DNA of 63,774 nt, counting the filler, from Chthonomonadaceae bacterium (lineage in GTDB: Bacteria; Armatimonadota; Chthonomonadetes; Chthonomonadales; Chthonomonadaceae): assembly GCA_035650735.1 (NCBI GenBank). It is 5 parts of 5 records of this genome, joined end to end, with 100 filler letters (N's around TTAATTAATTAA, not from the genome) between each part and the next. Parts side by side here need not be neighbours in the genome. Positions count along the whole stretch, not along the records: positions 48,448 to 61,254 come from DASRGZ010000074.1; 4 more parts are not named here. One strand, given 5' to 3'. The notes beneath the pieces were generated by a model. That model saw nothing but the letters and a program-made list of their open reading frames with translations. It was not told where the DNA came from and searched no databases. Each line of letters begins with the position of its first letter. Positions within the stretch are counted from its first letter, which is position 1. Positions 1 through 63,774 of this stretch are shown one piece after another. The translations under genes were made by a program, and so were the position numbers.

Positions 1-1
1 G

Positions 2-148
2 ACGGCGCGCGGATTGATGGCGGCGTTGGCGGCAGCGCTGGCCTCGCTCGTCTTTAAAGATTCGGGGGTCGTCACGGTGATCTTCCTGGTGAGCGCCGTC
101 TTTCTCTTTCTGCTCTACGCTCTCCTCACGGACCCGCTGCCTGGGTAA
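2..148 (+). CDS. 3' end of a multi-pass membrane protein (partial)
   Basis: Frame 2 reads TARGLMAALAAALASLVFKDSGVVTVIFLVSAVFLFLLYALLTDPLPG-stop, with two hydrophobic segments; translated by eye. Confidence 0.6.
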   Translation, partial: TARGLMAALAAALASLVFKDSGVVTVIFLVSAVFLFLLYALLTDPLPG

Positions 149-152
149 GATC

Positions 153-326
153 GAATCCACCGATTACACAGATTAACACCGATTAAGAAAGGACCTAGAC
201 ACGGATGGGACGGATGCCACGGATCAAACGGATAAGGGCCTGGAATCCGTGTTATCCGTTTAATCCGTCCGATCCGTGTTTCTCTTTGTTTTTTAATTTG
301 CGCTAATCTATGTAATCGGTGGATTC
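153..326. repeat. Nested palindromic element built from ~9-bp units; probable bidirectional terminator
   Basis: Outer arms gaatccaccgattacacagattaacaccgattaa / ttaatttgcgctaatctatgtaatcggtggattc; inner arms of (acggat)n / (atccgt)n; lies between convergent genes. Confidence 0.8.
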
Positions 327-352
327 TTTTGGGACCGGTATGGCGCTCGTGC

Positions 353-1894
353 CTAATCTAGCGGAACGACCACGAAGCGGATGTCCTTATCGTGCTGATA
401 AAGGATCTTGACCTGGTCCCCGGATTTCAGGTTGGCCGTGGCAGACTGGAACGCCTGCACCGTCGGCGTCTCCACGTCGTTGATCTTGAGGATAACCTGC
501 CCTTCGCTCAGCTCGTCTATGTCGGCTGCCGCGGAGTTGGGGTCAATGGATTTGATCACGACGCCGGGCGTTTTGGGAGTCACGCCCGCGGCCTCGGCCA
601 GCTTCTGCGTCAGCGGCTGCACTTCGATGCCCAGGCGGGATTTGCTCGGCGCGCGCGGCTTCTCGTTTGTCGGCGGCAGGTCGTTATCCCCGGCCTCGGC
701 CAGCGTCGCCTTGAGAGCCATTTCCTTGCCGTTCCGCACGACGGTTAGATCCACGGTCGTATCCGGGGGCGTCTGGGCGACAATGGTGCGCAGGTCGAGT
801 TCATTCCGTACCGGCTTTTTGTTGATGGCGATCACCACATCGCCCGCGTGCAGCCCGGCTTTGGCTGCCGGGGTCGCCGGGTAGGGTTCCATATCAATCA
901 GCGCGCCCTGGTCCACGTTGAGCGCCGACGCCAGGCGCGGCGTGATGCTGGTGGGACTGATGCCGAGGTAGCCATAGCTGACGTGGCCCTTGGTCATCAA
1001 CTGCGTGATGACGAACTTGGCCGCGTTGATCGGAATGGCGAACCCGATGCCGATGCTGCCGCCGCCCTCGCTCTCAATGGCGGTGTTGATGCCGATGACC
1101 TCCCCGTAGATGTTGCAGAGCGGCCCGCCGGAGTTGCCAGGGTTGATGGCCGCGTCCGTCTGGATCATCTGCGGATAGAAGCGCGGGCGCCCAAGGGCGC
1201 TGAAGTCGCTGATGCGCTGCTGGCGGTAGAGGCTGCTGATGACGCCGACCGAGAGCGAGCCCTCGTAGCGATAGGGGCTGCCGATGGCGATGGCCCAGTG
1301 TCCCACCTTCACCTTGTCGGAGTCGCCCAGGCGCGCGGCGGGGAAGTAGGAAGGCCCATCGAGCTTGATCAGGGCCAGGTCGCTGCGGTAATCGCGCAGC
1401 ACTTTGCCGGTTAATTCGCGTCCATCGTGCAGGCGCACGGTCACTTTATCCGCGCCGCCAACCACGTGGTCGTTGGTGAGCACCCAGCCGTCCTTGGAGA
1501 TAATGACTCCGGAGCCGGTGCCGGTGGCGCGGCGCGTGCCGTTGCGTCCGAAAGGCGCCAGGCCATGGAACTCATTTCCATTGGGCTCGCCGCCGGCGGT
1601 GCGAATGGCCTTGCTAGTATAGATGGTGACCACCGCCGGTTCCACCTCATCCGCGACGGCGCTGAACGCATCCTGCAGATCGGCAAGCCGGGCGACGCTT
1701 GCCCGTGCGTTCTCAAGCCTCGCTTTCTCTTGGGCATGCGCTGACGGCGCTCCTCCTGTCGAGAGGGCCGCTGCCAGGCTCATCACGCCGACCCACCCCC
1801 ACATCGCCCGGCGCTTGCTCGGGATAGCCCTGCCTCTTACGGGCGATGCTGTCGGCATCCGGTTCCCATCGCGCCCTCTCTGTCGGTAGTGCAT
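353..1894 (-). CDS. htrA: HtrA/DegP-family serine protease with two PDZ domains
   Basis: TNDHVV, SDLALIK, TDAAINPGNSGGPL motifs; two PDZ domains; N-terminal hydrophobic signal; AAGGAGGT RBS. Confidence 0.95.
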   Translation of the reverse strand: MHYRQRGRDGNRMPTASPVRGRAIPSKRRAMWGWVGVMSLAAALSTGGAPSAHAQEKARLENARASVARLADLQDAFSAVADEVEPAVVTIYTSKAIRTAGGEPNGNEFHGLAPFGRNGTRRATGTGSGVIISKDGWVLTNDHVVGGADKVTVRLHDGRELTGKVLRDYRSDLALIKLDGPSYFPAARLGDSDKVKVGHWAIAIGSPYRYEGSLSVGVISSLYRQQRISDFSALGRPRFYPQMIQTDAAINPGNSGGPLCNIYGEVIGINTAIESEGGGSIGIGFAIPINAAKFVITQLMTKGHVSYGYLGISPTSITPRLASALNVDQGALIDMEPYPATPAAKAGLHAGDVVIAINKKPVRNELDLRTIVAQTPPDTTVDLTVVRNGKEMALKATLAEAGDNDLPPTNEKPRAPSKSRLGIEVQPLTQKLAEAAGVTPKTPGVVIKSIDPNSAAADIDELSEGQVILKINDVETPTVQAFQSATANLKSGDQVKILYQHDKDIRFVVVPLD

Positions 1895-2134
1895 CTCTTT
1901 GCGACCTCCTTGCCGGTTTGTCCTGGAGACAAACCGCGCAGCAAAACGGTAATCCAGTGTACCAGAAAAGGGAGGGAATGGAAAGGTCCCACCCCTACAG
2001 CCTCATGCAAAATCCAGCCGGAAAAACGGCGCTCGGCTTTTGGGCGGGTAGCGCCGCCTATTTGACGAATGATGGCCACGAAGGTTTACGTAGATTTTTG
2101 CTTCCAGCCAGCCCGTTCTGTTTTGGGTTGTGGC

Positions 2135-2450
2135 CCTCACCCTCTTCCCACTGCAAGGGTTGGGCCTGCAATGGACTGCCAGGGTCGGGCCTGCAACGGT
2201 TCGGCCACTGCTCTAGGGCCGCCGGAGTTACGGCCTCCGGCTCCGCCTAGCGACACCTTGCGACCCCCCTCCGCCTTGCGACATCTAGCGATCCCCAACA
2301 ACAGGGGAGGAGAGAAGCTGGGTCACTCCCTTCCCTTGTAGGGAAGGGGGGCGGGGGGTTAGGTGAGTCACCGAAGGGCGACTTCGTGCTTTTGTTGCTA
2401 CTGCCAGTGTCGGCAGGGTTACGGCCCCTGCCTCCGCCTGGCGAGGCTTT
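2135..2450. repeat. Mosaic REP-like repeat cluster
   Basis: Modules gactgccagggtcgg, cctccgccttgcgac and cccttcccttgtagggaagggg...ggggttaggt shared with other intergenic regions. Confidence 0.75.
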
Positions 2451-2526
2451 CGCCGCCCGAAAAGGAAAAAAGACCCGGCGAGAACGCCGGGTGGAAGGCA
2501 ATCAACTCTCTTGGAAGAAGTACGGA

Positions 2527-3162
2527 TTAGCGCGGGTAAAGCACACTGAGCACAGGATTGGAGCTGCGCAGGTACCGGCGCGGCAACACCCGCTCGCTGG
2601 AAAAAACGACGGGCAGCGGATTGAGCGGCGTATTTCGAGTCCAGATCGGATTAACAACAGGCAGAGGCTGCTCCGATAGCAGATCGGGACTAGCGCCGTT
2701 AGGATAAAGCCCGAAACGCGGGATTTCCGATCCCGATGCCAGGGGCAGCATCGAAATCTGGCTCGTCGGCTGCTGCCAATGGATCTCGTTGGGGGTATCC
2801 ACCATGCGGACCGTCCACAGAATGCCCATGGCGGCCAGCCCGGTCCCAAAAGCGATAACGGGCGGCGGCGGAGCGATCTGCTTCCACCGGGCGCAGAACT
2901 GGCGCAGCCAGGAGGCCGGCCCGCCGCTAGTCGCCTGCGCCTCGGCAGAGACCAATCGCTGCAAAATGAGTCCAGGCAACTCCGGGCGCGGCTCCTGGAT
3001 GCGCATCCCGGCCAGAAGCCGCTTGACCTGCAGCAGGCCCTCATATTCGGCCTGACATTCGGGACAGGCATTCAGATGCAGGTGAATTTGCCGGTGCTCT
3101 ACTCCCGGCAACTCCCCGTCCATATACGCGGACAGAAGATGGCTCACTTTACGACAGTTCAC
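2527..3162 (-). CDS. Zinc-finger (zf-HC2) transmembrane anti-sigma factor
   Basis: C..V..LLSAYMDGEL...HLNACPEC (HxxxCxxC) plus one TM helix; directly downstream of the ECF sigma. Confidence 0.9.
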   Translation of the reverse strand: MNCRKVSHLLSAYMDGELPGVEHRQIHLHLNACPECQAEYEGLLQVKRLLAGMRIQEPRPELPGLILQRLVSAEAQATSGGPASWLRQFCARWKQIAPPPPVIAFGTGLAAMGILWTVRMVDTPNEIHWQQPTSQISMLPLASGSEIPRFGLYPNGASPDLLSEQPLPVVNPIWTRNTPLNPLPVVFSSERVLPRRYLRSSNPVLSVLYPR

Positions 3163-3240
3163 GCTCGATCTCCTGTTTTGTACCCGGCAGCGGATACAGA
3201 ATGATTTCAGAAAGAAGGCAAGAGAATAAGGGCTGTATCA

Positions 3241-3834
3241 TTAGCACGCTTCTTTAGCGCGCTGCATCAGTTGCGCTACTTTCTGACGCAGCAGCTTGCG
3301 CCCGCGATGCAGGCGCGAGCGCACCGTTCCCAGAGAGCAGCTCATCGTTTCGGCGATCTCCTCATAAGACAATCCTTCGATGTCCGCCAGGATAACCGCT
3401 ACCCGGAACTCTTCGGGCAAGGCTTCCAGCGCTCGCTGCAAGTGCTCGTCTAGCGCCTCGCTGAGCAACATCTGCGCCGGGTTGGACTCCAGATCCGGGA
3501 TCTCCAGCAGCACATCGGCGTCGCCGCTCTCGCTGGCGTTGAGCGGTTGATCCAGCGACTGCATCTTATATTTTGGTTTCTTGCGGATTTCGTCAATGAA
3601 CACGCGGGACATGATCCGGTAGAGCCAGTTTTCAAAGGGCATGTCCCGGTTATACCTATCGAAGAAACGATAGGCACGCAGGAACGATTCCTGGGTTAAG
3701 TCCTCGGCGTCGGCATGGTTGCCCGTCATGCGGTAGGCGATATTATACGCCTGCCGATGACAGCGATTCACCAGCGTATCGAACTCTCTGCGATCATTAC
3801 GCAGGACACCGGGGAAGATCCGCACAAGGTCCAT
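3241..3834 (-). CDS. ECF sigma-70 factor (SigE/RpoE-like)
   Basis: DAEDLTQESFLRAY region 2; LSYEEIAETMSCSLGTVRSRLHRGR region 4. Confidence 0.95.
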   Translation of the reverse strand: MDLVRIFPGVLRNDRREFDTLVNRCHRQAYNIAYRMTGNHADAEDLTQESFLRAYRFFDRYNRDMPFENWLYRIMSRVFIDEIRKKPKYKMQSLDQPLNASESGDADVLLEIPDLESNPAQMLLSEALDEHLQRALEALPEEFRVAVILADIEGLSYEEIAETMSCSLGTVRSRLHRGRKLLRQKVAQLMQRAKEAC

Positions 3835-3857
3835 TCGGCTAGCCTCCTACGTTGGCT

Positions 3858-3884
3858 TACGGGCAGGATTTGCGATAAAGTTCC
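3858..3884 (-). promoter_or_regulatory. ECF-type promoter, probably autoregulatory
   Basis: Minus strand GGAACT-N17-CGTA just upstream of the ECF sigma gene. Confidence 0.65.
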
Positions 3885-3940
3885 CGGCGCCAGCCTACTT
3901 TCTTGATAAGAATTCTGATGGTGGCTAACTCGCGCATGGG

Positions 3941-4879
3941 TTAACGGGCGGCCCGCGATACCTGCCGGAGGGCCGGTGCGGGCTGCGGGGCCGCTGCCGA
4001 CGCGATGTTTGCCGCGTGAGCCTGGAGGAATAGATTGGCCGCCAGGCGCTGCCGTTCTGGCAGGTGCTCGATCATCTCATGGATGGTGACAAAGCGATAG
4101 CCTTCGGCGCGGAGGGCTTCGATAATCCGAGGCAGTGCGACCGCGGTGTTGGGATAGTCGTGCAGCAGGATAATGCTGCCGTTTTCCGTGCGGTTGACCG
4201 TGCGATTGACGATGAAATCAATCGTTTCGTTAAAGTTAAAATCGGCCGAGAGGGTATTGCAGCCGACCAGGATGTAGCCCAGGCGCTGCGTCGTGGCGAG
4301 CACGTTTTGATTGTAGCGCATTCCGGGCGGGCGCAGCAGGGAAAGATGCTGGCCGGTGATGCGATAGAAGGTAATATCTACGTCGTTGATCTCGCGGTGG
4401 CGCTTCTGCGGCGATAGGGAGGTCAGGCGCAGGTGGTGGTAGGAGTGGTTCCCGACTTCATGGCCCTCGGCCAGCGTGCGCCGCAGCAGGTCCGGGTTTT
4501 CCGCCATGCGCCTGCCCACGTCGAAGAAGGTCGCGTGGACGCCGTAGCGCTTGAGCGTGTCGAGTATCTGGCCCCGACTCTGGATATGCGGCCCGTCGTC
4601 GAAGGTGAGGGCGACTTCCGGCAGGGAGCGGTTGCCATGAAGCAGGATCGCGCCATTTGGGTCGTAGAGGTCTTCGCCATGCAGGCGGCGCCACCAGTAC
4701 ATCGGGTTCAGCGTCTGGCCCCAGGTCAGCGTGCGGTGCTCGTTATACCAGAAGAGCCCACTGCCGACGAGCAGGAGGGCCAGCAGGCCGAGCGCGCGTC
4801 CAACGCGCGACCGAAGGAGCCGACGGGGCAGCGAATCCCGCGGCGTTGCGGAATCGGTGTTACTCTTGCGCAGAGGCAT
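3941..4879 (-). CDS. Polysaccharide/peptidoglycan deacetylase (CE4/NodB), membrane-anchored
   Basis: ALTFDDGP, HEVGNHSYHH, RPPG, IILLHD motifs; N-terminal TM helix. Confidence 0.92.
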   Translation of the reverse strand: MPLRKSNTDSATPRDSLPRRLLRSRVGRALGLLALLLVGSGLFWYNEHRTLTWGQTLNPMYWWRRLHGEDLYDPNGAILLHGNRSLPEVALTFDDGPHIQSRGQILDTLKRYGVHATFFDVGRRMAENPDLLRRTLAEGHEVGNHSYHHLRLTSLSPQKRHREINDVDITFYRITGQHLSLLRPPGMRYNQNVLATTQRLGYILVGCNTLSADFNFNETIDFIVNRTVNRTENGSIILLHDYPNTAVALPRIIEALRAEGYRFVTIHEMIEHLPERQRLAANLFLQAHAANIASAAAPQPAPALRQVSRAAR

Positions 4880-5021
4880 CTTTTTACCCAGGAGAAATAT
4901 CTGTTTATAATACGCACGCCGCCGCAGGAAAGCTTCCTGTCAGGCCGCGCGCTTCCCGGCAATTTTAGGAAGGGTCTAATGAATTGTAGGCAGACGCTCC
5001 AATCAGGGTAAAGTGGCAAAG

Positions 5022-5051
5022 TTGACAGAATCGCCCTGCCTGGCGTATAAT
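5022..5051 (+). promoter_or_regulatory. Sigma-70 promoter of tRNA-Leu
   Basis: TTGACA-N18-TATAAT 12 nt upstream of the tRNA. Confidence 0.8.
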
Positions 5052-5063
5052 ACGGCGTGCCGC

Positions 5064-5146
5064 GCCGGAGTGGCGGAATGGCAGACGCGGCGGTCTCAAA
5101 AACCGTTAGGGGCGACCCTGTGTGGGTTCGACTCCCACCTCCGGCA
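5064..5146 (+). tRNA. tRNA-Leu(CAA)
   Basis: Acceptor stem gccggag/ctccggc; D-loop ggaatggcagac; anticodon arm gcggt-ctCAAaa-accgt; long variable arm; GGTTCGACTCC T-loop; CCA not encoded. Confidence 0.95.
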
Positions 5147-5215
5147 CGTTTTAAAGAGAAAGACGGAAGGATAAAGAAAAGCCCTGGCTCTGTTCATCCT
5201 TCCGCCTTATTTATT

Positions 5216-5887
5216 TTAAGCTCGCTCTTCGGCGTGGGCGGCCCACAGCAGCCCGCGCGTCATGATGTTGAATGCCTCCGGCTGACGGACGATATCGGCG
5301 TGATGCCCCAGCGAGCTATAGAAGACGCGGCCCTGCCCGTACATCTTCGTCCAGACCACCGGCATATCCACCGGGCCGTTGGTCACATGTGGACCGTCGG
5401 CGGTGGGGAAGCGAGTGACGGCAAGCACCTTGTTGGCCGGGTCCACGTGCATGTAGTACTGCTCTGACTTCACCTGGAAGTCGGACATGCCCCGTGTGAT
5501 GAAGTGATCTCGGTCGGTGATGTGAACGGTGTACTCCACGCCGTCGTTGCCGGGGTGGGCTACCCACTGTCCGCCGGTCATGAACTGCCACTCGGTCGCG
5601 TCTCGGAAGGAGTCGCACATCCCGCCGTGGCACCCGCCGAGACCCACGCCGCCCTTCACCGCTTCCAGCACCGGGTTAAGTTGCTCATTGGTGATCGTGC
5701 CCATCGTCCAGATCGGCACAATCAGGTTGAGCGATTTGAGCTTCTCGGCATCCTTGAACGCATCCAGCGTATCGCGTACCTCTACCTCGAAGCCCTTCTG
5801 CCGCAGCGCCTGATCCAGAATCTCGGCTACCTGCTGCGGCTCGTGGCCGTTCCAACCACCCCAAACGATCAACGCCTTGTATGCCAT
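5216..5887 (-). CDS. ThuA-like domain protein
   Basis: ALIVWGGWNGHEP, GGCHGG, WVAHPG, GQGRVFYSSLGH. Confidence 0.88.
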   Translation of the reverse strand: MAYKALIVWGGWNGHEPQQVAEILDQALRQKGFEVEVRDTLDAFKDAEKLKSLNLIVPIWTMGTITNEQLNPVLEAVKGGVGLGGCHGGMCDSFRDATEWQFMTGGQWVAHPGNDGVEYTVHITDRDHFITRGMSDFQVKSEQYYMHVDPANKVLAVTRFPTADGPHVTNGPVDMPVVWTKMYGQGRVFYSSLGHHADIVRQPEAFNIMTRGLLWAAHAEERA

Positions 5888-6074
5888 CTTATCTCCTCAT
5901 TTGTTTGGATTCTGCATATGCTTTGTGTCCCTGCGCTTTTGTCCCATGCCAGAGGGCATCCATATAGAATCATGTCTCTGTTGGGTATCGCTTTTGCAGG
6001 ATTGCCATACACTCCTGTCTCGGCGCTTTTGCGTTTTTCGCGTCCGCAGCAGCCGGGCAATAAATTACCCGTCT

Positions 6075-6141
6075 GTAGGGCGGCTTTGCCGCCAACCGTC
6101 CTAGCGGACGAAACACCCATCTTGGCGGCAGGTGGCTGCCT
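6075..6141. repeat. GTAG-type REP doublet
   Basis: gtagggcggctttgccgcc...ggcggcaggtggctgcctac imperfect inverted pair. Confidence 0.5.
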
Positions 6142-6317
6142 ACGAAGAGCGGAAAGAACCTGCCGCAACAGAGCGTCCGTCAGGACGCTTGGCCACAGGC
6201 CACCGAGACGGGTACTTTCCGTGCCCGGCGGCGAGTGCCGGAAAACGGAAGGACCCTGCTTTCCCATAGCATCAGGATTATACCGTATCGGAACGGCAGG
6301 GGGAGGCACGGTTAGCC

Positions 6318-7856
6318 CTAATGTCCCTGCGCTTTGGCCTCGTCCCAGAGGGCATCCATCTCCGCCAGCGTCATGCCCTGGAGGGTGCGGCCCTGCGCCT
6401 GGGCGCGCTGCTCCATGTAGCGGAACCGCTGGGAGAAGCGCGCCAGCATCGTCCGCAGCGCCTCTTCCGGGTCTACCTGCTGCCATCGGGCGATCTGAAC
6501 GATGGTGAACAGCAGGTCGCCCAACTCGGCGAAGATGGCCTCGCGGTCGGGCGTCTCGGAGGAGAGCTCGGCCTTCAACTCAGCGGCCTCCTCGTCGAAC
6601 TTCGCCAGGACATCGGCGAACGTGTCCCACTCGAAGCCAACCTTGACGGCCCGCTTGCTGATCTCCATCGCCTGCATCAGCGCCGGAAGGCCGCGCGGCA
6701 CGCCGTCCAGCGCCGACTGGCGCCAGGTTTCGTCCTTCTCGGCGCGCTTGATCTTTTCCCAGTTGCGCAGCACCTCCTCGCTGCCTGAGACCTCCACCGT
6801 GCCGAAGACGTGCGGGTGGCGGCGTACCAGCTTATCCACGATGCGCCCTGTCACGTCATCTATGTTGAAGATGCCTTCCTCGGAAGCCAGCTGCGCATGG
6901 AAGACGACTTGCAGCAGCGCGTCGCCCAACTCCTCGCACAGCATATCGGGGTCATCCTCATCAATGGCCTCCAGGACCTCATACGTCTCCTCGATGAAGT
7001 ACTTCTTGAGGGTCGCGTGCGTCTGCTCCCGGTCCCAGGGACAGCCGTTGGGGCTGCGCAGGCGGGCCATCACGCCCACGAGCGTGGCGAAGGAGGGACG
7101 GCGCAGGGTCGGGGGCAGCGGCGGAACGTAGACGGTCGTGAGGTGGTCTACCGGCTCACGGTCAAGCTGGAAGAGCGGAACGCGGCGGACCGCCTCGCGT
7201 CCGGGCACGCCCGCCCACTGAATCAGCGCGATCTCCCAGTCGTCGGGGTAGTCGCGCATCAGGGAGAGCTTGGCATGGGAGGCCGAGGCCGTATCGAACA
7301 CCTGATAGAGCAGGAGGCCGCGCGACACATCCAGGCGTCCGCCGTCGGGGTGACCGTGTTCGTCAATCCGGTCGGTGGGCGCGAGGGTCAGCGCATCGCG
7401 CACGTCCACGCCGTCTCCGAGGCTGGCGCCCGCCGCCGTCAGGGCCGCCTCGACGAAGCTGCCGGAAGAGACGATCTGGGTGGGGATGCCGGCGGAGGCT
7501 GCGCCCTCGCGGATGAGCCGCACCGACTCTTCGCCGAAGAGGGGATGGCCCGGCACGGCATAGGCGACGGCAAAGGGCTTGCCGCCGCCTGTTATGCGCG
7601 CTGCCTCCGCAAGCACCCGCGCCGCAATGCCGGAGTAGACCGCCGCAAAGTCGGGTGCCGTATCGTAGAGCGCGTCCAGCGTCTCGAAATGCAGGCCCCA
7701 GGCGCGCAGCGCCTCCACGACCGGATGGCGTGCCGTGCGCAGCAGCAGCACGCCTGTGCCCTGCTCCATAGCCGCCGAAGCCTCGCGCAGCGCCCGCTCC
7801 GCGCCGCGCGAGAGCGTCTCCGCATCCCCGGGGCCCAGTCCGATCAGGGTAATCAT
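6318..7856 (-). CDS. mazG: YabN-like tetrapyrrole-methylase/MazG nucleoside triphosphate pyrophosphohydrolase
   Basis: ITLIGLGPG and AVPGHP N-domain; GCPWDREQT, EETYE, EELGD, KLVRRHPHVF MazG motifs. Confidence 0.93.
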   Translation of the reverse strand: MITLIGLGPGDAETLSRGAERALREASAAMEQGTGVLLLRTARHPVVEALRAWGLHFETLDALYDTAPDFAAVYSGIAARVLAEAARITGGGKPFAVAYAVPGHPLFGEESVRLIREGAASAGIPTQIVSSGSFVEAALTAAGASLGDGVDVRDALTLAPTDRIDEHGHPDGGRLDVSRGLLLYQVFDTASASHAKLSLMRDYPDDWEIALIQWAGVPGREAVRRVPLFQLDREPVDHLTTVYVPPLPPTLRRPSFATLVGVMARLRSPNGCPWDREQTHATLKKYFIEETYEVLEAIDEDDPDMLCEELGDALLQVVFHAQLASEEGIFNIDDVTGRIVDKLVRRHPHVFGTVEVSGSEEVLRNWEKIKRAEKDETWRQSALDGVPRGLPALMQAMEISKRAVKVGFEWDTFADVLAKFDEEAAELKAELSSETPDREAIFAELGDLLFTIVQIARWQQVDPEEALRTMLARFSQRFRYMEQRAQAQGRTLQGMTLAEMDALWDEAKAQGH

Positions 7857-7870
7857 CGCCGCCTCTCCGG

Positions 7871-9079
7871 CTACGGACCTGCCGGCACGGGGGCGGTTCC
7901 GGCGCCGCCTGCGGGCGCCGGGGCGATTCCTCCGGCGCCTGGAGCGGGAGCAGCCGCGCCAGCCGGGGAAGCGCCCTCCGGCGCCACCGCCACCGGGCCG
8001 CCGGGAGCGGGCACCGCGTGCGACTGAGCCTGGGCCAGGACGTAGTTTTCCACCAGCGATTTATACCGATCTATATAGATTTGAATGTGCGAGTCGCGGG
8101 TATAGGCGGCCAGCTCCTGGTTGGCGTGCCGGACCCACTCGGGGCGCGTCTCGCTGATGACGATCTGCTGCAGAAGGGGCCGCACCTGCGGCAGCGTCGG
8201 GACCGTCTCCGGCTCCTTTCTGACCATCTGGGCAATCAGATAGAAGGTCCGGGGCAGTCGCGTCTGTGGGTCGGGCACCTGGATAGAGATCGGTTCGGTG
8301 ACGGTCTGGCCGCTATTGAGCGGGGCCAGCGCCCTGTAGAGCGGCGGCGCCTGCGTCTGCAACTGCGCGGCCAGTACAGCGGTGTCCCGGCCCGCCCCTT
8401 GAGCGGCGAGCGGCTGCGACTGCGTGATGGCCTGGGCCACTGCCTGGAACGGCCGCCCGCCCTGGATGGTCGTCAGCGCCTGTTGGGCCTGCGCTTTATC
8501 CTGGAACGGCAGCACCCGGATCGTCCAGACTTCCGGGAAGACCAGCCGGGGCTTCTGGCCGGGCGCGGCCTTGGTGAGCTGATCGTACTTGGCTTTGATC
8601 GCGTTCTCATCGGGCTTGGCGCCCTCCGAACCGATCTCCAGCTGTTGGATGCTGTAACGGATCTGGCGCTCCAGATCCTCTTCGGTGATCTGGCCGTTGT
8701 TGATCTGATTGAGGATGTCGGGACTGACCCGCTTTTGATATTCCGCCAGCGTCCGCACGTCCTCGTCGGGGACCTCTTCGTGGGCTTTCTGGACGGCGAG
8801 CTGGTGCGTTAGCTCTTCCCGGATCATATCTACCAGCACCATACCGCCGATTTCCATGCTGGTATTGGTGTTGACCGGGTTGGGATGGACGCGCAGGGCG
8901 CGATTAACATAGTCGTCTTCGACAATGGAGTTCTTGTTGACGCGGGCCACAATTTTCTGTCCCTGGCAGCCTGCCAGGGAAACAAGGGCCAATGCGGCAG
9001 CACAGTACAGGGGGAGACGCCGTGTGCAGCGGCGTAAAATCGGACTCAAGGTGTTTGCTTCTCCTTTTGGACAATACAA
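7871..9079 (-). CDS. PrsA/SurA-like foldase lipoprotein with degenerate PPIase domain (true start possibly ~9049)
   Basis: LAGC lipobox, IVARVNK SurA-N-like start, AQQALTTIQGGRPFQAVA parvulin-like segment, Pro/Ala/Gly tail. Confidence 0.6.
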   Translation of the reverse strand: MYCPKGEANTLSPILRRCTRRLPLYCAAALALVSLAGCQGQKIVARVNKNSIVEDDYVNRALRVHPNPVNTNTSMEIGGMVLVDMIREELTHQLAVQKAHEEVPDEDVRTLAEYQKRVSPDILNQINNGQITEEDLERQIRYSIQQLEIGSEGAKPDENAIKAKYDQLTKAAPGQKPRLVFPEVWTIRVLPFQDKAQAQQALTTIQGGRPFQAVAQAITQSQPLAAQGAGRDTAVLAAQLQTQAPPLYRALAPLNSGQTVTEPISIQVPDPQTRLPRTFYLIAQMVRKEPETVPTLPQVRPLLQQIVISETRPEWVRHANQELAAYTRDSHIQIYIDRYKSLVENYVLAQAQSHAVPAPGGPVAVAPEGASPAGAAAPAPGAGGIAPAPAGGAGTAPVPAGP

Positions 9080-9187
9080 AAAAATAGGGCATCACAAAAC
9101 CGCCGGCAGGCGCCCGCAGTCGTGTGGATGTTTCTCCTCCTGATTGAATTCATGAGAGGTACTCGCACAGTGAGGAGGGATTACCTA

Positions 9188-9290
9188 ACCCAAGTTGCTA
9201 CCTAGGAACACGTTTGAGAGAGAATCGCTCTGGAAACCGGCTTTTGCATCACCGTTTGCCTTCTCGAAGAGGCAAGGTAGCAACTTGAGT
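9188..9290. mobile_element. MITE family A, copy 1 (103 bp)
   Basis: TIRs acccaagttgctacct / aggtagcaacttgagt; TSD taccta at 9182-9187 and 9291-9296; same sequence as 13549-13651 and 54980-55082 in reverse orientation. Confidence 0.92.
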
Positions 9291-9321
9291 TACCTAATCG
9301 CCGGCTTCGTGCCGCTTGTAT

Positions 9322-9867
9322 TTACCGGCGCTGTAGGCGCAGGCCAAGCAGCGTTTCTACTTCACCTTCGGAGAGCCCAGTAGCGCGGGCGATGGCAGCC
9401 GGCGCCTCGCCGGCATCGGCCAGCGCATAGACGGTCTGGCGACGCGAATCCGGCCTGGCGGGTGCGCTCGCAGGGCTCTTCTCGTCGGTAGTATTGGGGG
9501 CAACAGCGGCGAGCCCCCGCGTGATTGCCGGGTCCATCTCCGGCCTTTGCCTATCTGGCGAAGGAACAACGCGGGACGGAGCGGCCTGCCGCTCGCCCTC
9601 TTCCCATGCCGCCAGGCGGCGATCCAGGGATGCCAGCAGCTCCTTTGCCTCCAGACAGCGACTCTCCAGGCGGGCCGATGTCTGGTCCGCCGTCTCTTCG
9701 AGCTCCTTCAGCAACTGCTTGATGCTGCGCTGCAGCGCTTTCACCTCACTCAGAACCGGCGCCTCCGCCGCACGGGCGGAGAGTTCGGCGCGGGCCTGCT
9801 GAAAAAGAAAATACCCCACAGCCAGCAGCATAATCTGCAAGACGAAGACGACGATCTGCCAATCCAT
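9322..9867 (-). CDS. Membrane-anchored coiled-coil protein with C-terminal HTH (SwrB/DUF2802-like, flagellar operon tail)
   Basis: N-terminal TM, coiled coil, VYALADAG...IARATGLSEGEVETLLGL; downstream of fliA. Confidence 0.7.
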   Translation of the reverse strand: MDWQIVVFVLQIMLLAVGYFLFQQARAELSARAAEAPVLSEVKALQRSIKQLLKELEETADQTSARLESRCLEAKELLASLDRRLAAWEEGERQAAPSRVVPSPDRQRPEMDPAITRGLAAVAPNTTDEKSPASAPARPDSRRQTVYALADAGEAPAAIARATGLSEGEVETLLGLRLQRR

Positions 9868-9914
9868 GCAAGCCTTCCGTTTCTGGAAACCCTGGCACGC
9901 CACCCCACGCTCCC

Positions 9915-10015
9915 AAGAGGCCCCCACCCCCTTCCCCTCCCCAAGAACAGGGGAGGGGAGAAGGGAAGCCGGGTCACCCCTTCCCTTGTAGGGAAGGGGG
10001 ATGGGGGGTTAGGTG
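9915..10015. repeat. REP-like double hairpin
   Basis: cccctcccc-aagaac-aggggagggg and ccccttcccttgtagggaagggg...ggggttaggt, similar to 2290-2363. Confidence 0.7.
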
Positions 10016-10092
10016 GGGCTGTAATCCTGGGCAGCGCGGAGGACGCTGCTTCTTATACGTAGAATTCCGACCAAATAGCACACGTTGCCGGG

Positions 10093-10404
10093 CTAGACCT
10101 GGATATCAATGTGGCGTTCCGGGGGGAGCGCGCGGGTGGACGGCCTGCCGCCTTTAGAAGCGCGGCCCGCCGAGTCAGGAAGCGCCTGCGCCTCCTCACC
10201 GCTCTGCTTAAGGTAGTCGCCGCTGACATCCACCACGTCCTGGGGCGTTTCCGAGTCGGGCGACCGATGCTTGCCGTCCTGTCGCTTTCCCCGATTGCCC
10301 TGCCCGAACTCCTGCGCGTTGGCGTCACGTCCGACAGGCTGAATGGCGTCCGGACCGGCCGGGCGCGTGATGGGCGCCGGGAAATTACCGGATTGGATAG
10401 ACAT
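10093..10404 (-). CDS. Small hypothetical protein (flagellar-operon associated)
   Basis: AGGAGGA RBS; ends HIDIQV; co-oriented between fliA and the SwrB-like gene. Confidence 0.65.
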   Translation of the reverse strand: MSIQSGNFPAPITRPAGPDAIQPVGRDANAQEFGQGNRGKRQDGKHRSPDSETPQDVVDVSGDYLKQSGEEAQALPDSAGRASKGGRPSTRALPPERHIDIQV

Positions 10405-10537
10405 AAGCCTTCCTCCTGCGCTCGCCGCGCTTTTGGCCCTGGTTGGAAGGGATCGGCGAGAACGCAAGGATGTCGCCGGGGCCCGAGCGCCCTCTAAGCC
10501 GGGCGTGCTGGGAGCGCGGACGCTGTCGAGCCACGGT

Positions 10538-11317
10538 TCAGCGGAAGAGCTCGGTATCCCGCTGGAGATAGCCGCGCAGGCGCAGCACCGCCTGCGTGTG
10601 GAGTTGATAGACCCGCGACTCCGAGATGCCCAGGATTTTACCGATCTCTTTGAAGGTCATCCCTTCGTAATAGTAGAGCGACACGACCAGGCGCTCGCGC
10701 TCCGGCAGCCGGTCAATGGCCGCTCCGAGCATCCGGCACCGCTCGTGCATCTCCGCTTCCAGGGCGGGAACGGCGTTCTCGTCCTGGATAACGTCGGAAA
10801 GATGCAGCTTCTCGCTGCCCTCGCTGCCAACCAGAATATCTTCCAGGGAGAGCAGGGTCGTGCGGCCCGTATCCAGCAGCAGCTTCTGGAAGTCTTCGGG
10901 CTCCATCTGCATCGCCTCCGCCACTTCGCTTTCGGTGGCGGGACGGCCCAGCGAGACCTCCAGCTGCGTATAGGTGCGCTCCAGGTTCTTGACGCGCTCG
11001 CGCACGGAGCGCGGCACCCAGTCGTCCTCGCGCAGCATCTCCAGGATCGCCCCGCGAATGAGGGCGATGGCGTAGGTCTCAAACTTGACCTGGCGCGAGG
11101 TGTCAAACTGATCGACGGCTTTGATCAGGCCCATGACGCCCGCGCTCACCAGGTCGTCGCGTTCCAGACTGGGAGGCAGGTTGGTGATGACCCGACCGGC
11201 GGTGATCTTGACCAGATAGGCGAAATGTCTGATCAGTTCATCGCGGGCCAGGCGGTCATCATAAACCTTATATCGCCGCCAGGTATCCTTTAGATCCGAA
11301 GTGGTCATCAACTTCAC
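10538..11317 (-). CDS. fliA: RNA polymerase sigma-28 factor FliA/WhiG
   Basis: DDLVSAGVMGLIKAVDQFD, KFETYA, DWVPRSVR, EIGKILGISESRVYQLH. Confidence 0.95.
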   Translation of the reverse strand: MKLMTTSDLKDTWRRYKVYDDRLARDELIRHFAYLVKITAGRVITNLPPSLERDDLVSAGVMGLIKAVDQFDTSRQVKFETYAIALIRGAILEMLREDDWVPRSVRERVKNLERTYTQLEVSLGRPATESEVAEAMQMEPEDFQKLLLDTGRTTLLSLEDILVGSEGSEKLHLSDVIQDENAVPALEAEMHERCRMLGAAIDRLPERERLVVSLYYYEGMTFKEIGKILGISESRVYQLHTQAVLRLRGYLQRDTELFR

Positions 11318-11421
11318 TCTCCCTTACCTGAGTGGGGTCGGCCTTGCGTTAGGGATGCAGGGCGCTTTCGGTTTCCGGGTCGCTGGATGGGCGGGCGTTT
11401 TCCATCGGGTATGGATAAGTC

Positions 11422-11503
11422 GGTAATCGCTCCCAACGGTGTGGACGTATCTCCTCAGCAGCAGGCTGCGTGAGATTGATCCACACGGCTGGGAGTGTCT
11501 ACC
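11422..11503. mobile_element. MITE family B, copy 1 (82 bp, IS1-like ends)
   Basis: Imperfect ~32-bp TIRs ggtaatcgctcccaacggtgtgga / ggtagacactcccagccgtgtgga; 8-bp TSD gataagtc. Confidence 0.92.
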
Positions 11504-11636
11504 GATAAGTCATTGTTCCATAAAAAGGGGACATAGCCAGGACTTTTCGGCGGCGCTGCCGGATTCTGTTCACCCACCCAGAGACCAACGAATGAAAAAT
11601 GGAAAAAGTCTGTCGAGTACGATGGGACGACGCCCG

Positions 11637-12008
11637 TCAGGCGGCTGCCGACTCGTCGCTCTCCTCCGCCTCGGAAGCGGCGTCGGCTGCCGTCCCCTCG
11701 GCCTGCTGCGCCGCCAGCAGCTCGGCTACCGAGGTGCCGGGAACGATAACGTCCAGGTTCTGCGCTCCATTCTCCAGCCGCAGACCGCCGCGCCGGGTCT
11801 CCCCCAAGCCCTCCTGCGACTCTTCCTGGAGCGCCTCGGCGAGGGCGTAGCGCAGGATCAGGCCAAAGCCGGCAAAGACCAGGAAGGCGGCCAGGGCTTT
11901 CATCAGGCAGGTGCTGGGCGACGTGCCGTTGACGAGCGCGAGAAAGGCGACTAGCATCGCCGCCAGTGAGCCGAGGATGATATGCAGCTGAGAGGCAATA
12001 TTCTTCAC
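11637..12008 (-). CDS. Two-TM hypothetical protein with acidic tail
   Basis: Two hydrophobic helices; between flhG and fliA. Confidence 0.75.
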   Translation of the reverse strand: MKNIASQLHIILGSLAAMLVAFLALVNGTSPSTCLMKALAAFLVFAGFGLILRYALAEALQEESQEGLGETRRGGLRLENGAQNLDVIVPGTSVAELLAAQQAEGTAADAASEAEESDESAAA

Positions 12009-12020
12009 TGCGCGAAATCC

Positions 12021-13097
12021 TTACGATCGGCTGCCCTGCGCGCGGAAGCCAAAGAAGCGCTGCATCTGATCCAGAAAGCCGCTGACGCCGCCATGGGGCC
12101 GGGCGCTGGCAGGCTGGTAGCCGAGTTGCGCTGCGATCTGGCCGACGCTGCGCGTGGCTGCCGACTGCGGCTGGGAGAGCGCGAAGGGCTGCTGGGCGCG
12201 CACGGCGCGGGCCACCGCCGGGTCTTGCGGAATGGAGCCTAGAATGTCGAGGTCTCGACCCAGGAACTGGAGGGAGATGAGCCTGATCTTGTTGGCGACG
12301 GCTTCGGCCTCCGCTTCTGACTGCGCCATGTTGACCACCAGCATCACGCGGGCCCGACGGTTCTCCTGGGAGACGACCTTAATGGTCGCGTAGGCGTCGG
12401 TGATGGCGGTCGGCTCCGGCGTGGTCAGGACGACGATCTCCTCGACGGCGCATAGAAAGGCCAGGACGTTGCGCGAAAGGCCCGCCCCGGTATCGATCAG
12501 GATGATGTCGGCCAGGCTGTCGAGCTCGTGCAAGCCGGTCACGAACCGCCGCCGGGTCTGCTCGTCCAGGTTGGCTAGCTCCGTGATGCCGGAACCTCCG
12601 CCGATGACCTGGATGCCGCCGGGGCCGGGGTAGAGGATCTCGCGCAGCGATTTTTCGCCGCGCATGACGTGCTCCAGGTGATAGCTGGGAGCAATGCCCA
12701 GCACGACATGCAGGTTCGCCAGGCCGAGGTCGGCGTCAATGACGATCACGCGCTGCCCGGCGCGTGCCAGGGTCAGGGCCAGGTTGGTCGAAAAGTTAGT
12801 CTTGCCGACGCCGCCCTTGCCGCTGGTGACGGCGATGACACGCGCCCGCGGGCGAGCCGCCTTCTGTCGCGCCGTCTCGTCCGCGCCGGGCCAGTGCAGC
12901 CGCGCATCGGCCAGTGCCATGCCCGATTCCACGACAGGGGTTGTTGGCGACGAGGCGAACGGATGGATGTCGGCGGAATGGGCGCTATGGTTTGTGGAGG
13001 TGTCTTCAGGGACACACGCCGGATATGGGGAGGGACCGCTCTGATCGCGTCGGGCCTGATCCGCAAGCGCGCGGAGACCCTGAGCCTGGTCGGACAT
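12021..13097 (-). CDS. flhG: FlhG/FleN MinD-like ATPase
   Basis: MSDQAQGLR N-terminal motif; SGKGGVGKT; DADLGLAN; DTGAG; TTPEPTAITDAYA. Confidence 0.93.
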   Translation of the reverse strand: MSDQAQGLRALADQARRDQSGPSPYPACVPEDTSTNHSAHSADIHPFASSPTTPVVESGMALADARLHWPGADETARQKAARPRARVIAVTSGKGGVGKTNFSTNLALTLARAGQRVIVIDADLGLANLHVVLGIAPSYHLEHVMRGEKSLREILYPGPGGIQVIGGGSGITELANLDEQTRRRFVTGLHELDSLADIILIDTGAGLSRNVLAFLCAVEEIVVLTTPEPTAITDAYATIKVVSQENRRARVMLVVNMAQSEAEAEAVANKIRLISLQFLGRDLDILGSIPQDPAVARAVRAQQPFALSQPQSAATRSVGQIAAQLGYQPASARPHGGVSGFLDQMQRFFGFRAQGSRS

Positions 13098-13222
13098 GGC
13101 AACACGTCTCCCAGCCACACAGGAATGGATTCGAAACCTTGCAGCGCACAGGTGGATGGGCGGCCAGGTGGAGCACACGGGCACGGGCCGCCGCGGGTTG
13201 GGTCTGAAGCGCGCATCCCCTA

Positions 13223-13263
13223 TTATCGGCACGTCAGTATAGCATAATTACCTGTTTTTGCAA
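13223..13263 (-). promoter_or_regulatory. Overlapping sigma-28-like and sigma-70-like promoters of the flhG-fliA operon
   Basis: Minus strand TAAT-N16-GCCGATAA overlapping TTGCAA-N16-(TGC)TATACT. Confidence 0.55.
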
Positions 13264-13548
13264 AGAATTTTGGCACCATTGGCAAGAATCGCAGGGTGCC
13301 GTCGTGGAGTCTGGTCGGGAAGCGGAAAAGAGGGCTAAAGGCACAGGAAGAATCGGCCTAAAGCGCAAAGTCACCAGTAACGGATTCGATCCTCTTGGGA
13401 CGCACAAATGGGGTGGCGTACCGGAGGGGCGCATGGTATAATAGAGCGTATAGCCATAGCAATCTAGGAATCGGCAGCGCCCGGCGAAAGCGTAGCTGGA
13501 GGGGCAAGCCCTCGATGGGCAGCCACGCTTTCAGGCAAGGCTATCCTA

Positions 13549-13651
13549 ACTCAAGTTGCTACCTTGCCTCTTCGAGAAGGCAAACGGTGATGCAAAAGCC
13601 GGTTTCCAGAGCGATTCTCTCTCAAACGTGTTCCTAGGTAGCAACTTGGGT
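13549..13651. mobile_element. MITE family A, copy 2
   Basis: Same 103-bp sequence; TSD tatccta (7 bp) at 13542-13548 and 13652-13658. Confidence 0.92.
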
Positions 13652-13723
13652 TATCCTAATTTCTATATATTGAAAAATCCCCATTCAGCAGGGGCGTTTG
13701 TTCTACCTGTGAGGAGTGGCTGA

Positions 13724-15334
13724 ATGCAGCTTCCCCAAACTCGTTCCTCCCGCGCTCTCTGGCGCGTTCTGGTACTGGGTATCCTGTTTAGCGTTCTTCC
13801 CCTATCTGCGGCGACGACCTTACTGGCGCGACCTCTATGGCTGCGCGCGCCCGCCGCATCTCAGAAGGCGCAGACCACAGAGACGTGGATGGGATTGTAT
13901 ATGGGATCGCGTAAGGTCGGGTATGCCCATCTACAGACGCTTCCGGCCACCTATCAGGGCAAGCCGGCCCTCCGGTCGATCAGCAAAAGCGTTACCAAAC
14001 TGACCGTCCTGGGCAGTGCCGTCGAACAGGAAGAGTCGCAGGAGACCCTTAGCGACCTCCGCTACCAGCCGCTGGAGCAAACCTTTAACATTAAATCCAA
14101 CGGCAGCGCCATCCAGTTGACGGCCACCTACGACTACGCGGCGCATAAAGTCACGTGCCGCCTGAACACGGGCGGCGCGCAGACAACCAAAACTCTGACC
14201 ATTCCCAAAGACGCGGTCCTGGCGGGAGATACCAACTTCCTGACGGCGGGCCAGCCGCTTTCCGTCGGCCAGAAGCTCTCCTTTTACTTTCTCAATCCGC
14301 TCAACGTTGAGCTAGAGGAAGCCAAAGTCGAGGTGGCGGGACGCGAGACGCTCAAGGATGCCGTCAGCGGCAAAATGGCGCCCACCTTTGTCATCAAGGC
14401 GCATCTCTCCCTGGGCGATATGACCTCCTGGGAGACAGAGGACGGCGATACGTTGAAAAACGAAATGAGCCTGGCCGGCATCACGCTGACCATGCTCAAG
14501 GAGCCGCAGGCGGTCGCCCTGAATCCGGAAGCACAACCCTTGCCGGCGCCAGGTGCTAGCAATAGCGGCGGCACAGCCTATACGCCGCCGGCGGATTTCG
14601 CCGTCGCCACCGCCATCGGCACCGACAGGCCCATCCAGGATGCGCGGAATGTGCGTGCCCTTACGGTGACGATTGCGGGCGTGCCCGAGAAGCGGTTTGT
14701 CCTCTCCGATGACCGCCAGAGGGCCGAGATTCTGCCGGTGGCGAACGCGCTGGCAGGATATACCGTACGGTATGACATCCGTGCGACGCCCTTTGAGGCG
14801 GCAAACGCCGCCCGGCTGCCCATCACCGACCCCGCGCTCAAGCCCTATCTGTGGAAGGCGGCTTATCTGGATACCAGCGACGTCAACATTCGCAGCACGG
14901 CGGCGCGGCTGCGGGGCAAGGAGAAGAACCTCTACCGGATTGCCGTGCGCATCCGGGATTGGGTGCATAAGAATATGCGGCCCGACGCCAGCATTGGCGT
15001 GCCGCGCTCGGCCAGCGACATCTTCCTGCGGCGGCGCGGGGTCTGCCGGGACTATGCCACGTTCTATACGGCCCTGGCCCGCGCGGCGGGTGTCCCGACC
15101 AGGCTCTGCGGAGGCATCGTCTACGCGGAGGACAAGTTCTTCTACCATGCCTGGGCCGAAAGCTATGTCGGCCAGTGGGTCGCCTTCGACCCGACGCTGC
15201 CGGCGCCGTCGGGAGCCGAGCCGTTCGTGGACGCCACGCATATCAAATTCACGCAGGGCGACCCGATGGGCATGTTCCGCGTCGTCGGCATCGTCGGAAA
15301 ATTGCATATCACCGTGCAGGATTTCGCGCTTTGA
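13724..15334 (+). CDS. Secreted transglutaminase-like cysteine protease domain protein
   Basis: Signal peptide; GVCRDYA...RAAGVPTR...YHAWAESY...WVAFDPT Cys-His-Asp triad. Confidence 0.9.
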   Translation: MQLPQTRSSRALWRVLVLGILFSVLPLSAATTLLARPLWLRAPAASQKAQTTETWMGLYMGSRKVGYAHLQTLPATYQGKPALRSISKSVTKLTVLGSAVEQEESQETLSDLRYQPLEQTFNIKSNGSAIQLTATYDYAAHKVTCRLNTGGAQTTKTLTIPKDAVLAGDTNFLTAGQPLSVGQKLSFYFLNPLNVELEEAKVEVAGRETLKDAVSGKMAPTFVIKAHLSLGDMTSWETEDGDTLKNEMSLAGITLTMLKEPQAVALNPEAQPLPAPGASNSGGTAYTPPADFAVATAIGTDRPIQDARNVRALTVTIAGVPEKRFVLSDDRQRAEILPVANALAGYTVRYDIRATPFEAANAARLPITDPALKPYLWKAAYLDTSDVNIRSTAARLRGKEKNLYRIAVRIRDWVHKNMRPDASIGVPRSASDIFLRRRGVCRDYATFYTALARAAGVPTRLCGGIVYAEDKFFYHAWAESYVGQWVAFDPTLPAPSGAEPFVDATHIKFTQGDPMGMFRVVGIVGKLHITVQDFAL

Positions 15335-15544
15335 ACGCGAAGCATTAGGAGCAATAAAGTAAGGCTCAACCCGGCCCTTGCGGGCCGGGCGTCAGGAACT
15401 CCCCGCAAATGGGGGTGAAGGCGCCTCCGTCTCGTCCTGGGTGACGGCATCGGAGGCATCGGCGTTCGGAACTCCCCGAAAATGAGGGGAGACAGCTTAG
15501 CCTGGCCTGTGCGGGCCGGGCGCGTATCTTAGAGGAGGAAGGAG

Positions 15545-16819
15545 GTGAGAACAATGAGGCGTCTCTTCCATTTCCGGCAGTTGTTCACATTACTGCTCAG
15601 CCTGACGCTCTGCGGCTTCGGCATCTATACCGGCCTGCAGTTGAATAAATTTCCGGGCATTCCGTGGCTCTTTATCCCCACCGGGGAAGATCTGCTGCGA
15701 ACCAATCAAGCCTATCAACTGGAGGTGACGTTCGCATTAGCGGTTCTGGGGCTCCTGTTTGGCATCTGGGTCGGCCCCAAAATTGGGGATCGGATCGTCG
15801 TAGCCGGTAGGTCTCTGGAGAAAGCCTCGGCGACCGACAAGATCGCCGTCGCTCTGGGCGTAATGCTTGGCGTCCTGGTGACGCTGCCTTTTTACCAGCT
15901 CTTATCTCGACTGCCCATCCATCTACTGTTCCAGGTGGGGCTGTCCCTTATCCTCTGCGTCGTCCTTATTTACCTGGGAGTGGTAGCGACGATGAGCATG
16001 AAGACCGAGCTGGTCGCCATGCTGGCGCGCGGCGGGCCGGTGGCCCCGCCGCAGCCGGAAGAGATGAACCCGATGGCCAACTGCAAGATCCTGGATACCA
16101 ACGTCATCATTGACGGACGGATCGCGGACGTCTGCCGGACGGGCTTCATCGAGGGGCCGCTCTATGTGCCCGGCTTCGTGCTGGAGGAGCTACAGCACAT
16201 CGCCGATTCAGGCGATAATCTCAAACGGGCGCGCGGGCGGCGCGGGCTGGACATTCTCAACAACATGCAGAAGGAGTTGCCGCTCGTCGTGCGCAGTTGG
16301 GATAAAGCCCTGGAGAAATCCGCCCTGGAGGATGAGGTGGATACCCGCCTGGTCAAGCTGGCCAAGGCGCTCAAAGGGGTCATCGTCACCAACGACTTCA
16401 ACCTCAACAAGGTCGCCGCGCTGCAGGGCGTGCAGGTGCTCAACGTCAACGAGCTTGCCAACGCACTCAAGCCGGTGGTGCTGCCCGGCGAGGTGATGAC
16501 GGTGGGCATCGTCAAGGAAGGCAAAGAGGCCAACCAGGGCGTAGCCTATCTCGACGACGGCACCATGATCGTCGTGGAGGACGGGCGCCGCTACATCGGC
16601 GAGACGCTGGATGTGGTGGTGACCAGCGTGCTGCAAACGGTGGCCGGCAAGATGATCTTTGCCCGCGTCCGCACCGATAACGACGGGGAATCCCTGGAGT
16701 ACAGCGTCGGACGCGAATCCGGGGACCGGGGGGACATCGGTGGCTTCAACGGAAGCAGCCATTCCGCCGCGAGTGGCGGCAGTTATACCCGCCGCGGGCA
16801 GGGCAAGAAGGTTCGGTAG
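15545..16819 (+). CDS. PIN/TRAM domain membrane protein (YacL-like)
   Basis: Four TM helices; ILDTNVIIDGRI, TNDFNLNKVA, GVAYLDDGTMIVVE, QTVAGKMIFA. Confidence 0.93.
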   Translation: MRTMRRLFHFRQLFTLLLSLTLCGFGIYTGLQLNKFPGIPWLFIPTGEDLLRTNQAYQLEVTFALAVLGLLFGIWVGPKIGDRIVVAGRSLEKASATDKIAVALGVMLGVLVTLPFYQLLSRLPIHLLFQVGLSLILCVVLIYLGVVATMSMKTELVAMLARGGPVAPPQPEEMNPMANCKILDTNVIIDGRIADVCRTGFIEGPLYVPGFVLEELQHIADSGDNLKRARGRRGLDILNNMQKELPLVVRSWDKALEKSALEDEVDTRLVKLAKALKGVIVTNDFNLNKVAALQGVQVLNVNELANALKPVVLPGEVMTVGIVKEGKEANQGVAYLDDGTMIVVEDGRRYIGETLDVVVTSVLQTVAGKMIFARVRTDNDGESLEYSVGRESGDRGDIGGFNGSSHSAASGGSYTRRGQGKKVR

Positions 16820-18008
16820 CGGCGAGAATAAAATCTGGGCGCCTGTGGCCGGGCGTGCCGTGCTGGAGTGGACGCTGTCCGCTTTCGAGGCGCACCCGGC
16901 CATTGCGTCCCTGGTGGTTGTCGCCGGGGCCGAGGAGGTCGCGCGTGTCCGGGCTGCCGCGCGGGCATTCTCTAAGGTGAGGGCGGTCGTGGCCGGAGGC
17001 GAAACGCGGGCCGCTTCGGTCTATAACGGCCTGGAGGCGCTGCCGCCAGACACCGATCTGGTGCTGGTGCATGACGCCGCCCGTCCCCTGTTGACCGCCG
17101 CCGTGATGGACCGGGTGATCGAGGCGACGGCGCGGGTGGGCGCGGCGGTTCCGGGCCTGCCGCTTTCGGATACGGTCAAGCGGGTGGATGGCGAGGGCAT
17201 CATCCGGGCCACCGTGCCGCGCTTGGAAATAATAGACGGCCAAACGCTTTTCGGCCTGACCGCCGTGCAGACGCCGCAGGGCGCGCGGGTCGCGCTTTTG
17301 CGCGCGGCCTACGCCCGCTTTGATTTCGCCCACGCCGAGCCGACCGACGAAGCTTCGCTCATTGAGGCGATGGGCGCTCCGGTAGCCGTCGTCGCTGGCG
17401 ATCCGGGCAATCTTAAGATCACCCGGCAGGAGGATATCGCCCTGGCGGAACGGCTGATGCCGGAGCGCGGGCAGGCGGCGGAAGCTACAGAGCCAAAACC
17501 GGCGCTCCTTCCGGAAGTGCGCACCGGCTTCGGCTATGATGTGCATGCGTTCGCGGCGCCGGAGGCCGGACGGCGGCTCTTCCTCGGTGGCGTGGAGATT
17601 CCGCACGACCGAGGGCTGGAAGGCCATTCCGACGCCGACGTGCTGCTGCACGCCGTCGGTGATGCGCTGCTGGGGGCGGCCTCGCTGGGCGATATCGGCA
17701 TTCTGTTTCCCAACACAGACCCGGTGTACAAGGATATTTCCAGTCTCCACCTGCTGGCCCACGTCGGCGAGCGGTTGACGGAGGCGGGCTGGGAAGTGGT
17801 GAACCTGGATGCTACGGTGCTGGCGGAAGTGCCTCGGCTGATGCCGTACCGTGAGGCCATGCAGCGGGCCATGGCGGCCTGTCTGGGGCTGGACCCTTCC
17901 CGCATCAGCGTCAAGGCGACGACCTCCGAGAAGCTGGGCTTTGTCGGACGGCGCGAAGGGATCGCCTGCTGGGCCGTGGCAACTATACGAACCAGGCCGG
18001 TGCGTTGA
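16740..18008 (+). CDS. ispDF: Bifunctional IspD/IspF (MEP pathway)
   Basis: IPAAG..RRFG, VLVHDAARP, VQTPQ, NLKIT; then RTGFGYDVHAF, GHSDADV, SVKATTSEKLGF; GTG start overlapping yacL. Confidence 0.93.
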   Translation: MASTEAAIPPRVAAVIPAAGRARRFGSGENKIWAPVAGRAVLEWTLSAFEAHPAIASLVVVAGAEEVARVRAAARAFSKVRAVVAGGETRAASVYNGLEALPPDTDLVLVHDAARPLLTAAVMDRVIEATARVGAAVPGLPLSDTVKRVDGEGIIRATVPRLEIIDGQTLFGLTAVQTPQGARVALLRAAYARFDFAHAEPTDEASLIEAMGAPVAVVAGDPGNLKITRQEDIALAERLMPERGQAAEATEPKPALLPEVRTGFGYDVHAFAAPEAGRRLFLGGVEIPHDRGLEGHSDADVLLHAVGDALLGAASLGDIGILFPNTDPVYKDISSLHLLAHVGERLTEAGWEVVNLDATVLAEVPRLMPYREAMQRAMAACLGLDPSRISVKATTSEKLGFVGRREGIACWAVATIRTRPVR

Positions 18009-18029
18009 AAGGCTTTTTGCCCGGCCTGA

Positions 18030-18268
18030 AAGCGGCAGGCTGAACCCTGCCGCTGTGGGGCCTACGGCCAGTTGACTGCTAGGGTCGGCGCTCAACGGTT
18101 CGCGCCTCCGCCTAGCGAGGCCCGTTGACTGCCAGGGTCGGGCCTGCAACGGACTGCCAGGGTCGGCAGGGTTACGGCCTCTGCCTCCGCCTTGCGACAT
18201 CAACATCAAGGTGGAAGGGTTGCGAATACTGGCCGTCGGCAGGGTTAGGGCCCCTGCCTCCGCCTTGC
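18030..18268. repeat. Mosaic REP-like cluster at a contig end
   Basis: cggcaggctgaaccctgccgctgtgggg, multiple actgccagggtcgg and cctccgccttgc modules. Confidence 0.75.
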
Positions 18269-18368
18269 NNNNNNNNNNNNNNNNNNNNNNNNNNNNNNNN
18301 NNNNNNNNNNNNTTAATTAATTAANNNNNNNNNNNNNNNNNNNNNNNNNNNNNNNNNNNNNNNNNNNN

Positions 18369-18647
18369 TGACTGCCAGGGTCGGGCCTGCAATAATTCGG
18401 CCCTCCGCCTTGCGACACCGACGCGGGCAGAATACCCGTTGACAACGCCAGGGGCGTCACCATCGTTCTCTAGGGGCAGCCCTGCTGCCTACGCAGGCAG
18501 AGAGTTTCGGACATCTATTCCTCCGCCTCCGGGCGCTCTTTACTGCTGCCTACGCAGGCAGAGAGTTTCGCCCACGTAGGTGGGCGACGGGCGCAAAGCG
18601 CCCCACAGCGGCAGGGTTTAGCCTGCCGCTTAGAGCCGAGGGTTAGG
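18369..18647. repeat. Mosaic REP-like cluster at a contig start
   Basis: Two ctgcctacgcaggcagagagtttcg, cgcccacgtaggtgggcg, gcgccccacagcggcagggtttagcctgccg. Confidence 0.75.
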
Positions 18648-19488
18648 TTAAAATCGGTTCCGGGCGCAGAGTGGCGCAGACCTCCCGGACAATGCGCGCG
18701 TTCTCCGCGATCTGGTTACGGTACTTGGGGAACATGCCAACCACGACGGCATCGGTGGGCTTGATGCGCTCGAAGGTGTACTGGAAGGTGGCGCGCGTCT
18801 GCTCCGGCGTTCGACAGTTGCGCCCGGCGCCCAGGATCTTGATGACCAGGCAGGGCTTGGAAACTGACTGGATCACCCGGAACATCTTCTCCCGGTCGGC
18901 GTCGTCGAAAATCTCTTCTGTGCGTTTGCCGGAGACGATCTGGCTCTCCCGGTGCTGCCGGCTCAGGTTATAGACGGAGCAGAGGTAGAAGTCTATATCC
19001 CAGCCGCGCTCCTCCACGTACTCGATAACCTCCGGGATATGCGAGCCCATTCCCACCGCCAGCCCGCAGTCCCGCATCACCTTAAGAAGCTCCTGGGCCT
19101 CGTCAATGCGGCCTGCGTGCCAGAGGTTGTCCGAGCGCGTGCCGTGATGGTAGGCCGCGATAGCGCCCGCCGCCGCGATCTGCCGGATGTTGCTCTTCAG
19201 GTCCGAAAGCTCGGAGGCGATCTGGGCGATCCAGTGCAGCTTGCCGCCCTCGTTGCGGTACTCTCGCAACATCCGCATAATGTGGCGGTCGGCGCGCGAC
19301 TGCATGGCGGTCAGCCCCTGCCGCTCGCACTCGAACAGGGTCGCTTTGATGCGCTCGGTCGTGAAGTAGTCCAGCATATCGTTATCCCACTCCGGCGAAC
19401 AGTGGGAGTTGCCGCTGAACGGGTTGCCGCCGATAATGAGGCGGGTTATGTCTGCGCCTCCCAGGCGAACCGTAGGCAGTATAGTCAT
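18643..19488 (-). CDS. Uncharacterised aldo-keto-reductase-like TIM-barrel protein
   Basis: LPTVRLGGADITRLIIGGNPFSG start; KPCLVIKILGAGR; AGGAGG RBS. Confidence 0.7.
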   Translation of the reverse strand: MTILPTVRLGGADITRLIIGGNPFSGNSHCSPEWDNDMLDYFTTERIKATLFECERQGLTAMQSRADRHIMRMLREYRNEGGKLHWIAQIASELSDLKSNIRQIAAAGAIAAYHHGTRSDNLWHAGRIDEAQELLKVMRDCGLAVGMGSHIPEVIEYVEERGWDIDFYLCSVYNLSRQHRESQIVSGKRTEEIFDDADREKMFRVIQSVSKPCLVIKILGAGRNCRTPEQTRATFQYTFERIKPTDAVVVGMFPKYRNQIAENARIVREVCATLRPEPILT

Positions 19489-19527
19489 GGCAACCTCCTT
19501 TGTCGTAGCCTCGATAACGAGCGCGGC

Positions 19528-20610
19528 TCAGTACCCGGCCTGCTTGTTCACGACGTTGAGTAGAGGGTAGCCGCTCACGTAACGCCGCACGTTCTCAACG
19601 AACACATCCAGAATGCGCGTGCCGCTGTACTGCGATTGCCCGGCGATGTGGGGCGTGATGAGGACGTTGGGCATGTCCCAGAGTTCATGGTTGGGCGGGA
19701 GGGGCTCCGGGTCGGTGACATCCAGGCCGGCCCCGGCGATCTGCTGGGCTTTGAGCGCCTTGACGAGCGCGGGCGTCTGGACCAGCTTGCCGCGCGAGAC
19801 GTTGATGAAGTAGGCGGTCGGCTTCATCAGGCCGAACTCGCGCTCGCCGAACATCCCCTCGCTGCGTCGGGTGTGCGGCGCGGCGCTGACGACCACATCG
19901 GCCTGTTGGAGCAGTTCGGGCAGCCCGTCATCCACCAGAGAAATGACGTCGGCAATGGAATAGCGTTCCCGGTACATCGGCTCGGCGTCCACCGCCGCCA
20001 CGCGCATATCCATCGCCTTCGCCCGCCGGGCTGTCTCCCGCCCGATGCCTCCGAAGCCCACAATGCCCATCGTCATCCCGCGCAGTTCGATGGGCTTGAC
20101 CTTTTGCTCCCAGCGGCGGTTGCGCATCTGCTGGGCCTGCGCGCCGATGCCCCGTGTCAGCCCGAACAGCAGCCCGAAGACGTGCTCGGCGATCTCCGGG
20201 GCATAGCAGCCCTTCGCGTTGGTCAGGGTGATGGGGCTGTTGACCAGTTCCGGAAAGAGAATGTGCTCTACGCCCGCCGCAGACCACTGAATCCAGCGCA
20301 ATTTGCGCGCCGCGCGCAGGTCTTCCTGGCTAAAGCCGCCAAAAATAACAGCGGCCTCCGGCAACTCTCGCTGCCACTGCGCATCGTCACCGGCGGCCAC
20401 AAGCTGGATCTGGGGGGAAATGGCGGCGAGGCGCTGCGCATGCTCCGGCGGCAGGCCGCCGCGCGTCAGAATCTTCAGGGGCAGGCGCGGAGGCTCCGGC
20501 TCGGCGGCGTGAGCGGCGGGTGCGACGGCCAGCGCTGCCAGCCCCACGCCAGCCGTCGCAACACCCGCGCTGCCCAGAAAATCGCGGCGGGAGATCGTCT
20601 TCGCGCTCAT
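19528..20610 (-). CDS. D-2-hydroxyacid dehydrogenase family protein with twin-arginine signal peptide
   Basis: SRRDFL Tat motif and AHA cleavage site; GIVGFGGIG, INVSRG, LDVTDPEP, ITPHIAG. Confidence 0.9.
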   Translation of the reverse strand: MSAKTISRRDFLGSAGVATAGVGLAALAVAPAAHAAEPEPPRLPLKILTRGGLPPEHAQRLAAISPQIQLVAAGDDAQWQRELPEAAVIFGGFSQEDLRAARKLRWIQWSAAGVEHILFPELVNSPITLTNAKGCYAPEIAEHVFGLLFGLTRGIGAQAQQMRNRRWEQKVKPIELRGMTMGIVGFGGIGRETARRAKAMDMRVAAVDAEPMYRERYSIADVISLVDDGLPELLQQADVVVSAAPHTRRSEGMFGEREFGLMKPTAYFINVSRGKLVQTPALVKALKAQQIAGAGLDVTDPEPLPPNHELWDMPNVLITPHIAGQSQYSGTRILDVFVENVRRYVSGYPLLNVVNKQAGY

Positions 20611-20843
20611 GGGGCGCCTCCTTGCTTCTCTCCACTCCGTGGGGTGTCCAAACGGTTGTCGGTGTTTTTGCCGCATGGAGTGGCACACGCGATCCTAACC
20701 TATAAGGTGTGAGACACTCTCACTCTAGCGGGAGAGCTCCATTTGAGGATGCTTAGCTGCGTTCATTTATGCAAAGCCGGTCTGCGTCCAAAACTCGTAG
20801 TTTACCGAGGTGGAATCTCTACGAAGTTGGGCTGCCGGGTTAC

Positions 20844-21932
20844 TTAGCGTAGCGCGGGCGCGCTCTCCTCGGTCTCCGATGCCGAATAGATTTCATTCAT
20901 GTCGTGGGCGATGCGGGCAAAGTCGGCGCGCAGCTCCGGTGGGCTGAGCACTTCGGCCATGCTGCCAAAGGAGAGTATCCACCAGGAGATCTCCCGGGTG
21001 CTGTTGAGGATGGCAGTACAGATGAGGGTGCCATCCGGCTGTAGCTCCATAGAGGCGAACTGCCGGCCCCGGCTTTCGGCCACGAGTTGGGCGACCTGCG
21101 GGGCAAAGCGCACCCGCACCGTGATCTCTTCGTCCGTGCCGCCGAACATCTCCCAAGCGCGTGTAAAATAGGCGTCGGCGGAGAAGTGACGCGGAAAGCG
21201 GAAGCGTTCGGGAAGGATCTCGACGTTGCGTATCCGGCTGATCTTGAAGATGCGCACGCTCCCTTGCTCTTCGGAGTTGGCCAGCAGATACCAGCCGTGG
21301 CGCATGTAACGCAGGTCATAGGGCGCGACCGTCAGGGAGCGCTCGCTATCGGTATCGGAAGACCAATAGTGAATGCGGACCTTGCGGTTGGTGCGCATAG
21401 CCCGCCGGATGCGCTCCATGTTGGGCCGCTGGAGGCTCTCCGAGTTCATGGAGAGCGAACCGACGGTGACGCGATGCCCCAGCGCGCTCCCTGCTTTCGA
21501 GGCTTCCGGCAGGAGCGCCGAGGTGATCTTGCCCAGGCCGGAGCGCAGGTCGGTGGCGAAGAAGTTATCCTTGGCCAGGGCCGGATTGGAAGCGGCGGTA
21601 TAGAGTGCGAGCGCTTCGGAGGGCGTCAGGCTCAGCGGCGGCAGCGTCAGCTCGTTCTCAAAGACGTACCGTCCTTCGCGCCGGCTATAGCGCTTCTTGA
21701 GGGTCTGCTTGTTCTCCAGGAAACGCAGGTCACGATAGATTGTCCGCTCGGAGACATGCAGCTCTTCGGCCAGCTTAGCGGGAGTGATGTCCTGGCGAGC
21801 GCGCATCCGGTTGACGATATAGTTCAACCGGTCGGCTTTGTTGAGGCGATCTGGGTTTTTGAGGTTCATGGTTTTAGAGGTGTTCATCGGCTTTCGGAAA
21901 ATCGCACAGGGATTTATGGTATCATTCGCCAT
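20844..21932 (-). CDS. HTH-WYL-WCX transcriptional regulator (start may be 21869)
   Basis: LAEELHVSERTIYRDL wHTH; VAPYDL..HGWYLLA...FKISRI WYL domain; WWILSFGSMAEVLSPPELR WCX. Confidence 0.92.
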   Translation of the reverse strand: MANDTINPCAIFRKPMNTSKTMNLKNPDRLNKADRLNYIVNRMRARQDITPAKLAEELHVSERTIYRDLRFLENKQTLKKRYSRREGRYVFENELTLPPLSLTPSEALALYTAASNPALAKDNFFATDLRSGLGKITSALLPEASKAGSALGHRVTVGSLSMNSESLQRPNMERIRRAMRTNRKVRIHYWSSDTDSERSLTVAPYDLRYMRHGWYLLANSEEQGSVRIFKISRIRNVEILPERFRFPRHFSADAYFTRAWEMFGGTDEEITVRVRFAPQVAQLVAESRGRQFASMELQPDGTLICTAILNSTREISWWILSFGSMAEVLSPPELRADFARIAHDMNEIYSASETEESAPALR

Positions 21933-22182
21933 AAACTCCCTGTCTCCTTCTTGGCATACCGATAATTTTACAGGTTTTTTGTATTTCGGGGCCAGATTTT
22001 TGCATTTGTTGCTTCCATCAGGCGTTTGTCGCAGAAAACTCGCAAATTACCGCTTTTTTGCAAGGATTTTCGTCTCAAAACCGCAAGAGGGCAGGGAATG
22101 TCGGGGTGTCAGTTTCGGAGACTTGCGGGCGCGACGCCCGCAGATCGGCCCGTCTGTGGAGACATCCTAATGGAGGAACACC

Positions 22183-23442
22183 ATGGCTCAGGAGAATGAA
22201 GCCCAGCAGAACGGCAGCGCGGCGGCTCCGGCAGTCCGCGTGCTGGTCTGTCCCAACGCCTTTAAAGGCAGCCTGACCGCCGCGCAGGCGGCGCGCGCCA
22301 TCGCGGAGGGCCTGCTGCGCGTCGGGAAGTCGGCAGAACCCGCCTCCGCCCAGGCCGATCCGCGAGATAGATTCATCGGTATAGGGCGTTTTGAGCCGCT
22401 CTGCCTGCCGCTGGCCGATGGCGGCGACGGCACGCTGGAAACGCTGGTCGAAGCGACCGGGGGAGCCATCCAGCGCACGAGCGTGCGCGGCCCGCTCGGA
22501 GCGCCGGTGGAGGCGGCCTGGGGCAGGCTGGGGGGCGCGCAGGGCGATACGGCGGTGATTGAGATGGCCGAGGCGTCCGGCCTGCGCCTGCTGCGTCCGG
22601 AGGACTACGACCCGCTCCATGCCAGCACCTACGGCACAGGAGAGTTGATGCGTGCGGCGTTGGAGGCGGGCTGTCGCACGCTGATCGTGGGCATCGGGGG
22701 AAGCGCGACCAACGATGGCGGGGCGGGCATGGCCCAGGCGCTGGGCGCGCGTCTGCTGGACGCAGAGGGCAACGACCTGCCGCCCGGCGGAGCCGCACTA
22801 CGCCAGTTGGCCCGCATCGATCTGAGCGGCTTCCGGCTGCCGCCCGAGGCGCAGGTTATCGTGGCCTGCGATGTGGATAATCCGCTCGTCGGCCCGGAGG
22901 GCGCCTCAGCTATTTACGGCCCGCAGAAGGGGGCGACGCCGGAGATGGTGCAGGAGCTGGATGCAGCCCTGGCCCATTATGCGGAGGTACTGCGCGCCCA
23001 GCTCGGCGTGAAGGTCGCCGATATTCCGGGCGCGGGCGCGGCGGGCGGGCTGGGCGCGGGGCTGCTCGCCTTCTGCCAGGCTACGCTGCGGCCCGGCACC
23101 GAGATGGTGCTGGACGTGCTACAGTTTGATGCGCGGCTGCGGGAGTGCCGGCTGGCGATCACGGGCGAGGGAAAGCTGGATGCGCAGACGGCGCGCGGCA
23201 AGGTGGTCGCGGGGGTGGCGCGGCGTGCCAGGGCGGCGGGGGTGCCTGTGGTGGCGCTGGCCGGATCGGTGGGGGAAGGCGCGGAAGAACGGCTGCGGCA
23301 GGAGGGCCTAACCGTGGCGCTGTCTATTGTGGACGGCCCTCTTCCGCTGGAGGAGGCCCTGCAGAGGGCTTATGTGCTGATGGCAGATGCGGCGGAGCGG
23401 CTGGCGCGCTTATTGGCTCTGGGCGTGCGATTGGAGCGATAG
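22183..23442 (+). CDS. Glycerate kinase (GlxK/GarK family)
   Basis: PNAFKGSL, ADGGDGT, GIGGSATNDGGAG, GAGAAGGLG, ITGEGKLD. Confidence 0.95.
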   Translation: MAQENEAQQNGSAAAPAVRVLVCPNAFKGSLTAAQAARAIAEGLLRVGKSAEPASAQADPRDRFIGIGRFEPLCLPLADGGDGTLETLVEATGGAIQRTSVRGPLGAPVEAAWGRLGGAQGDTAVIEMAEASGLRLLRPEDYDPLHASTYGTGELMRAALEAGCRTLIVGIGGSATNDGGAGMAQALGARLLDAEGNDLPPGGAALRQLARIDLSGFRLPPEAQVIVACDVDNPLVGPEGASAIYGPQKGATPEMVQELDAALAHYAEVLRAQLGVKVADIPGAGAAGGLGAGLLAFCQATLRPGTEMVLDVLQFDARLRECRLAITGEGKLDAQTARGKVVAGVARRARAAGVPVVALAGSVGEGAEERLRQEGLTVALSIVDGPLPLEEALQRAYVLMADAAERLARLLALGVRLER

Positions 23443-24059
23443 CTGCTGCGCCGGCTGCGGGAGACGGAATGGCTCGTTGCGTGCTTGTCCGCCGACTTCG
23501 CGGCCGCGTTCTTGCCGCCGGTGGGCAGGGGGGTGAAGATGAGAGTCAGGCCCCAACTGCCAACCAGCAGCATGGCGATGGCACGCTGGGCGGCAGCCAG
23601 GGTGGCGCGCTTGCCGCGCTCGAACTCGGCGATGACGACCGGGCGGCGCAGCCACAGGCCGGTCGTCGCCGCCAGAAGCAGGATCGTCAGCACGGTAGAG
23701 GGGTCGTTGTCATAGAGCCGCAGCGCGATCTGGACGTAGTTGCTGAGGGTACGTTCCGCTGTGGAGAGCTCGGCGCTGCCGACAGCGGCGATATAGCCAA
23801 TGGCGGCCACAAACAGGCCCAGCGCGGTGCCGCTCAGGCCCAGCAGGGCCAGGCGACCCCAGCGCTTGCGCTCCAGCGTGGCCCAGACGATGACCAGCGG
23901 GACCAAAGCGGCAAAGCACGGACGCGCATCATGCGTGACGAGGAGCGAATGAAAAAGGACATAGGCCGACGAGAGTCCCCAGCAGCAGGCCAGGAGCGTC
24001 GTCAGAAAGCGCGCAGATGCCGGCGTCCCGTGCGTCGCGAGGTTTTGCGGTGGTGGCAT
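23370..24059 (-). CDS. Hypothetical multi-pass membrane protein
   Basis: Five hydrophobic segments; AGGAGG RBS; 3' end overlaps the convergent glycerate kinase gene. Confidence 0.65.
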   Translation of the reverse strand: MPPPQNLATHGTPASARFLTTLLACCWGLSSAYVLFHSLLVTHDARPCFAALVPLVIVWATLERKRWGRLALLGLSGTALGLFVAAIGYIAAVGSAELSTAERTLSNYVQIALRLYDNDPSTVLTILLLAATTGLWLRRPVVIAEFERGKRATLAAAQRAIAMLLVGSWGLTLIFTPLPTGGKNAAAKSADKHATSHSVSRSRRSSYRSNRTPRANKRASRSAASAIST

Positions 24060-24704
24060 CGGGTCAGCCCTCCTACAATGGTACTGCGTGCAAAACTGCT
24101 CTATAAGTTGGGCAGAGAGAAGTACGGCAGTATTGCGGCAAGGCGATATAACTGGAGGCGCGGTGCGCCTCAGGATGAAACCGTTCAGAGCCGCCAGGAG
24201 GGCCTGAGGACGGGGGAGCGCACCGGGTCTGCAACCGGACGGCTCCCGACATCAACGAGCGATGCCGGTGGAGACGCTTTCTGCCAAGCCGCCATCGCCC
24301 AATAGTATTATCGGCATGAACCGGCGCCAACTGGTGGAAAGAGAAGAGCCGCAGGGAGCAACGTGGCGATGTGTGACGCCTCCAGGCTGACGACGAACCA
24401 GCGCATCCAGGCGTAGGCTTCAATCTGGCAGGGAAAGCGGTTGGCGCCTACCAGCCGTTCGCGATGCAATTGGGGGCGCAGAGGGAAAGGAAGAACAGGA
24501 GGTTGACCCCTCTGCGCTTTCCGGTTCCTGCGTTGAGGGCGCAAGGCATCGGCGTCCCACCAGGCCGAAAAGCCTCCGAGCCTTATAAGCGCGCGTGCCG
24601 TCCGTTACGTCGGGGTTTCGGACGCCTGCAGGGCAGGAAAGCCGTGTTCGTCGGGGAATGCGCCATCGGGGTGCAAGGGAAGCGGCGCGACAAACACAGT
24701 TCTG

Positions 24705-24733
24705 ATTATACGCATTTGCAAGCGAAACGTCAA
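24705..24733 (-). promoter_or_regulatory. Near-consensus sigma-70 promoter
   Basis: Minus strand TTGACG-N17-TATAAT. Confidence 0.75.
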
Positions 24734-25015
24734 GAGTTTTCGCCGCTCCCTTTCTAAGAATATTGCACAAAAGCGGTGATGAGGAAAGAGGCCGAGGCGT
24801 GTCTGGAAAGGCGCGGCCGCTTTCTTGCCTGGGAACCCGCAGAAAATCGCTCCACCGCCTGGAGAAAAATCAGGAACAAAACCGGGTCTACTCTGCGTCC
24901 ATTCCTTCCAAAATCCTCTTCGACCCGGAGCCTCTCAGCCGTTTCACCGATTCTGAAAAATCGTCCCTGCTGCCGCACGAAGGCGCGCTTGCTTCCGTCG
25001 TATTGGCGTGCGTGA

Positions 25016-25104
25016 TGGCGCCCCACAGGGGCATAGGGCTGGCGCCCTATGATGCCAGCCGTGCCGCTGGCACGTCTGGCGCCCCACAGGGGCATAGGGC
25101 TGGC
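25016..25104. repeat. Two 28-bp direct repeats of REP-like hairpins
   Basis: tggcgccccacaggggcatagggctggc at 25016-25043 and 25077-25104; shares gcgccccacag with the REP modules. Confidence 0.75.
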
Positions 25105-25345
25105 AAGCCAAAATTGCGCGCCGAAGCGGTCTTTCCGTCGTCAATAGGATCAGGAGCCTGTTTCCGCTCGATTGCGTGGTTCGTGGTGCGTGATTCGAGC
25201 TACGCACTGCGGCATTATCCGACAGGTGCCAGAGCCTAAAAGGCTGTCAAGCAAAATCTTACAGAGAGGAGGAGCGCAGGGAGAAACACAACCGGATAGC
25301 CATTCCTCCCCTGGCTTTAGATGGGGGTCTCCTTGCTAGGTTTTT

Positions 25346-26191
25346 ATGAGAACAACGCGGAAGAGTGCGTGCTCTCACCAGAGAAGGAACGGACGCGCCG
25401 AGGAACGGACGCGCCTGCTCGGAGGGCTGCTGGCCTGCCTGGCCCTCCTGATAGGAAGACCATGCGCGGCGGGCAGCATCCGCTTTGCGCGCACGACGGC
25501 GGCTGGCGTGCCGCTGATGGTGCTGACGGTAGACTTAAACAATCCCAACGTCAAGGTGACGGGCATGGTCGTGCCGCCCTGGCATGCTGAGCCGTTTGAG
25601 AGCATGATCCGGCGCGCTCATCCAACCGCCGCCCTGACCGGAACCTACTTCTGCGAGCGCACTCTGGTACCCATCGGCGATATTGTCGTGGATGGGCGCC
25701 TGGCGCACCGGGGCGGCATGGGCACCGGCCTGTGCATCACCGACGACAACCAGTGCGAGATTATCAAGACGCCCCGATATCGTCGGGTGGATTGGAGCGC
25801 GTTCGATTTCGTCTGTTGCGCCGGGCCGCGCCTGGTCTGCGCGGGCAAAGTGGCGCTCAATCCCTGGGCCGAAGGCTTCCGCGACTCAAGGCTCTATAGC
25901 CGCGCCGCACGCCTGGCCGTCGGCGTGACGGAAGGAAATCATCTGATCTTCGCGGCCACGCGCCGCCCAATCACCCTGCGCCGCCTGGCCATGGCGATGC
26001 AAGCGCTCGGCTGTATGGATGCTATCAATCTGGATGCCGGCTCCTCGCTCGGCCTCTACTACAACGCCAAAGTTAAGGCCCATCCCCACCGCAAGCTGAC
26101 TAATCTGATCCTGATCTACGACGACCGGCAGCGCTACGAGCGGTTCAAGCACCGCCTGACGCCCCTGCGCCCACAGACCGCTTCGCGCTGA
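25346..26191 (+). CDS. Phosphodiester glycosidase (NAGPA-like) family exported protein
   Basis: Signal peptide; AALTGTYF, AGPRLV, RLAVGV, AINLDAGSS. Confidence 0.85.
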   Translation: MRTTRKSACSHQRRNGRAEERTRLLGGLLACLALLIGRPCAAGSIRFARTTAAGVPLMVLTVDLNNPNVKVTGMVVPPWHAEPFESMIRRAHPTAALTGTYFCERTLVPIGDIVVDGRLAHRGGMGTGLCITDDNQCEIIKTPRYRRVDWSAFDFVCCAGPRLVCAGKVALNPWAEGFRDSRLYSRAARLAVGVTEGNHLIFAATRRPITLRRLAMAMQALGCMDAINLDAGSSLGLYYNAKVKAHPHRKLTNLILIYDDRQRYERFKHRLTPLRPQTASR

Positions 26192-26225
26192 CGCCCTTGC
26201 ACCATACCCAAGCTCTTCTCCTTTT

Positions 26226-26529
26226 GACCTAACCCCCCGGCCCCCTTCCCTGCTTCGCCGCGAACGCGGCAGGGAAGGGGGGACCTGGCTTCTGCTCTTC
26301 CGGCAGGCTGAACCCTGCCGCTGTGGGGCGCAAACCGCCCGTCACCCGCCTACGTGGGCGAAACTCTCTGCCTGCGCAGGCAGAGGCAACCCTGGCTTCT
26401 CTCTTCCCCCTCTCCCGCAGCGTGGGAGAGGGGGACCGGGGGGGTGAGGGCGTCCCTACCCCCTATCCCCTATCCCCTATCCCCTACACCCTATCCCCTA
26501 CACCCTACACATGGAGCCGGGGTGAGGTC
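26226..26529. repeat. Composite repeat element upstream of aspS
   Basis: Ends gacctaacccc / ggggtgaggtc; REP modules and (ccctatc/ccctaca)n heptamers; inverted copy at 28524-28831. Confidence 0.85.
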
Positions 26530-26712
26530 ATCTTGCCTGGAACCTTTACGGGGGAGGGGGAGCAGCAAGGGTGGACATAATGCGCGCAAATTGAACTGGA
26601 ATCTGGTAGAATCTTAGGGTAACGCGCAATTCTGAGAGCGTTTGCGCTGTCATTTATGGTTGCCTGGAGCCGGGCCTGTTCGGCCCGATACGATTGTGGA
26701 TACGACTGGAGG

Positions 26713-28524
26713 ATGCAGGTTTTGAATCACTGGAAACGTACCGTCAACTGTGGCATGCTGACCGTGGCCGACGAGGGCAAAGAAGTCGTGCTCAACGGAT
26801 GGGTTAACCGCCAGCGCGACTTCGGCGACCTGGTGTTTCTGGACCTGCGCGACCGTACCGGCATGGTGCAGGTGGTGGTGGATGCCTCCATCGTTCCCGA
26901 CCTGATCCCGCTGGCGCACAACCTCCGCAGCGAGTTTGTGCTGGCGGTGCGCGGGGTGGTGCGTCCTCGCCGTCCGGGCACCGAGAACCCGGCGCTGGCC
27001 ACCGGCGAGATCGAAGTCGTGGCGCAGGAGATTGAAGTGCTCAACCCCTCTCGGCCTCTGCCGTTCCCGATCTCCGAAGAGGACAAGATGCCGCTGGTGG
27101 ACGAGCTGCTGCGCCTGAAGTACCGCTATCTCGACCTGCGCCGCCCGCGCATGTACCGGATGCTGGAGCTGCGCCATCGCGCCGTGCAGCTGATCCGGGA
27201 CTATTTCAACCGCAACGGCTTCCTGGAGATCGAGACGCCCATCATCACCAAAAGCACGCCGGAAGGGGCGCGCGACTACCTGGTGCCCTACCGCCTGGAG
27301 CCGGGCCTGTTCTATGCGCTGCCGCAGTCGCCTCAGCAATACAAGCAGTTGCTGATGGTGGCGGGCGCGGAGCGCTACTACCAGATCGCCCGCTGCTTCC
27401 GCGACGAGGCCCAGCGGGCCGACCGGCAGCCGGAGTTTACCCAGCTGGACGTGGAGATGTCCTTCGTAGATCAGGAGGACGTGCTGGCCGTGCTGGAAGG
27501 GTACACGACCTACGTGGTGGAGCAGTTAAGCAACAAGGAGATGATCAAGCCCTTCCCGCGCTTCACCTACGACGAGGCCATGCGCCGCTACGGCACGGAC
27601 AAGCCCGACATCCGTTTCGGGCTGGAACTGGCGGACCTGGGGCCGGCCCTGCGCCACACGCAGTTCAGCATCTTCCAGAGCGCGCTGGACGCGGGCGGGC
27701 AGGTCAAGGCCGTGCGCTATCCGGGCGGGGCGTCGCTGTCGCGCCGGGAGGTGGACGAGCTGGGCGCGTTCTGCAAGCAGTTTGGCGCAAAGGGGCTGGC
27801 AACCATCGCCGTCACCGAGCTCAGCCCGACGGGCGTCAAGTCGGCCATCGCCAAGTATCTCTCCGAGGAGGAGATGCAGGCTATCCTGGAGGTGGCGGAG
27901 GCCCGTGCGGACGATCTGATCTGCATCATTGCCGATCCGAAGCCGGAGGTCGTCGCCAATGTGCTCTCGCGCCTGCGTCTGGAGATCGGGCAGCGCTGCG
28001 GCCTGCGCGACCCGGACAAGCTCTACTTCTGCCTGATCACGGACTTTCCGCTGGTGCAGTGGAGCGAGGAAGAGAATCGCTGGGACGCCGAGCACCATCC
28101 GTTCACCATGCCCTACCCGGAGCACCTGACCTACTTCGACACCGACCCCAGCAAAATCCGGGCGCAGTGCTACGACCTGGTCTGCAACGGGCAGGAGTCG
28201 GGCTCCGGCAGCATCCGAATCCACCAGGCCGATATTCAGGCGAAGGTCTTTGATCTGTTGGGCATCTCGCGGGAGATGCAGCAGGCGCGGTTCGGGCATA
28301 TCCTGGAAGCCTTCTCCTACGGTGCGCCGCCGCACGGCGGGTTCGCGACGGGCATTGACCGTCTGGTGATGAACCTGATGGACGAGCCCAACATTCGCGA
28401 AGTCATCGCCTTCCCGAAACTGGGCATGGGCTACGACCCGCTGATGGAAGCACCCTCGCCCGTGGACCAGGCCCAATTGAACGAGCTGGGCCTGCGCGTC
28501 GTGCCGCATAAGAACAAGAAATAG
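26713..28524 (+). CDS. aspS: Aspartate--tRNA ligase
   Basis: [63 protein letters not shown]. Confidence 0.98.
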
Positions 28525-28831
28525 ACCTCACCCCGGCTCCATGTGTAGGGTGTAGGGTGTAGGGGATAGGGGGTAGGGGATAGGGGGTAGGGACGCCCTC
28601 ACCCCCCCGGCCCCCCTCTCCCACGCTGCGGGAGAGGGGGAAGAGAGAAGCCAGGGTTGCCTCTGCCAGCGCAGGCAGAGAGTTTCGCCCACAGGGGTGT
28701 CGCCAGGTGTCGCTAGGCGGAGGGCTGTGGCAAGGCGGAGGCAGGGGCCGTAACCCTGCCGACCCTGGCAGTCGGCGGGCGCTTTGCGCCCCACAGCGGC
28801 AGGGTTTAGCCTGCTGGAATGGGGATTAGGT
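28524..28831. repeat. Composite repeat element downstream of aspS (inverted relative to 26226-26529)
   Basis: gacctcaccccggctccatgtgtagggtgtagg... is the reverse complement of the upstream copy. Confidence 0.85.
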
Positions 28832-28847
28832 AACACAGGAGGGCTGT

Positions 28848-31118
28848 ATGCGCGATTGGCCGGTTCTTTCCCGTTACGACGCGGCGCACCTGCGCGAGAT
28901 CGCCCTGCCCCTCGGCGGCATCGGCACCGGGTTCTTCGCGCTGGGCGGACGCGGGCAACTGACTGACTGGCAACTGATGAGCCGTCCGCACCGGGGATGG
29001 CGCCCGCTGTACTCGCATCTGCTGGTGCGTACCCGGCAGACTTCCGGGCGCAAGGAGGAGGTCAAGCTGCGCGTCCTGGAGGGCGATCTGAAGGAGGGAC
29101 TGGCCGCCGACTCCGGCGCTCCCTTCGTGCTGGCCGGCTTTCCCCGCTTCAAAGACGCGGCTTTTGAGGCGGCGTACCCCTTTGGCCGTGTGCGGCTCTC
29201 CGACCGGAACACACCGGTCTCCATCGCCATCGAAGCCTTCAACCCGCTTATTCCCCGCGATACTGACGCCTCCAGCCTGCCGATGGCGCTGCTGACCGTC
29301 ACGCTCGCCAACCGAACCGCCGCGCCCCTGGAAGCCTCACTCACGCTGCTGCTGACCAACTTCATCGGCACGGACGGCCTCGCCCGCGACCTCAAGGACA
29401 ACATCACCGAGCGCGCGGAGATAGAGGGCTGGAAAGGGATGCGCTTCGCCAAGACCCGCGAGGCCCGCACCGCGCAGAACGGCACGATGGCGATCCTGTG
29501 CGATGCCGCCGACATACGCGTGGCGCGGCGCTGGCGGTTCCGCGACCGCCCCTGGAGCGGCGAGGCGCTGGGCATTATGGACGAACTGCTCGGCGCCGGC
29601 TATATTCAGGACGACGCGCCGGAGGCGCCCTGCCCACCCAGCCCGGACGATACCTGGGATAGTTCCCTCTCCGCCATGCTCACCCTTCCGCCGCGCGAGG
29701 CGCAGTCCGTGCGGCTGCTCCTGACCTGGCACTTCCCTTACCGGAACATGGCCGAGGATGGCTGGTGGTCGGGCGGGCCGGAAACCGATCCGCTCCTGGG
29801 CAACTACTACGCCACCAAGTTCACCGATGCCCTGGACGTGGCTCGGCAGGTGATTCCGCGCCTGCCGGAACTGCGCGAGCGCACGATGGATTTTGTTCAG
29901 AGCGTGGCGGATCGGGACGCGCCACACGCCTTAAAAGAGGCTGCGCTGTTCAACCTGGCCTCCCTGCGCAGCCATACCTGTTTCCGCCTGGCCGACGGCA
30001 CGTTTGCCGCCTTCGAGGGCTGCAACGCCACGACCGGCTGTTGCATTGGGTCATGCACTCATGTGTGGAACTACGAAGAGGCGACGCGAAACCTGTTCCC
30101 CGACCTGCACCGGAGCATGCTGGAAAGCCACCTGCGGTATGCGTTGGCGCCGAGCGGGGCCGAGCGCTTCCGCCTCTCCCTGCCGGTGATCAATCAAACC
30201 TGGGGCGCCGCGGCGGCGGATGGGCAGATGGGCCTGATCGTCCGCTGCTACGCGCAATACCTTGCCGATAAGGACAAAGACGGCCTGGAATGGCTGCAAA
30301 AGTGGTACCCGGCCATCCGGCGCATGGTAGAGTTTGCCTGGCTTCCGGGCGGCTGGGATGCGGACAAGGACGGCGTGATGGAGGGCGCGCAGCACAACAC
30401 CTACGATGTCGAGTTCTTCGGCCCCAATCCGCTGTGTACGGTTTGGTACCTGGCGGCGTTGGCAGCCGTCGCAAAAATGGCCCGCCTGGTCGGGGACGAG
30501 GTGTTTGCCCGTACCTGCGACGACCTGCGCGCCAGAGGCCGCGAGTGGGTAGACCGCAACCTATACAACGGGCGCTACTACTTCCAGCAGGAGATGCCGC
30601 CCCCGGCCCAGCCCGCCCCCATGACCGCCCTGACCGGCGAAGCCGCCAACCCGCGCCCGCGCTTCCAGGTCGGCAAAGGCTGCCTGATTGATCAACTCTG
30701 CGGGCAGTACAAGGCCAACCGCGTTGGGCTGGGCGACCTGCTGGATCGCTTCCATATCCAGACGGCCCTGGCCTCTATCTTCCAGTATAACTATCGCGCC
30801 AACTTCCGAGACCATTACAACAACATGCGCACCTTCGCTACGGCGGATGAGAGCGGAACCCTGATCTGCGCCTACCCGGAGGGGGAGCGCCCGGAGGAGC
30901 CGTTCCCCTATTGGGCCGAGTGCATGACCGGCTTTGAGTACCAGTTAGCCGTGCTGCTGCTGGACTATGGGCTAAAGAAGGAAGCCGTGCAGGTGGTGGA
31001 GGCCGTGCGAGGCCGCCACAACGGCGCGAACCGCAACCCGTTCAACGAGCCGGAGTGCGGCAGCTACTATGCGCGAGCGATGGCTTCCTGGGCGCTGCTG
31101 GATGCCTGGCGAAGCTGA
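28848..31118 (+). CDS. GH116-family (non-lysosomal glucosylceramidase-like) glycoside hydrolase
   Basis: LPLGGIGTG, AFEG, GSCTHVWNY, ADGQMG, QHNTYD, DQLCGQ, NPFNEPECGSYYARAMASW. Confidence 0.88.
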   Translation: MRDWPVLSRYDAAHLREIALPLGGIGTGFFALGGRGQLTDWQLMSRPHRGWRPLYSHLLVRTRQTSGRKEEVKLRVLEGDLKEGLAADSGAPFVLAGFPRFKDAAFEAAYPFGRVRLSDRNTPVSIAIEAFNPLIPRDTDASSLPMALLTVTLANRTAAPLEASLTLLLTNFIGTDGLARDLKDNITERAEIEGWKGMRFAKTREARTAQNGTMAILCDAADIRVARRWRFRDRPWSGEALGIMDELLGAGYIQDDAPEAPCPPSPDDTWDSSLSAMLTLPPREAQSVRLLLTWHFPYRNMAEDGWWSGGPETDPLLGNYYATKFTDALDVARQVIPRLPELRERTMDFVQSVADRDAPHALKEAALFNLASLRSHTCFRLADGTFAAFEGCNATTGCCIGSCTHVWNYEEATRNLFPDLHRSMLESHLRYALAPSGAERFRLSLPVINQTWGAAAADGQMGLIVRCYAQYLADKDKDGLEWLQKWYPAIRRMVEFAWLPGGWDADKDGVMEGAQHNTYDVEFFGPNPLCTVWYLAALAAVAKMARLVGDEVFARTCDDLRARGREWVDRNLYNGRYYFQQEMPPPAQPAPMTALTGEAANPRPRFQVGKGCLIDQLCGQYKANRVGLGDLLDRFHIQTALASIFQYNYRANFRDHYNNMRTFATADESGTLICAYPEGERPEEPFPYWAECMTGFEYQLAVLLLDYGLKKEAVQVVEAVRGRHNGANRNPFNEPECGSYYARAMASWALLDAWRS

Positions 31119-31283
31119 GCTACGTCCCTGCTTCCCTGCTTCAAGAAGGCGTCCCAAAGGAACTTTTCTCTCGGTCTGCCTATCCCTTCGCCCCGCTGCA
31201 GATCGCTTGTGATGTATGCTGCCTGGCTGAAACCTTGACGCAGGACTCTTTTTCCGCTACAATCCGCACAAAGGAGGACTGCG

Positions 31284-32012
31284 ATGTCAAACAGACAAAT
31301 AACGGGCTCCATCGCGTTCGCTGGTCTTGTCCTGCTGCTTGGGTGTGGCGGGAGCGGAGGGCAGGCGCGCGCCCAGACGCCGCCCAAAGCCGACTCTGGC
31401 GTGTTCCTACTCAACATTCGAGGCCAGATTACGGGCACGGATACGTTTACCATCACGGCGGACGGCGGATCACGGGCAACGCTCGTGCTCTCCATCAACG
31501 GGCGGAAAGTCTCGGCGACCAACACCATCAAGGCCGTTCGCGGCCGTATGACTGAGGTGGTGACGGAGGCGCAGCCGGGCGGGAAGTTCACGCTGACGTT
31601 GCAGGGCGGCAAGGGGAAATTTCAGGTGGCAGGCAATCCCGCGCTCAATCGAGAAATATCGGTTCCTCTGCGCCTGTTCCCGACCGGCAACTTTATGCCG
31701 CATCTGCTGGCCTATGCGCTCGCCAACTACGATGCCCGCAAAGGCGGCGCGCAGACGTTCGATTTCTTGCTGGTAGACAATGGTGGGCAGACGCACGGCG
31801 CGCTGACGCGAGGCCGCTCACAGCCGCTGACCATCAAGGGCAAACCGGTCACCATCACTCACTACGCCCTGAATATCCAGGGCTCGCAGGGCCCTGTGTC
31901 AGCAGACTTGATTACCGACAGCCAGCGCCGCCTGCTCTACTTCCATGTGCCGAGCCAGGACTATAGATCGGCGCGTGACGGCTACCAGGAACTCGCGGCA
32001 GCGTCGAAATAG
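31284..32012 (+). CDS. Hypothetical lipoprotein
   Basis: LLLGC lipobox; AAGGAGGA RBS; beta-rich sequence. Confidence 0.7.
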   Translation: MSNRQITGSIAFAGLVLLLGCGGSGGQARAQTPPKADSGVFLLNIRGQITGTDTFTITADGGSRATLVLSINGRKVSATNTIKAVRGRMTEVVTEAQPGGKFTLTLQGGKGKFQVAGNPALNREISVPLRLFPTGNFMPHLLAYALANYDARKGGAQTFDFLLVDNGGQTHGALTRGRSQPLTIKGKPVTITHYALNIQGSQGPVSADLITDSQRRLLYFHVPSQDYRSARDGYQELAAASK

Positions 32013-32111
32013 CTCGGTGCGGCGATCCGCGAAATCTCACGCGGCCCGCGCACCTCTCCGCTAAATCGTGCCTCCTGCAAGTTCCCTGCCCTTTCATGGC
32101 GGCACCTATTC

Positions 32112-32170
32112 CCGCCCACGTAGGTGGGCGGCTGGCTGTAAGCCCCCCAGCAGCAGGGTTTAGCCTGCCG
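32112..32170. repeat. REP-like modules
   Basis: cgcccacgtaggtgggcg and cagcagggtttagcctgccg. Confidence 0.7.
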
Positions 32171-32210
32171 CCAAAAGCACGCAGACTTACCGGAGACACC
32201 ATTAAACATA

Positions 32211-32292
32211 GGTAGACACTCCCAGCCGTGTGGATCAATCTCACGCAGCCTGCTGCTGAGGAGATACGTCCACACCGTTGGGAGCGATTACC
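32211..32292. mobile_element. MITE family B, copy 2
   Basis: 82 bp, reverse complement of 11422-11503; TSD taaacata. Confidence 0.92.
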
Positions 32293-32385
32293 TAAACATA
32301 GCTGCGAGGTTGAAATGAGGAATACATCGGCTCTATGGTGAATATGAAGGCAGCCTGAATGGAGAGATAATGAGGAGAGAGGAAA

Positions 32386-33213
32386 ATGCTCACTGACGCG
32401 CAGATAGCAGAATTCAAAGAGCGTGGATTCTTAGTGGCGGGCCGGGCGATGTCCGATGAACAGGCCGATGCCATGCGCTCGCGGTTGATGGAGGTAATGG
32501 AAGGCCACGGGAAGGCCGAGCCGGAACGGATCAGCAGTTGGGGCGGCGAGCGCAAGGTCATTCAGATCGTCAACATCTGGGAGGCCGATGACCTGTTCTA
32601 TGAGCACCTGTTCAATCCGACGATTCTAGAGATGGTCGCACAGATTATCGGCACGGATACCCTGCGGGTCTGGCACGACCAGGTGCAGTACAAGCCGCCC
32701 CGAACCGGCGGGGCAACCGACTGGCATCAAGACCATCCTTACTGGCCCATCATCCAGCCAGCGGACCTCGTGAGCGCATGGGTCGCGCTCGATGACGCCG
32801 ATGTGGAGAACGGCTGCATGTGGATGGTTCCCGGCAGCCACAAGTGGGGGCCGCACAAGGGCGGCACCATCGGAACGAACCCGGACGGTTTCTCGCCCAT
32901 GCCCGACCTGAGCCAGCTGCCGGAAGGGATTGACATTACCCCGGTGCCCATGCCGGTGAAGAAGGGCCATGTCGCAATCCACCACTGCTTGACCTGGCAC
33001 GGTTCCCCCCCAAATAACAGTGATCGTGGCCGGCCCGCTATCGCCGTACACTATATGCCCGGTTACACGCGCTACGAGAAAGACCCTGGCAAGACCCATT
33101 TAGTCGAACACAACGTCGAAGTGAAGCCGGGGGAGATTCTCAAGGGCAAACATTTCCCCACCGTCTGGGAGAACGGGCGCGTCGCTGACCACCCGCCGTT
33201 CTCAGAAAGATAA
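32386..33213 (+). CDS. PhyH-family Fe(II)/2-oxoglutarate dioxygenase
   Basis: WHQD, SAWVALDD...NGCM..VPGSH, TWHGS...R. Confidence 0.92.
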   Translation: MLTDAQIAEFKERGFLVAGRAMSDEQADAMRSRLMEVMEGHGKAEPERISSWGGERKVIQIVNIWEADDLFYEHLFNPTILEMVAQIIGTDTLRVWHDQVQYKPPRTGGATDWHQDHPYWPIIQPADLVSAWVALDDADVENGCMWMVPGSHKWGPHKGGTIGTNPDGFSPMPDLSQLPEGIDITPVPMPVKKGHVAIHHCLTWHGSPPNNSDRGRPAIAVHYMPGYTRYEKDPGKTHLVEHNVEVKPGEILKGKHFPTVWENGRVADHPPFSER

Positions 33214-33372
33214 GACGGTTCTTCATTGCTCACTTCGACCGCGCTTGAGCCGGGTACGTTCTGTGCCCGGCTCAATGACTTTCGACTGTCTCGGATAGGG
33301 CCTGCGATGACACCAGTAGCAAAACGATATGCAAATATTCGATAAGATAATTGGAAAACAAGGACACAGCTA

Positions 33373-33401
33373 TTGACAAAGATTAAAGGCTCCCTTATAA
33401 T
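33373..33401 (+). promoter_or_regulatory. Consensus sigma-70 promoter
   Basis: TTGACA-N17-TATAAT upstream of the prepilin gene. Confidence 0.8.
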
Positions 33402-33614
33402 AGTTGCGTTTCCTTCTTATCGTCCTCTATTGCGAAAATGCGTAACGTGCGCCTGAGGTTGACACACGAATGGATGGTAGCTCCCGAAGGGCGCACGCAC
33501 TGGTTTTCTATCGCCATCATCGCCAGACAGGAGGTGAGTTCCGCGCTTTTCATAGGTTTTCATTGCGGCCGTTGTGGTTGGTATGCCCCAGAGGCATAGA
33601 GGAGATCCGAGATC

Positions 33615-33710
33615 ATGAGACGAAACGCATTCACCTTAATCGAATTGCTCGTCGTCATCGCTATCATCGCCATCCTTGCAGCGATTTTGTTCCCCGTATT
33701 TGCACTTTAG
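33615..33710 (+). pseudogene. Prepilin-type N-terminal methylation domain protein truncated by an IS
   Basis: MRRNAFTLIELLVVIAIIAILAAILFPVFA then an abrupt L-stop where the IS begins; GAGGAG RBS. Confidence 0.85.
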
Positions 33711-33915
33711 TTTCCGGTAAAAAGTGGTAGACGCCCGTCTGATTAGGACATCGGGCGTGTTCTCAGGTAGAGTGAAGTTTCCACACCAAACTCTCTTGAG
33801 GACGCACCCGATGTCAGAAATAGTCTACCGCATGGCCGCGCTCTTGCGGCGTCTGTTGCTCTGGGTTCCGATAGGAACCAACCTGGGACTTCTATACCTA
33901 CTCTTGGCCTTGGTG
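33705..33915 (+). mobile_element. IS left end and transposase N-terminus (family uncertain; cut by contig end)
   Basis: ORF from 33811 MSEIVYRMAALLRRLLLWVPIGTNLGLLYLLLAL; start codon sequestered by hairpin catcgggcgtgttctca...tgaggacgcacccgatg; interrupts the prepilin gene. Confidence 0.65.
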
Positions 33916-34015
33916 NNNNNNNNNNNNNNNNNNNNNNNNNNNNNNNNNNNNNNNNNNNNTTAATTAATTAANNNNNNNNNNNNNNNNNNNNNNNNNNNNN
34001 NNNNNNNNNNNNNNN

Positions 34016-35702
34016 CATTCCTCTGGCTCTGGAACTGGCCGCTGCCCGCGTGCGCGCCCTGCCGGTGGAACAGATTGAGGCCCGCTTGCAGGATCGGTTC
34101 CGGCTGCTGACCGGAGGCAGCCGCACGGCCTTGCCGCGCCAGCAGACTCTGCGGGCATTGATTGATTGGAGTTACGATCTGCTGTCCGAATCGGAAAAGA
34201 AGCTACTGCACCGGCTGTCGGTGTTTGTGGGTGGGTGGGCGTTGGAAGCTGCCGAGAAGGTAGGGGCGGGCGGGGAGATCGTGGACTGGGAAGCGCTCGA
34301 TCTGTTGACGAGCCTGGTGGACAAGTCGCTGGTTTTTTACGAACAGCACAAGGGGCCGGGACGGTATCGCCTCCTGGAGACCGTGCGGCAGTATAGCCAG
34401 GAACGGCTGGCAGCCAGCGCGGAAACCGAAACGGTACGTCAGAAACATAGCGCCTTCTTCCTGAACCTGGCAGAGGAAGCTCAGAGGCAATTGCGCGGGC
34501 CAGAACAGGCGCGGTGGCTGGAAATGCTGGAGACAGAACACGATAATCTGCGGGCGGCGCTGCGCTGGTATCTGGAAACCCAACAGGAAGAAGCGGGGTT
34601 GCGGTTGGCTGTGGCATTAGGCTGGTTCTGGTATGTCGCTGGGAGTTATTGGAGCGAAGGACGCAAGTGGCTCTCGGAAGCCTTAGAGAAAGGCCAGACG
34701 GCGCCGCCGTCTCTGCAAGCTAAAGCGCTTCTTGAGGCCGCCCGGTTGGCGCGACACCAGTACGACCTAGCAGGCGCTTCGCGATTGTACGAGCAAAGCC
34801 TCTCTCTCTGGAGAGAGATAGGTGACCAAACGGGCATCTCCCACGCGCTGAACGGTCTGGCAGCAGTGGCTATGGAGCAAATGGATTATGCCTCCGCCTC
34901 CACGCTTCTGGAACAGAGCCTGGAGTTAGACCGACAGCTAGGAGACCGGCGGGGCATGGCTGTCTGTCTTGCCAATCTGGGTCTGGTAGCCAAAGGCCAG
35001 GAAGATTATGCCAGAGCACGGGCGCTCTTTGAAGAGAGCCTGGTTCTCAAGCGGCAACTGGGCGAGGAGACGAGCATCGCCGATACCCTGTACAATCTGG
35101 GAGATACCCTCTGTTGTCAGGGCGAGTATACCCTGGCGCGTTCTGTCCTGGAGGAGAGCCTGGCCATCTACCAGCGCCTGGGCAATCGGTGGGGCATTGC
35201 GCTGGCCTTCAACAGCCTGGCGACAATCGCTTTGTCTGTGGGAGAGGAGGCCACGGCACAGCAACTCTACACAGAGAGCCTGGCGCTGTTTGAGGCGCTA
35301 GAGAACCCGGAAGGCATGGGAGAGGTGCTGTGTAACATAGCGCGGCTGGCCTGTCGTCGCGGCGACTATGAAAAAAGCCGGCGGCGGCTTGCGCGAGCGC
35401 TGGACCAATATCGGTTCATAGGCAACAAAGTCGGCCTGATTGGTTGTCTGGAGGCATGGGGCACTGTTGCCGCAGGACAGCAGCAGGCAGATCGGGCGGC
35501 AAGGTTGTTGGGGGCTGCCGAGAGACAGCGCGAGGACATAGGAGTGGGCCTCCCTCTCTCTGCTCGCGAGGAGTATGCGCGCAACCAGGCCATCGTAAGA
35601 GAGGCTTTGGGTGAGGCAGCGTTTGCGGCGGCCTGGGAAGAGGGGCGGGCCATGACGTTGGAGCAGGCCATCGCGTATGCGCTGGAGGAGGAAAAGCACT
35701 AA
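34016..35702 (+). CDS. STAND-type ATPase/TPR protein (5' part missing in gap)
   Basis: PLALELAAAR, PRQQTLRALIDWSYDLL, RYRLLETVRQY, EHDNLRAAL, multiple TPRs, AWEEGRAMTLEQAIAYAL. Confidence 0.9.
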
Positions 35703-35736
35703 GCCCCAATTGCGCGCCATCGCAGCCGCACGAAAC

Positions 35737-35774
35737 AAGGCTCCCAACCTGCTTTTGAGATTGGGAGCCTTGTA
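35737..35774. terminator. Bidirectional terminator
   Basis: acaaggctcccaa...ttgggagccttgt between the convergent TPR gene and tRNA. Confidence 0.7.
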
Positions 35775-35785
35775 TATCTGTGAAA

Positions 35786-35857
35786 CTGCGGGGGAAGGAT
35801 TCGAACCCTCGACCTACTGATCCAGAGTCAGCCGTGCTACCGCTGCACTACCCCGCA
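35786..35857 (-). tRNA. tRNA-Gln(CTG)
   Basis: Reverse complement tgcggggtagtgcagcggtagcacggctgact-CTG-gatcagtaggtcgagggttcgaatccttcccccgcag. Confidence 0.95.
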
Positions 35858-35953
35858 TCAATTTTCAGAGGAGAATCCAGGACAGGCCACCCATGCGGTT
35901 TTGTCCTGGTGGAAAGGCTTATCTGACAACCTTCTATCTCATTCGGACAATTT

Positions 35954-35982
35954 ATGATAGCACAAATTTCCAGGATCGTCAA
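35954..35982 (-). promoter_or_regulatory. Sigma-70 promoter of tRNA-Gln
   Basis: Minus strand TTGACG-N17-TATCAT with extended TG. Confidence 0.7.
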
Positions 35983-36042
35983 GGCGCTTGACACTCCCTC
36001 TTCTCGTCTCCGAGCCGGGCACGTGCTGTGCCCGGTATAGGG

Positions 36043-36933
36043 CTACTCCTCTTCCTGACCGAGGGCCGCGGGCGGAGTGGCACGTCCCACGACGGTAATC
36101 AGGGCGACCAGCGTCATCAGGTAGGGCAGCATGTCCAGCAGAAAGGGACTCGACCAGTCTACCCCAAGCCAGCGGGCCTGGATGCCGCTGATCTGAAGCT
36201 GGGTCTGCAAGGCGAAGAAGAAGCCGAAGAAGAGCGCTCCCCCCGCCGCGCCCAACGGGTTCCACTTGCCGAAGATGACGGCGGCCAGGGCGATATAGCC
36301 CTTGTTGGCCGACATATCGCGGGAGAAGTTGTGCGCCTCGCCCATCGAAAGATAGGCTCCGCCCAGCGCCGCCAGCACGCCGGAGAGCATCACCGCCAGA
36401 TAGCGGATCGGGCCGGGTGAAATACCGGCCATGCGCGCGCTCTCTGGGTTCTCGCCTACAGCCCGCAGGCGCAGGCCAAAGCGCGTGCGGTGCAAAATCC
36501 AGAGGGTGACCAGAGGCAGAAGAAGGGCCAGGAAGAGAAAGAAGTTGGCGGGCAGGCCCTCGATATGCTCCCCTTTGGGAAACAGGATCTGGTTGAGATA
36601 GCGCGTGCCGCCCGCCGCCAGCAGGTTAATGCCTAAGCCGCTGACGACGTGGTTCATGTGCAGTTGCTGAGTCAGAAAGGCGTGCAGCAGGCCCAGCAGC
36701 GCGCCCACGCCCAGCGCCGCCAGTAAGCCCAGCACGCCGGAGGACTGCCCGGCCCAGACGCCCACGAACGCGCCCGCCAGCATCAGCCCTTCCAGGGCGA
36801 TATTGACCACGCCGGAGCGCTCGGAGAACACGCCGCCCATTGCCGCCAGCACCAGGGGCGTGGCGAAATAGAGCGTGGCCCAGAGCAGCGCCACCAGCCA
36901 GGAGGTGTCCGCGCCGCTAGATCCGGTCGGCAT
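36043..36933 (-). CDS. CUT2/nucleoside ABC transporter permease
   Basis: SERSGVVNIALEG, GLRLRAVGENP, GYIALAAVIFGKWNP. Confidence 0.92.
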   Translation of the reverse strand: MPTGSSGADTSWLVALLWATLYFATPLVLAAMGGVFSERSGVVNIALEGLMLAGAFVGVWAGQSSGVLGLLAALGVGALLGLLHAFLTQQLHMNHVVSGLGINLLAAGGTRYLNQILFPKGEHIEGLPANFFLFLALLLPLVTLWILHRTRFGLRLRAVGENPESARMAGISPGPIRYLAVMLSGVLAALGGAYLSMGEAHNFSRDMSANKGYIALAAVIFGKWNPLGAAGGALFFGFFFALQTQLQISGIQARWLGVDWSSPFLLDMLPYLMTLVALITVVGRATPPAALGQEEE

Positions 36934-38107
36934 CCTCCTCCCTCCTCTCGTCGGTATCCAGGACCGCCGCCACCAGCGGCGGCAGGGCGCGCTTGCGCAG
37001 GTAGCGCACGCCGATGACCAGGATGACCACCGCCTGCACGATCACCGTGATCGCGTCGGGCACGTCGGTGCTGCGCTGCATGCCGCTGGCCCCACTGGCC
37101 AGCAGGCCAAAAAAGAGGCCGCTTGCGACCGTGCCGCTGCCGGTCAGGCCGCCGAGCAGGGCGACCGCGATGCCGTCGAAGCCGTAGGTCGCCGCCACGC
37201 CCGGCACATAGCGGTGATGCACGCCCATCACCTCCACCGCGCCCGCCAGCCCCGCCAGCGCGCCCGCCAGCCCCATCGTCACGACCAGCGTGCGCACCGC
37301 GGGAATGCCCGTCGCCTCCGCCGCCGCCTGTCCCAGCCCCACCGCGCGGATCTCATAGCCCAGGGCAGTACGCTGCAGCAAAAACGCCACCAGGGCCGCC
37401 GCCGTCACCGCCAGCAGCAGCCCCACCGTCAGGTTGCTGCCCGGCACGGCGGGCGTCAGCCAGGCCGAGGCAGCCATCAGGCCCGTCTGGGGCGCCATGC
37501 TGTGGGAGTTGGGGTCCTTCAGGCCGTGCGTGACCAGATAGCTTGCGATGTCGGCGGCGATATAGTTGAGCAGGATGGTGGAGAGAACTTCATGGACGCC
37601 GCGCCGAGCCTTCAGCCAGCCGGGGATAGCGCCCCAGACGGCCCCCGCCGCCGCGCCCGTCAGCAGCGTCAGCGGCACGTGCAGCCAGGGCGGCCACCCG
37701 CCCGTTACGTCACCCCCCGCCTCTGATCCCTTGCCCAGCATCCCCACGACCGCCGCCGCCAGTGCCCCCACGATCAACTGCCCCTGCGCGCCGATATTGA
37801 ACAGGCCCCCGCGCAGTGCCAGCGCCACCGAGAGCCCGGCCCAGATGAGCGGCGTGGCGCGGGCCAGGGATTGGGCGAGCACAAACTTATCCAGATGCGC
37901 CTTCCAGGCGCCGATCCCTATGGGAATCTGGTTGGGACCGCGCGACGGTCCCGGCGCTATCCCCGTCGCGCCCGACCACAGCGCGCTCAAGGCCGCCCCG
38001 ACATCATAGCCGGACGCTTTCATCAGGAGGGCGGCCAGCAGCAACCCGGCCAGCACGCTGAACAGCGCGCGCCAGAACCCGCCGCTCTCCAGCATGCGCG
38101 CCCTCAT
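36917..38107 (-). CDS. CUT2/nucleoside ABC transporter permease
   Basis: GLFNIGAQGQ, EVLSTILLNYIA, GYEIRAVG, GFDGIAVALLG; ATGA overlap with the ATPase gene. Confidence 0.92.
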   Translation of the reverse strand: MRARMLESGGFWRALFSVLAGLLLAALLMKASGYDVGAALSALWSGATGIAPGPSRGPNQIPIGIGAWKAHLDKFVLAQSLARATPLIWAGLSVALALRGGLFNIGAQGQLIVGALAAAVVGMLGKGSEAGGDVTGGWPPWLHVPLTLLTGAAAGAVWGAIPGWLKARRGVHEVLSTILLNYIAADIASYLVTHGLKDPNSHSMAPQTGLMAASAWLTPAVPGSNLTVGLLLAVTAAALVAFLLQRTALGYEIRAVGLGQAAAEATGIPAVRTLVVTMGLAGALAGLAGAVEVMGVHHRYVPGVAATYGFDGIAVALLGGLTGSGTVASGLFFGLLASGASGMQRSTDVPDAITVIVQAVVILVIGVRYLRKRALPPLVAAVLDTDERREEDADRI

Positions 38108-39825
38108 GGCAGCGCTCCGGGGCCGGCCCCGGGAGGCATCTCCCCCTGGTTTCCCTTTCCCTTCTCCCCTGTCTGCTGCCATGTCGCTCCGGTCATCAGG
38201 GCGCCGATCTGCTCCGGCGTCGCCTGGGCGCGCGGCACCACACCGACCACCTTCCCGTTGAACATCACGGCGATGCGGTCGGCTAGTTGAAATATTTCAT
38301 CAAGGTCTAAGGAGAACAAGAGCACGCCCAGCCCACGCGCGCGGGCCTGGCGCAGCGTCTCATAGACGAACTGAGAGGCCGCTACGTCTAGGCCGCGTGT
38401 CGGCTGGGAGGCCACCAGCAGACGCAGGCTGCTGGCCAGCGCCCGCGCGATGATGATCTTCTGCTGGTTTCCGCCCGAGAGCATACCGGCGGGCGTCTCC
38501 ACACCGGTGAACCCGATGCGCACATCGTAACGCTCCACCATCTGGACGGCGCGGGCCAGCATTCGCTGCGGGTCCAAAAGCCAGCCGCCGCCCCAGCTTT
38601 TCTTTGTCTCGTGGCCCAGCAGATAGTTTTCCGCCACGCTAAAATCCAGCACCAGCCCGTCGCGCTGCCGGTCCTCGGGAATATAGGCCACGCCGAACTC
38701 CTGCCGCTGGCGCACGCTCATGCGGGTAAGCTCGATGCCGGCCAGGAAGACCCGGCCCGCCTCCAGGCGGCGCAGCCCAACGATGGCTTCGGCCAGCTCC
38801 CGCTGCCCGCTGCCGTCCACGCCCGCCACGCCCACGATCTCGCCCATGCCGACCTCCAGGCTAGCGTTGCGCACGGCGATGGCGCGGCGCGCGTTGCGCA
38901 CGGTCACGCCCTCCACCTGCAGGAGCGGGCTGCCGGAGGGCGGGCGCGGCACGAACACCGGCGTGGGCGTGGGGCTATCGGTGGGACCGGTGGGTGCCTG
39001 CGGCGCCGCGACCACCAGCTCCCCCGTCAGAGTGCGGTCAATATCCAGCGGCACGTGGCCGCGCGTCCCGATCATGCGCCGCAGCAGGTCGCGCTCATTG
39101 GTTTCCCGGGTATTAAAATCGCCGACGTTGCGGCCCGCGCGCAGCACGCTTACCCGGTCGCTGTGGGCCATGACCTCGCGCAGCTTATGGGTGACGAAGA
39201 CGACCGTAGTGCCGCCCGCGACCAGCCGGTGCAGCAGGGCAAAGAGGGACTCGGCCTCCTGAGGGGCCAGCGTGGCGGTCGGCTCATCGAGGAGGAGAAT
39301 CTGCGCGCCCCGGTAAAGCGCCTTAAGGATCTCGACCTTCTGCCCGGCAGCCACAGAAAGGGTGTCAGCGCGGGCTTTAAGATCCAGGTCGCCGAGTCCC
39401 AGCTGCTCACTCAGGGCGGCGATGCGCTCGGCGGCGGGACCCAGGCGCAGCGCGCCTCCAGGAAAGGTCGGCTCGGCGCCAAGAACAATGTTTTCCAGCA
39501 CCGAGAGCGCCGGGATCAGCGCGTAGTGCTGGCTGACCAGGCCGATGCCGCGCCGGATGGCGTCGGCGGGGCTTTCCAGCGCCTCCGTAATCTCCTCGTC
39601 GCGTACAAAGATCCGACCGGCGTCGGGTCGGTAGCGGCCGTAGAGAATGTTGAGCAGGGTGGACTTGCCCGCGCCGTTTTCGCCGATGAGGGCATGGAAC
39701 GTGCCGGCCATCACGCGCAGGTGGACGCCCCGGTTCGCCACGACTCCGGGGAACCGCTTGGTGATATTCTCCAGGCGGACGATGGCGTTGTCTATGGGTG
39801 ATGTCAGCTCGGCCAGATCGGACAT
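38104..39825 (-). CDS. CUT2/nucleoside ABC transporter double ATPase
   Basis: GENGAGKST, LLDEPT, VTHKL, IPEDR, LSGGNQQK. Confidence 0.95.
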   Translation of the reverse strand: MSDLAELTSPIDNAIVRLENITKRFPGVVANRGVHLRVMAGTFHALIGENGAGKSTLLNILYGRYRPDAGRIFVRDEEITEALESPADAIRRGIGLVSQHYALIPALSVLENIVLGAEPTFPGGALRLGPAAERIAALSEQLGLGDLDLKARADTLSVAAGQKVEILKALYRGAQILLLDEPTATLAPQEAESLFALLHRLVAGGTTVVFVTHKLREVMAHSDRVSVLRAGRNVGDFNTRETNERDLLRRMIGTRGHVPLDIDRTLTGELVVAAPQAPTGPTDSPTPTPVFVPRPPSGSPLLQVEGVTVRNARRAIAVRNASLEVGMGEIVGVAGVDGSGQRELAEAIVGLRRLEAGRVFLAGIELTRMSVRQRQEFGVAYIPEDRQRDGLVLDFSVAENYLLGHETKKSWGGGWLLDPQRMLARAVQMVERYDVRIGFTGVETPAGMLSGGNQQKIIIARALASSLRLLVASQPTRGLDVAASQFVYETLRQARARGLGVLLFSLDLDEIFQLADRIAVMFNGKVVGVVPRAQATPEQIGALMTGATWQQTGEKGKGNQGEMPPGAGPGALP

Positions 39826-39957
39826 GGCGGCTCTATAGGCGCGTTGCGACCGCAGCGGAAACTTTTGGCGCGCGTGCGGGAAAGATGATAGTCTGAGGGG
39901 GAAGGCGGATTAGCAAACAACACAGCCACAACGCGCCTGCCGCCGACCTCCTATCTC

Positions 39958-39987
39958 ATTGTAGCGGACGAGAGGGCTGATTGTCAA
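39958..39987 (-). promoter_or_regulatory. Sigma-70 promoter of the ABC operon
   Basis: Minus strand TTGACA-N18-TACAAT. Confidence 0.65.
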
Positions 39988-40297
39988 CGGGGTCGCGCAC
40001 GCGTCGGCTTCAGGATAGTCCCGGAAAGGCGTTTGCTCTTTTTTTCGGCACGATGCGGGCCGCTCTGCAGGGGAGCGCCAACGCGCGCCGGGATGTCTGC
40101 GGCCAGAAAGCGCGCGGGGCGGGAATTCTGGCCTTATTAAAACGCGTAGAACCTAGTGGGGACTGTCGTCGTCCAATCCATAAGAGCAAGGTGGGGCTGC
40201 ACAGAAGAAATGGGCGTGGGCAGCCAATAATCAAATAACCATAGCGAAATCGCAACCCCGAGGTGCTAGTGTCTGGTCTCGGATAGGGGGACCGACC

Positions 40298-40567
40298 ATG
40301 TCCAATCCAAAATCAATGGGCGCTCCGACACAGCAAGGCCAGGAGGCACAAGCCGCCAACGGCCAGCCGACAGTTATTCTGGAGATCAATGCAGCCTATA
40401 ACCGCCAGCAATTGTCCCTGCCCAAGCCAAACGGTCCCAACGGTCGGCGCGTGCTCAGCCTGGAGATGTTGATGAACCATCCCTTCTATTGGGAATGGCT
40501 CAACGAGCGGGAAACAGAAGAAGTGCTGATGGAGCTCTACATCGCACGGACGCAGCGAATGCAATAA
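40298..40567 (+). CDS. Small hypothetical protein (89 aa)
   Basis: AGGGGG RBS, ATG start, plausible composition; no family recognised. Confidence 0.6.
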   Translation: MSNPKSMGAPTQQGQEAQAANGQPTVILEINAAYNRQQLSLPKPNGPNGRRVLSLEMLMNHPFYWEWLNERETEEVLMELYIARTQRMQ

Positions 40568-40717
40568 GTTTTCTTATAGCGCCAGGTCTTGAGGCCGGGC
40601 GAGGATCGAAACAAACAAAAAGCCTGGGAGGCGCGCAAAGTCTCCGCGGCGGTTTTGCCTGGCGCGGGCGGTTCTCTACCGTCCGCGCCTTGCATTGGTT
40701 TCCCCGGCCTCTTCCGT

Positions 40718-40860
40718 AAAAGAAAGAGGCATCAGCCGTAGGGGAACACCGGCCAATGCCTGCCATCAGAAAGCGCTCACACGGATGGACTTAGATCGCG
40801 TATCCGAAGGGCACGGTCTAAAGCTTAGTGGTGTGATTACCGCGCTACCATCCGATACAC
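40718..40860 (-). ncRNA. Candidate small structured RNA with its own promoter and terminator
   Basis: Rod-like fold with central bubble and UUCG-capped tip, then GC hairpin plus U-rich tail; -10-like TATGAT at 40865-40870. Confidence 0.5.
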
Positions 40861-40891
40861 CCCTATCATACTCTACCGCCGCGCCGCGTGC

Positions 40892-40930
40892 TGTGAAAAA
40901 TGTCACACATAAGCTGTGAAATACAGCACG
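40892..40930. promoter_or_regulatory. CRP/FNR-family-like operator pair
   Basis: TGTGA-aaaatg-TCACA (40892-40907) and a weaker TGTGA-aataca-GCACG 23 bp further. Confidence 0.6.
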
Positions 40931-41024
40931 GAAGGGCCAGCAGAGGCGGAAATTGTTTCCCAATCGCTAACCATGCCCTTGATTGAATCTCTGTACCTTT
41001 GCTGGCATGATCTGCGTCTCGGAG

Positions 41025-41777
41025 CTACTTGCCCATCTTGCGCAGATTTTGCAGGCAGCGGTCCACGCACTCCAGAGGCGGATAGGCATAGCTCTCCTGC
41101 TCGACGATATACCATTCCGTGCCGCCAATCGTCTCGCACAGGTTGAAAATCTCGTTCCAGTCCACGTCGCCCTCGCCAATCAGCGCGTTCTCGTTGGTGG
41201 CGGAGTACTCTTTCACATGGACGGTGGCCGCCCGTCCCGGGTAGCGTTTCAGGAAGGGCGCCGCCTGAGCGCCCCCGTGCAGGGCGTTGCCGACGTCAAA
41301 CTGCATCACCACCTCCGGGCGGGTGTTGCCGAAGAAAATATCCCAGGGCAGCTCCCCCTCCATCGGCTGGAACTCGATGTGGTGGTTATGGTAGCCCGTG
41401 CGCATACCGTGAGGCTCCAGGCGCTCCGCGATCTCATTCATCAAACGGGCCGTCTCCCGCCAGGCCGCCGGCGAGTTGCGCCGATTCTCCGCCAGCCCCG
41501 GCACGATGAGGAACCGATTGCCCAGCGTCTGGTTGAATTCCACCGTCGCGGGCAGCGCGTCACCCAGCAGCGTATCCAGGCCGATATGGGTTCCGCAGCA
41601 CTTCAGGCCGTTGTCGTCCAGCAGCTTGCGCAGTTCCTGCGCGTTGCGCCCATAGTAGCCCGCGAACTCCACGCCGTCATAGCCCATCCGGGCGACCGCT
41701 TCCAGTACGCCCGGCAGATCGCGCGCACAGTCCTCACGCACCGAGTAAAGCTGCAAACCGATCGGTAGCTTTGCCAT
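41025..41777 (-). CDS. Sugar phosphate isomerase/epimerase (xylose isomerase-like TIM barrel)
   Basis: IGLQLYSVR, GYDGVEFAG, GYHNH, QFDVGN, VHVKE, WYIVEQE. Confidence 0.92.
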   Translation of the reverse strand: MAKLPIGLQLYSVREDCARDLPGVLEAVARMGYDGVEFAGYYGRNAQELRKLLDDNGLKCCGTHIGLDTLLGDALPATVEFNQTLGNRFLIVPGLAENRRNSPAAWRETARLMNEIAERLEPHGMRTGYHNHHIEFQPMEGELPWDIFFGNTRPEVVMQFDVGNALHGGAQAAPFLKRYPGRAATVHVKEYSATNENALIGEGDVDWNEIFNLCETIGGTEWYIVEQESYAYPPLECVDRCLQNLRKMGK

Positions 41778-41963
41778 AATTCTTCCCCCTTATTGTCGCC
41801 TGTCGCTTCGGCGGAAGCCCTACCTCCATGCCCGCCCGCAGGCGCTCTGCGGTGATCGGCCCCACATCCTTCGGAGGGCCGCCCGCTTCCCAAACTTCTC
41901 CGACACGCCCATCAACTCCTACTCGATTTTCGCAAATCTCGGGGGGGCCACAGAAGCGGCAGG

Positions 41964-43043
41964 TCAGGAAGCCTGGAGGAAGGCTTTGTAGATGGCCTCA
42001 AACAGCCGGACGTCATGGAGCGTGTCTTCGCCAGAGGAACGGAACGGCTCGCCGGAGCGCACGCACTCCAGAAAATGCCGGGCCTCCTCCCGATACGACC
42101 AGCCGGGCGGGGCAAACTCCTGCATCAGACGCGCGGGCTCACCCTCCCTGGCTGCCCGGTAGACCTCTACGCTCGCCGGGGTCTCCTTCTGCATCAGCGG
42201 GGGCGCCTGCGTCCGCAGCCAGCCGCCCTCAAAGTAGAGCTGGGTATGCTCGTCCCAGGCATGGTAGCGGGTGTATCCGCTCTCGATCACCGCGCGCACC
42301 CCGCCGATATTGAGCACAATCAGCCCGGTCATTCCGTCGTCATCCAGGTGCGCGGCTACTACCGACGCCTCGCCGGCGGTATCTCCCAGCAGGAAGCGCA
42401 GCAGATTGAGATTGTGGGTCCACTGCTGCAGGAAACCAAGATAGGGATCGTGCCATTTCTCGGGAAGCCAGTCGGGGCAGTCGTCAGGAGCGGACGGTGC
42501 GGCCTCCTCCGAACGCTCGAAGGCAACGTTGGGGTCCTGCCCATAGAGCCAATTGCCCCCAAAGCCGTGATTGCGCGCCAGCAGAAGGCGCCCACATTCG
42601 CCCGACTGCCGCCAGGCGTCCACGTGCTGCTTGAGCCGGAGATTGCCGGGGTCGTAACGTTTCATATAGCCGACCATCAGGCGCGCATTGCCTTCCCGCG
42701 CCGCGGCCAGCATTGCCTCGGCGCGCGCTGCCGAGACGGCCATAGGCTTCTCCATGAAGACGTGCTTGCCGGCCCGCAGCAGGTCGGCGGCGATCCGGCC
42801 TTGCAGCGCGTAGGGAGCCGAGACGCCGACCGCCTCAATGTCGGGATCGGCGGCCAACTCCTGATGAGAGCGATAAACCCGAGGGATGCCGTAGCGCGCG
42901 GCGACCTTTTGACCGAGGTCCTGGCGCACTTCCGCCAGGGCCAGCAGCCGGCACGCGGGCAGGGAGGTGAAATTGGGAATGTGGATATTCTGGGCTACGA
43001 AGCCGCAGCCCACATAGCCGAGCCGGACCGGATCCGTCATCAT
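41964..43043 (-). CDS. Gfo/Idh/MocA oxidoreductase
   Basis: LGYVGCGFVA Rossmann motif; GKHVFMEKPMA; VGYMKRYDP. Confidence 0.92.
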   Translation of the reverse strand: MMTDPVRLGYVGCGFVAQNIHIPNFTSLPACRLLALAEVRQDLGQKVAARYGIPRVYRSHQELAADPDIEAVGVSAPYALQGRIAADLLRAGKHVFMEKPMAVSAARAEAMLAAAREGNARLMVGYMKRYDPGNLRLKQHVDAWRQSGECGRLLLARNHGFGGNWLYGQDPNVAFERSEEAAPSAPDDCPDWLPEKWHDPYLGFLQQWTHNLNLLRFLLGDTAGEASVVAAHLDDDGMTGLIVLNIGGVRAVIESGYTRYHAWDEHTQLYFEGGWLRTQAPPLMQKETPASVEVYRAAREGEPARLMQEFAPPGWSYREEARHFLECVRSGEPFRSSGEDTLHDVRLFEAIYKAFLQAS

Positions 43044-43053
43044 CGGTGCCTCC

Positions 43054-43692
43054 TTATGCCGCAGGCGTTGGAGCGCCTGTCTCTGGCGCCGCCATTTCCT
43101 CTTGAGGCTCAGGGAACGGTAGGCACGCATACACGTCCGCCAGCCTCAATTCGCAGCCGATGGAATCCAGGGAAACAGCGCTCTCCAGTCCCTGCACCGA
43201 CGAATAGAGCCAGCCGTTCTCCTGGCGGCGGTAGATCTCAATGAGCGGCTGGTTCTGCGATACCAGAACATAGGCGTTCAGCGATTCCAATGTCTGATAA
43301 CAGAGCCGCTTTTCGCCCCGGTCTTTGGCTTCTGTGGAGTCGGAGAGTGCCTCGATAATCAGCGTGGGATTAAGCAGCGACCGCATACCCACTAACTCCT
43401 CATACTTCGGTTCGCCACAGACGACAATGACATCAGGAATTTATTGCACTGCGGCACACGTGCGCGCAGGTCGCTGACGAACAGGCGGCAGTCCTTACCG
43501 CGCAACTGTCCCTAGAGTTCCCCGTGGACGTTGCTGGTAAATGGTATAGTGTTCGGGACTGGCTCCTGCCATTGCCACGACGATACCGCCGTGATATTCG
43601 CTTTTCCTCTCGGCCTTGTGCTCGCGCTCCAGATACTCCTGCGGCGTCAGGCGGGGCTGTGGTTCGGTCTTCTGCTTCGGGTAGACAACCAC
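43054..43692 (-). pseudogene. Uma2/DUF820 endonuclease pseudogene
   Basis: LTPQEYLERE..KSEYHGG..AMAGAS..H N-terminus and PDVIVVCGEP..NPTLIIEALSDSTEAKDRGEK C-terminus are split by frameshifts and an in-frame TAG. Confidence 0.85.
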
Positions 43693-43750
43693 CGCTGGAT
43701 TCCTCCTGTCTTAGCGCCCAAACCAGCGTTGTAGGCCATGAAGCCTCCAC

Positions 43751-43839
43751 TCTCTATTCCTAACTCCTACGGACAGAACGACTATTCCAGTTGATCTTCG
43801 CGCTGCGCAAGTCTCTATTCCTAACTCCTACGGACAGAA
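43751..43839. repeat. Two 28-bp direct repeats
   Basis: tctctattcctaactcctacggacagaa at 43751-43778 and 43812-43839. Confidence 0.85.
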
Positions 43840-43862
43840 TATTTCCGGAGTATCAAACCAGC

Positions 43863-43997
43863 TTACTCTTCGTTCAGGTCTTTCAGTCCCGCCAGCGAGG
43901 TCCCATAGGCGTCGCCGATTCCGAGCAGCTGCCGCATCACGCGCGTTCTCGCTCTGGCTTTGAGCGCCTCGCTGGGCTCGTATCCTTGCCAGACCTT
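43863..43997 (-). pseudogene. Orphan 3' fragment of a PhyH paralogue
   Basis: KVWQGYEPSEALKARARTRVMRQLLGIGDAYGTSLAGLKDLNEE-stop, similar to the neighbour's RIWPGYEPSQRLLASAQTAVRKQLLGMGPAYMTGLKDDE. Confidence 0.75.
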
Positions 43998-44041
43998 CGT
44001 CTGGCTTCTACGGGGTCTTAGTTGCTGAAAGGCGAGTTCGT

Positions 44042-44809
44042 TTATTCGTCATCCTTGAGCCCCGTCATGTATGCGGGCCCCATTCCCAACAACTGCTTGC
44101 GCACTGCGGTTTGTGCGCTCGCCAATAGGCGCTGCGAAGGCTCGTAACCAGGCCATATTCGCATCCAATGGTGCCCATAATTGTAGATCAGGACGCGGCG
44201 GGGCTTGTCGGAGGTGTTGTCGCTGGCCGCGTGAAAACAGCGCCCGTTGAAAAAATAAGCTGTGCCTGCTGGAAACGCCATCTCGACGTGGCCGGGCATA
44301 TCGGGCGGGTTTTCCACATTCGGTAACGGAAAGTCCATCGGGAAGCGGTGGGAACCGGGCAGGAACAGCGTGCCGCCGCCGCCGGGCGGCACGTCTTCGA
44401 GAAGGTAGAAGACCTTTACCATCAGCACAGAGCGGGGATGATAGACGCCCGGCATCCCCACGTCATGATGCCAGCGGGCATGGGTAGAGGTATGGGGCGG
44501 CGAGATGTATAGGTCATTGTCTATCATCGAGACATCATTGCCCAGGATTTCACGCACCAGCGGGAAGACCTTCGGATGCTCCATCAGGTCGAGGAAGTAG
44601 TCATCGTACTCTATGGGGGCCTGTACCTGCTGCAAGTTCTCGCGGCGCACGCCCAGGCGAGTCGGATCAGCGCGCCAGGCGGCTTCCGCGCGGTCGGCGG
44701 CCTCCCGCGCCCGCGCCAGTTCCTCCGGCGACAGGGCATCTGGAATCACCAGGTATCCATTCGTCTCGAAAAACAGACGCTGCTCATCCGTCATGATGGT
44801 CTTTCCCAT
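44042..44809 (-). CDS. PhyH-family dioxygenase
   Basis: FFETNGYLVIPDAL, WHHD, LPGSH, FHAA...R; AGGAGG RBS. Confidence 0.92.
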   Translation of the reverse strand: MGKTIMTDEQRLFFETNGYLVIPDALSPEELARAREAADRAEAAWRADPTRLGVRRENLQQVQAPIEYDDYFLDLMEHPKVFPLVREILGNDVSMIDNDLYISPPHTSTHARWHHDVGMPGVYHPRSVLMVKVFYLLEDVPPGGGGTLFLPGSHRFPMDFPLPNVENPPDMPGHVEMAFPAGTAYFFNGRCFHAASDNTSDKPRRVLIYNYGHHWMRIWPGYEPSQRLLASAQTAVRKQLLGMGPAYMTGLKDDE

Positions 44810-44996
44810 CTTTTCCCTCCTGCTGTGAGTCGTCTGGCTCATCCTTCAACTCGATTCCCCGCTGCTTTGCCATGTCCCGGATGGCCAACTCGATGACTTT
44901 CGTCTGCGGCAATCCCGTGTCCTTAGCGAGAGCTTTTAGGATACGCATCGCCTCTGCAGAGAACCGGAACGCCGTGGCTTTCCTTGTAGTCGTCAT
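44784..44996 (-). CDS. Ribbon-helix-helix (CopG-like) DNA-binding protein
   Basis: RKATAFRFS beta-strand then helix LKALAKDTGLPQTKVIELAIR; GAGGGG RBS. Confidence 0.7.
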   Translation of the reverse strand: MTTTRKATAFRFSAEAMRILKALAKDTGLPQTKVIELAIRDMAKQRGIELKDEPDDSQQEGKDGKDHHDG

Positions 44997-45016
44997 ACCG
45001 AATTTCCCCTCGATCT

Positions 45017-45134
45017 ATTGTACCGCCTCCTGCAATACCTCGGCAAGCATGCGCGAAAAAATCTTCGGCCTCCTCTTGATTTTTGTATTACACTTTGCAG
45101 TGCAACAGAGCAATTGTACCGCAAGATGCAATAC
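45017..45134. promoter_or_regulatory. Repeated palindromic operator-like sites
   Basis: ATTGTACCGC-N4-TGCAATAC at 45017-45038 and 45113-45134, with a weaker copy near 45082. Confidence 0.6.
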
Positions 45135-45178
45135 GCTGGATGCGAATATAGGAGGATGTCCAATCAGAATCGGGGAAA

Positions 45179-47151
45179 ATGGCCGGAGTGCGTGGAGCGT
45201 TCAAGAGGTGGACGAACAAGCGGTCACGGCCCTGGTGCGGGCTTTGGACGTGTCGCGTGCTGCTGCCGCTGTGTTCGTCGGACGTGGGCTGGACACAGTA
45301 GAGCGGATAGATGGTTTCGCTCGGCTCGACATGGGAGCCTTACATGACCCTCACCGGTTGCCAGATATGGGTGTGGCGGTCACCCGCCTGAATCAGGCGA
45401 TAGATCAGGGCGAGAATATCCGCGTCTACAGCGACTCCGATGTAGACGGCCTCTGCGCCTGCGCCACGCTCGTCTACATCCTGCGGCGGTTGGGGGCGTC
45501 GGTTTCCGACCAGATAGCCGGACGCTACTCGCAAGGCTTCGGGGTGAAGCCGGGAGCGGTCAAGGCGGCGAAGGCCGCGGGTGCGTCCCTTATTATCGCG
45601 GTGGACAGCGGTATGTCCACAGAGGCTGCCGAGTGTGCGCGGAGCATGGGCATGGATTTCATGGTGATAGATCACCACGAAATGCCCGATGTTAGGCACC
45701 TTCCTCCCGCTCACGCCGTTATTAACCCCAAGCGCACCGACAGCGCCTACCCGTTCTCCGGACTAACCAGCGCCGCCCTCGCCATGAAGGTGATGGTCGC
45801 TCTGACGGTTCACCGGGGTCATGATGCCGAGCGGGTTATGGCCCACCTCCTTGACCTCACGGCCCTCGGCACGGTCTGCGACCAAGCTTCCATGACGGGC
45901 GAAAACCGGGTGCTCGCCCATCTGGGCTGCGCGATGCTCGCAGAGCCTCGGCGTATTGGCATTCGGCAACTCTTCCGACTGGCCGGGATTATCCAGCCTG
46001 TGGATACGATCACCATCAGCCATTCGGTCGGCCCACGATTGAATGCAGCGGCCAGGCTGCTTGGGCCCACGGCTGCGTTGGAGTGGCTCCTGACCTCAGA
46101 TGAAGGCCGGGCCTTACGAATCGCCGAGCGCCTAGAGGAAGTCAATCGCTGGAGGCAGGCGCGACAGCAGGCCATGTTCGAGGAGGCTCTGTCCCTCTTG
46201 CCCGAAATCGAAGCTAAGGCTGTTGTTCCGGTCATCCAGGTCAAAAGTTGGCACGTGGGCGTGGCATCGTTGGCCGCCCGGCAGTTAATGGAGCGGCTGG
46301 ACAAAAAAGCGGTCGTTCTCGCGACTATCCCTGACGGGGACAACATCGTGACCGGAATTTGCCGAGGAAATGGCATATTGGATGTTCTGGCGGCCCTCCA
46401 GGGATGTGGCGAGCATTTGACGCGCCTGGGTGGAAACGAGCGCGTGGCGTTTTTCAATCTGGAGGCCAAGAGCTTGCTTTATGTGACCGCACACCTGAAC
46501 ACGCTCGCGAGGACGGCCCCACCCCCCACACTAAGGGCGGATGCGCGCGTGCGACGGGAAGAAATCAGCTTCGACACGATGGATGCCGTGAGCGCTATCC
46601 TGCCGCCATACGGGAACGAAAACCCGGAACCGCTCTATCTGGGAGAGGGACTGACTATCCTCGGAACGCGCACTTTCGGGGTTGGGCGTCACCTGGAACT
46701 GCATTTAGAGGGATCGTCGCCGAATCAACCTTTCGTCAGGGCGGTCGCCTGGAATCGTAGTCATGAGGCAAACCGCTTCGCCCCTGGAGTAGCTCTGGAC
46801 ATCGTTTTCCGTCTGCGACCGAACCACTATTGCGGGCGGCGCTACCTCCAGTTAGTAGTAGAGGCTCTCAGAGAAGCGAAAACGCGCCCGATGCGCCATC
46901 AGTTGGACATCGCGTTAATCCGAGGCAGTTGGAGCCGAAGCGAGCCACCAAAACCTGCGAGCAACGGTCACAACCGTACCTACGAGGAGAAATCGGCTGC
47001 CAGCATGACAGGCCGAACGATCCTGATGCTGACCGCACGGCGGCTGCGGCTTACACGAAAGGGGTTCGCCTCCCCTGCTCTGCGCCCACGCTTCCACCGA
47101 ACCGACCTGCGGAAGCAAACGGTATCCGCAGGAGTGGTGACCACGGCATAG
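45179..47151 (+). CDS. Divergent RecJ-like DHH exonuclease (start uncertain, possibly frameshifted)
   Basis: DPHRLPDM, SDSDVDG, AVDSG, IDHH, INPK, GTVCD, GPRLNAAARL, PPYGNENPEP. Confidence 0.8.
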
Positions 47152-47191
47152 GGCAGCAGACGCCTTAAATAAAAGAGCCGTCCAGTTTTTT

Positions 47192-48208
47192 GGTAGCCCC
47201 GCACACAAGCGGGATCAAATCGGTGCCCTCGCTAACTGGTGAGTTCGCATCGCTTTGGGTGGTCGCCCGCACCTTTTGGGCGGCACAAACGGGGGCGGTG
47301 GCACCCGATAGGTCAACAACTCGCCCACCGTCCAGACGGCGTTGGTGATACCGGCCGCCATCGCCGGAGTGCGCTCGCGCCATTTGCGTCCTACGTCGGC
47401 CTGCTCTTGCCGCAGGCTCTTGTGGGGCTACAGAAGTTATAGACACACCCGACCAGGTACATTCCCGCCGAGAGGGTAGCCGTCTGGCGCACCAGACACC
47501 GACTGCGCCGTACCAGGCAGCACAAGCGCTGCCGAAAGGTGGCGTTCAGGCGCTCAATGTAGGCGGTGTTCAACACCTGCCCCACCGGCAGAAGCGCTTC
47601 CAACTGAGCCTGGGTGCCCTGCACCAGGCGATGGGCCACCCCCACGACGTGGCCTTTTGGTACTGCTTGAGCACCTGACCGATCACGATTTCCGGCCAGG
47701 CGAACAGGTGCGGACGGCCTTTCTTTCCGGTCCAGACCGGTGTACGAAACGCCTTCTGCCAGGCCGACACATAGCTTGCCAGGCCGTCGGTGACCAGCAA
47801 CAGCGGGCCGTACAAAGCCCCCGCTTTGACCTTTGCAACCAGGTGGACAAGCAAGGCTTTGTCCCGCTGGACGCTGACGCCCCCGCCCAGCCAGAGGCGA
47901 GTATGCACCTGGATGGCCAGGGCCATCCAGACCACCAGGCGTTTCTGCAACTTGATGCGTAGTTCGTCAGCTTGGACGGCCCCCAGATCGCGGGGCTGGT
48001 CTTGGACCAGGCGTTCCTGCACGGTCTGGCAATGTTTTCCCGCCTTCTTCTGCCAGCGGGCCACCGTGCGCTCGTCGCAGCCGAAGGCCCGGACGATGGC
48101 CTGGGGCGGACAGCCATAGGCCAGCAAGGCCAACACCAACAGCACGGTGGCTTCCTGTGTCTGAAGCCGATACAGGACGGTGCCCTTGCGGGCGGTAAAG
48201 GACTGGCC
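47192..48208 (-). mobile_element. IS1-family-like transposase pseudogene, frameshifted and interrupted
   Basis: VQADELR..WMALAI, LVTDGLASY, NTAYIERLNATFR, YNFC, TPAMAAG segments in different frames; terminal ggtagcccc. Confidence 0.8.
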
Positions 48209-48347
48209 TGAATAACGACAAATAGATTTCCGCCCAAACGACAATTAGAACTCCCGCTGGCTTGCAGCGAATAGACTTGTTCCAGTCCATCGCAAGGAGA
48301 CTGGAATGGTCACAGATCAGCAAGTGAGGAGGCTTCTGTCGTTGAGC
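48209..48347 (+). mobile_element. IS21-family left end and istA start (cut by contig end)
   Basis: TG terminus with repeated acgacaa subterminal motifs; ORF from 48306 MVTDQQVRRLLSLS. Confidence 0.65.
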
Positions 48348-48757
48348 NNNNNNNNNNNNNNNNNNNNNNNNNNNNNNNNNNNNNNNNNNNNTTAATTAAT
48401 TAANNNNNNNNNNNNNNNNNNNNNNNNNNNNNNNNNNNNNNNNNNNNCGACAGCCCGCTCTTTTGGGCGCGCGTGTGCTCGACCCAGGGGCTTTGCTGTA
48501 TGGTCAGCCACCCCCGTTGGGCCTGCGGGCAGGCTGGAAACCGTGGTTGAGAGCGGCCTAAATCCTTGAGGAGCGGGCCTCAATATTATTCGCCCGCTAC
48601 CGCAAACGGAACAGCCCTGGGCCGTTGCCATGCCGCAGGAATATCCGGCAAGAACCGCGAACCTGTTCGCGCGTGCGCTCTGCGGCAAGCGTTTTATGGG
48701 ATGCTGGAAGGAGCGGCAGCGATACATTTCCCGGCGACAGGAGGAGAGATAACCACA

Positions 48758-49525
48758 ATGACCGAGGAGCAGAAGTTCTGGTTTGACCTGAAGGGATGGC
48801 TGCTGATACCGGGCGTGCTCAGCGAGAGCGAGACGGACGCAATCAAAGCCTACCTCTACGCAGGCGGCGATGGCTACGGCGGCCCGGCGCAGGAGCTGCT
48901 TGATCACCCTGTCGTTGTAGACGTTCTGAACGAGATCCTATCGGGCTGGGAGGCGAAGGAGGACTACTATCACTTCCGCTGCGAGAACTCCTTTATCACC
49001 ATCCGTAAGGCCGGCTGGACGCCCGGCGGAACGTATGTGCCGCATGTGGTGCTGCCGCCGCAGCAGGCCAGCCCGATGACCTACCAGTGTCAGGGAGGCA
49101 AGATCTACTCCGGCCTGACGCGCGTGGTCTGGGAGCTCAATCCGGTGGAGAAGGGCGACGGCGGTACGCTGTTCCTCTCCGGCACGCACAAGGCGAAGTT
49201 CCCCTATCCGTCCTCGGTGCTCCAGCCGGACAACCCGCACATGGAGTCCTATAGCTGTCCCGCCGGCTCCGTCTTCATCTTCACGGAGTCGCTGCTGCAC
49301 GCCTCGACGCCCTGGAAGAACCCGAAAGTAGACCGTGTGGCGATCTTCAACTGCTACAACTCGGTCTGGGCGCAGTGGCACCGGCTGAACCTTCCGCATG
49401 AGCGCATCGAGGCCATGTCCCCGAAGCGGCAAAGCCTATTTCGGGGCGTCTACGCGCACGACTTCACCAAGAAGCCAGAGGAAGGCGGCAACCGCCATTA
49501 CGCCCTGAACAACCGCGCGCTGTAG
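48758..49525 (+). CDS. PhyH-like dioxygenase with atypical metal triad
   Basis: MTEEQKFWFDLKGWL, GDGGTLFLSGTHKA, FTESLLHAS..W...R; HVV where HxD is expected. Confidence 0.8.
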   Translation: MTEEQKFWFDLKGWLLIPGVLSESETDAIKAYLYAGGDGYGGPAQELLDHPVVVDVLNEILSGWEAKEDYYHFRCENSFITIRKAGWTPGGTYVPHVVLPPQQASPMTYQCQGGKIYSGLTRVVWELNPVEKGDGGTLFLSGTHKAKFPYPSSVLQPDNPHMESYSCPAGSVFIFTESLLHASTPWKNPKVDRVAIFNCYNSVWAQWHRLNLPHERIEAMSPKRQSLFRGVYAHDFTKKPEEGGNRHYALNNRAL

Positions 49526-49587
49526 AAGCCGTTCATGCAGGTGGAACCTTACCAGGGAAACGATCTCGTGACATCAGAGACGTTGCA

Positions 49588-50197
49588 ATGAATAAGAAGC
49601 TGGGCGCTCCTGCTTGGGATTGGTCTGCCTATAATGAGGAGAACGCGAAGAGTTGCGTTTATGCCGTGGAGGGACGTTTTGCTGCCTATCTGAATTGGGG
49701 GTAGACACTCCCAGCCGTGTGGATCAATCTCACGTAGCCTGCTGCTGAGGAGATACGTCCACACCGTTGGGAGCGATTACCGAATTGGGATGCTGTGGTA
49801 GATTTCCAATTCAGTCTGCATTTCATGGCGACAACATTACCGTGCGATGAAGAGGTAGGCATTTGGTCGAATGCCAGTTATCCTCTGATGCTACCGGCGC
49901 GTCCCATCGGCTACTGTGAAATCAATCTCATCAAAAATATAGACAAGGCTACCGAGGAGTTTCGACAGTTAGGCAAGGTAGTGGATGCCCCAGATAGTGA
50001 TCGGCTGGACTTTTTTGACACGTGCAGAAGTCAAGCAAGCCTATCTACAGCTAATCAGGCTGGGAAAGAAGCCGACAGACCAGAAGCATGGAGTACTCTT
50101 CGATGCCTTAGAAGTGGAACTGGTGGGAGATTCCGACTTTTTCCTCGCTCTGAAACGGCAACAGAGCCGCCAGCCTGACATCCGAACTCAAGATTGA
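49588..50197 (+). pseudogene. Hypothetical gene disrupted by MITE B and a probable poly-T frameshift
   Basis: Removing the MITE and one TSD joins MNKKLGAPAWDW...AAYLNW in frame to DAVVDFQFSLH...; continues in another frame after the T-run near 50011. Confidence 0.6.
49700..49781. mobile_element. MITE family B, copy 3
   Basis: 82 bp, one substitution versus copy 2; TSD gaattggg. Confidence 0.92.
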
Positions 50198-50212
50198 GGA
50201 GAAACACTTGAG

Positions 50213-52684
50213 ATGCCCTGCTTTGCTGTCCTGGCCTGGCGACGAGCATCCTGTACGGCCTGGGTTATTTTCCTGGCCTGCCTGGGGCTGTTCGGCGGCG
50301 CGGCACGGGCAGAGACGGTCCTGACGGTCTTCGCGCAAGCCTACACGCCCGAAATCAGCACCGGCGACAACCCGAAGCCGCTGCACGAGATGACCCGCCT
50401 GGCGCATGCGTTCGAGCGGTTGCATCCGGGCGTGCGCGTCCGCTTCCTCAAGAACCCGGTCGGCGACTATCGCACCTGGATGCGAACGCAGCTCCAGGGC
50501 GGCATGGCTCCCGACATCATGTGGGCGCACTCGACCTGGTGCAACGAGGACGCCAAATACGGCTGGTTCGTCAACCTCGATCCCTACCTGGCGCAGCCGA
50601 ATCCCTACTGCGCGCCGGGGCAGCGCGGCGCGAAGCGCTGGCGCGATCTCTTCTATGTGGACGCGACCAACGCCAAGCGTGCCCCCGACGGCCACCTCTA
50701 CGCCCTGCCCATTGACCAGGTCGAAACCGCCATCTACTACAACAAAGACCTGTTCCGCAAGGCTGGCGTCGAGCCGCCCCGTACCTGGGCGGAGTTCATC
50801 GCCATCCAGAAGCGGCTCAAGCAGGCCGGCATCATCCCCTTCCTGATGACCGCCCAGCAGGATATGCGCCTCTCCTGGGCGCGGGCGATTCTGCTGGATC
50901 AGCTCTGGGCGGACAAGCTGCCCCGGATGGATGTGCGCACGACCGGCGCCATCGGCTTCCCCGGCGTGGACGACCAGGAGTTCATCCGCGCCTACGAGAA
51001 GGGTATCTTCTCCGTGCGCGACCCGCGCTACCGGGAGATGCTGCGCCTGCTCAAAGAGTGGTCGCAGTACTGGCAGCCCGGCGCGCTCGCCACGCAGGAC
51101 GACCGCCTGTTCCGGCTGGGCCGCGCCGCGATGTGGTGGGACGGAAGCTGGTACGCGCCCCAGATCGCCCGCGACCCCATGCGCGCGTTTGAATTCGGCA
51201 TCTTCCTGGTGCCGCCGCTGACCAAAGAGAGCTCGCCCTATGCCTCCGGGACGGGCGCGCGCGGCGTCGGCGGGGCGACCTCCATCCAGTACGCCATCAC
51301 CAACACGGCGGTCTCCGGAGGCAAGCTGGAGCTCGCCGTGGACTTCCTGCGCTTCCTCACCGCGCCGCAGAACCTGGGGCCGCTCGTCAGCGAGGCGGGC
51401 TTGTTCCTGCCCAACGTGCCGGGGCTGGAAGGCTCACCCCTCTTAAAGCCGTTCCAGAAGGTGCTGCAAGCCGGTCACGTTCGCTTCGGCGGCGAGATGG
51501 CCGGGCCGGTCTACAGCGACCGCAGCTTTCGCGTGCTTCAGGGCTACCTAGGCGGGCAGTACACGGAAGAGGAGGCGCTGGCACGGCTGGAGAAGTACCT
51601 TGCGGCGGGCGTGGATCAAACGCTCAAGGATAACGCGGCGGTGTGGCGCTTCGGTAACGACTGGGAGATACGGCCCGCGCCCCCGTCCTTCGCGCAGGCC
51701 GCTTCCGCGTCGGCCCGCAGGCCGTGGGGCCTCCTTATCGGCATCGGGATCGCGCTGGCGGCGCTCCTGGGCGTGACGCTCAGCCTGCCGGGGCCGCGTC
51801 GGACGCTGCGCCGCCACAAAACCAGCTACCTGTTCCTGCTGCCCACGTTCGCCCTGCTGATTCTGTTTAGCTACTATCCCATCGCCTCCGCGCTCGGCCA
51901 CTCCTTCACCGAATGGAAGGGCAGCGGCACGGCGACCTTTATCGGCCTGGACAACTTTCGCGAGATGTGGCAGGACGATGTGCTGCGCGACTCGGTCGGG
52001 AACATGGTTAAGCTCCTGCTGGCCGGGATCGTCCTCTCGCTGACGGTGCCGCTTCTGGTGGCGGAGATGATCTTCGCGCTGGGCGGCGAGCGCGCCCGCT
52101 ACCTCTACCGCGTCCTGTTCGTCGTGCCGATGGTCGTGCCGGGGGTCGTCACCTTGCTTATCTGGGGCTTCATCTACGACAACAACCTGGGCCTGCTTAA
52201 TCACGCGCTGGACACGCTCGGCCTGGGCGGATGGAAGCACGCCTGGCTGGGCGAGCCGGGGCTGGCGCTCTACGCGCTGATGTTTATGGGCTTTCCCTGG
52301 GTCGGAGGCTTCGCGCTGCTGATCTACTACGCCGGGCTGCAAAACATTCCGGGCGACGTGTTCGACTCGGCGCGCATTGACGGGGCGACGGGGCTGGCGC
52401 GCTTCCGCTTTGTGGACCTGCCGCTCCTGATGGGGCAGGTGAAGCTGCTGGTCGTGCTGGGGTTCATCGGCGGGCTCCAAGGCTTCCAGACGCAACTGCT
52501 GTTGACCAACGGCGGCCCGGCCTTCGCGACGATGGTGCCGGGGATGCACATGTACCAGAACGCGATTAGCTTTGACCGCATGGGATACGCCTGCGCCATC
52601 GGCGTTGCGCTCTTCCTGGCGATTCTGGGCATTACGTATCTCAACATGAAATACCTGCGCTCCAGCGTGGAGTACCAGCCATGA
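50213..52684 (+). CDS. Fused carbohydrate ABC solute-binding protein plus permease
   Basis: Signal peptide; APDIMW, IYYNKDLFRKAG SBP; then YLFLLP..., GLQNIPGDVFDSARIDGA EAA loop. Confidence 0.9.
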   Translation: MPCFAVLAWRRASCTAWVIFLACLGLFGGAARAETVLTVFAQAYTPEISTGDNPKPLHEMTRLAHAFERLHPGVRVRFLKNPVGDYRTWMRTQLQGGMAPDIMWAHSTWCNEDAKYGWFVNLDPYLAQPNPYCAPGQRGAKRWRDLFYVDATNAKRAPDGHLYALPIDQVETAIYYNKDLFRKAGVEPPRTWAEFIAIQKRLKQAGIIPFLMTAQQDMRLSWARAILLDQLWADKLPRMDVRTTGAIGFPGVDDQEFIRAYEKGIFSVRDPRYREMLRLLKEWSQYWQPGALATQDDRLFRLGRAAMWWDGSWYAPQIARDPMRAFEFGIFLVPPLTKESSPYASGTGARGVGGATSIQYAITNTAVSGGKLELAVDFLRFLTAPQNLGPLVSEAGLFLPNVPGLEGSPLLKPFQKVLQAGHVRFGGEMAGPVYSDRSFRVLQGYLGGQYTEEEALARLEKYLAAGVDQTLKDNAAVWRFGNDWEIRPAPPSFAQAASASARRPWGLLIGIGIALAALLGVTLSLPGPRRTLRRHKTSYLFLLPTFALLILFSYYPIASALGHSFTEWKGSGTATFIGLDNFREMWQDDVLRDSVGNMVKLLLAGIVLSLTVPLLVAEMIFALGGERARYLYRVLFVVPMVVPGVVTLLIWGFIYDNNLGLLNHALDTLGLGGWKHAWLGEPGLALYALMFMGFPWVGGFALLIYYAGLQNIPGDVFDSARIDGATGLARFRFVDLPLLMGQVKLLVVLGFIGGLQGFQTQLLLTNGGPAFATMVPGMHMYQNAISFDRMGYACAIGVALFLAILGITYLNMKYLRSSVEYQP

Positions 52685-53610
52685 TCAGGGAAGCTGCCAG
52701 CCGGAAGCGCGCGGCCCGGACCCGGCCTCAGGCAGAGCGGCAACACTCCTCCGCCCGACGGCGGCGGGAACTGGCGCTGCACCTGCCGCTGGCGCTGCTG
52801 GTGGCACTGACGTTCTATCCGTTCCTCTTTCTCTTGCAGACCTCCCTCAAGGACAACCCCCAGTTCTTCCACGATTTCTGGGGCCTGCATCCGCCCTTCC
52901 ACTGGAGCAACTACGCCGACGCCTGGGGCGCGATCAACCACTACATCGGCAACACGCTGATCGTGACGATCTCGACGGTGATAGGGACGGTGGCGGTCGC
53001 GGCGCTTTCGGCCTATACCTTCGCGCGGCACCGTTTTCCAGGGCGCGAGTTTCTGTTCTACGCCATTCTTTCCCTGATGATGGTGCCGGGCGTGCTGACG
53101 CTGATCTCGGCCTTCATGTGGATGAAGCACTTCCCGCTGGCGGGCGGCAACGACCTCTGGGGCGAGGGCGGCAACGGGCTGCTGAACTCGCATCTGGCGC
53201 TGATTCTGCCGGGCATCGCGGGCGGGCAGGTCTTTGCCATCTTTATCCTGCGCAGCTTCATGGCCTCGCTTCCGGAAGAGCTATTTGAGGCGGCGCGGAT
53301 AGATGGGGCCGGCGAATGGCTGCTCTTCAGCCGGATCGCCGTGCCGCTCTCCCGGCCCATCCTGGGCACCATCGCCATCATGGGCACGCTCTCGACCTGG
53401 AACGACTACGTCTGGCCCTATATCGTCCTCTCCGACGACGCCCGCAAGACCTTAAGCGTCGGGCTGGCCTTCTTTCGCGGCGCCTACGCCACCACCTACG
53501 GCCCGCTGATGGCCGGCTACGTCCTCGCCTCCCTGCCGCTGCTGGTTCTCTTCCTCCTGACCATGCGGACGTTTATCTCCGGCCTGACCTCCGGCGCGCT
53601 CAAAGGCTAG
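52681..53610 (+). CDS. Carbohydrate ABC permease (MalG-like)
   Basis: LPEELFEAARIDGA, WNDYVWP, TFISGLTSGALKG; ATGA overlap. Confidence 0.93.
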   Translation: MIREAASRKRAARTRPQAERQHSSARRRRELALHLPLALLVALTFYPFLFLLQTSLKDNPQFFHDFWGLHPPFHWSNYADAWGAINHYIGNTLIVTISTVIGTVAVAALSAYTFARHRFPGREFLFYAILSLMMVPGVLTLISAFMWMKHFPLAGGNDLWGEGGNGLLNSHLALILPGIAGGQVFAIFILRSFMASLPEELFEAARIDGAGEWLLFSRIAVPLSRPILGTIAIMGTLSTWNDYVWPYIVLSDDARKTLSVGLAFFRGAYATTYGPLMAGYVLASLPLLVLFLLTMRTFISGLTSGALKG

Positions 53611-53654
53611 CCGGAATCCCGGCTGAAAAAGTTTGAAGTATCGGCAAAATACTG

Positions 53655-53680
53655 GGAACTTTTCCGCCGGATTCGTCGTT
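53655..53680 (+). promoter_or_regulatory. ECF-type promoter
   Basis: GGAACT-N16-CGTT about 400 nt upstream of the second ECF sigma. Confidence 0.55.
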
Positions 53681-54082
53681 TTAATGAAGTGATAAGCCTA
53701 ATTTTGCCGCGCACATTTGCTCGGCGCGCTTACAACCACATAATAAAGTGAATATCGTGTCCCGTCGGTCGGCAACGTTGTCGTCGCGGGAGGCCACGAG
53801 CGTCACGTCATGGTGAAGTCAGGCCATGCGAAACCGTTATCCTGCGTTTCGTATGGACAGGCCATGATGGAGACGCTTTTTGTTTTCAACTGAATAGCTT
53901 CCAAATTCAATAGCGATAACTGAATAAGGCTTGAGACAATTGAATACCGCATAGAGCTTCGGACGCGGCAATGTTTGTCGCTCCAGGCAGGCTAAGAAAG
54001 TCTACGCTTAGTCAACTCAAAATCTGTATCTTTGAGACCAACGCACCCAGACCTAAACACCCTGTCAGGAGAGAGAACAACC

Positions 54083-54766
54083 ATGCATCCGATGACTCAA
54101 ACCACCGAAACGACGCACACCCACACCGATCATAACCCCAGTTCCACTCTGTTTGCCAACCATTCCTATGCGCCGGACTCGGCGGGCGAGGCGGCCCTTC
54201 TAGAGCGCTGCAAGCAAGGCGACCAGAGCGCCTGGGATACTCTGATCCGTCGTTACGAGAAGTCGGTCTACAAGTTCGCTTACTCCCTGTGCCGCAACCA
54301 TGAAGAGGCCGGCGATATCGCCGGGCAGGTCTTCCTGCGGCTTTACCAGAACCTGCACACCTTCCGCAACGAGGCCAGCTTTACCTCCTGGCTGTTCCGC
54401 ATCGTGCGCAACACCTATCTGGACCTGTGCGTTCGGCCCGCCCATCGCAGCCATCTGAGCCTGGATGCCAATCCCAACAACGACGGCGAGCCGTTCGCCG
54501 GCCGCGATATCCTCGATCCGTCGCCGACGCCCGAGGCCCGCTGCATGGAGCGCGAGACGGCTCAACTGCTGGCCAAGGCGATCCGGCACCTGCCGGCCTA
54601 TCAGCGCCAGGTGCTGCGGATGTATCACAGCGAAGGCAAGTCCTATGAAGAGATCGCGGATGCGACCGGCCTGTCCATCGGCACCGTCAAGTCGCGCCTG
54701 AATCGCGCGCGCAACATGCTGCGCGAGCGCCTGGCCCCGTATCAGGAAGCGCTCATGGCGGCCTAA
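54083..54766 (+). CDS. ECF sigma-70 factor (no adjacent anti-sigma)
   Basis: GDQSAWDTL, EASFTSWLFRIVRN, SYEEIADATGLSIGTVKSRLNRAR. Confidence 0.93.
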   Translation: MHPMTQTTETTHTHTDHNPSSTLFANHSYAPDSAGEAALLERCKQGDQSAWDTLIRRYEKSVYKFAYSLCRNHEEAGDIAGQVFLRLYQNLHTFRNEASFTSWLFRIVRNTYLDLCVRPAHRSHLSLDANPNNDGEPFAGRDILDPSPTPEARCMERETAQLLAKAIRHLPAYQRQVLRMYHSEGKSYEEIADATGLSIGTVKSRLNRARNMLRERLAPYQEALMAA

Positions 54767-54979
54767 GCCTTCAGGGAGTTCGTAGCACACGCTTTACCGT
54801 GCAGAAAGCCGCGAGGCAGGAGTATTTCCCCTCGCGGCTTTCCCCTTGGCAAGTTGCCCCTGCCTCCTTCTGCATCAAACCCTCTACCCTTCCTGACTTC
54901 TCGCCTCATGCCGGGCCGTGCTTTCAGGCATCCCTTATTGTTCACTCAAGACCAGGCCATGATATAATGAGGGTACTTA

Positions 54980-55082
54980 ACTCAAGTTGCTACCTTGCCT
55001 CTTCGAGAAGGCAAACGGTGATGCAAAAGCCGGTTTCCAGAGCGATTCTCTCTCAAACGTGTTCCTAGGTAGCAACTTGGGT
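54980..55082. mobile_element. MITE family A, copy 3
   Basis: Same 103-bp sequence; TSD tactta; inserted just after TGATATAAT (54960-54968). Confidence 0.92.
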
Positions 55083-55123
55083 TACTTATTCAACTGGTCA
55101 CAACACGAGGTCGTAGGAAGCAT

Positions 55124-55498
55124 ATGGAAGGCAAACACTGGATGCTGTGGGACGGCGATTGAGGACTATGACGCCGTGTCGCCGCCTGGGTCAGGCGCAA
55201 AGACAAGCAGCATAAGTTTCTGGTCGTGCCCTATCAGGAGGCGCCGTCTCCGCCGATGACGCCCGCGCTCTATGAAGCCTGCAAGCGCGCCGTCCACGTC
55301 ATCAAGAGCGATGGCACGGTGCTGCGGGCGGGACGGGCGTCGCTGTTCGTGCTGGAGCAGATCGGCTGGGGCTGGGCAGCTCGCCTGCTGATGCTGCCGC
55401 CGTTTATCTGGGCGGTGGAACTGGGCTATGCCCTGGTCGCCCGGAACCGCTCGTTTTTCGCGCGCTTCCTGTTCACGAAGGAGCAGAGAGGACAATGA
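55124..55498 (+). CDS. DCC/DUF393 thiol-disulfide oxidoreductase, candidate double selenoprotein (UxxU), 124 aa
   Basis: ATG 55124 (AGGAAG RBS) reads MEGKHWMLWDGD-TGA-GL-TGA-RRVAAWVRRKDKQHKFLVVPYQ..., in frame with ORF 55226-55498; TGAs at 55160 and 55169 occupy both Cys positions of DxxCxxC. Confidence 0.85.
55177..55205 (+). promoter_or_regulatory. Candidate bacterial SECIS element
   Basis: Upper stem cgcctg-GGT-caggcg (55183-55197) starting 11 nt after the second TGA; lower stem tgtc/gaca. Confidence 0.7.
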
Positions 55499-56274
55499 CC
55501 GCGCCGCCTCCAGCAGACGCCATTGATCGCGTGGCTCCCACGCGGCGGCCTCCCGGCAGAACAGCCATGTGGCAGCGCTGGGCGGACCTGCTTTTTTTGC
55601 ATTGGGCCGTCCCGCCTGACCGGCTGCGCGCCCTGCTGCCGCCCGGACTGGAGCTGGACACGCTCGAGGGCAAAGCCTACGTCGGCCTGGTGCCCTTCAC
55701 GATGACCGGCGTACGTCCGGTCTGGGCGCCGCCATGGGCGCCGCTTTCCAACTTCCATGAGACCAACGTGCGGACGTATGTGCATCGTGAGGGCCGCGAC
55801 CCGGGCGTCTGGTTTTTCAGCCTGGACGCCTCCAACTCGATTGCCGTCCGGATTGCCCGCGCCCTCTGGAGATTGCCTTATCATTACGCCCGGATGAGCC
55901 TGATCCGGGAGAGCGATGGGACCGCACAGGGAAATGGCTACCCGTGCGTGCGGTACTGCACCGAGCGGCTCTGGCCCGGTCCGCTGCCCGCCTCTTGCCG
56001 GGTTCGCTACGGCCCCTGCGGCCCGGCAGCCCCCGCCGCCGTCGGCACGCTCGAACACTTTCTCGTCGAGCGCTATATCCTCTACGCCTACGCGCGCGGT
56101 CGGCTCTATTCCGGGCGCGTCCACCACCGGCCCTATCCTTTGCAGCCTGCCGCCTGCGACTCGCTGGAGGAGAACCTGATCGCGGCTGCCGGGATTAACC
56201 GTCCCGACGAGGCTCCACTGGCGCATTACGCCAGCGAGGTATGCGTCCGTATCTTCCCGCTGCGGCGCGTGTAG
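55495..56274 (+). CDS. DUF2071/YqjF family protein
   Basis: MWQRWADLLFLHW, LELDT, VGLVPF, FHETNVRTYV, PGVWFFSLDA, FLVERY, HHRPYPLQ. Confidence 0.9.
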   Translation: MTAPPPADAIDRVAPTRRPPGRTAMWQRWADLLFLHWAVPPDRLRALLPPGLELDTLEGKAYVGLVPFTMTGVRPVWAPPWAPLSNFHETNVRTYVHREGRDPGVWFFSLDASNSIAVRIARALWRLPYHYARMSLIRESDGTAQGNGYPCVRYCTERLWPGPLPASCRVRYGPCGPAAPAAVGTLEHFLVERYILYAYARGRLYSGRVHHRPYPLQPAACDSLEENLIAAAGINRPDEAPLAHYASEVCVRIFPLRRV

Positions 56275-56304
56275 GTTCGCGCGGCGCTGCGGAAGAGGGG
56301 AGAG

Positions 56305-56535
56305 GCCCTCACACCGGCCCCTCGTGCAGGGTGTAGGGTATAGGTGTAGGGGCGCCCTCCGCTGCGGGAGAAGGGGGAGGAGAAGCCGAGATTTACCGCT
56401 GCCTGCGTAGGCAGAACGTTCCGCCCACGTAGGTGGGCGGCGGGCCTCGCTAGGCGGAGGCGCGAGCGAGCGTAGCGCCGACCCTGGCAGCGCCCCACAG
56501 CGGCAGGGTTTAGCCTGCCGGAATGGGGGTTAGGT
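56305..56535. repeat. Composite REP-like element
   Basis: gtgtagg heptamers, ctgcctgcgtaggcag, cgcccacgtaggtgggcg, gcgccccacagcggcagggtttagcctgccg, terminal ggggttaggt. Confidence 0.8.
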
Positions 56536-56553
56536 AAGTCCGCGCAGGGAGGG

Positions 56554-57876
56554 CTAGAGCGAGAGGCGGTGGATGCGCGTGCGCCAACGCTTGCTAAGGC
56601 CGTCCCCCGACCAGGAGAGCCAGTTCTCCAGGTCTTCCATCTGCGCCCAGTACAGGTAGCCGCCGTCTATGCCAATGGGGATGGCCTGAGCGGGCAGATG
56701 CGCGCCGGAGAACGGCTCGATGCGGGGGCGTGCGCCGGGGCGAATGCGCAGCACGTTTTCGCCCTGGTGTTCGGCGGCGACTGCCCAGAGGGCGTTCTGC
56801 GCTGACTCGAAGAACAGAATAGACCCTGTCTCGGAAAGTTCCGGGGCGGGATACCGCTGCGGGTCGCTGCCGTCGAGGTGCATGGAAAGGATCTCCGCCG
56901 TGTCCGCCGACCTCTCGGCATCCGAGCCTGTCGGCATGGCCAGGGCGTAGAGGCGGCCCTCTAGAGCGGCGAGAGCGACGAAGGTGTCTGGCAGGACGGC
57001 CAGCACGCGCACGCGCTCCGTGGCCGCATCGTAGCGGCAGAGGCGCGTGCCGAAGATGGAGGGAAAGTTGCCCCGGGTCGCCGGAACGGAGCGGTGATCC
57101 AGCCAGTAGACATCGTCGCCGACCGTGACGAGCTTGGGCTGGACGCGATCCCCGTACCAGAGCAGATCATGGGCTACGGAATGGAAGCGTCCATCCTGGC
57201 GCGAGACGGCGATCAGCTCGCTATGGCCGCGCCTACCGACAAGCATCGGCGGGCCGCTGCCCACCTTATGCAGGCACTGCTCGGTGGGGTGGGCGTTGAC
57301 CCAGTAGAGGAAGTGGGGCGTCAGGGCCAGACAGATCGGGCGTGCCTCGGCGGCGCCAAGCGGCACCTCTGTCGCAGGCCCGCCACTCCAGGGCGCGCGC
57401 CATAGGCGCGCGCAGCGGGGAAGGGTGAGGCCGGGCCAGTACCGTAGACTCGAGTCGGTAGCCGTGTGGCGTACCAGATGCGCCAGGTGGCCGTGCGCTT
57501 CTATCAACAGGTACTCGGAGGGCGCCCGGTCATCCTCGCTCTGATGGCCAGGCAGGTTTGCCTGTCCATCCTGGGCGAGATAGTAGAGGGCATCGTCGGC
57601 AAACAGCAGGGAATAGGGATGGAAGGGAAGCGGGCCGAGGTGGACGGAGGCGAACCTGCCGCCGTCGCCGGGCGCACAGATCAGCCGGGCGGTATCCGCT
57701 CTCTGATCCAGCGTATAGACCCGCCCCTGAAATGCCCACAGATCCGTCCGTTTGCCGGGAAGCACAATCTGGGAGGCGTTGTGCCGGTTCCACAGCCAGA
57801 GCGCGGCGATCATCGCGAAGCAGAAAGCCGTCGCCTTGCGTGCCCGTATCCCGGTTTGCTGCGGTGTAAGCTGCAT
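56554..57876 (-). CDS. Membrane-anchored hypothetical protein, probable beta-propeller
   Basis: N-terminal TM; repeated LYW/VYW/LYY blade-like motifs; start at MQLTPQQ. Confidence 0.65.
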   Translation of the reverse strand: MQLTPQQTGIRARKATAFCFAMIAALWLWNRHNASQIVLPGKRTDLWAFQGRVYTLDQRADTARLICAPGDGGRFASVHLGPLPFHPYSLLFADDALYYLAQDGQANLPGHQSEDDRAPSEYLLIEAHGHLAHLVRHTATDSSLRYWPGLTLPRCARLWRAPWSGGPATEVPLGAAEARPICLALTPHFLYWVNAHPTEQCLHKVGSGPPMLVGRRGHSELIAVSRQDGRFHSVAHDLLWYGDRVQPKLVTVGDDVYWLDHRSVPATRGNFPSIFGTRLCRYDAATERVRVLAVLPDTFVALAALEGRLYALAMPTGSDAERSADTAEILSMHLDGSDPQRYPAPELSETGSILFFESAQNALWAVAAEHQGENVLRIRPGARPRIEPFSGAHLPAQAIPIGIDGGYLYWAQMEDLENWLSWSGDGLSKRWRTRIHRLSL

Positions 57877-58023
57877 GTTGCTGCCCTCTACGTATGCCGA
57901 TTTGCCATTATAGCAATCGGAGGCCGCCGTGTCAATATGGGCTGCATGGCCGGGCGGGTACATTATTGACATGCGGCGGCCCAACGGACAGCGCCGCCAG
58001 CAAGGGAAGGGAACGCAAAGCGA

Positions 58024-58758
58024 ATGGCCCTGGAATGTTTGTTCGACCGGACTGGAGACACGCCTACGCCGGAGGCGCTCTATACGCGCCTGAATTTTCC
58101 GGCGCCGCCTGCGGATCGGCCCTATGTCTATATCAATATGGTCTCCACTGTTGATGGAAAGATCGTGGTTGGGAAGCCGGGCGGCTCGGCGAAGGGGGTC
58201 GGCGGGCCGACCGATCAACTCCTGTTTCGGCGGCTGCAGCGAACCTGCGATGCCGTTTTGGTCGGCAGCGCCACCCTGCGCGCCAGCCAGGTCCTCTACC
58301 CGCCGGAACTCCCGCGCTACGTGGTGACACGCAGCGGCGACGTGCCGCTCGGCAACCGCTTTTTCACGGACGCGCCCAACCGCGCCTCTGTGCTGGCGCC
58401 GGAGGAGCTGCCGGAGGCGGCGAAGGCGCGGCTTTCGGCGGCGGCGCGCCTGATCCTGATTGGGCGCGGCAGCGTGGATCTGGTCGCCGCGCTGCGCCTA
58501 TTGCGGCAGGAGGGGATCGCGCGGCTGCTCTGCGAGGGCGGCGCCACCTTGAACGAGGAACTGCTGCGTGCGGGCCTGGCCGACGAGCTGTTCCTCACCC
58601 TTGCGCCCAAGATCAAAGGCGGCGCGCACCTGCCCACGATTGTGGCCGGGCAGGGGTTCCCGCCCGGCCACTTCCTGCCGCTGACTCTGCTTTCGCTCTA
58701 TCGGGACGGCGACGAGCTCTACCTGCGCTACCGCATCGGGCAGGAGGCCGCGCTTTGA
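58024..58758 (+). CDS. RibD C-terminal-like (pyrimidine reductase/DHFR-like) protein
   Basis: RPYVYINMVSTVDG, DAVLVGSATLR, LLCEGGATL, DELFLTLAP. Confidence 0.9.
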   Translation: MALECLFDRTGDTPTPEALYTRLNFPAPPADRPYVYINMVSTVDGKIVVGKPGGSAKGVGGPTDQLLFRRLQRTCDAVLVGSATLRASQVLYPPELPRYVVTRSGDVPLGNRFFTDAPNRASVLAPEELPEAAKARLSAAARLILIGRGSVDLVAALRLLRQEGIARLLCEGGATLNEELLRAGLADELFLTLAPKIKGGAHLPTIVAGQGFPPGHFLPLTLLSLYRDGDELYLRYRIGQEAAL

Positions 58759-58772
58759 TCTCCAAACCCTCG

Positions 58773-60614
58773 CTACGGGCTGACCGTCAGGGTGCCGTTC
58801 TGGGTGATCGGGTTATTATCGGCGTCCCCGGCAAACTCCACCGTGATAGTATGCGCGCCGGTAGTGATGTCGGCAGGCAGGGTGTAATCCAGGCGCGCGA
58901 CGCCATCCTCATTGCTGGGGGCGTAGTGGCCGGTCGTGGCGGTGCCGAGGGTCGTGCCGTCCAGCTTGAAGGTCAGCGTTTCGCCGTTGAGCTTGACGGA
59001 GTGATCGATGGCGCGGCTGAGCACGCCGAAGAAAGCCACTTTCTGACCGGGATGGCCGGAGCGCGGGGTGACGTAGAGGTAGGTATCCGCCTTGCCCACC
59101 GTCAGCGTGCCCACGCCTATGCCCGGGTTGGTGTTCGCATCGCCGGCAAACTCGACGGTGATGGGATAGGTGCCGGCAGCCATCGTAGCCGGCAGGGTCG
59201 AGTCCAGCCGGGCTGCCCCATCCTCATTGCTGTCGCTTAAGTGGCCGGTCGTGGCCGTGCCGACAACCTGGCCGTTGAGCTTGAAGGTCAGCGTCTGGCC
59301 GTTGAGGCGCGTGCCGTCGGTGCTGCGGCTGAGGACGGCATAGAAGGCGATGGGATAGCCGGGCAGGCCGTGACGCGGGGTAACGTAGACGTGAGCGGCG
59401 GGCAGCGCGATAGCCAGCGCGAAACCCGCGCCGCTGGCAATGGCCGTGACGCCGTGAATGCCAGGCACCTGAGTCGGCGTGGCGCTGAAGTTGGTGCTGA
59501 ACGCGCCATTGCCCAGCTGGCCGAAGTCGTTGGGGCCCCAGGCCCAGACGGTGCCATTGGAGGTGAGCGCCAGAATCGGGTTGGGTGCCGCGATAGCTAC
59601 CACGTTCGCCAGGCCGGGCACCTGCGTCGGATTGAGGACGAACTGGCCTTTGGTCGTCTCCCCCAACTCCCCCTCTCCGTTATAGCCCCAGCCCCAGACG
59701 GTGCCGTCCGACTTCAGGGCCAGAGTAAACTGTCCACCCGGCGCGACGGCCACCACATCCGTGAGAGGGTCGGTGCCGTTGGGACCCTTCACCTGCGTGG
59801 GCGCGCTCACGCCCCGGGGAGCACTCGTGGAGCGGTAGCCAAGCCCAAGCTGCCCATAGTAGTTATCGCCCCAGGTCCAGAGGGTGCCGTCGGTTTTGAT
59901 GGCCAGGCTGTAATTGATGCCCGCCGCGATGGCCTTCACGTTAGACAGGCCGCCGACCTGGATGGGGCTGGAAAGAGGGCCGGTCTGGGTGGCGCCAAGC
60001 TCGTAATAGGTGTTATCGCCCCAGCTCCAGACGGTGCCATCATCTTTGAGCGCCAGGCTGTGTAGCAGTCCCGCGGCAACCGCCTTCACGTCCGTCAGGT
60101 TTTGCACTTGCACGGGGGAGGGGATGGCGCGGCGGAAGGTAGTGGTGACCGTGCCATTGCCGAGTTGCCCAAAGCCGTTGGCGCCCCAGGCCCAAACGGT
60201 GCCGTCCGCTTTGACCGCCAGATTGTGCGCGGAGGCGGCAATCGCCACCACGTCGGTCAGGCCAGGAACCTGTATGCGTACCGCCGGGGAGTGGTCGTAG
60301 CCGCCCGTGCCGATCCCGCCAAACAGGTTCTCGCCCCAGGCCCAGACGGTGCCATCGGAGGTGAGCGCCAGAGCGGTGGTTCCGGCGGCCACAGCAGTGA
60401 CATCCTCCAGAGCGAGCGCCTGCCCGGCGGCGGAAATGCCGTAGGGAGCGGCTGTAGTGTAGACGTTGCGCCCTAACTCCCCGAAGTTATTCCGACCCCA
60501 AGCCCAGGCGGTCAACGCCACGCTCTCCTGCGCGCGGACAGGCCGCGCTGCCAGGCCAAGCAGGGGCATTAGCAGCAGAGCAAGCAGAATCCCAGATACA
60601 CGTTTCAGTCTCAT
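58773..60614 (-). CDS. Secreted RCC1-repeat beta-propeller with two tandem Ig-like domains
   Basis: Repeated DGTVWAWG.N.FGQLG units; duplicated YVTPR.G.PG...LTFKL.G..GTATTGH..SNEDG.ARLD...ITVEFAGDA. Confidence 0.9.
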   Translation of the reverse strand: MRLKRVSGILLALLLMPLLGLAARPVRAQESVALTAWAWGRNNFGELGRNVYTTAAPYGISAAGQALALEDVTAVAAGTTALALTSDGTVWAWGENLFGGIGTGGYDHSPAVRIQVPGLTDVVAIAASAHNLAVKADGTVWAWGANGFGQLGNGTVTTTFRRAIPSPVQVQNLTDVKAVAAGLLHSLALKDDGTVWSWGDNTYYELGATQTGPLSSPIQVGGLSNVKAIAAGINYSLAIKTDGTLWTWGDNYYGQLGLGYRSTSAPRGVSAPTQVKGPNGTDPLTDVVAVAPGGQFTLALKSDGTVWGWGYNGEGELGETTKGQFVLNPTQVPGLANVVAIAAPNPILALTSNGTVWAWGPNDFGQLGNGAFSTNFSATPTQVPGIHGVTAIASGAGFALAIALPAAHVYVTPRHGLPGYPIAFYAVLSRSTDGTRLNGQTLTFKLNGQVVGTATTGHLSDSNEDGAARLDSTLPATMAAGTYPITVEFAGDANTNPGIGVGTLTVGKADTYLYVTPRSGHPGQKVAFFGVLSRAIDHSVKLNGETLTFKLDGTTLGTATTGHYAPSNEDGVARLDYTLPADITTGAHTITVEFAGDADNNPITQNGTLTVSP

Positions 60615-60855
60615 TGCTTGTTTCCTTTCTCTATCCAGGATGGGGCCGGAAAATGAAAAAGTGGGGTGCCAGCGGCGAGGTAGTGTCCCTCTACAGAGTT
60701 GATAAGGTCATCGGCGACGAAGTATCAACTCTCTATGGGTACACTACCAGCGGCGATATTGGCAGGCATATTGTACGCCCGACTCCTTATTCGCCGCTTC
60801 CCGGTAAATACCCTGTTATCGCCGCCGAGAAATCTTCTACATATGAGAGAGGAGA

Positions 60856-61016
60856 GACCTCATCCCCAACCCCTCTCCTTGAGAAGCAGAGGGGCAACGG
60901 AGAAGTCAGGGTTTGCCTCTGCCTGCGTACATAGCTTTTTCCGCCCACGCAGGTAGGCGACGGGCGCTTTGCGCCCCACAGCGGCAGGCTAAACCCTGCC
61001 GGACGGAGGTTAGGTC
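60856..61016. repeat. Composite REP-like element
   Basis: Ends gacctcatcccc / gaggttaggtc; shared internal modules. Confidence 0.75.
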
Positions 61017-61097
61017 AAACACGAGAGGGAGGGCTGTAAGAGAGGGCAGGGGCCAGAAAGGAAGGCCCCTGCCAGGGGGTAAGGGAATGCGGGAGGA

Positions 61098-61254
61098 TTA
61101 GCCCGCAGGTTTGAGCTCGATGGCCGAGACCTTGGCGCCTCCTTTGACGTTCTGGAAGGAGATGGTCACCTGGCCATTGCTGACGGTTACAGGGAAGCTC
61201 TCGATGAGGGCTTTGTTGGCTCCTCCTGCCGTTGCCAGGATGTCAAAGTTAGTC
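61098..61254 (-). CDS. C-terminus of a malectin-domain protein (partial)
   Basis: TNFDILATAGGANKALIESFPVTVSNGQVTISFQNVKGGAKVSAIELKPAG-stop; translated by eye. Confidence 0.75.
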
Positions 61255-61354
61255 NNNNNNNNNNNNNNNNNNNNNNNNNNNNNNNNNNNNNNNNNNNNTT
61301 AATTAATTAANNNNNNNNNNNNNNNNNNNNNNNNNNNNNNNNNNNNNNNNNNNN

Positions 61355-61715
61355 CGGGATCGGCCAGCAGGCGGTCCTCGGGAGTACATAAACTGCCCAG
61401 CACTTGCTCGGCAAAAGTCGGTCGGAACCAGCAGCAGAACGATTCGACCGTCTCTCGGCTATGTATCGAGCTGGCGTAGCGCTGCCCCTGGTTGAGCACC
61501 AGGTAAGAAGAGTTATCTACGGCAAATCGCCCGCCTTCGACCTCATAGATCTCCTCGCCCTGGAAACAGCACTTAATGCCTAGCGGCCCGTCGTGCTCAG
61601 CAAAGGTAACATTGGAGGAGGTAAGCTGGCTGACAAAGCTATATTGAACCGCCGACGACATCGGACAGCCATTATAGGACAACGAGCATTTCTCGGCAAA
61701 GTGAAGCTTAAGCAT
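61355..61715 (-). CDS. Probable AraC-family regulator, N-terminal cupin-like part (partial)
   Basis: GPLGIKCCFQGEEIYEVEGGRFAV...YLVLNQGQRYAS..SFCCWF; runs into the gap. Confidence 0.6.
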
Positions 61716-62014
61716 AAATTCCGGTAAATCCCGTGAAATTGGAGCTATCCATCTGAACGGCAGCGCTGCACGTGAACAGGGTGTAAGATGAAACGCTGGA
61801 GAGGCAGCCGCGCTTGATGGCTGGGCTACCGGTCAAGATAGCATCCCAGGTATAGTGTAGCCGACAACTTCGCAAGATACTTCTCGATTCTTGCTAAGTG
61901 CGCCTAACAAAACCGCGGCGCCAGCAGGCGAGAAAGCAGGATGGGTGCCAGACATGGGATCGAGTCGAAGGACCGCGTAGGGCGCCACCGCTTTCCCGGA
62001 AAGCGGTGAACGCT

Positions 62015-62455
62015 TCAGAAGCGTTCCTCGGCCAGCGCGACGATGATGCCCGCAGGGCCTCGCAGGTAGCAGAGCCTGTATTTGTCCTCGTACTGGACCA
62101 CCTCGCCAATGAGTTCGGCGCCGTGGGCGCGCATGCGGGCTACGGTGTCGTCGATGTCCTCGACTGCGAACATAATCTGTCGGAGGCCCAGCGTGTTCGG
62201 CGGGGCGATCGCCGGCTCGGCCCCGATCCGCTCCGGGTTGCGGAACTTGGTCAGCTCAACCCGCCCATGACCGTCCGGGGTTCGCATCATAGCGATGTCG
62301 GCCTGGACGCCTGCGAGCCCGCAGAGACGGTCCACCCCAGGGCCCTCGACCGGCATCTGACCTTCCAGCGCCATGCCGAGGGTGGTGAAGAAGGCGATGG
62401 CGGAGGCGAGGTCGTCGACGACGACGCTGACGTGGTCCATTCTCTTGATCGTCAT
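62015..62455 (-). CDS. VOC/glyoxalase family protein
   Basis: MDHVSVVVDDL, VELTKF, IMFAVEDID, LCYLRGPAGIIVALAE. Confidence 0.92.
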   Translation of the reverse strand: MTIKRMDHVSVVVDDLASAIAFFTTLGMALEGQMPVEGPGVDRLCGLAGVQADIAMMRTPDGHGRVELTKFRNPERIGAEPAIAPPNTLGLRQIMFAVEDIDDTVARMRAHGAELIGEVVQYEDKYRLCYLRGPAGIIVALAEERF

Positions 62456-62573
62456 GTCACTGCGTCCTTGTCCGCTTTTGCGGCGGTTTTGTTAGGGGTA
62501 TTAAGTTGGCAGCGTGCGCGCTTGGATGCGTCGTTGCCTAAGAAATCAGGGAAGCTTCCGCAGGAGCGGCGCT

Positions 62574-63362
62574 CTAGCCGTACGCCCCAAGGCCGTGCAG
62601 GCCGAGAAGACGCTTGCGGCGCGGGTTGGCGCGTTCCAATATCTCCTCCGGCATACGGTAGTTGATAAATGGGTAGAACCGCTGCGCGATGAACCGGCGC
62701 CCATAGGGAGCTTGCTGCACCCAGCGCACGCGATCCGAGGTCCGATTGGGCGCTCCCCGATGCCAGGTCTGGTCGTGCCACATCACGGCGGTGCCTGCCG
62801 GACCGACCGCGCTGAAGACGCCGCGCCCTTCGTAAGTTGGGTTGCCGTCGGCGTCCCTATCCTCCGCGTCCGGCTGCCGCCCGCTGCGGTGGCTGCCGGG
62901 AATAAACTGCGTCGGGCCGAGCTCCTCGTCCACGTCGCAGAGGTAGTAGTTGAAATTGAGGACGAAGCAGGGCATGGGAATGCGCGGATCGAGCGGCACG
63001 CCTTTGGGACGCGGGAAGCGGATCGTCTCATCGGCGTGCCAGGCCGAGATGCCGTCGCCCGGCCCCGTCCTGAGCGCGCTGTTGGCGATGAGGTGGCAGT
63101 CCGCGCCGAGAATGGCCTCCACGACATCAATCACGCCGGGATGATCGATCAGCGCCTCGAAATCCGGGCCGCGCTCAAACATCTTCGGGCGCCATATCCT
63201 GGCCAGCGTCTCGCCATAGAGCTCGGCCTCCGCGCAGGGTTCGGCAAAGGCGCGCTCCACGCCGGCCCGCAGCCGCGCGACTTCCGCCTTCGACAAGACT
63301 CCGGGCAGCACGAGGAACCCGTCCCGGTGGAACTGCTCTACTTTCGCCTCTAACTCGGTCAT
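62574..63362 (-). CDS. PhyH-family dioxygenase
   Basis: FHRDGFLVLPGVL, WHAD, IPGSH, TWHRG..N...R. Confidence 0.92.
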   Translation of the reverse strand: MTELEAKVEQFHRDGFLVLPGVLSKAEVARLRAGVERAFAEPCAEAELYGETLARIWRPKMFERGPDFEALIDHPGVIDVVEAILGADCHLIANSALRTGPGDGISAWHADETIRFPRPKGVPLDPRIPMPCFVLNFNYYLCDVDEELGPTQFIPGSHRSGRQPDAEDRDADGNPTYEGRGVFSAVGPAGTAVMWHDQTWHRGAPNRTSDRVRWVQQAPYGRRFIAQRFYPFINYRMPEEILERANPRRKRLLGLHGLGAYG

Positions 63363-63500
63363 AGATCTATTCCCCTTCCTGATCAACTATAGAGGATGCA
63401 GAATTACCCGTATTTCCTGTTCATCGTTCGCGCAGACAGGCCGCATCCCCTCCCCTAAAACCGGCAAAGACGGGGTTCTTCCGTCTTCATTTCGGGCGGC

Positions 63501-63774
63501 TCAGGACCTTTGATTGTCTTTAGGCCCGCGCAGGACAAAGCCTACCTGGTTCTCCAGCCGCAAGCCCAGCCAGGGCGAACCGGCAAAGCCCCGGTCGAAG
63601 ATATGCCGCAGGCGCGCTCCCCAGGCGGCCACGCACTCCCGGAGCAAGCCCTCCTGGACGGTGCGGGCCTTTGTAGCCTGCGGGCCCCTTGTGCTAAACC
63701 AGCGCATGCAGGCCCCATGCGGCCTACCCTGCCTGCCACAGACCAGCAGGCACAGCCAGCGCAAGCCGGGCACG
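63501..63774 (-). mobile_element. Degraded IS4-like DDE transposase fragment
   Basis: LRHIFDRGFAGSPWL...FVLR, resembling the DDE second-Asp region; truncated by a stop. Confidence 0.55.

Follow-up and report, generated by a model that had tools for sequence, protein, structure and literature searches.

A probable double-selenocysteine (UxxU) oxidoreductase of the DCC/DUF393 family encoded in the genome of a Chthonomonadaceae bacterium

Introduction

More than 110 bacterial selenoprotein families are known, and only a handful of them have two adjacent selenocysteines. Table 1 of a May 2026 review comprises 119 prokaryotic selenoprotein families or subfamilies and gives a UxxU motif for three of them, a Prx-like thiol:disulfide oxidoreductase (PF00578), a metal-binding/mercuric-reductase-like protein (NF041115) and an FmdB-family protein (TIGR02605) (PMC13188914), to which a later paper of 2026 adds the UXXU group 4 [NiFeSe] hydrogenases (PMC13582414). 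The motif is thus as rare in bacteria as was assumed in the original prediction of the gene described here, a member of the DCC family. As far as the available text of these sources goes, the catalogued bacterial UxxU proteins and the hydrogenases resemble this gene in having two UGA codons with two sense codons between them, in the proposal of one downstream SECIS for both, and in CxxU and UxxU relatives that have the SECIS in common. Unlike the catalogued proteins, to which the DCC family is unrelated, the DCC proteins include CxxC, CxxU, UxxC and UxxU forms in one orthologous group, and in the hydrogenases the motif is described as binding nickel and not as the redox pair that is proposed for DCC. 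Selenoprotein L likewise has a UxxU motif, which forms a diselenide, in a thioredoxin-fold-type redox protein, and the likeness lies in the motif and in a possible mode of action; it differs from the DCC gene in being eukaryotic, in its 3'-UTR SECIS and in belonging to another family.

The closest relatives of the gene itself are the cysteine-containing DCC1-like/DUF393 proteins (PF04134), such as Bacillus subtilis YuxK and Arabidopsis DCC1, which belong to the same HMM family, are of the same length and have D-x-x-C-x-x-C at the same N-terminal position, and which share with the protein studied here the blocks SPPMTP, LRAGRA and NR..F. According to a review, Arabidopsis DCC1 is of the thioredoxin type, with a DxxCxxC motif, and its substrate for reduction is a subunit of complex I (PMC7598583). 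In contrast to these proteins, the present gene has UGA at both redox cysteines, followed by a SECIS-like hairpin. DCC, DUF393 and PF04134 are absent from Table 1 and from the searched text of PMC13188914; a full-text search of the literature found no paper tying DUF393 to a selenoprotein or PF04134 to selenocysteine, and among the listed papers on YuxK, DUF393 or DCC1-like proteins no selenium link was found by title and abstract, a scope that covers the partly available literature and not RefSeq or the supplements of surveys. DCC is therefore very probably a further thiol-oxidoreductase family with selenocysteine (Sec) forms, uncatalogued in that table and unusual for its UxxU centre and for its four Cys/Sec states.

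The hairpin resembles bacterial SECIS elements of the Escherichia coli fdhF type in lying inside the coding sequence, soon after the UGA, and in having a G at the first or second loop position; the spacing of the minimal fdhF element also resembles the 11 nt that part it from the second UGA. A G at that loop position belongs to the bacterial SECIS consensus according to the available text of PMC13582414. In comparison with elements such as that of fdhF, the DCC hairpin is very short, with 6-8 bp and, should the G-C closing pair form, a loop of 3 nt; it also appears to serve at two distances from a UGA, 11 and 20 nt.

Results

The reading frame and its two in-frame TGA codons

The window, that is, the whole stretch of 63,774 nucleotides that was analysed, is a chain of contigs parted by runs of N, in which the DCC locus corresponds to G000:C74:6677-7048. 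The following features were assigned to it:

55115 to 55120, plus strand: Shine-Dalgarno-like AGGAAG, 3 nt 5' of the ATG, read from the sequence
55124 to 55498, plus strand: full DCC1-like/DUF393 coding sequence, 124 codons plus terminal TGA (translation, PF04134, orthologue alignment)
55160 to 55162, plus strand: UGA-1, predicted Sec13, first position of the CxxC-type motif, aligned with an invariant Cys13
55169 to 55171, plus strand: UGA-2, predicted Sec16, second position of the CxxC-type motif, aligned with an invariant Cys16
55183 to 55197, plus strand: SECIS-like hairpin CGCCUG-GGU-CAGGCG, within the codons for A-A-W-V-R-R, with Sec-specific pairing
55495 to 56274, plus strand: DUF2071 (COG2071) gene (PF09844, E 3e-74), whose start overlaps the DCC stop (ATGA)

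The frame opens with the ATG at 55124-55126, preceded by a putative ribosome-binding site as first noticed, and ends with the TGA at 55496-55498. AGGAAG alone is weak support for this start, with which the N-termini of homologues agree (e.g., MDGKTWILWDG in P0003). Read with TGA as U, the frame gives MEGKHWMLWDGDUGLURRVAAWVRRKD... over 124 residues with no other internal stop, and the DxxCxxC motif becomes D10-G-D-U13-G-L-U16, both cysteines being replaced by U. Translation and alignment thus bear out that the only in-frame stops are the TGAs at 55160 and 55169 and that they fall on the cysteines of this motif, at columns that are invariant in 35 Cys homologues. In a six-frame search of relatives, orthologues align across both stops over residues 1-124.

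As had been anticipated, standard gene callers shorten the gene. The mechanical ORF list has only a 90-aa remnant (55226-55498, from GTG 55226), and the entry in the public protein collection (P0007) is the same shortened product, both beginning after the TGAs. About 11 of the best 120 protein clusters are N-truncated calls that start with M-A/V-A-W-V-R-R right after the second TGA, one of which (P0045) is the product called at the locus of another genome, G053; current annotation therefore misses Sec-type DCC genes systematically.

The letters themselves were compared with Logan contigs of the runs X1, X2 and X3, each from a different study, some of which may be the source of the assembly itself, and from 55056/55060 to 55650 there were no differences and no gaps, at a word depth of about 8-12 over the DCC locus. 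The occurrence of the same TGAs in unrelated assemblies is a more independent argument for the letters than these run contigs.

Family membership and predicted fold

When U is replaced by C, residues 8-111 of the protein match the PF04134 DCC1-like family at E 3.1e-16 with 61 bits, the cut-off being 27.8, and a six-frame PF04134 search with the stops left in still gave 40.6 bits and the flag "2 TGA"; by this six-frame family search it is the only DCC gene in the genome. No model of NCBIfam release 20 matched the protein, nor did any entry in a PDB sequence-profile search at E up to 1.

An AlphaFold2 model built from 36 sequences (mean pLDDT 81.9) places beta1 at residues 5-9 and U13-x-x-U16 at the lead into a helix at 14-26, with U13 just ahead of the helix, in a predicted core of beta-alpha-beta-alpha-beta-beta-alpha, which is the glutaredoxin/thioredoxin order, followed by two C-terminal helices. 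The leading structural matches to the model are all thioredoxin-fold proteins with weak scores, the best Foldseek match being mycoredoxin-1 (Mrx1; E 0.028) and the VIA matches reaching Z 6.1 (GST N-domains). The model is consistent with a thioredoxin-like fold and does not prove it. In three genomes of the comparison (G050, G052 and G038; loci L025, L029 and L051) the DCC match lies inside open frames of 580-671 aa, so that it may form part of a larger fusion protein there; an HTTM-DCC1-like fusion is mentioned in the available part of a bioRxiv preprint.

Selenocysteine machinery and the use of TGA in the genome

With 224 contigs, the assembly reaches a completeness of 97.6%, and the search for selA, selB, selD and tRNA-Sec(UCA) suggested in the original prediction found all of them, so that selA, selB, selC and selD occur in one genome. 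There is a single tRNA-SeC(UCA) of 98 nt, with discriminator G73 followed by CCA (71.7 bits against the Rfam cut-off of 47), SelA (453 bits) and SelB have no internal stop, and the SelD gene, which adjoins the tRNA-Sec gene, has one in-frame TGA. At G000:C198:18921-21512 (L001, L019) the tRNA-Sec gene and the selenocysteine-containing selD lie side by side, and the SECIS candidate of selD is an 8-bp hairpin with a GUU loop that starts 25 nt 3' of its UGA. The presence of tRNA-Sec, SelA, SelB and a TGA-containing SelD indicates that selenocysteine decoding is in use in this organism. Of the 61 genomes of the order that were searched, that of the window included, 53 have SelB; the sampled order thus uses selenium widely, and the Sec trait by itself does not discriminate. 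Among genomes with Sec forms of DCC, SelB was found in G000, G016, G019 and G053 and in four of five further ones, the fifth being a 63% complete genome, and tRNA-Sec in all five, so that every Sec-form genome tested has the Sec machinery except the least complete one.

A genome-wide recoding of TGA was considered and ruled out, as had been argued from the start, because TGA ends 849 of the 2517 open frames of at least 400 codons (about a third) and SelA and SelB are uninterrupted; the DCC gene itself ends with TGA. It is improbable that one or both UGAs are read as cysteine by a SelB-dependent tRNA of the selC* or tRNA-ReC type, giving a CxxC, CxxU or UxxC product. According to the accessible text of PMC13582414, such tRNAs occur in five of five Armatimonadota genomes with UXXU hydrogenases, and the organism of the window belongs to the same phylum; moreover, the SECIS and SelB needs of this reading are identical to those of selenocysteine, so that sequence evidence cannot separate the two. 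Against it stand the tRNA genes themselves: among the 50 tRNAs identified by ARAGORN there is a single tRNA-SeC(tca), which has G73, and a single tRNA-Cys(gca), which is of the ordinary kind and 75 nt long, and the other RF01852 matches at E up to 0.001 were all tRNAs for Ser, Leu or Tyr. In the 224 contigs ARAGORN and RF01852 thus revealed no further selC-like tRNA that had Cys identity, and no second selC-like tRNA was seen in five other Sec-form genomes either. These are general tRNA models and the assembly is fragmented, so the result only lowers the probability of cysteine insertion, and we favour selenocysteine.

Orthologues with CxxC, CxxU, UxxC and UxxU

Relatives were collected by a six-frame search of the genome of the window and 60 others, of which 34 of 61 matched; 30 loci were fetched and 28 classed by motif pattern, giving three UxxU, one CxxU and 24 CxxC loci, while two loci with no in-frame stop (L032, L049) fell outside the motif classes. 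Of the other loci and genomes compared, L114 and G253 (one TAA) were also left unclassed. The UxxU forms are those of the window, of G019 (another genus) and of G053 (another family), the CxxU form is that of G016, and the CxxC forms include that of a congener (G001) with 74% identity. In a scan of species-representative MAGs with the query's own peptides, which favours close relatives, seven of eight loci were UxxU (TGA/TGA), with the labels Chthonomonadaceae, Myxococcota, Caldilineaceae (two), Chloroflexi, Dehalococcoidia and, doubtfully, Enterobacteriaceae. Among the best 80 metagenome matches to this query, 79 were classed, as 27 UxxU, five CxxU and 47 CxxC, so that Sec forms make up 32 of 79 even with one of the three search patterns demanding Cys at both sites and hence biasing the scan against them; the runs that contain the DCC locus of the window were labelled soil or mine. 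An unselected estimate comes from an evenly sampled set of 401 genomes of the phylum, of which 74 matched at E up to 1e-15 and nine, on inspection of the flagged loci, have Sec forms: four UxxU (G000, G053, G398, G305), four CxxU (G016, G093, G311, G117) and the sole UxxC form (G202, locus L145). All the combinations proposed for orthologues, TGA/TGA, TGA/TGY and TGY/TGY, were therefore encountered, and TGY/TGA in addition.

Counted as distinct sequences, the UGA-1 site is TGA in 29 UxxU forms and one UxxC form (L145) and the UGA-2 site in 35 (29 UxxU and six CxxU), and in the sets compared a stop at the two Cys columns is always TGA, never TAA or TAG. That the same two codons are TGA in 29 distinct UxxU sequences is more than chance would give, in keeping with the view that two accidental nonsense mutations were an unlikely origin. 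The same data contradict the idea that the gene is a pseudogene, or that only the 90-aa frame from GTG 55226, without a redox motif, is made. This idea, which we consider very unlikely, can draw on the fact that only shortened products are annotated, here (P0007) and in related contigs (the N-truncated clusters mentioned above). It is at odds with the peptide before and between the TGAs, which is kept as HW.LWDG.UG[FL]U in dozens of lineages, with the restriction of the stops to TGA and to the two Cys columns, with the maintenance of a Sec-specific RNA hairpin, and with the different look of a truly decayed copy. That copy (L148, G363:C2), which is probably a pseudogene by its sequence, has both cysteines intact and a TGA and a TAA at unrelated positions, in contrast to the DCC gene of the window.

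A protein tree of 104 rows and 119 columns was poorly resolved; the Sec forms cluster in it and are not one clade, with 12 changes of Cys/Sec state against a mean of 31.7 after shuffling. No order of Cys/Sec events was drawn from this tree, because it was built with the hairpin-encoding columns left in.

The SECIS-like hairpin

The original prediction expected a SECIS to follow the TGAs, and a SECIS-like hairpin specific to the Sec forms was found, beginning 20 nt after UGA-1 and 11 nt after UGA-2. When 115 loci were pooled into 102 distinct 66-nt stretches (35 Sec, 67 Cys), contiguous pairs numbered 6-8 in all 35 Sec sequences (29 UxxU, six CxxU) and 0-3 in all 67 Cys sequences. Each of the six core pairs is present in all 35 Sec forms (210 of 210 cells), the loop is GGU, GAU or GGC, and the copy in the window has 6 bp and overlaps conserved codons. 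Changes that keep the core pairs comprise one C-G to U-A double change (L107), two G-U and one U-G, and the outer pair 23-39 occurs as C-G, U-G and U-A. Covariation was not significant (145 of 500 shuffles reached the observed score) because the hairpin hardly varies, and the structural argument accordingly rests on the contrast between Sec and Cys forms and on codon choice. In the 3' arm the Arg codon is AGG or AGA in 34/34 Sec forms versus 0/15 Cys forms with the same residue, all of which use CGN; the Val codon is GTC in 32/32 Sec versus 8/24 same-residue Cys forms, and the Ala codon GCC in 34/34 versus 9/20. Cys forms with the same AAWVRR peptide (G050, G052) use other codons and have lost the hairpin. 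A SECIS would be expected to leave just this trace, selection at synonymous positions that is confined to genes with a preceding UGA.

The local fold of the whole region is not unusual (z -1.0), and an Rfam search of 54900-55350 at E up to 1 gave no match; we know of no bacterial SECIS model in Rfam. Among six further Sec forms of the phylum sample the common hairpin is present in three (L141, L143, L145), a shifted 7-bp variant with a 5-nt loop occurs in L142, and L144 folds ambiguously, unlike the common hairpin. The sixth, the CxxU form L146 (G117:C188), is without the common hairpin and has another one of 8 bp with a GGA loop about 39 nt after its UGA; this locus may have changed from Cys to Sec independently, or it may be in decay.

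CxxU and UxxU forms have an identical hairpin element. The same hairpin follows the single UGA of the UxxC form L145 at a distance of 20 nt, which suggests that the 20-nt spacing is used alone in nature. These observations bear on whether only UGA-2, at 11 nt, is decoded efficiently, with UGA-1 mostly terminating or read by a near-cognate tRNA and UxxU a minor product. The 11-nt spacing matches the fdhF geometry, and CxxU is the commoner single-Sec state, with six distinct sequences and three more in the phylum sample versus one UxxC. UxxU is nevertheless the most common Sec state (29 distinct sequences), which could hardly persist if translation mostly ended at UGA-1, the UxxC form depends on UGA-1 alone with the same hairpin, and SelD in this genome uses a spacing of 25 nt. 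Decoding of UGA-2 only is in our judgement a poor prospect beside the decoding of both UGAs, and from the spacings of 11, 20 and 25 nt (the last in selD) the SelB of this lineage appears to work across at least 11 to 25 nt.

Gene neighbourhood

In 24 of the 115 DCC loci the flanking sequence, 3 kb at most in total, includes a DUF2071 homologue. These loci come mainly from the family of the window's organism and comprise both Cys and Sec forms, and wherever coordinates were checked the homologue starts just after the DCC gene. This distribution makes a lineage-specific operon likely, and to judge by gene order DCC and DUF2071 probably form one.

Positions 54974-55093, just upstream of the DCC gene, are occupied by a repeat some 120 bp long that ends in inverted arms of 18 nt (TAACTCAAGTTGCTACCT / AGGTAGCAACTTGGGTTA). 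The genome has at least 40 near-identical copies of this repeat, several at contig ends; its word depth in the run contigs is 400-5400, against 8-12 in the flanks. It has no Rfam match, and it resembles a MITE or REP element that would have broken up the assembly. The repeat separates the DCC gene from an upstream gene on the plus strand for an ECF-type sigma-70 factor (regions 2 and 4; 54032-54766).

Discussion

We consider it highly probable that the gene at 55124-55498 encodes a double-selenocysteine oxidoreductase of the DCC family. The reading first proposed, a 124-aa UxxU selenoprotein, has gained support from the selenocysteine machinery of the genome, the states of the orthologues, the run assemblies, in which the TGAs were checked and the letters proved identical in X1, X2 and X3, and the Sec-specific hairpin. 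Comparative evidence points to selenium insertion at both UGA codons, which would be read as selenocysteine by SelB with Sec-tRNA(Sec), and to a single SECIS serving both, the short GC-rich hairpin with its GGU loop being the putative site that recruits SelB for each of them. The same tentative conclusion, one SECIS for two UGAs, is reached for its own family in the available text of the paper on the UXXU hydrogenases (PMC13582414).

The predicted product is a DCC1-like thioredoxin-fold oxidoreductase of 124 residues with U13-G-L-U16 as its redox motif. When reduced, the protein would have two selenols at the N-terminus of helix 1, and when oxidised it would form an intramolecular diselenide. 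A UxxU pair should form a diselenide with a potential much lower than that of a disulfide and with faster exchange; the protein may function as a fast exchanger of the dithiol/disulfide type with a low redox potential. The product of the adjoining, presumably co-transcribed DUF2071 gene is a candidate partner with which it would probably act jointly.

Beyond this locus, the DCC/DUF393 proteins probably constitute an uncatalogued selenoprotein family, represented in Armatimonadota, Chloroflexota and Myxococcota MAGs and in metagenomes, whose main Sec state would be a UxxU diselenide centre and in which a single minimal SECIS of 6-8 bp would serve two UGAs six nt apart (at 11 and 20 nt). The Sec-type protein is small and abundant, as its share of the best metagenome matches (32/79) and of the matching genomes of the phylum (9/74) indicates, and its annotation as a shortened fragment makes the redox centre invisible in databases, for which a model of Sec-type DCC proteins would offer a correction. 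The four states of the family are a natural series in which the effect of each Cys-to-Sec replacement on redox potential and kinetics could be followed, and the gene is a compact test case for the decoding of two UGAs with one SECIS. If the proposed reading is true, the family would be a ready system for studying the reloading of SelB on a single SECIS and what a redox protein gains from a diselenide.
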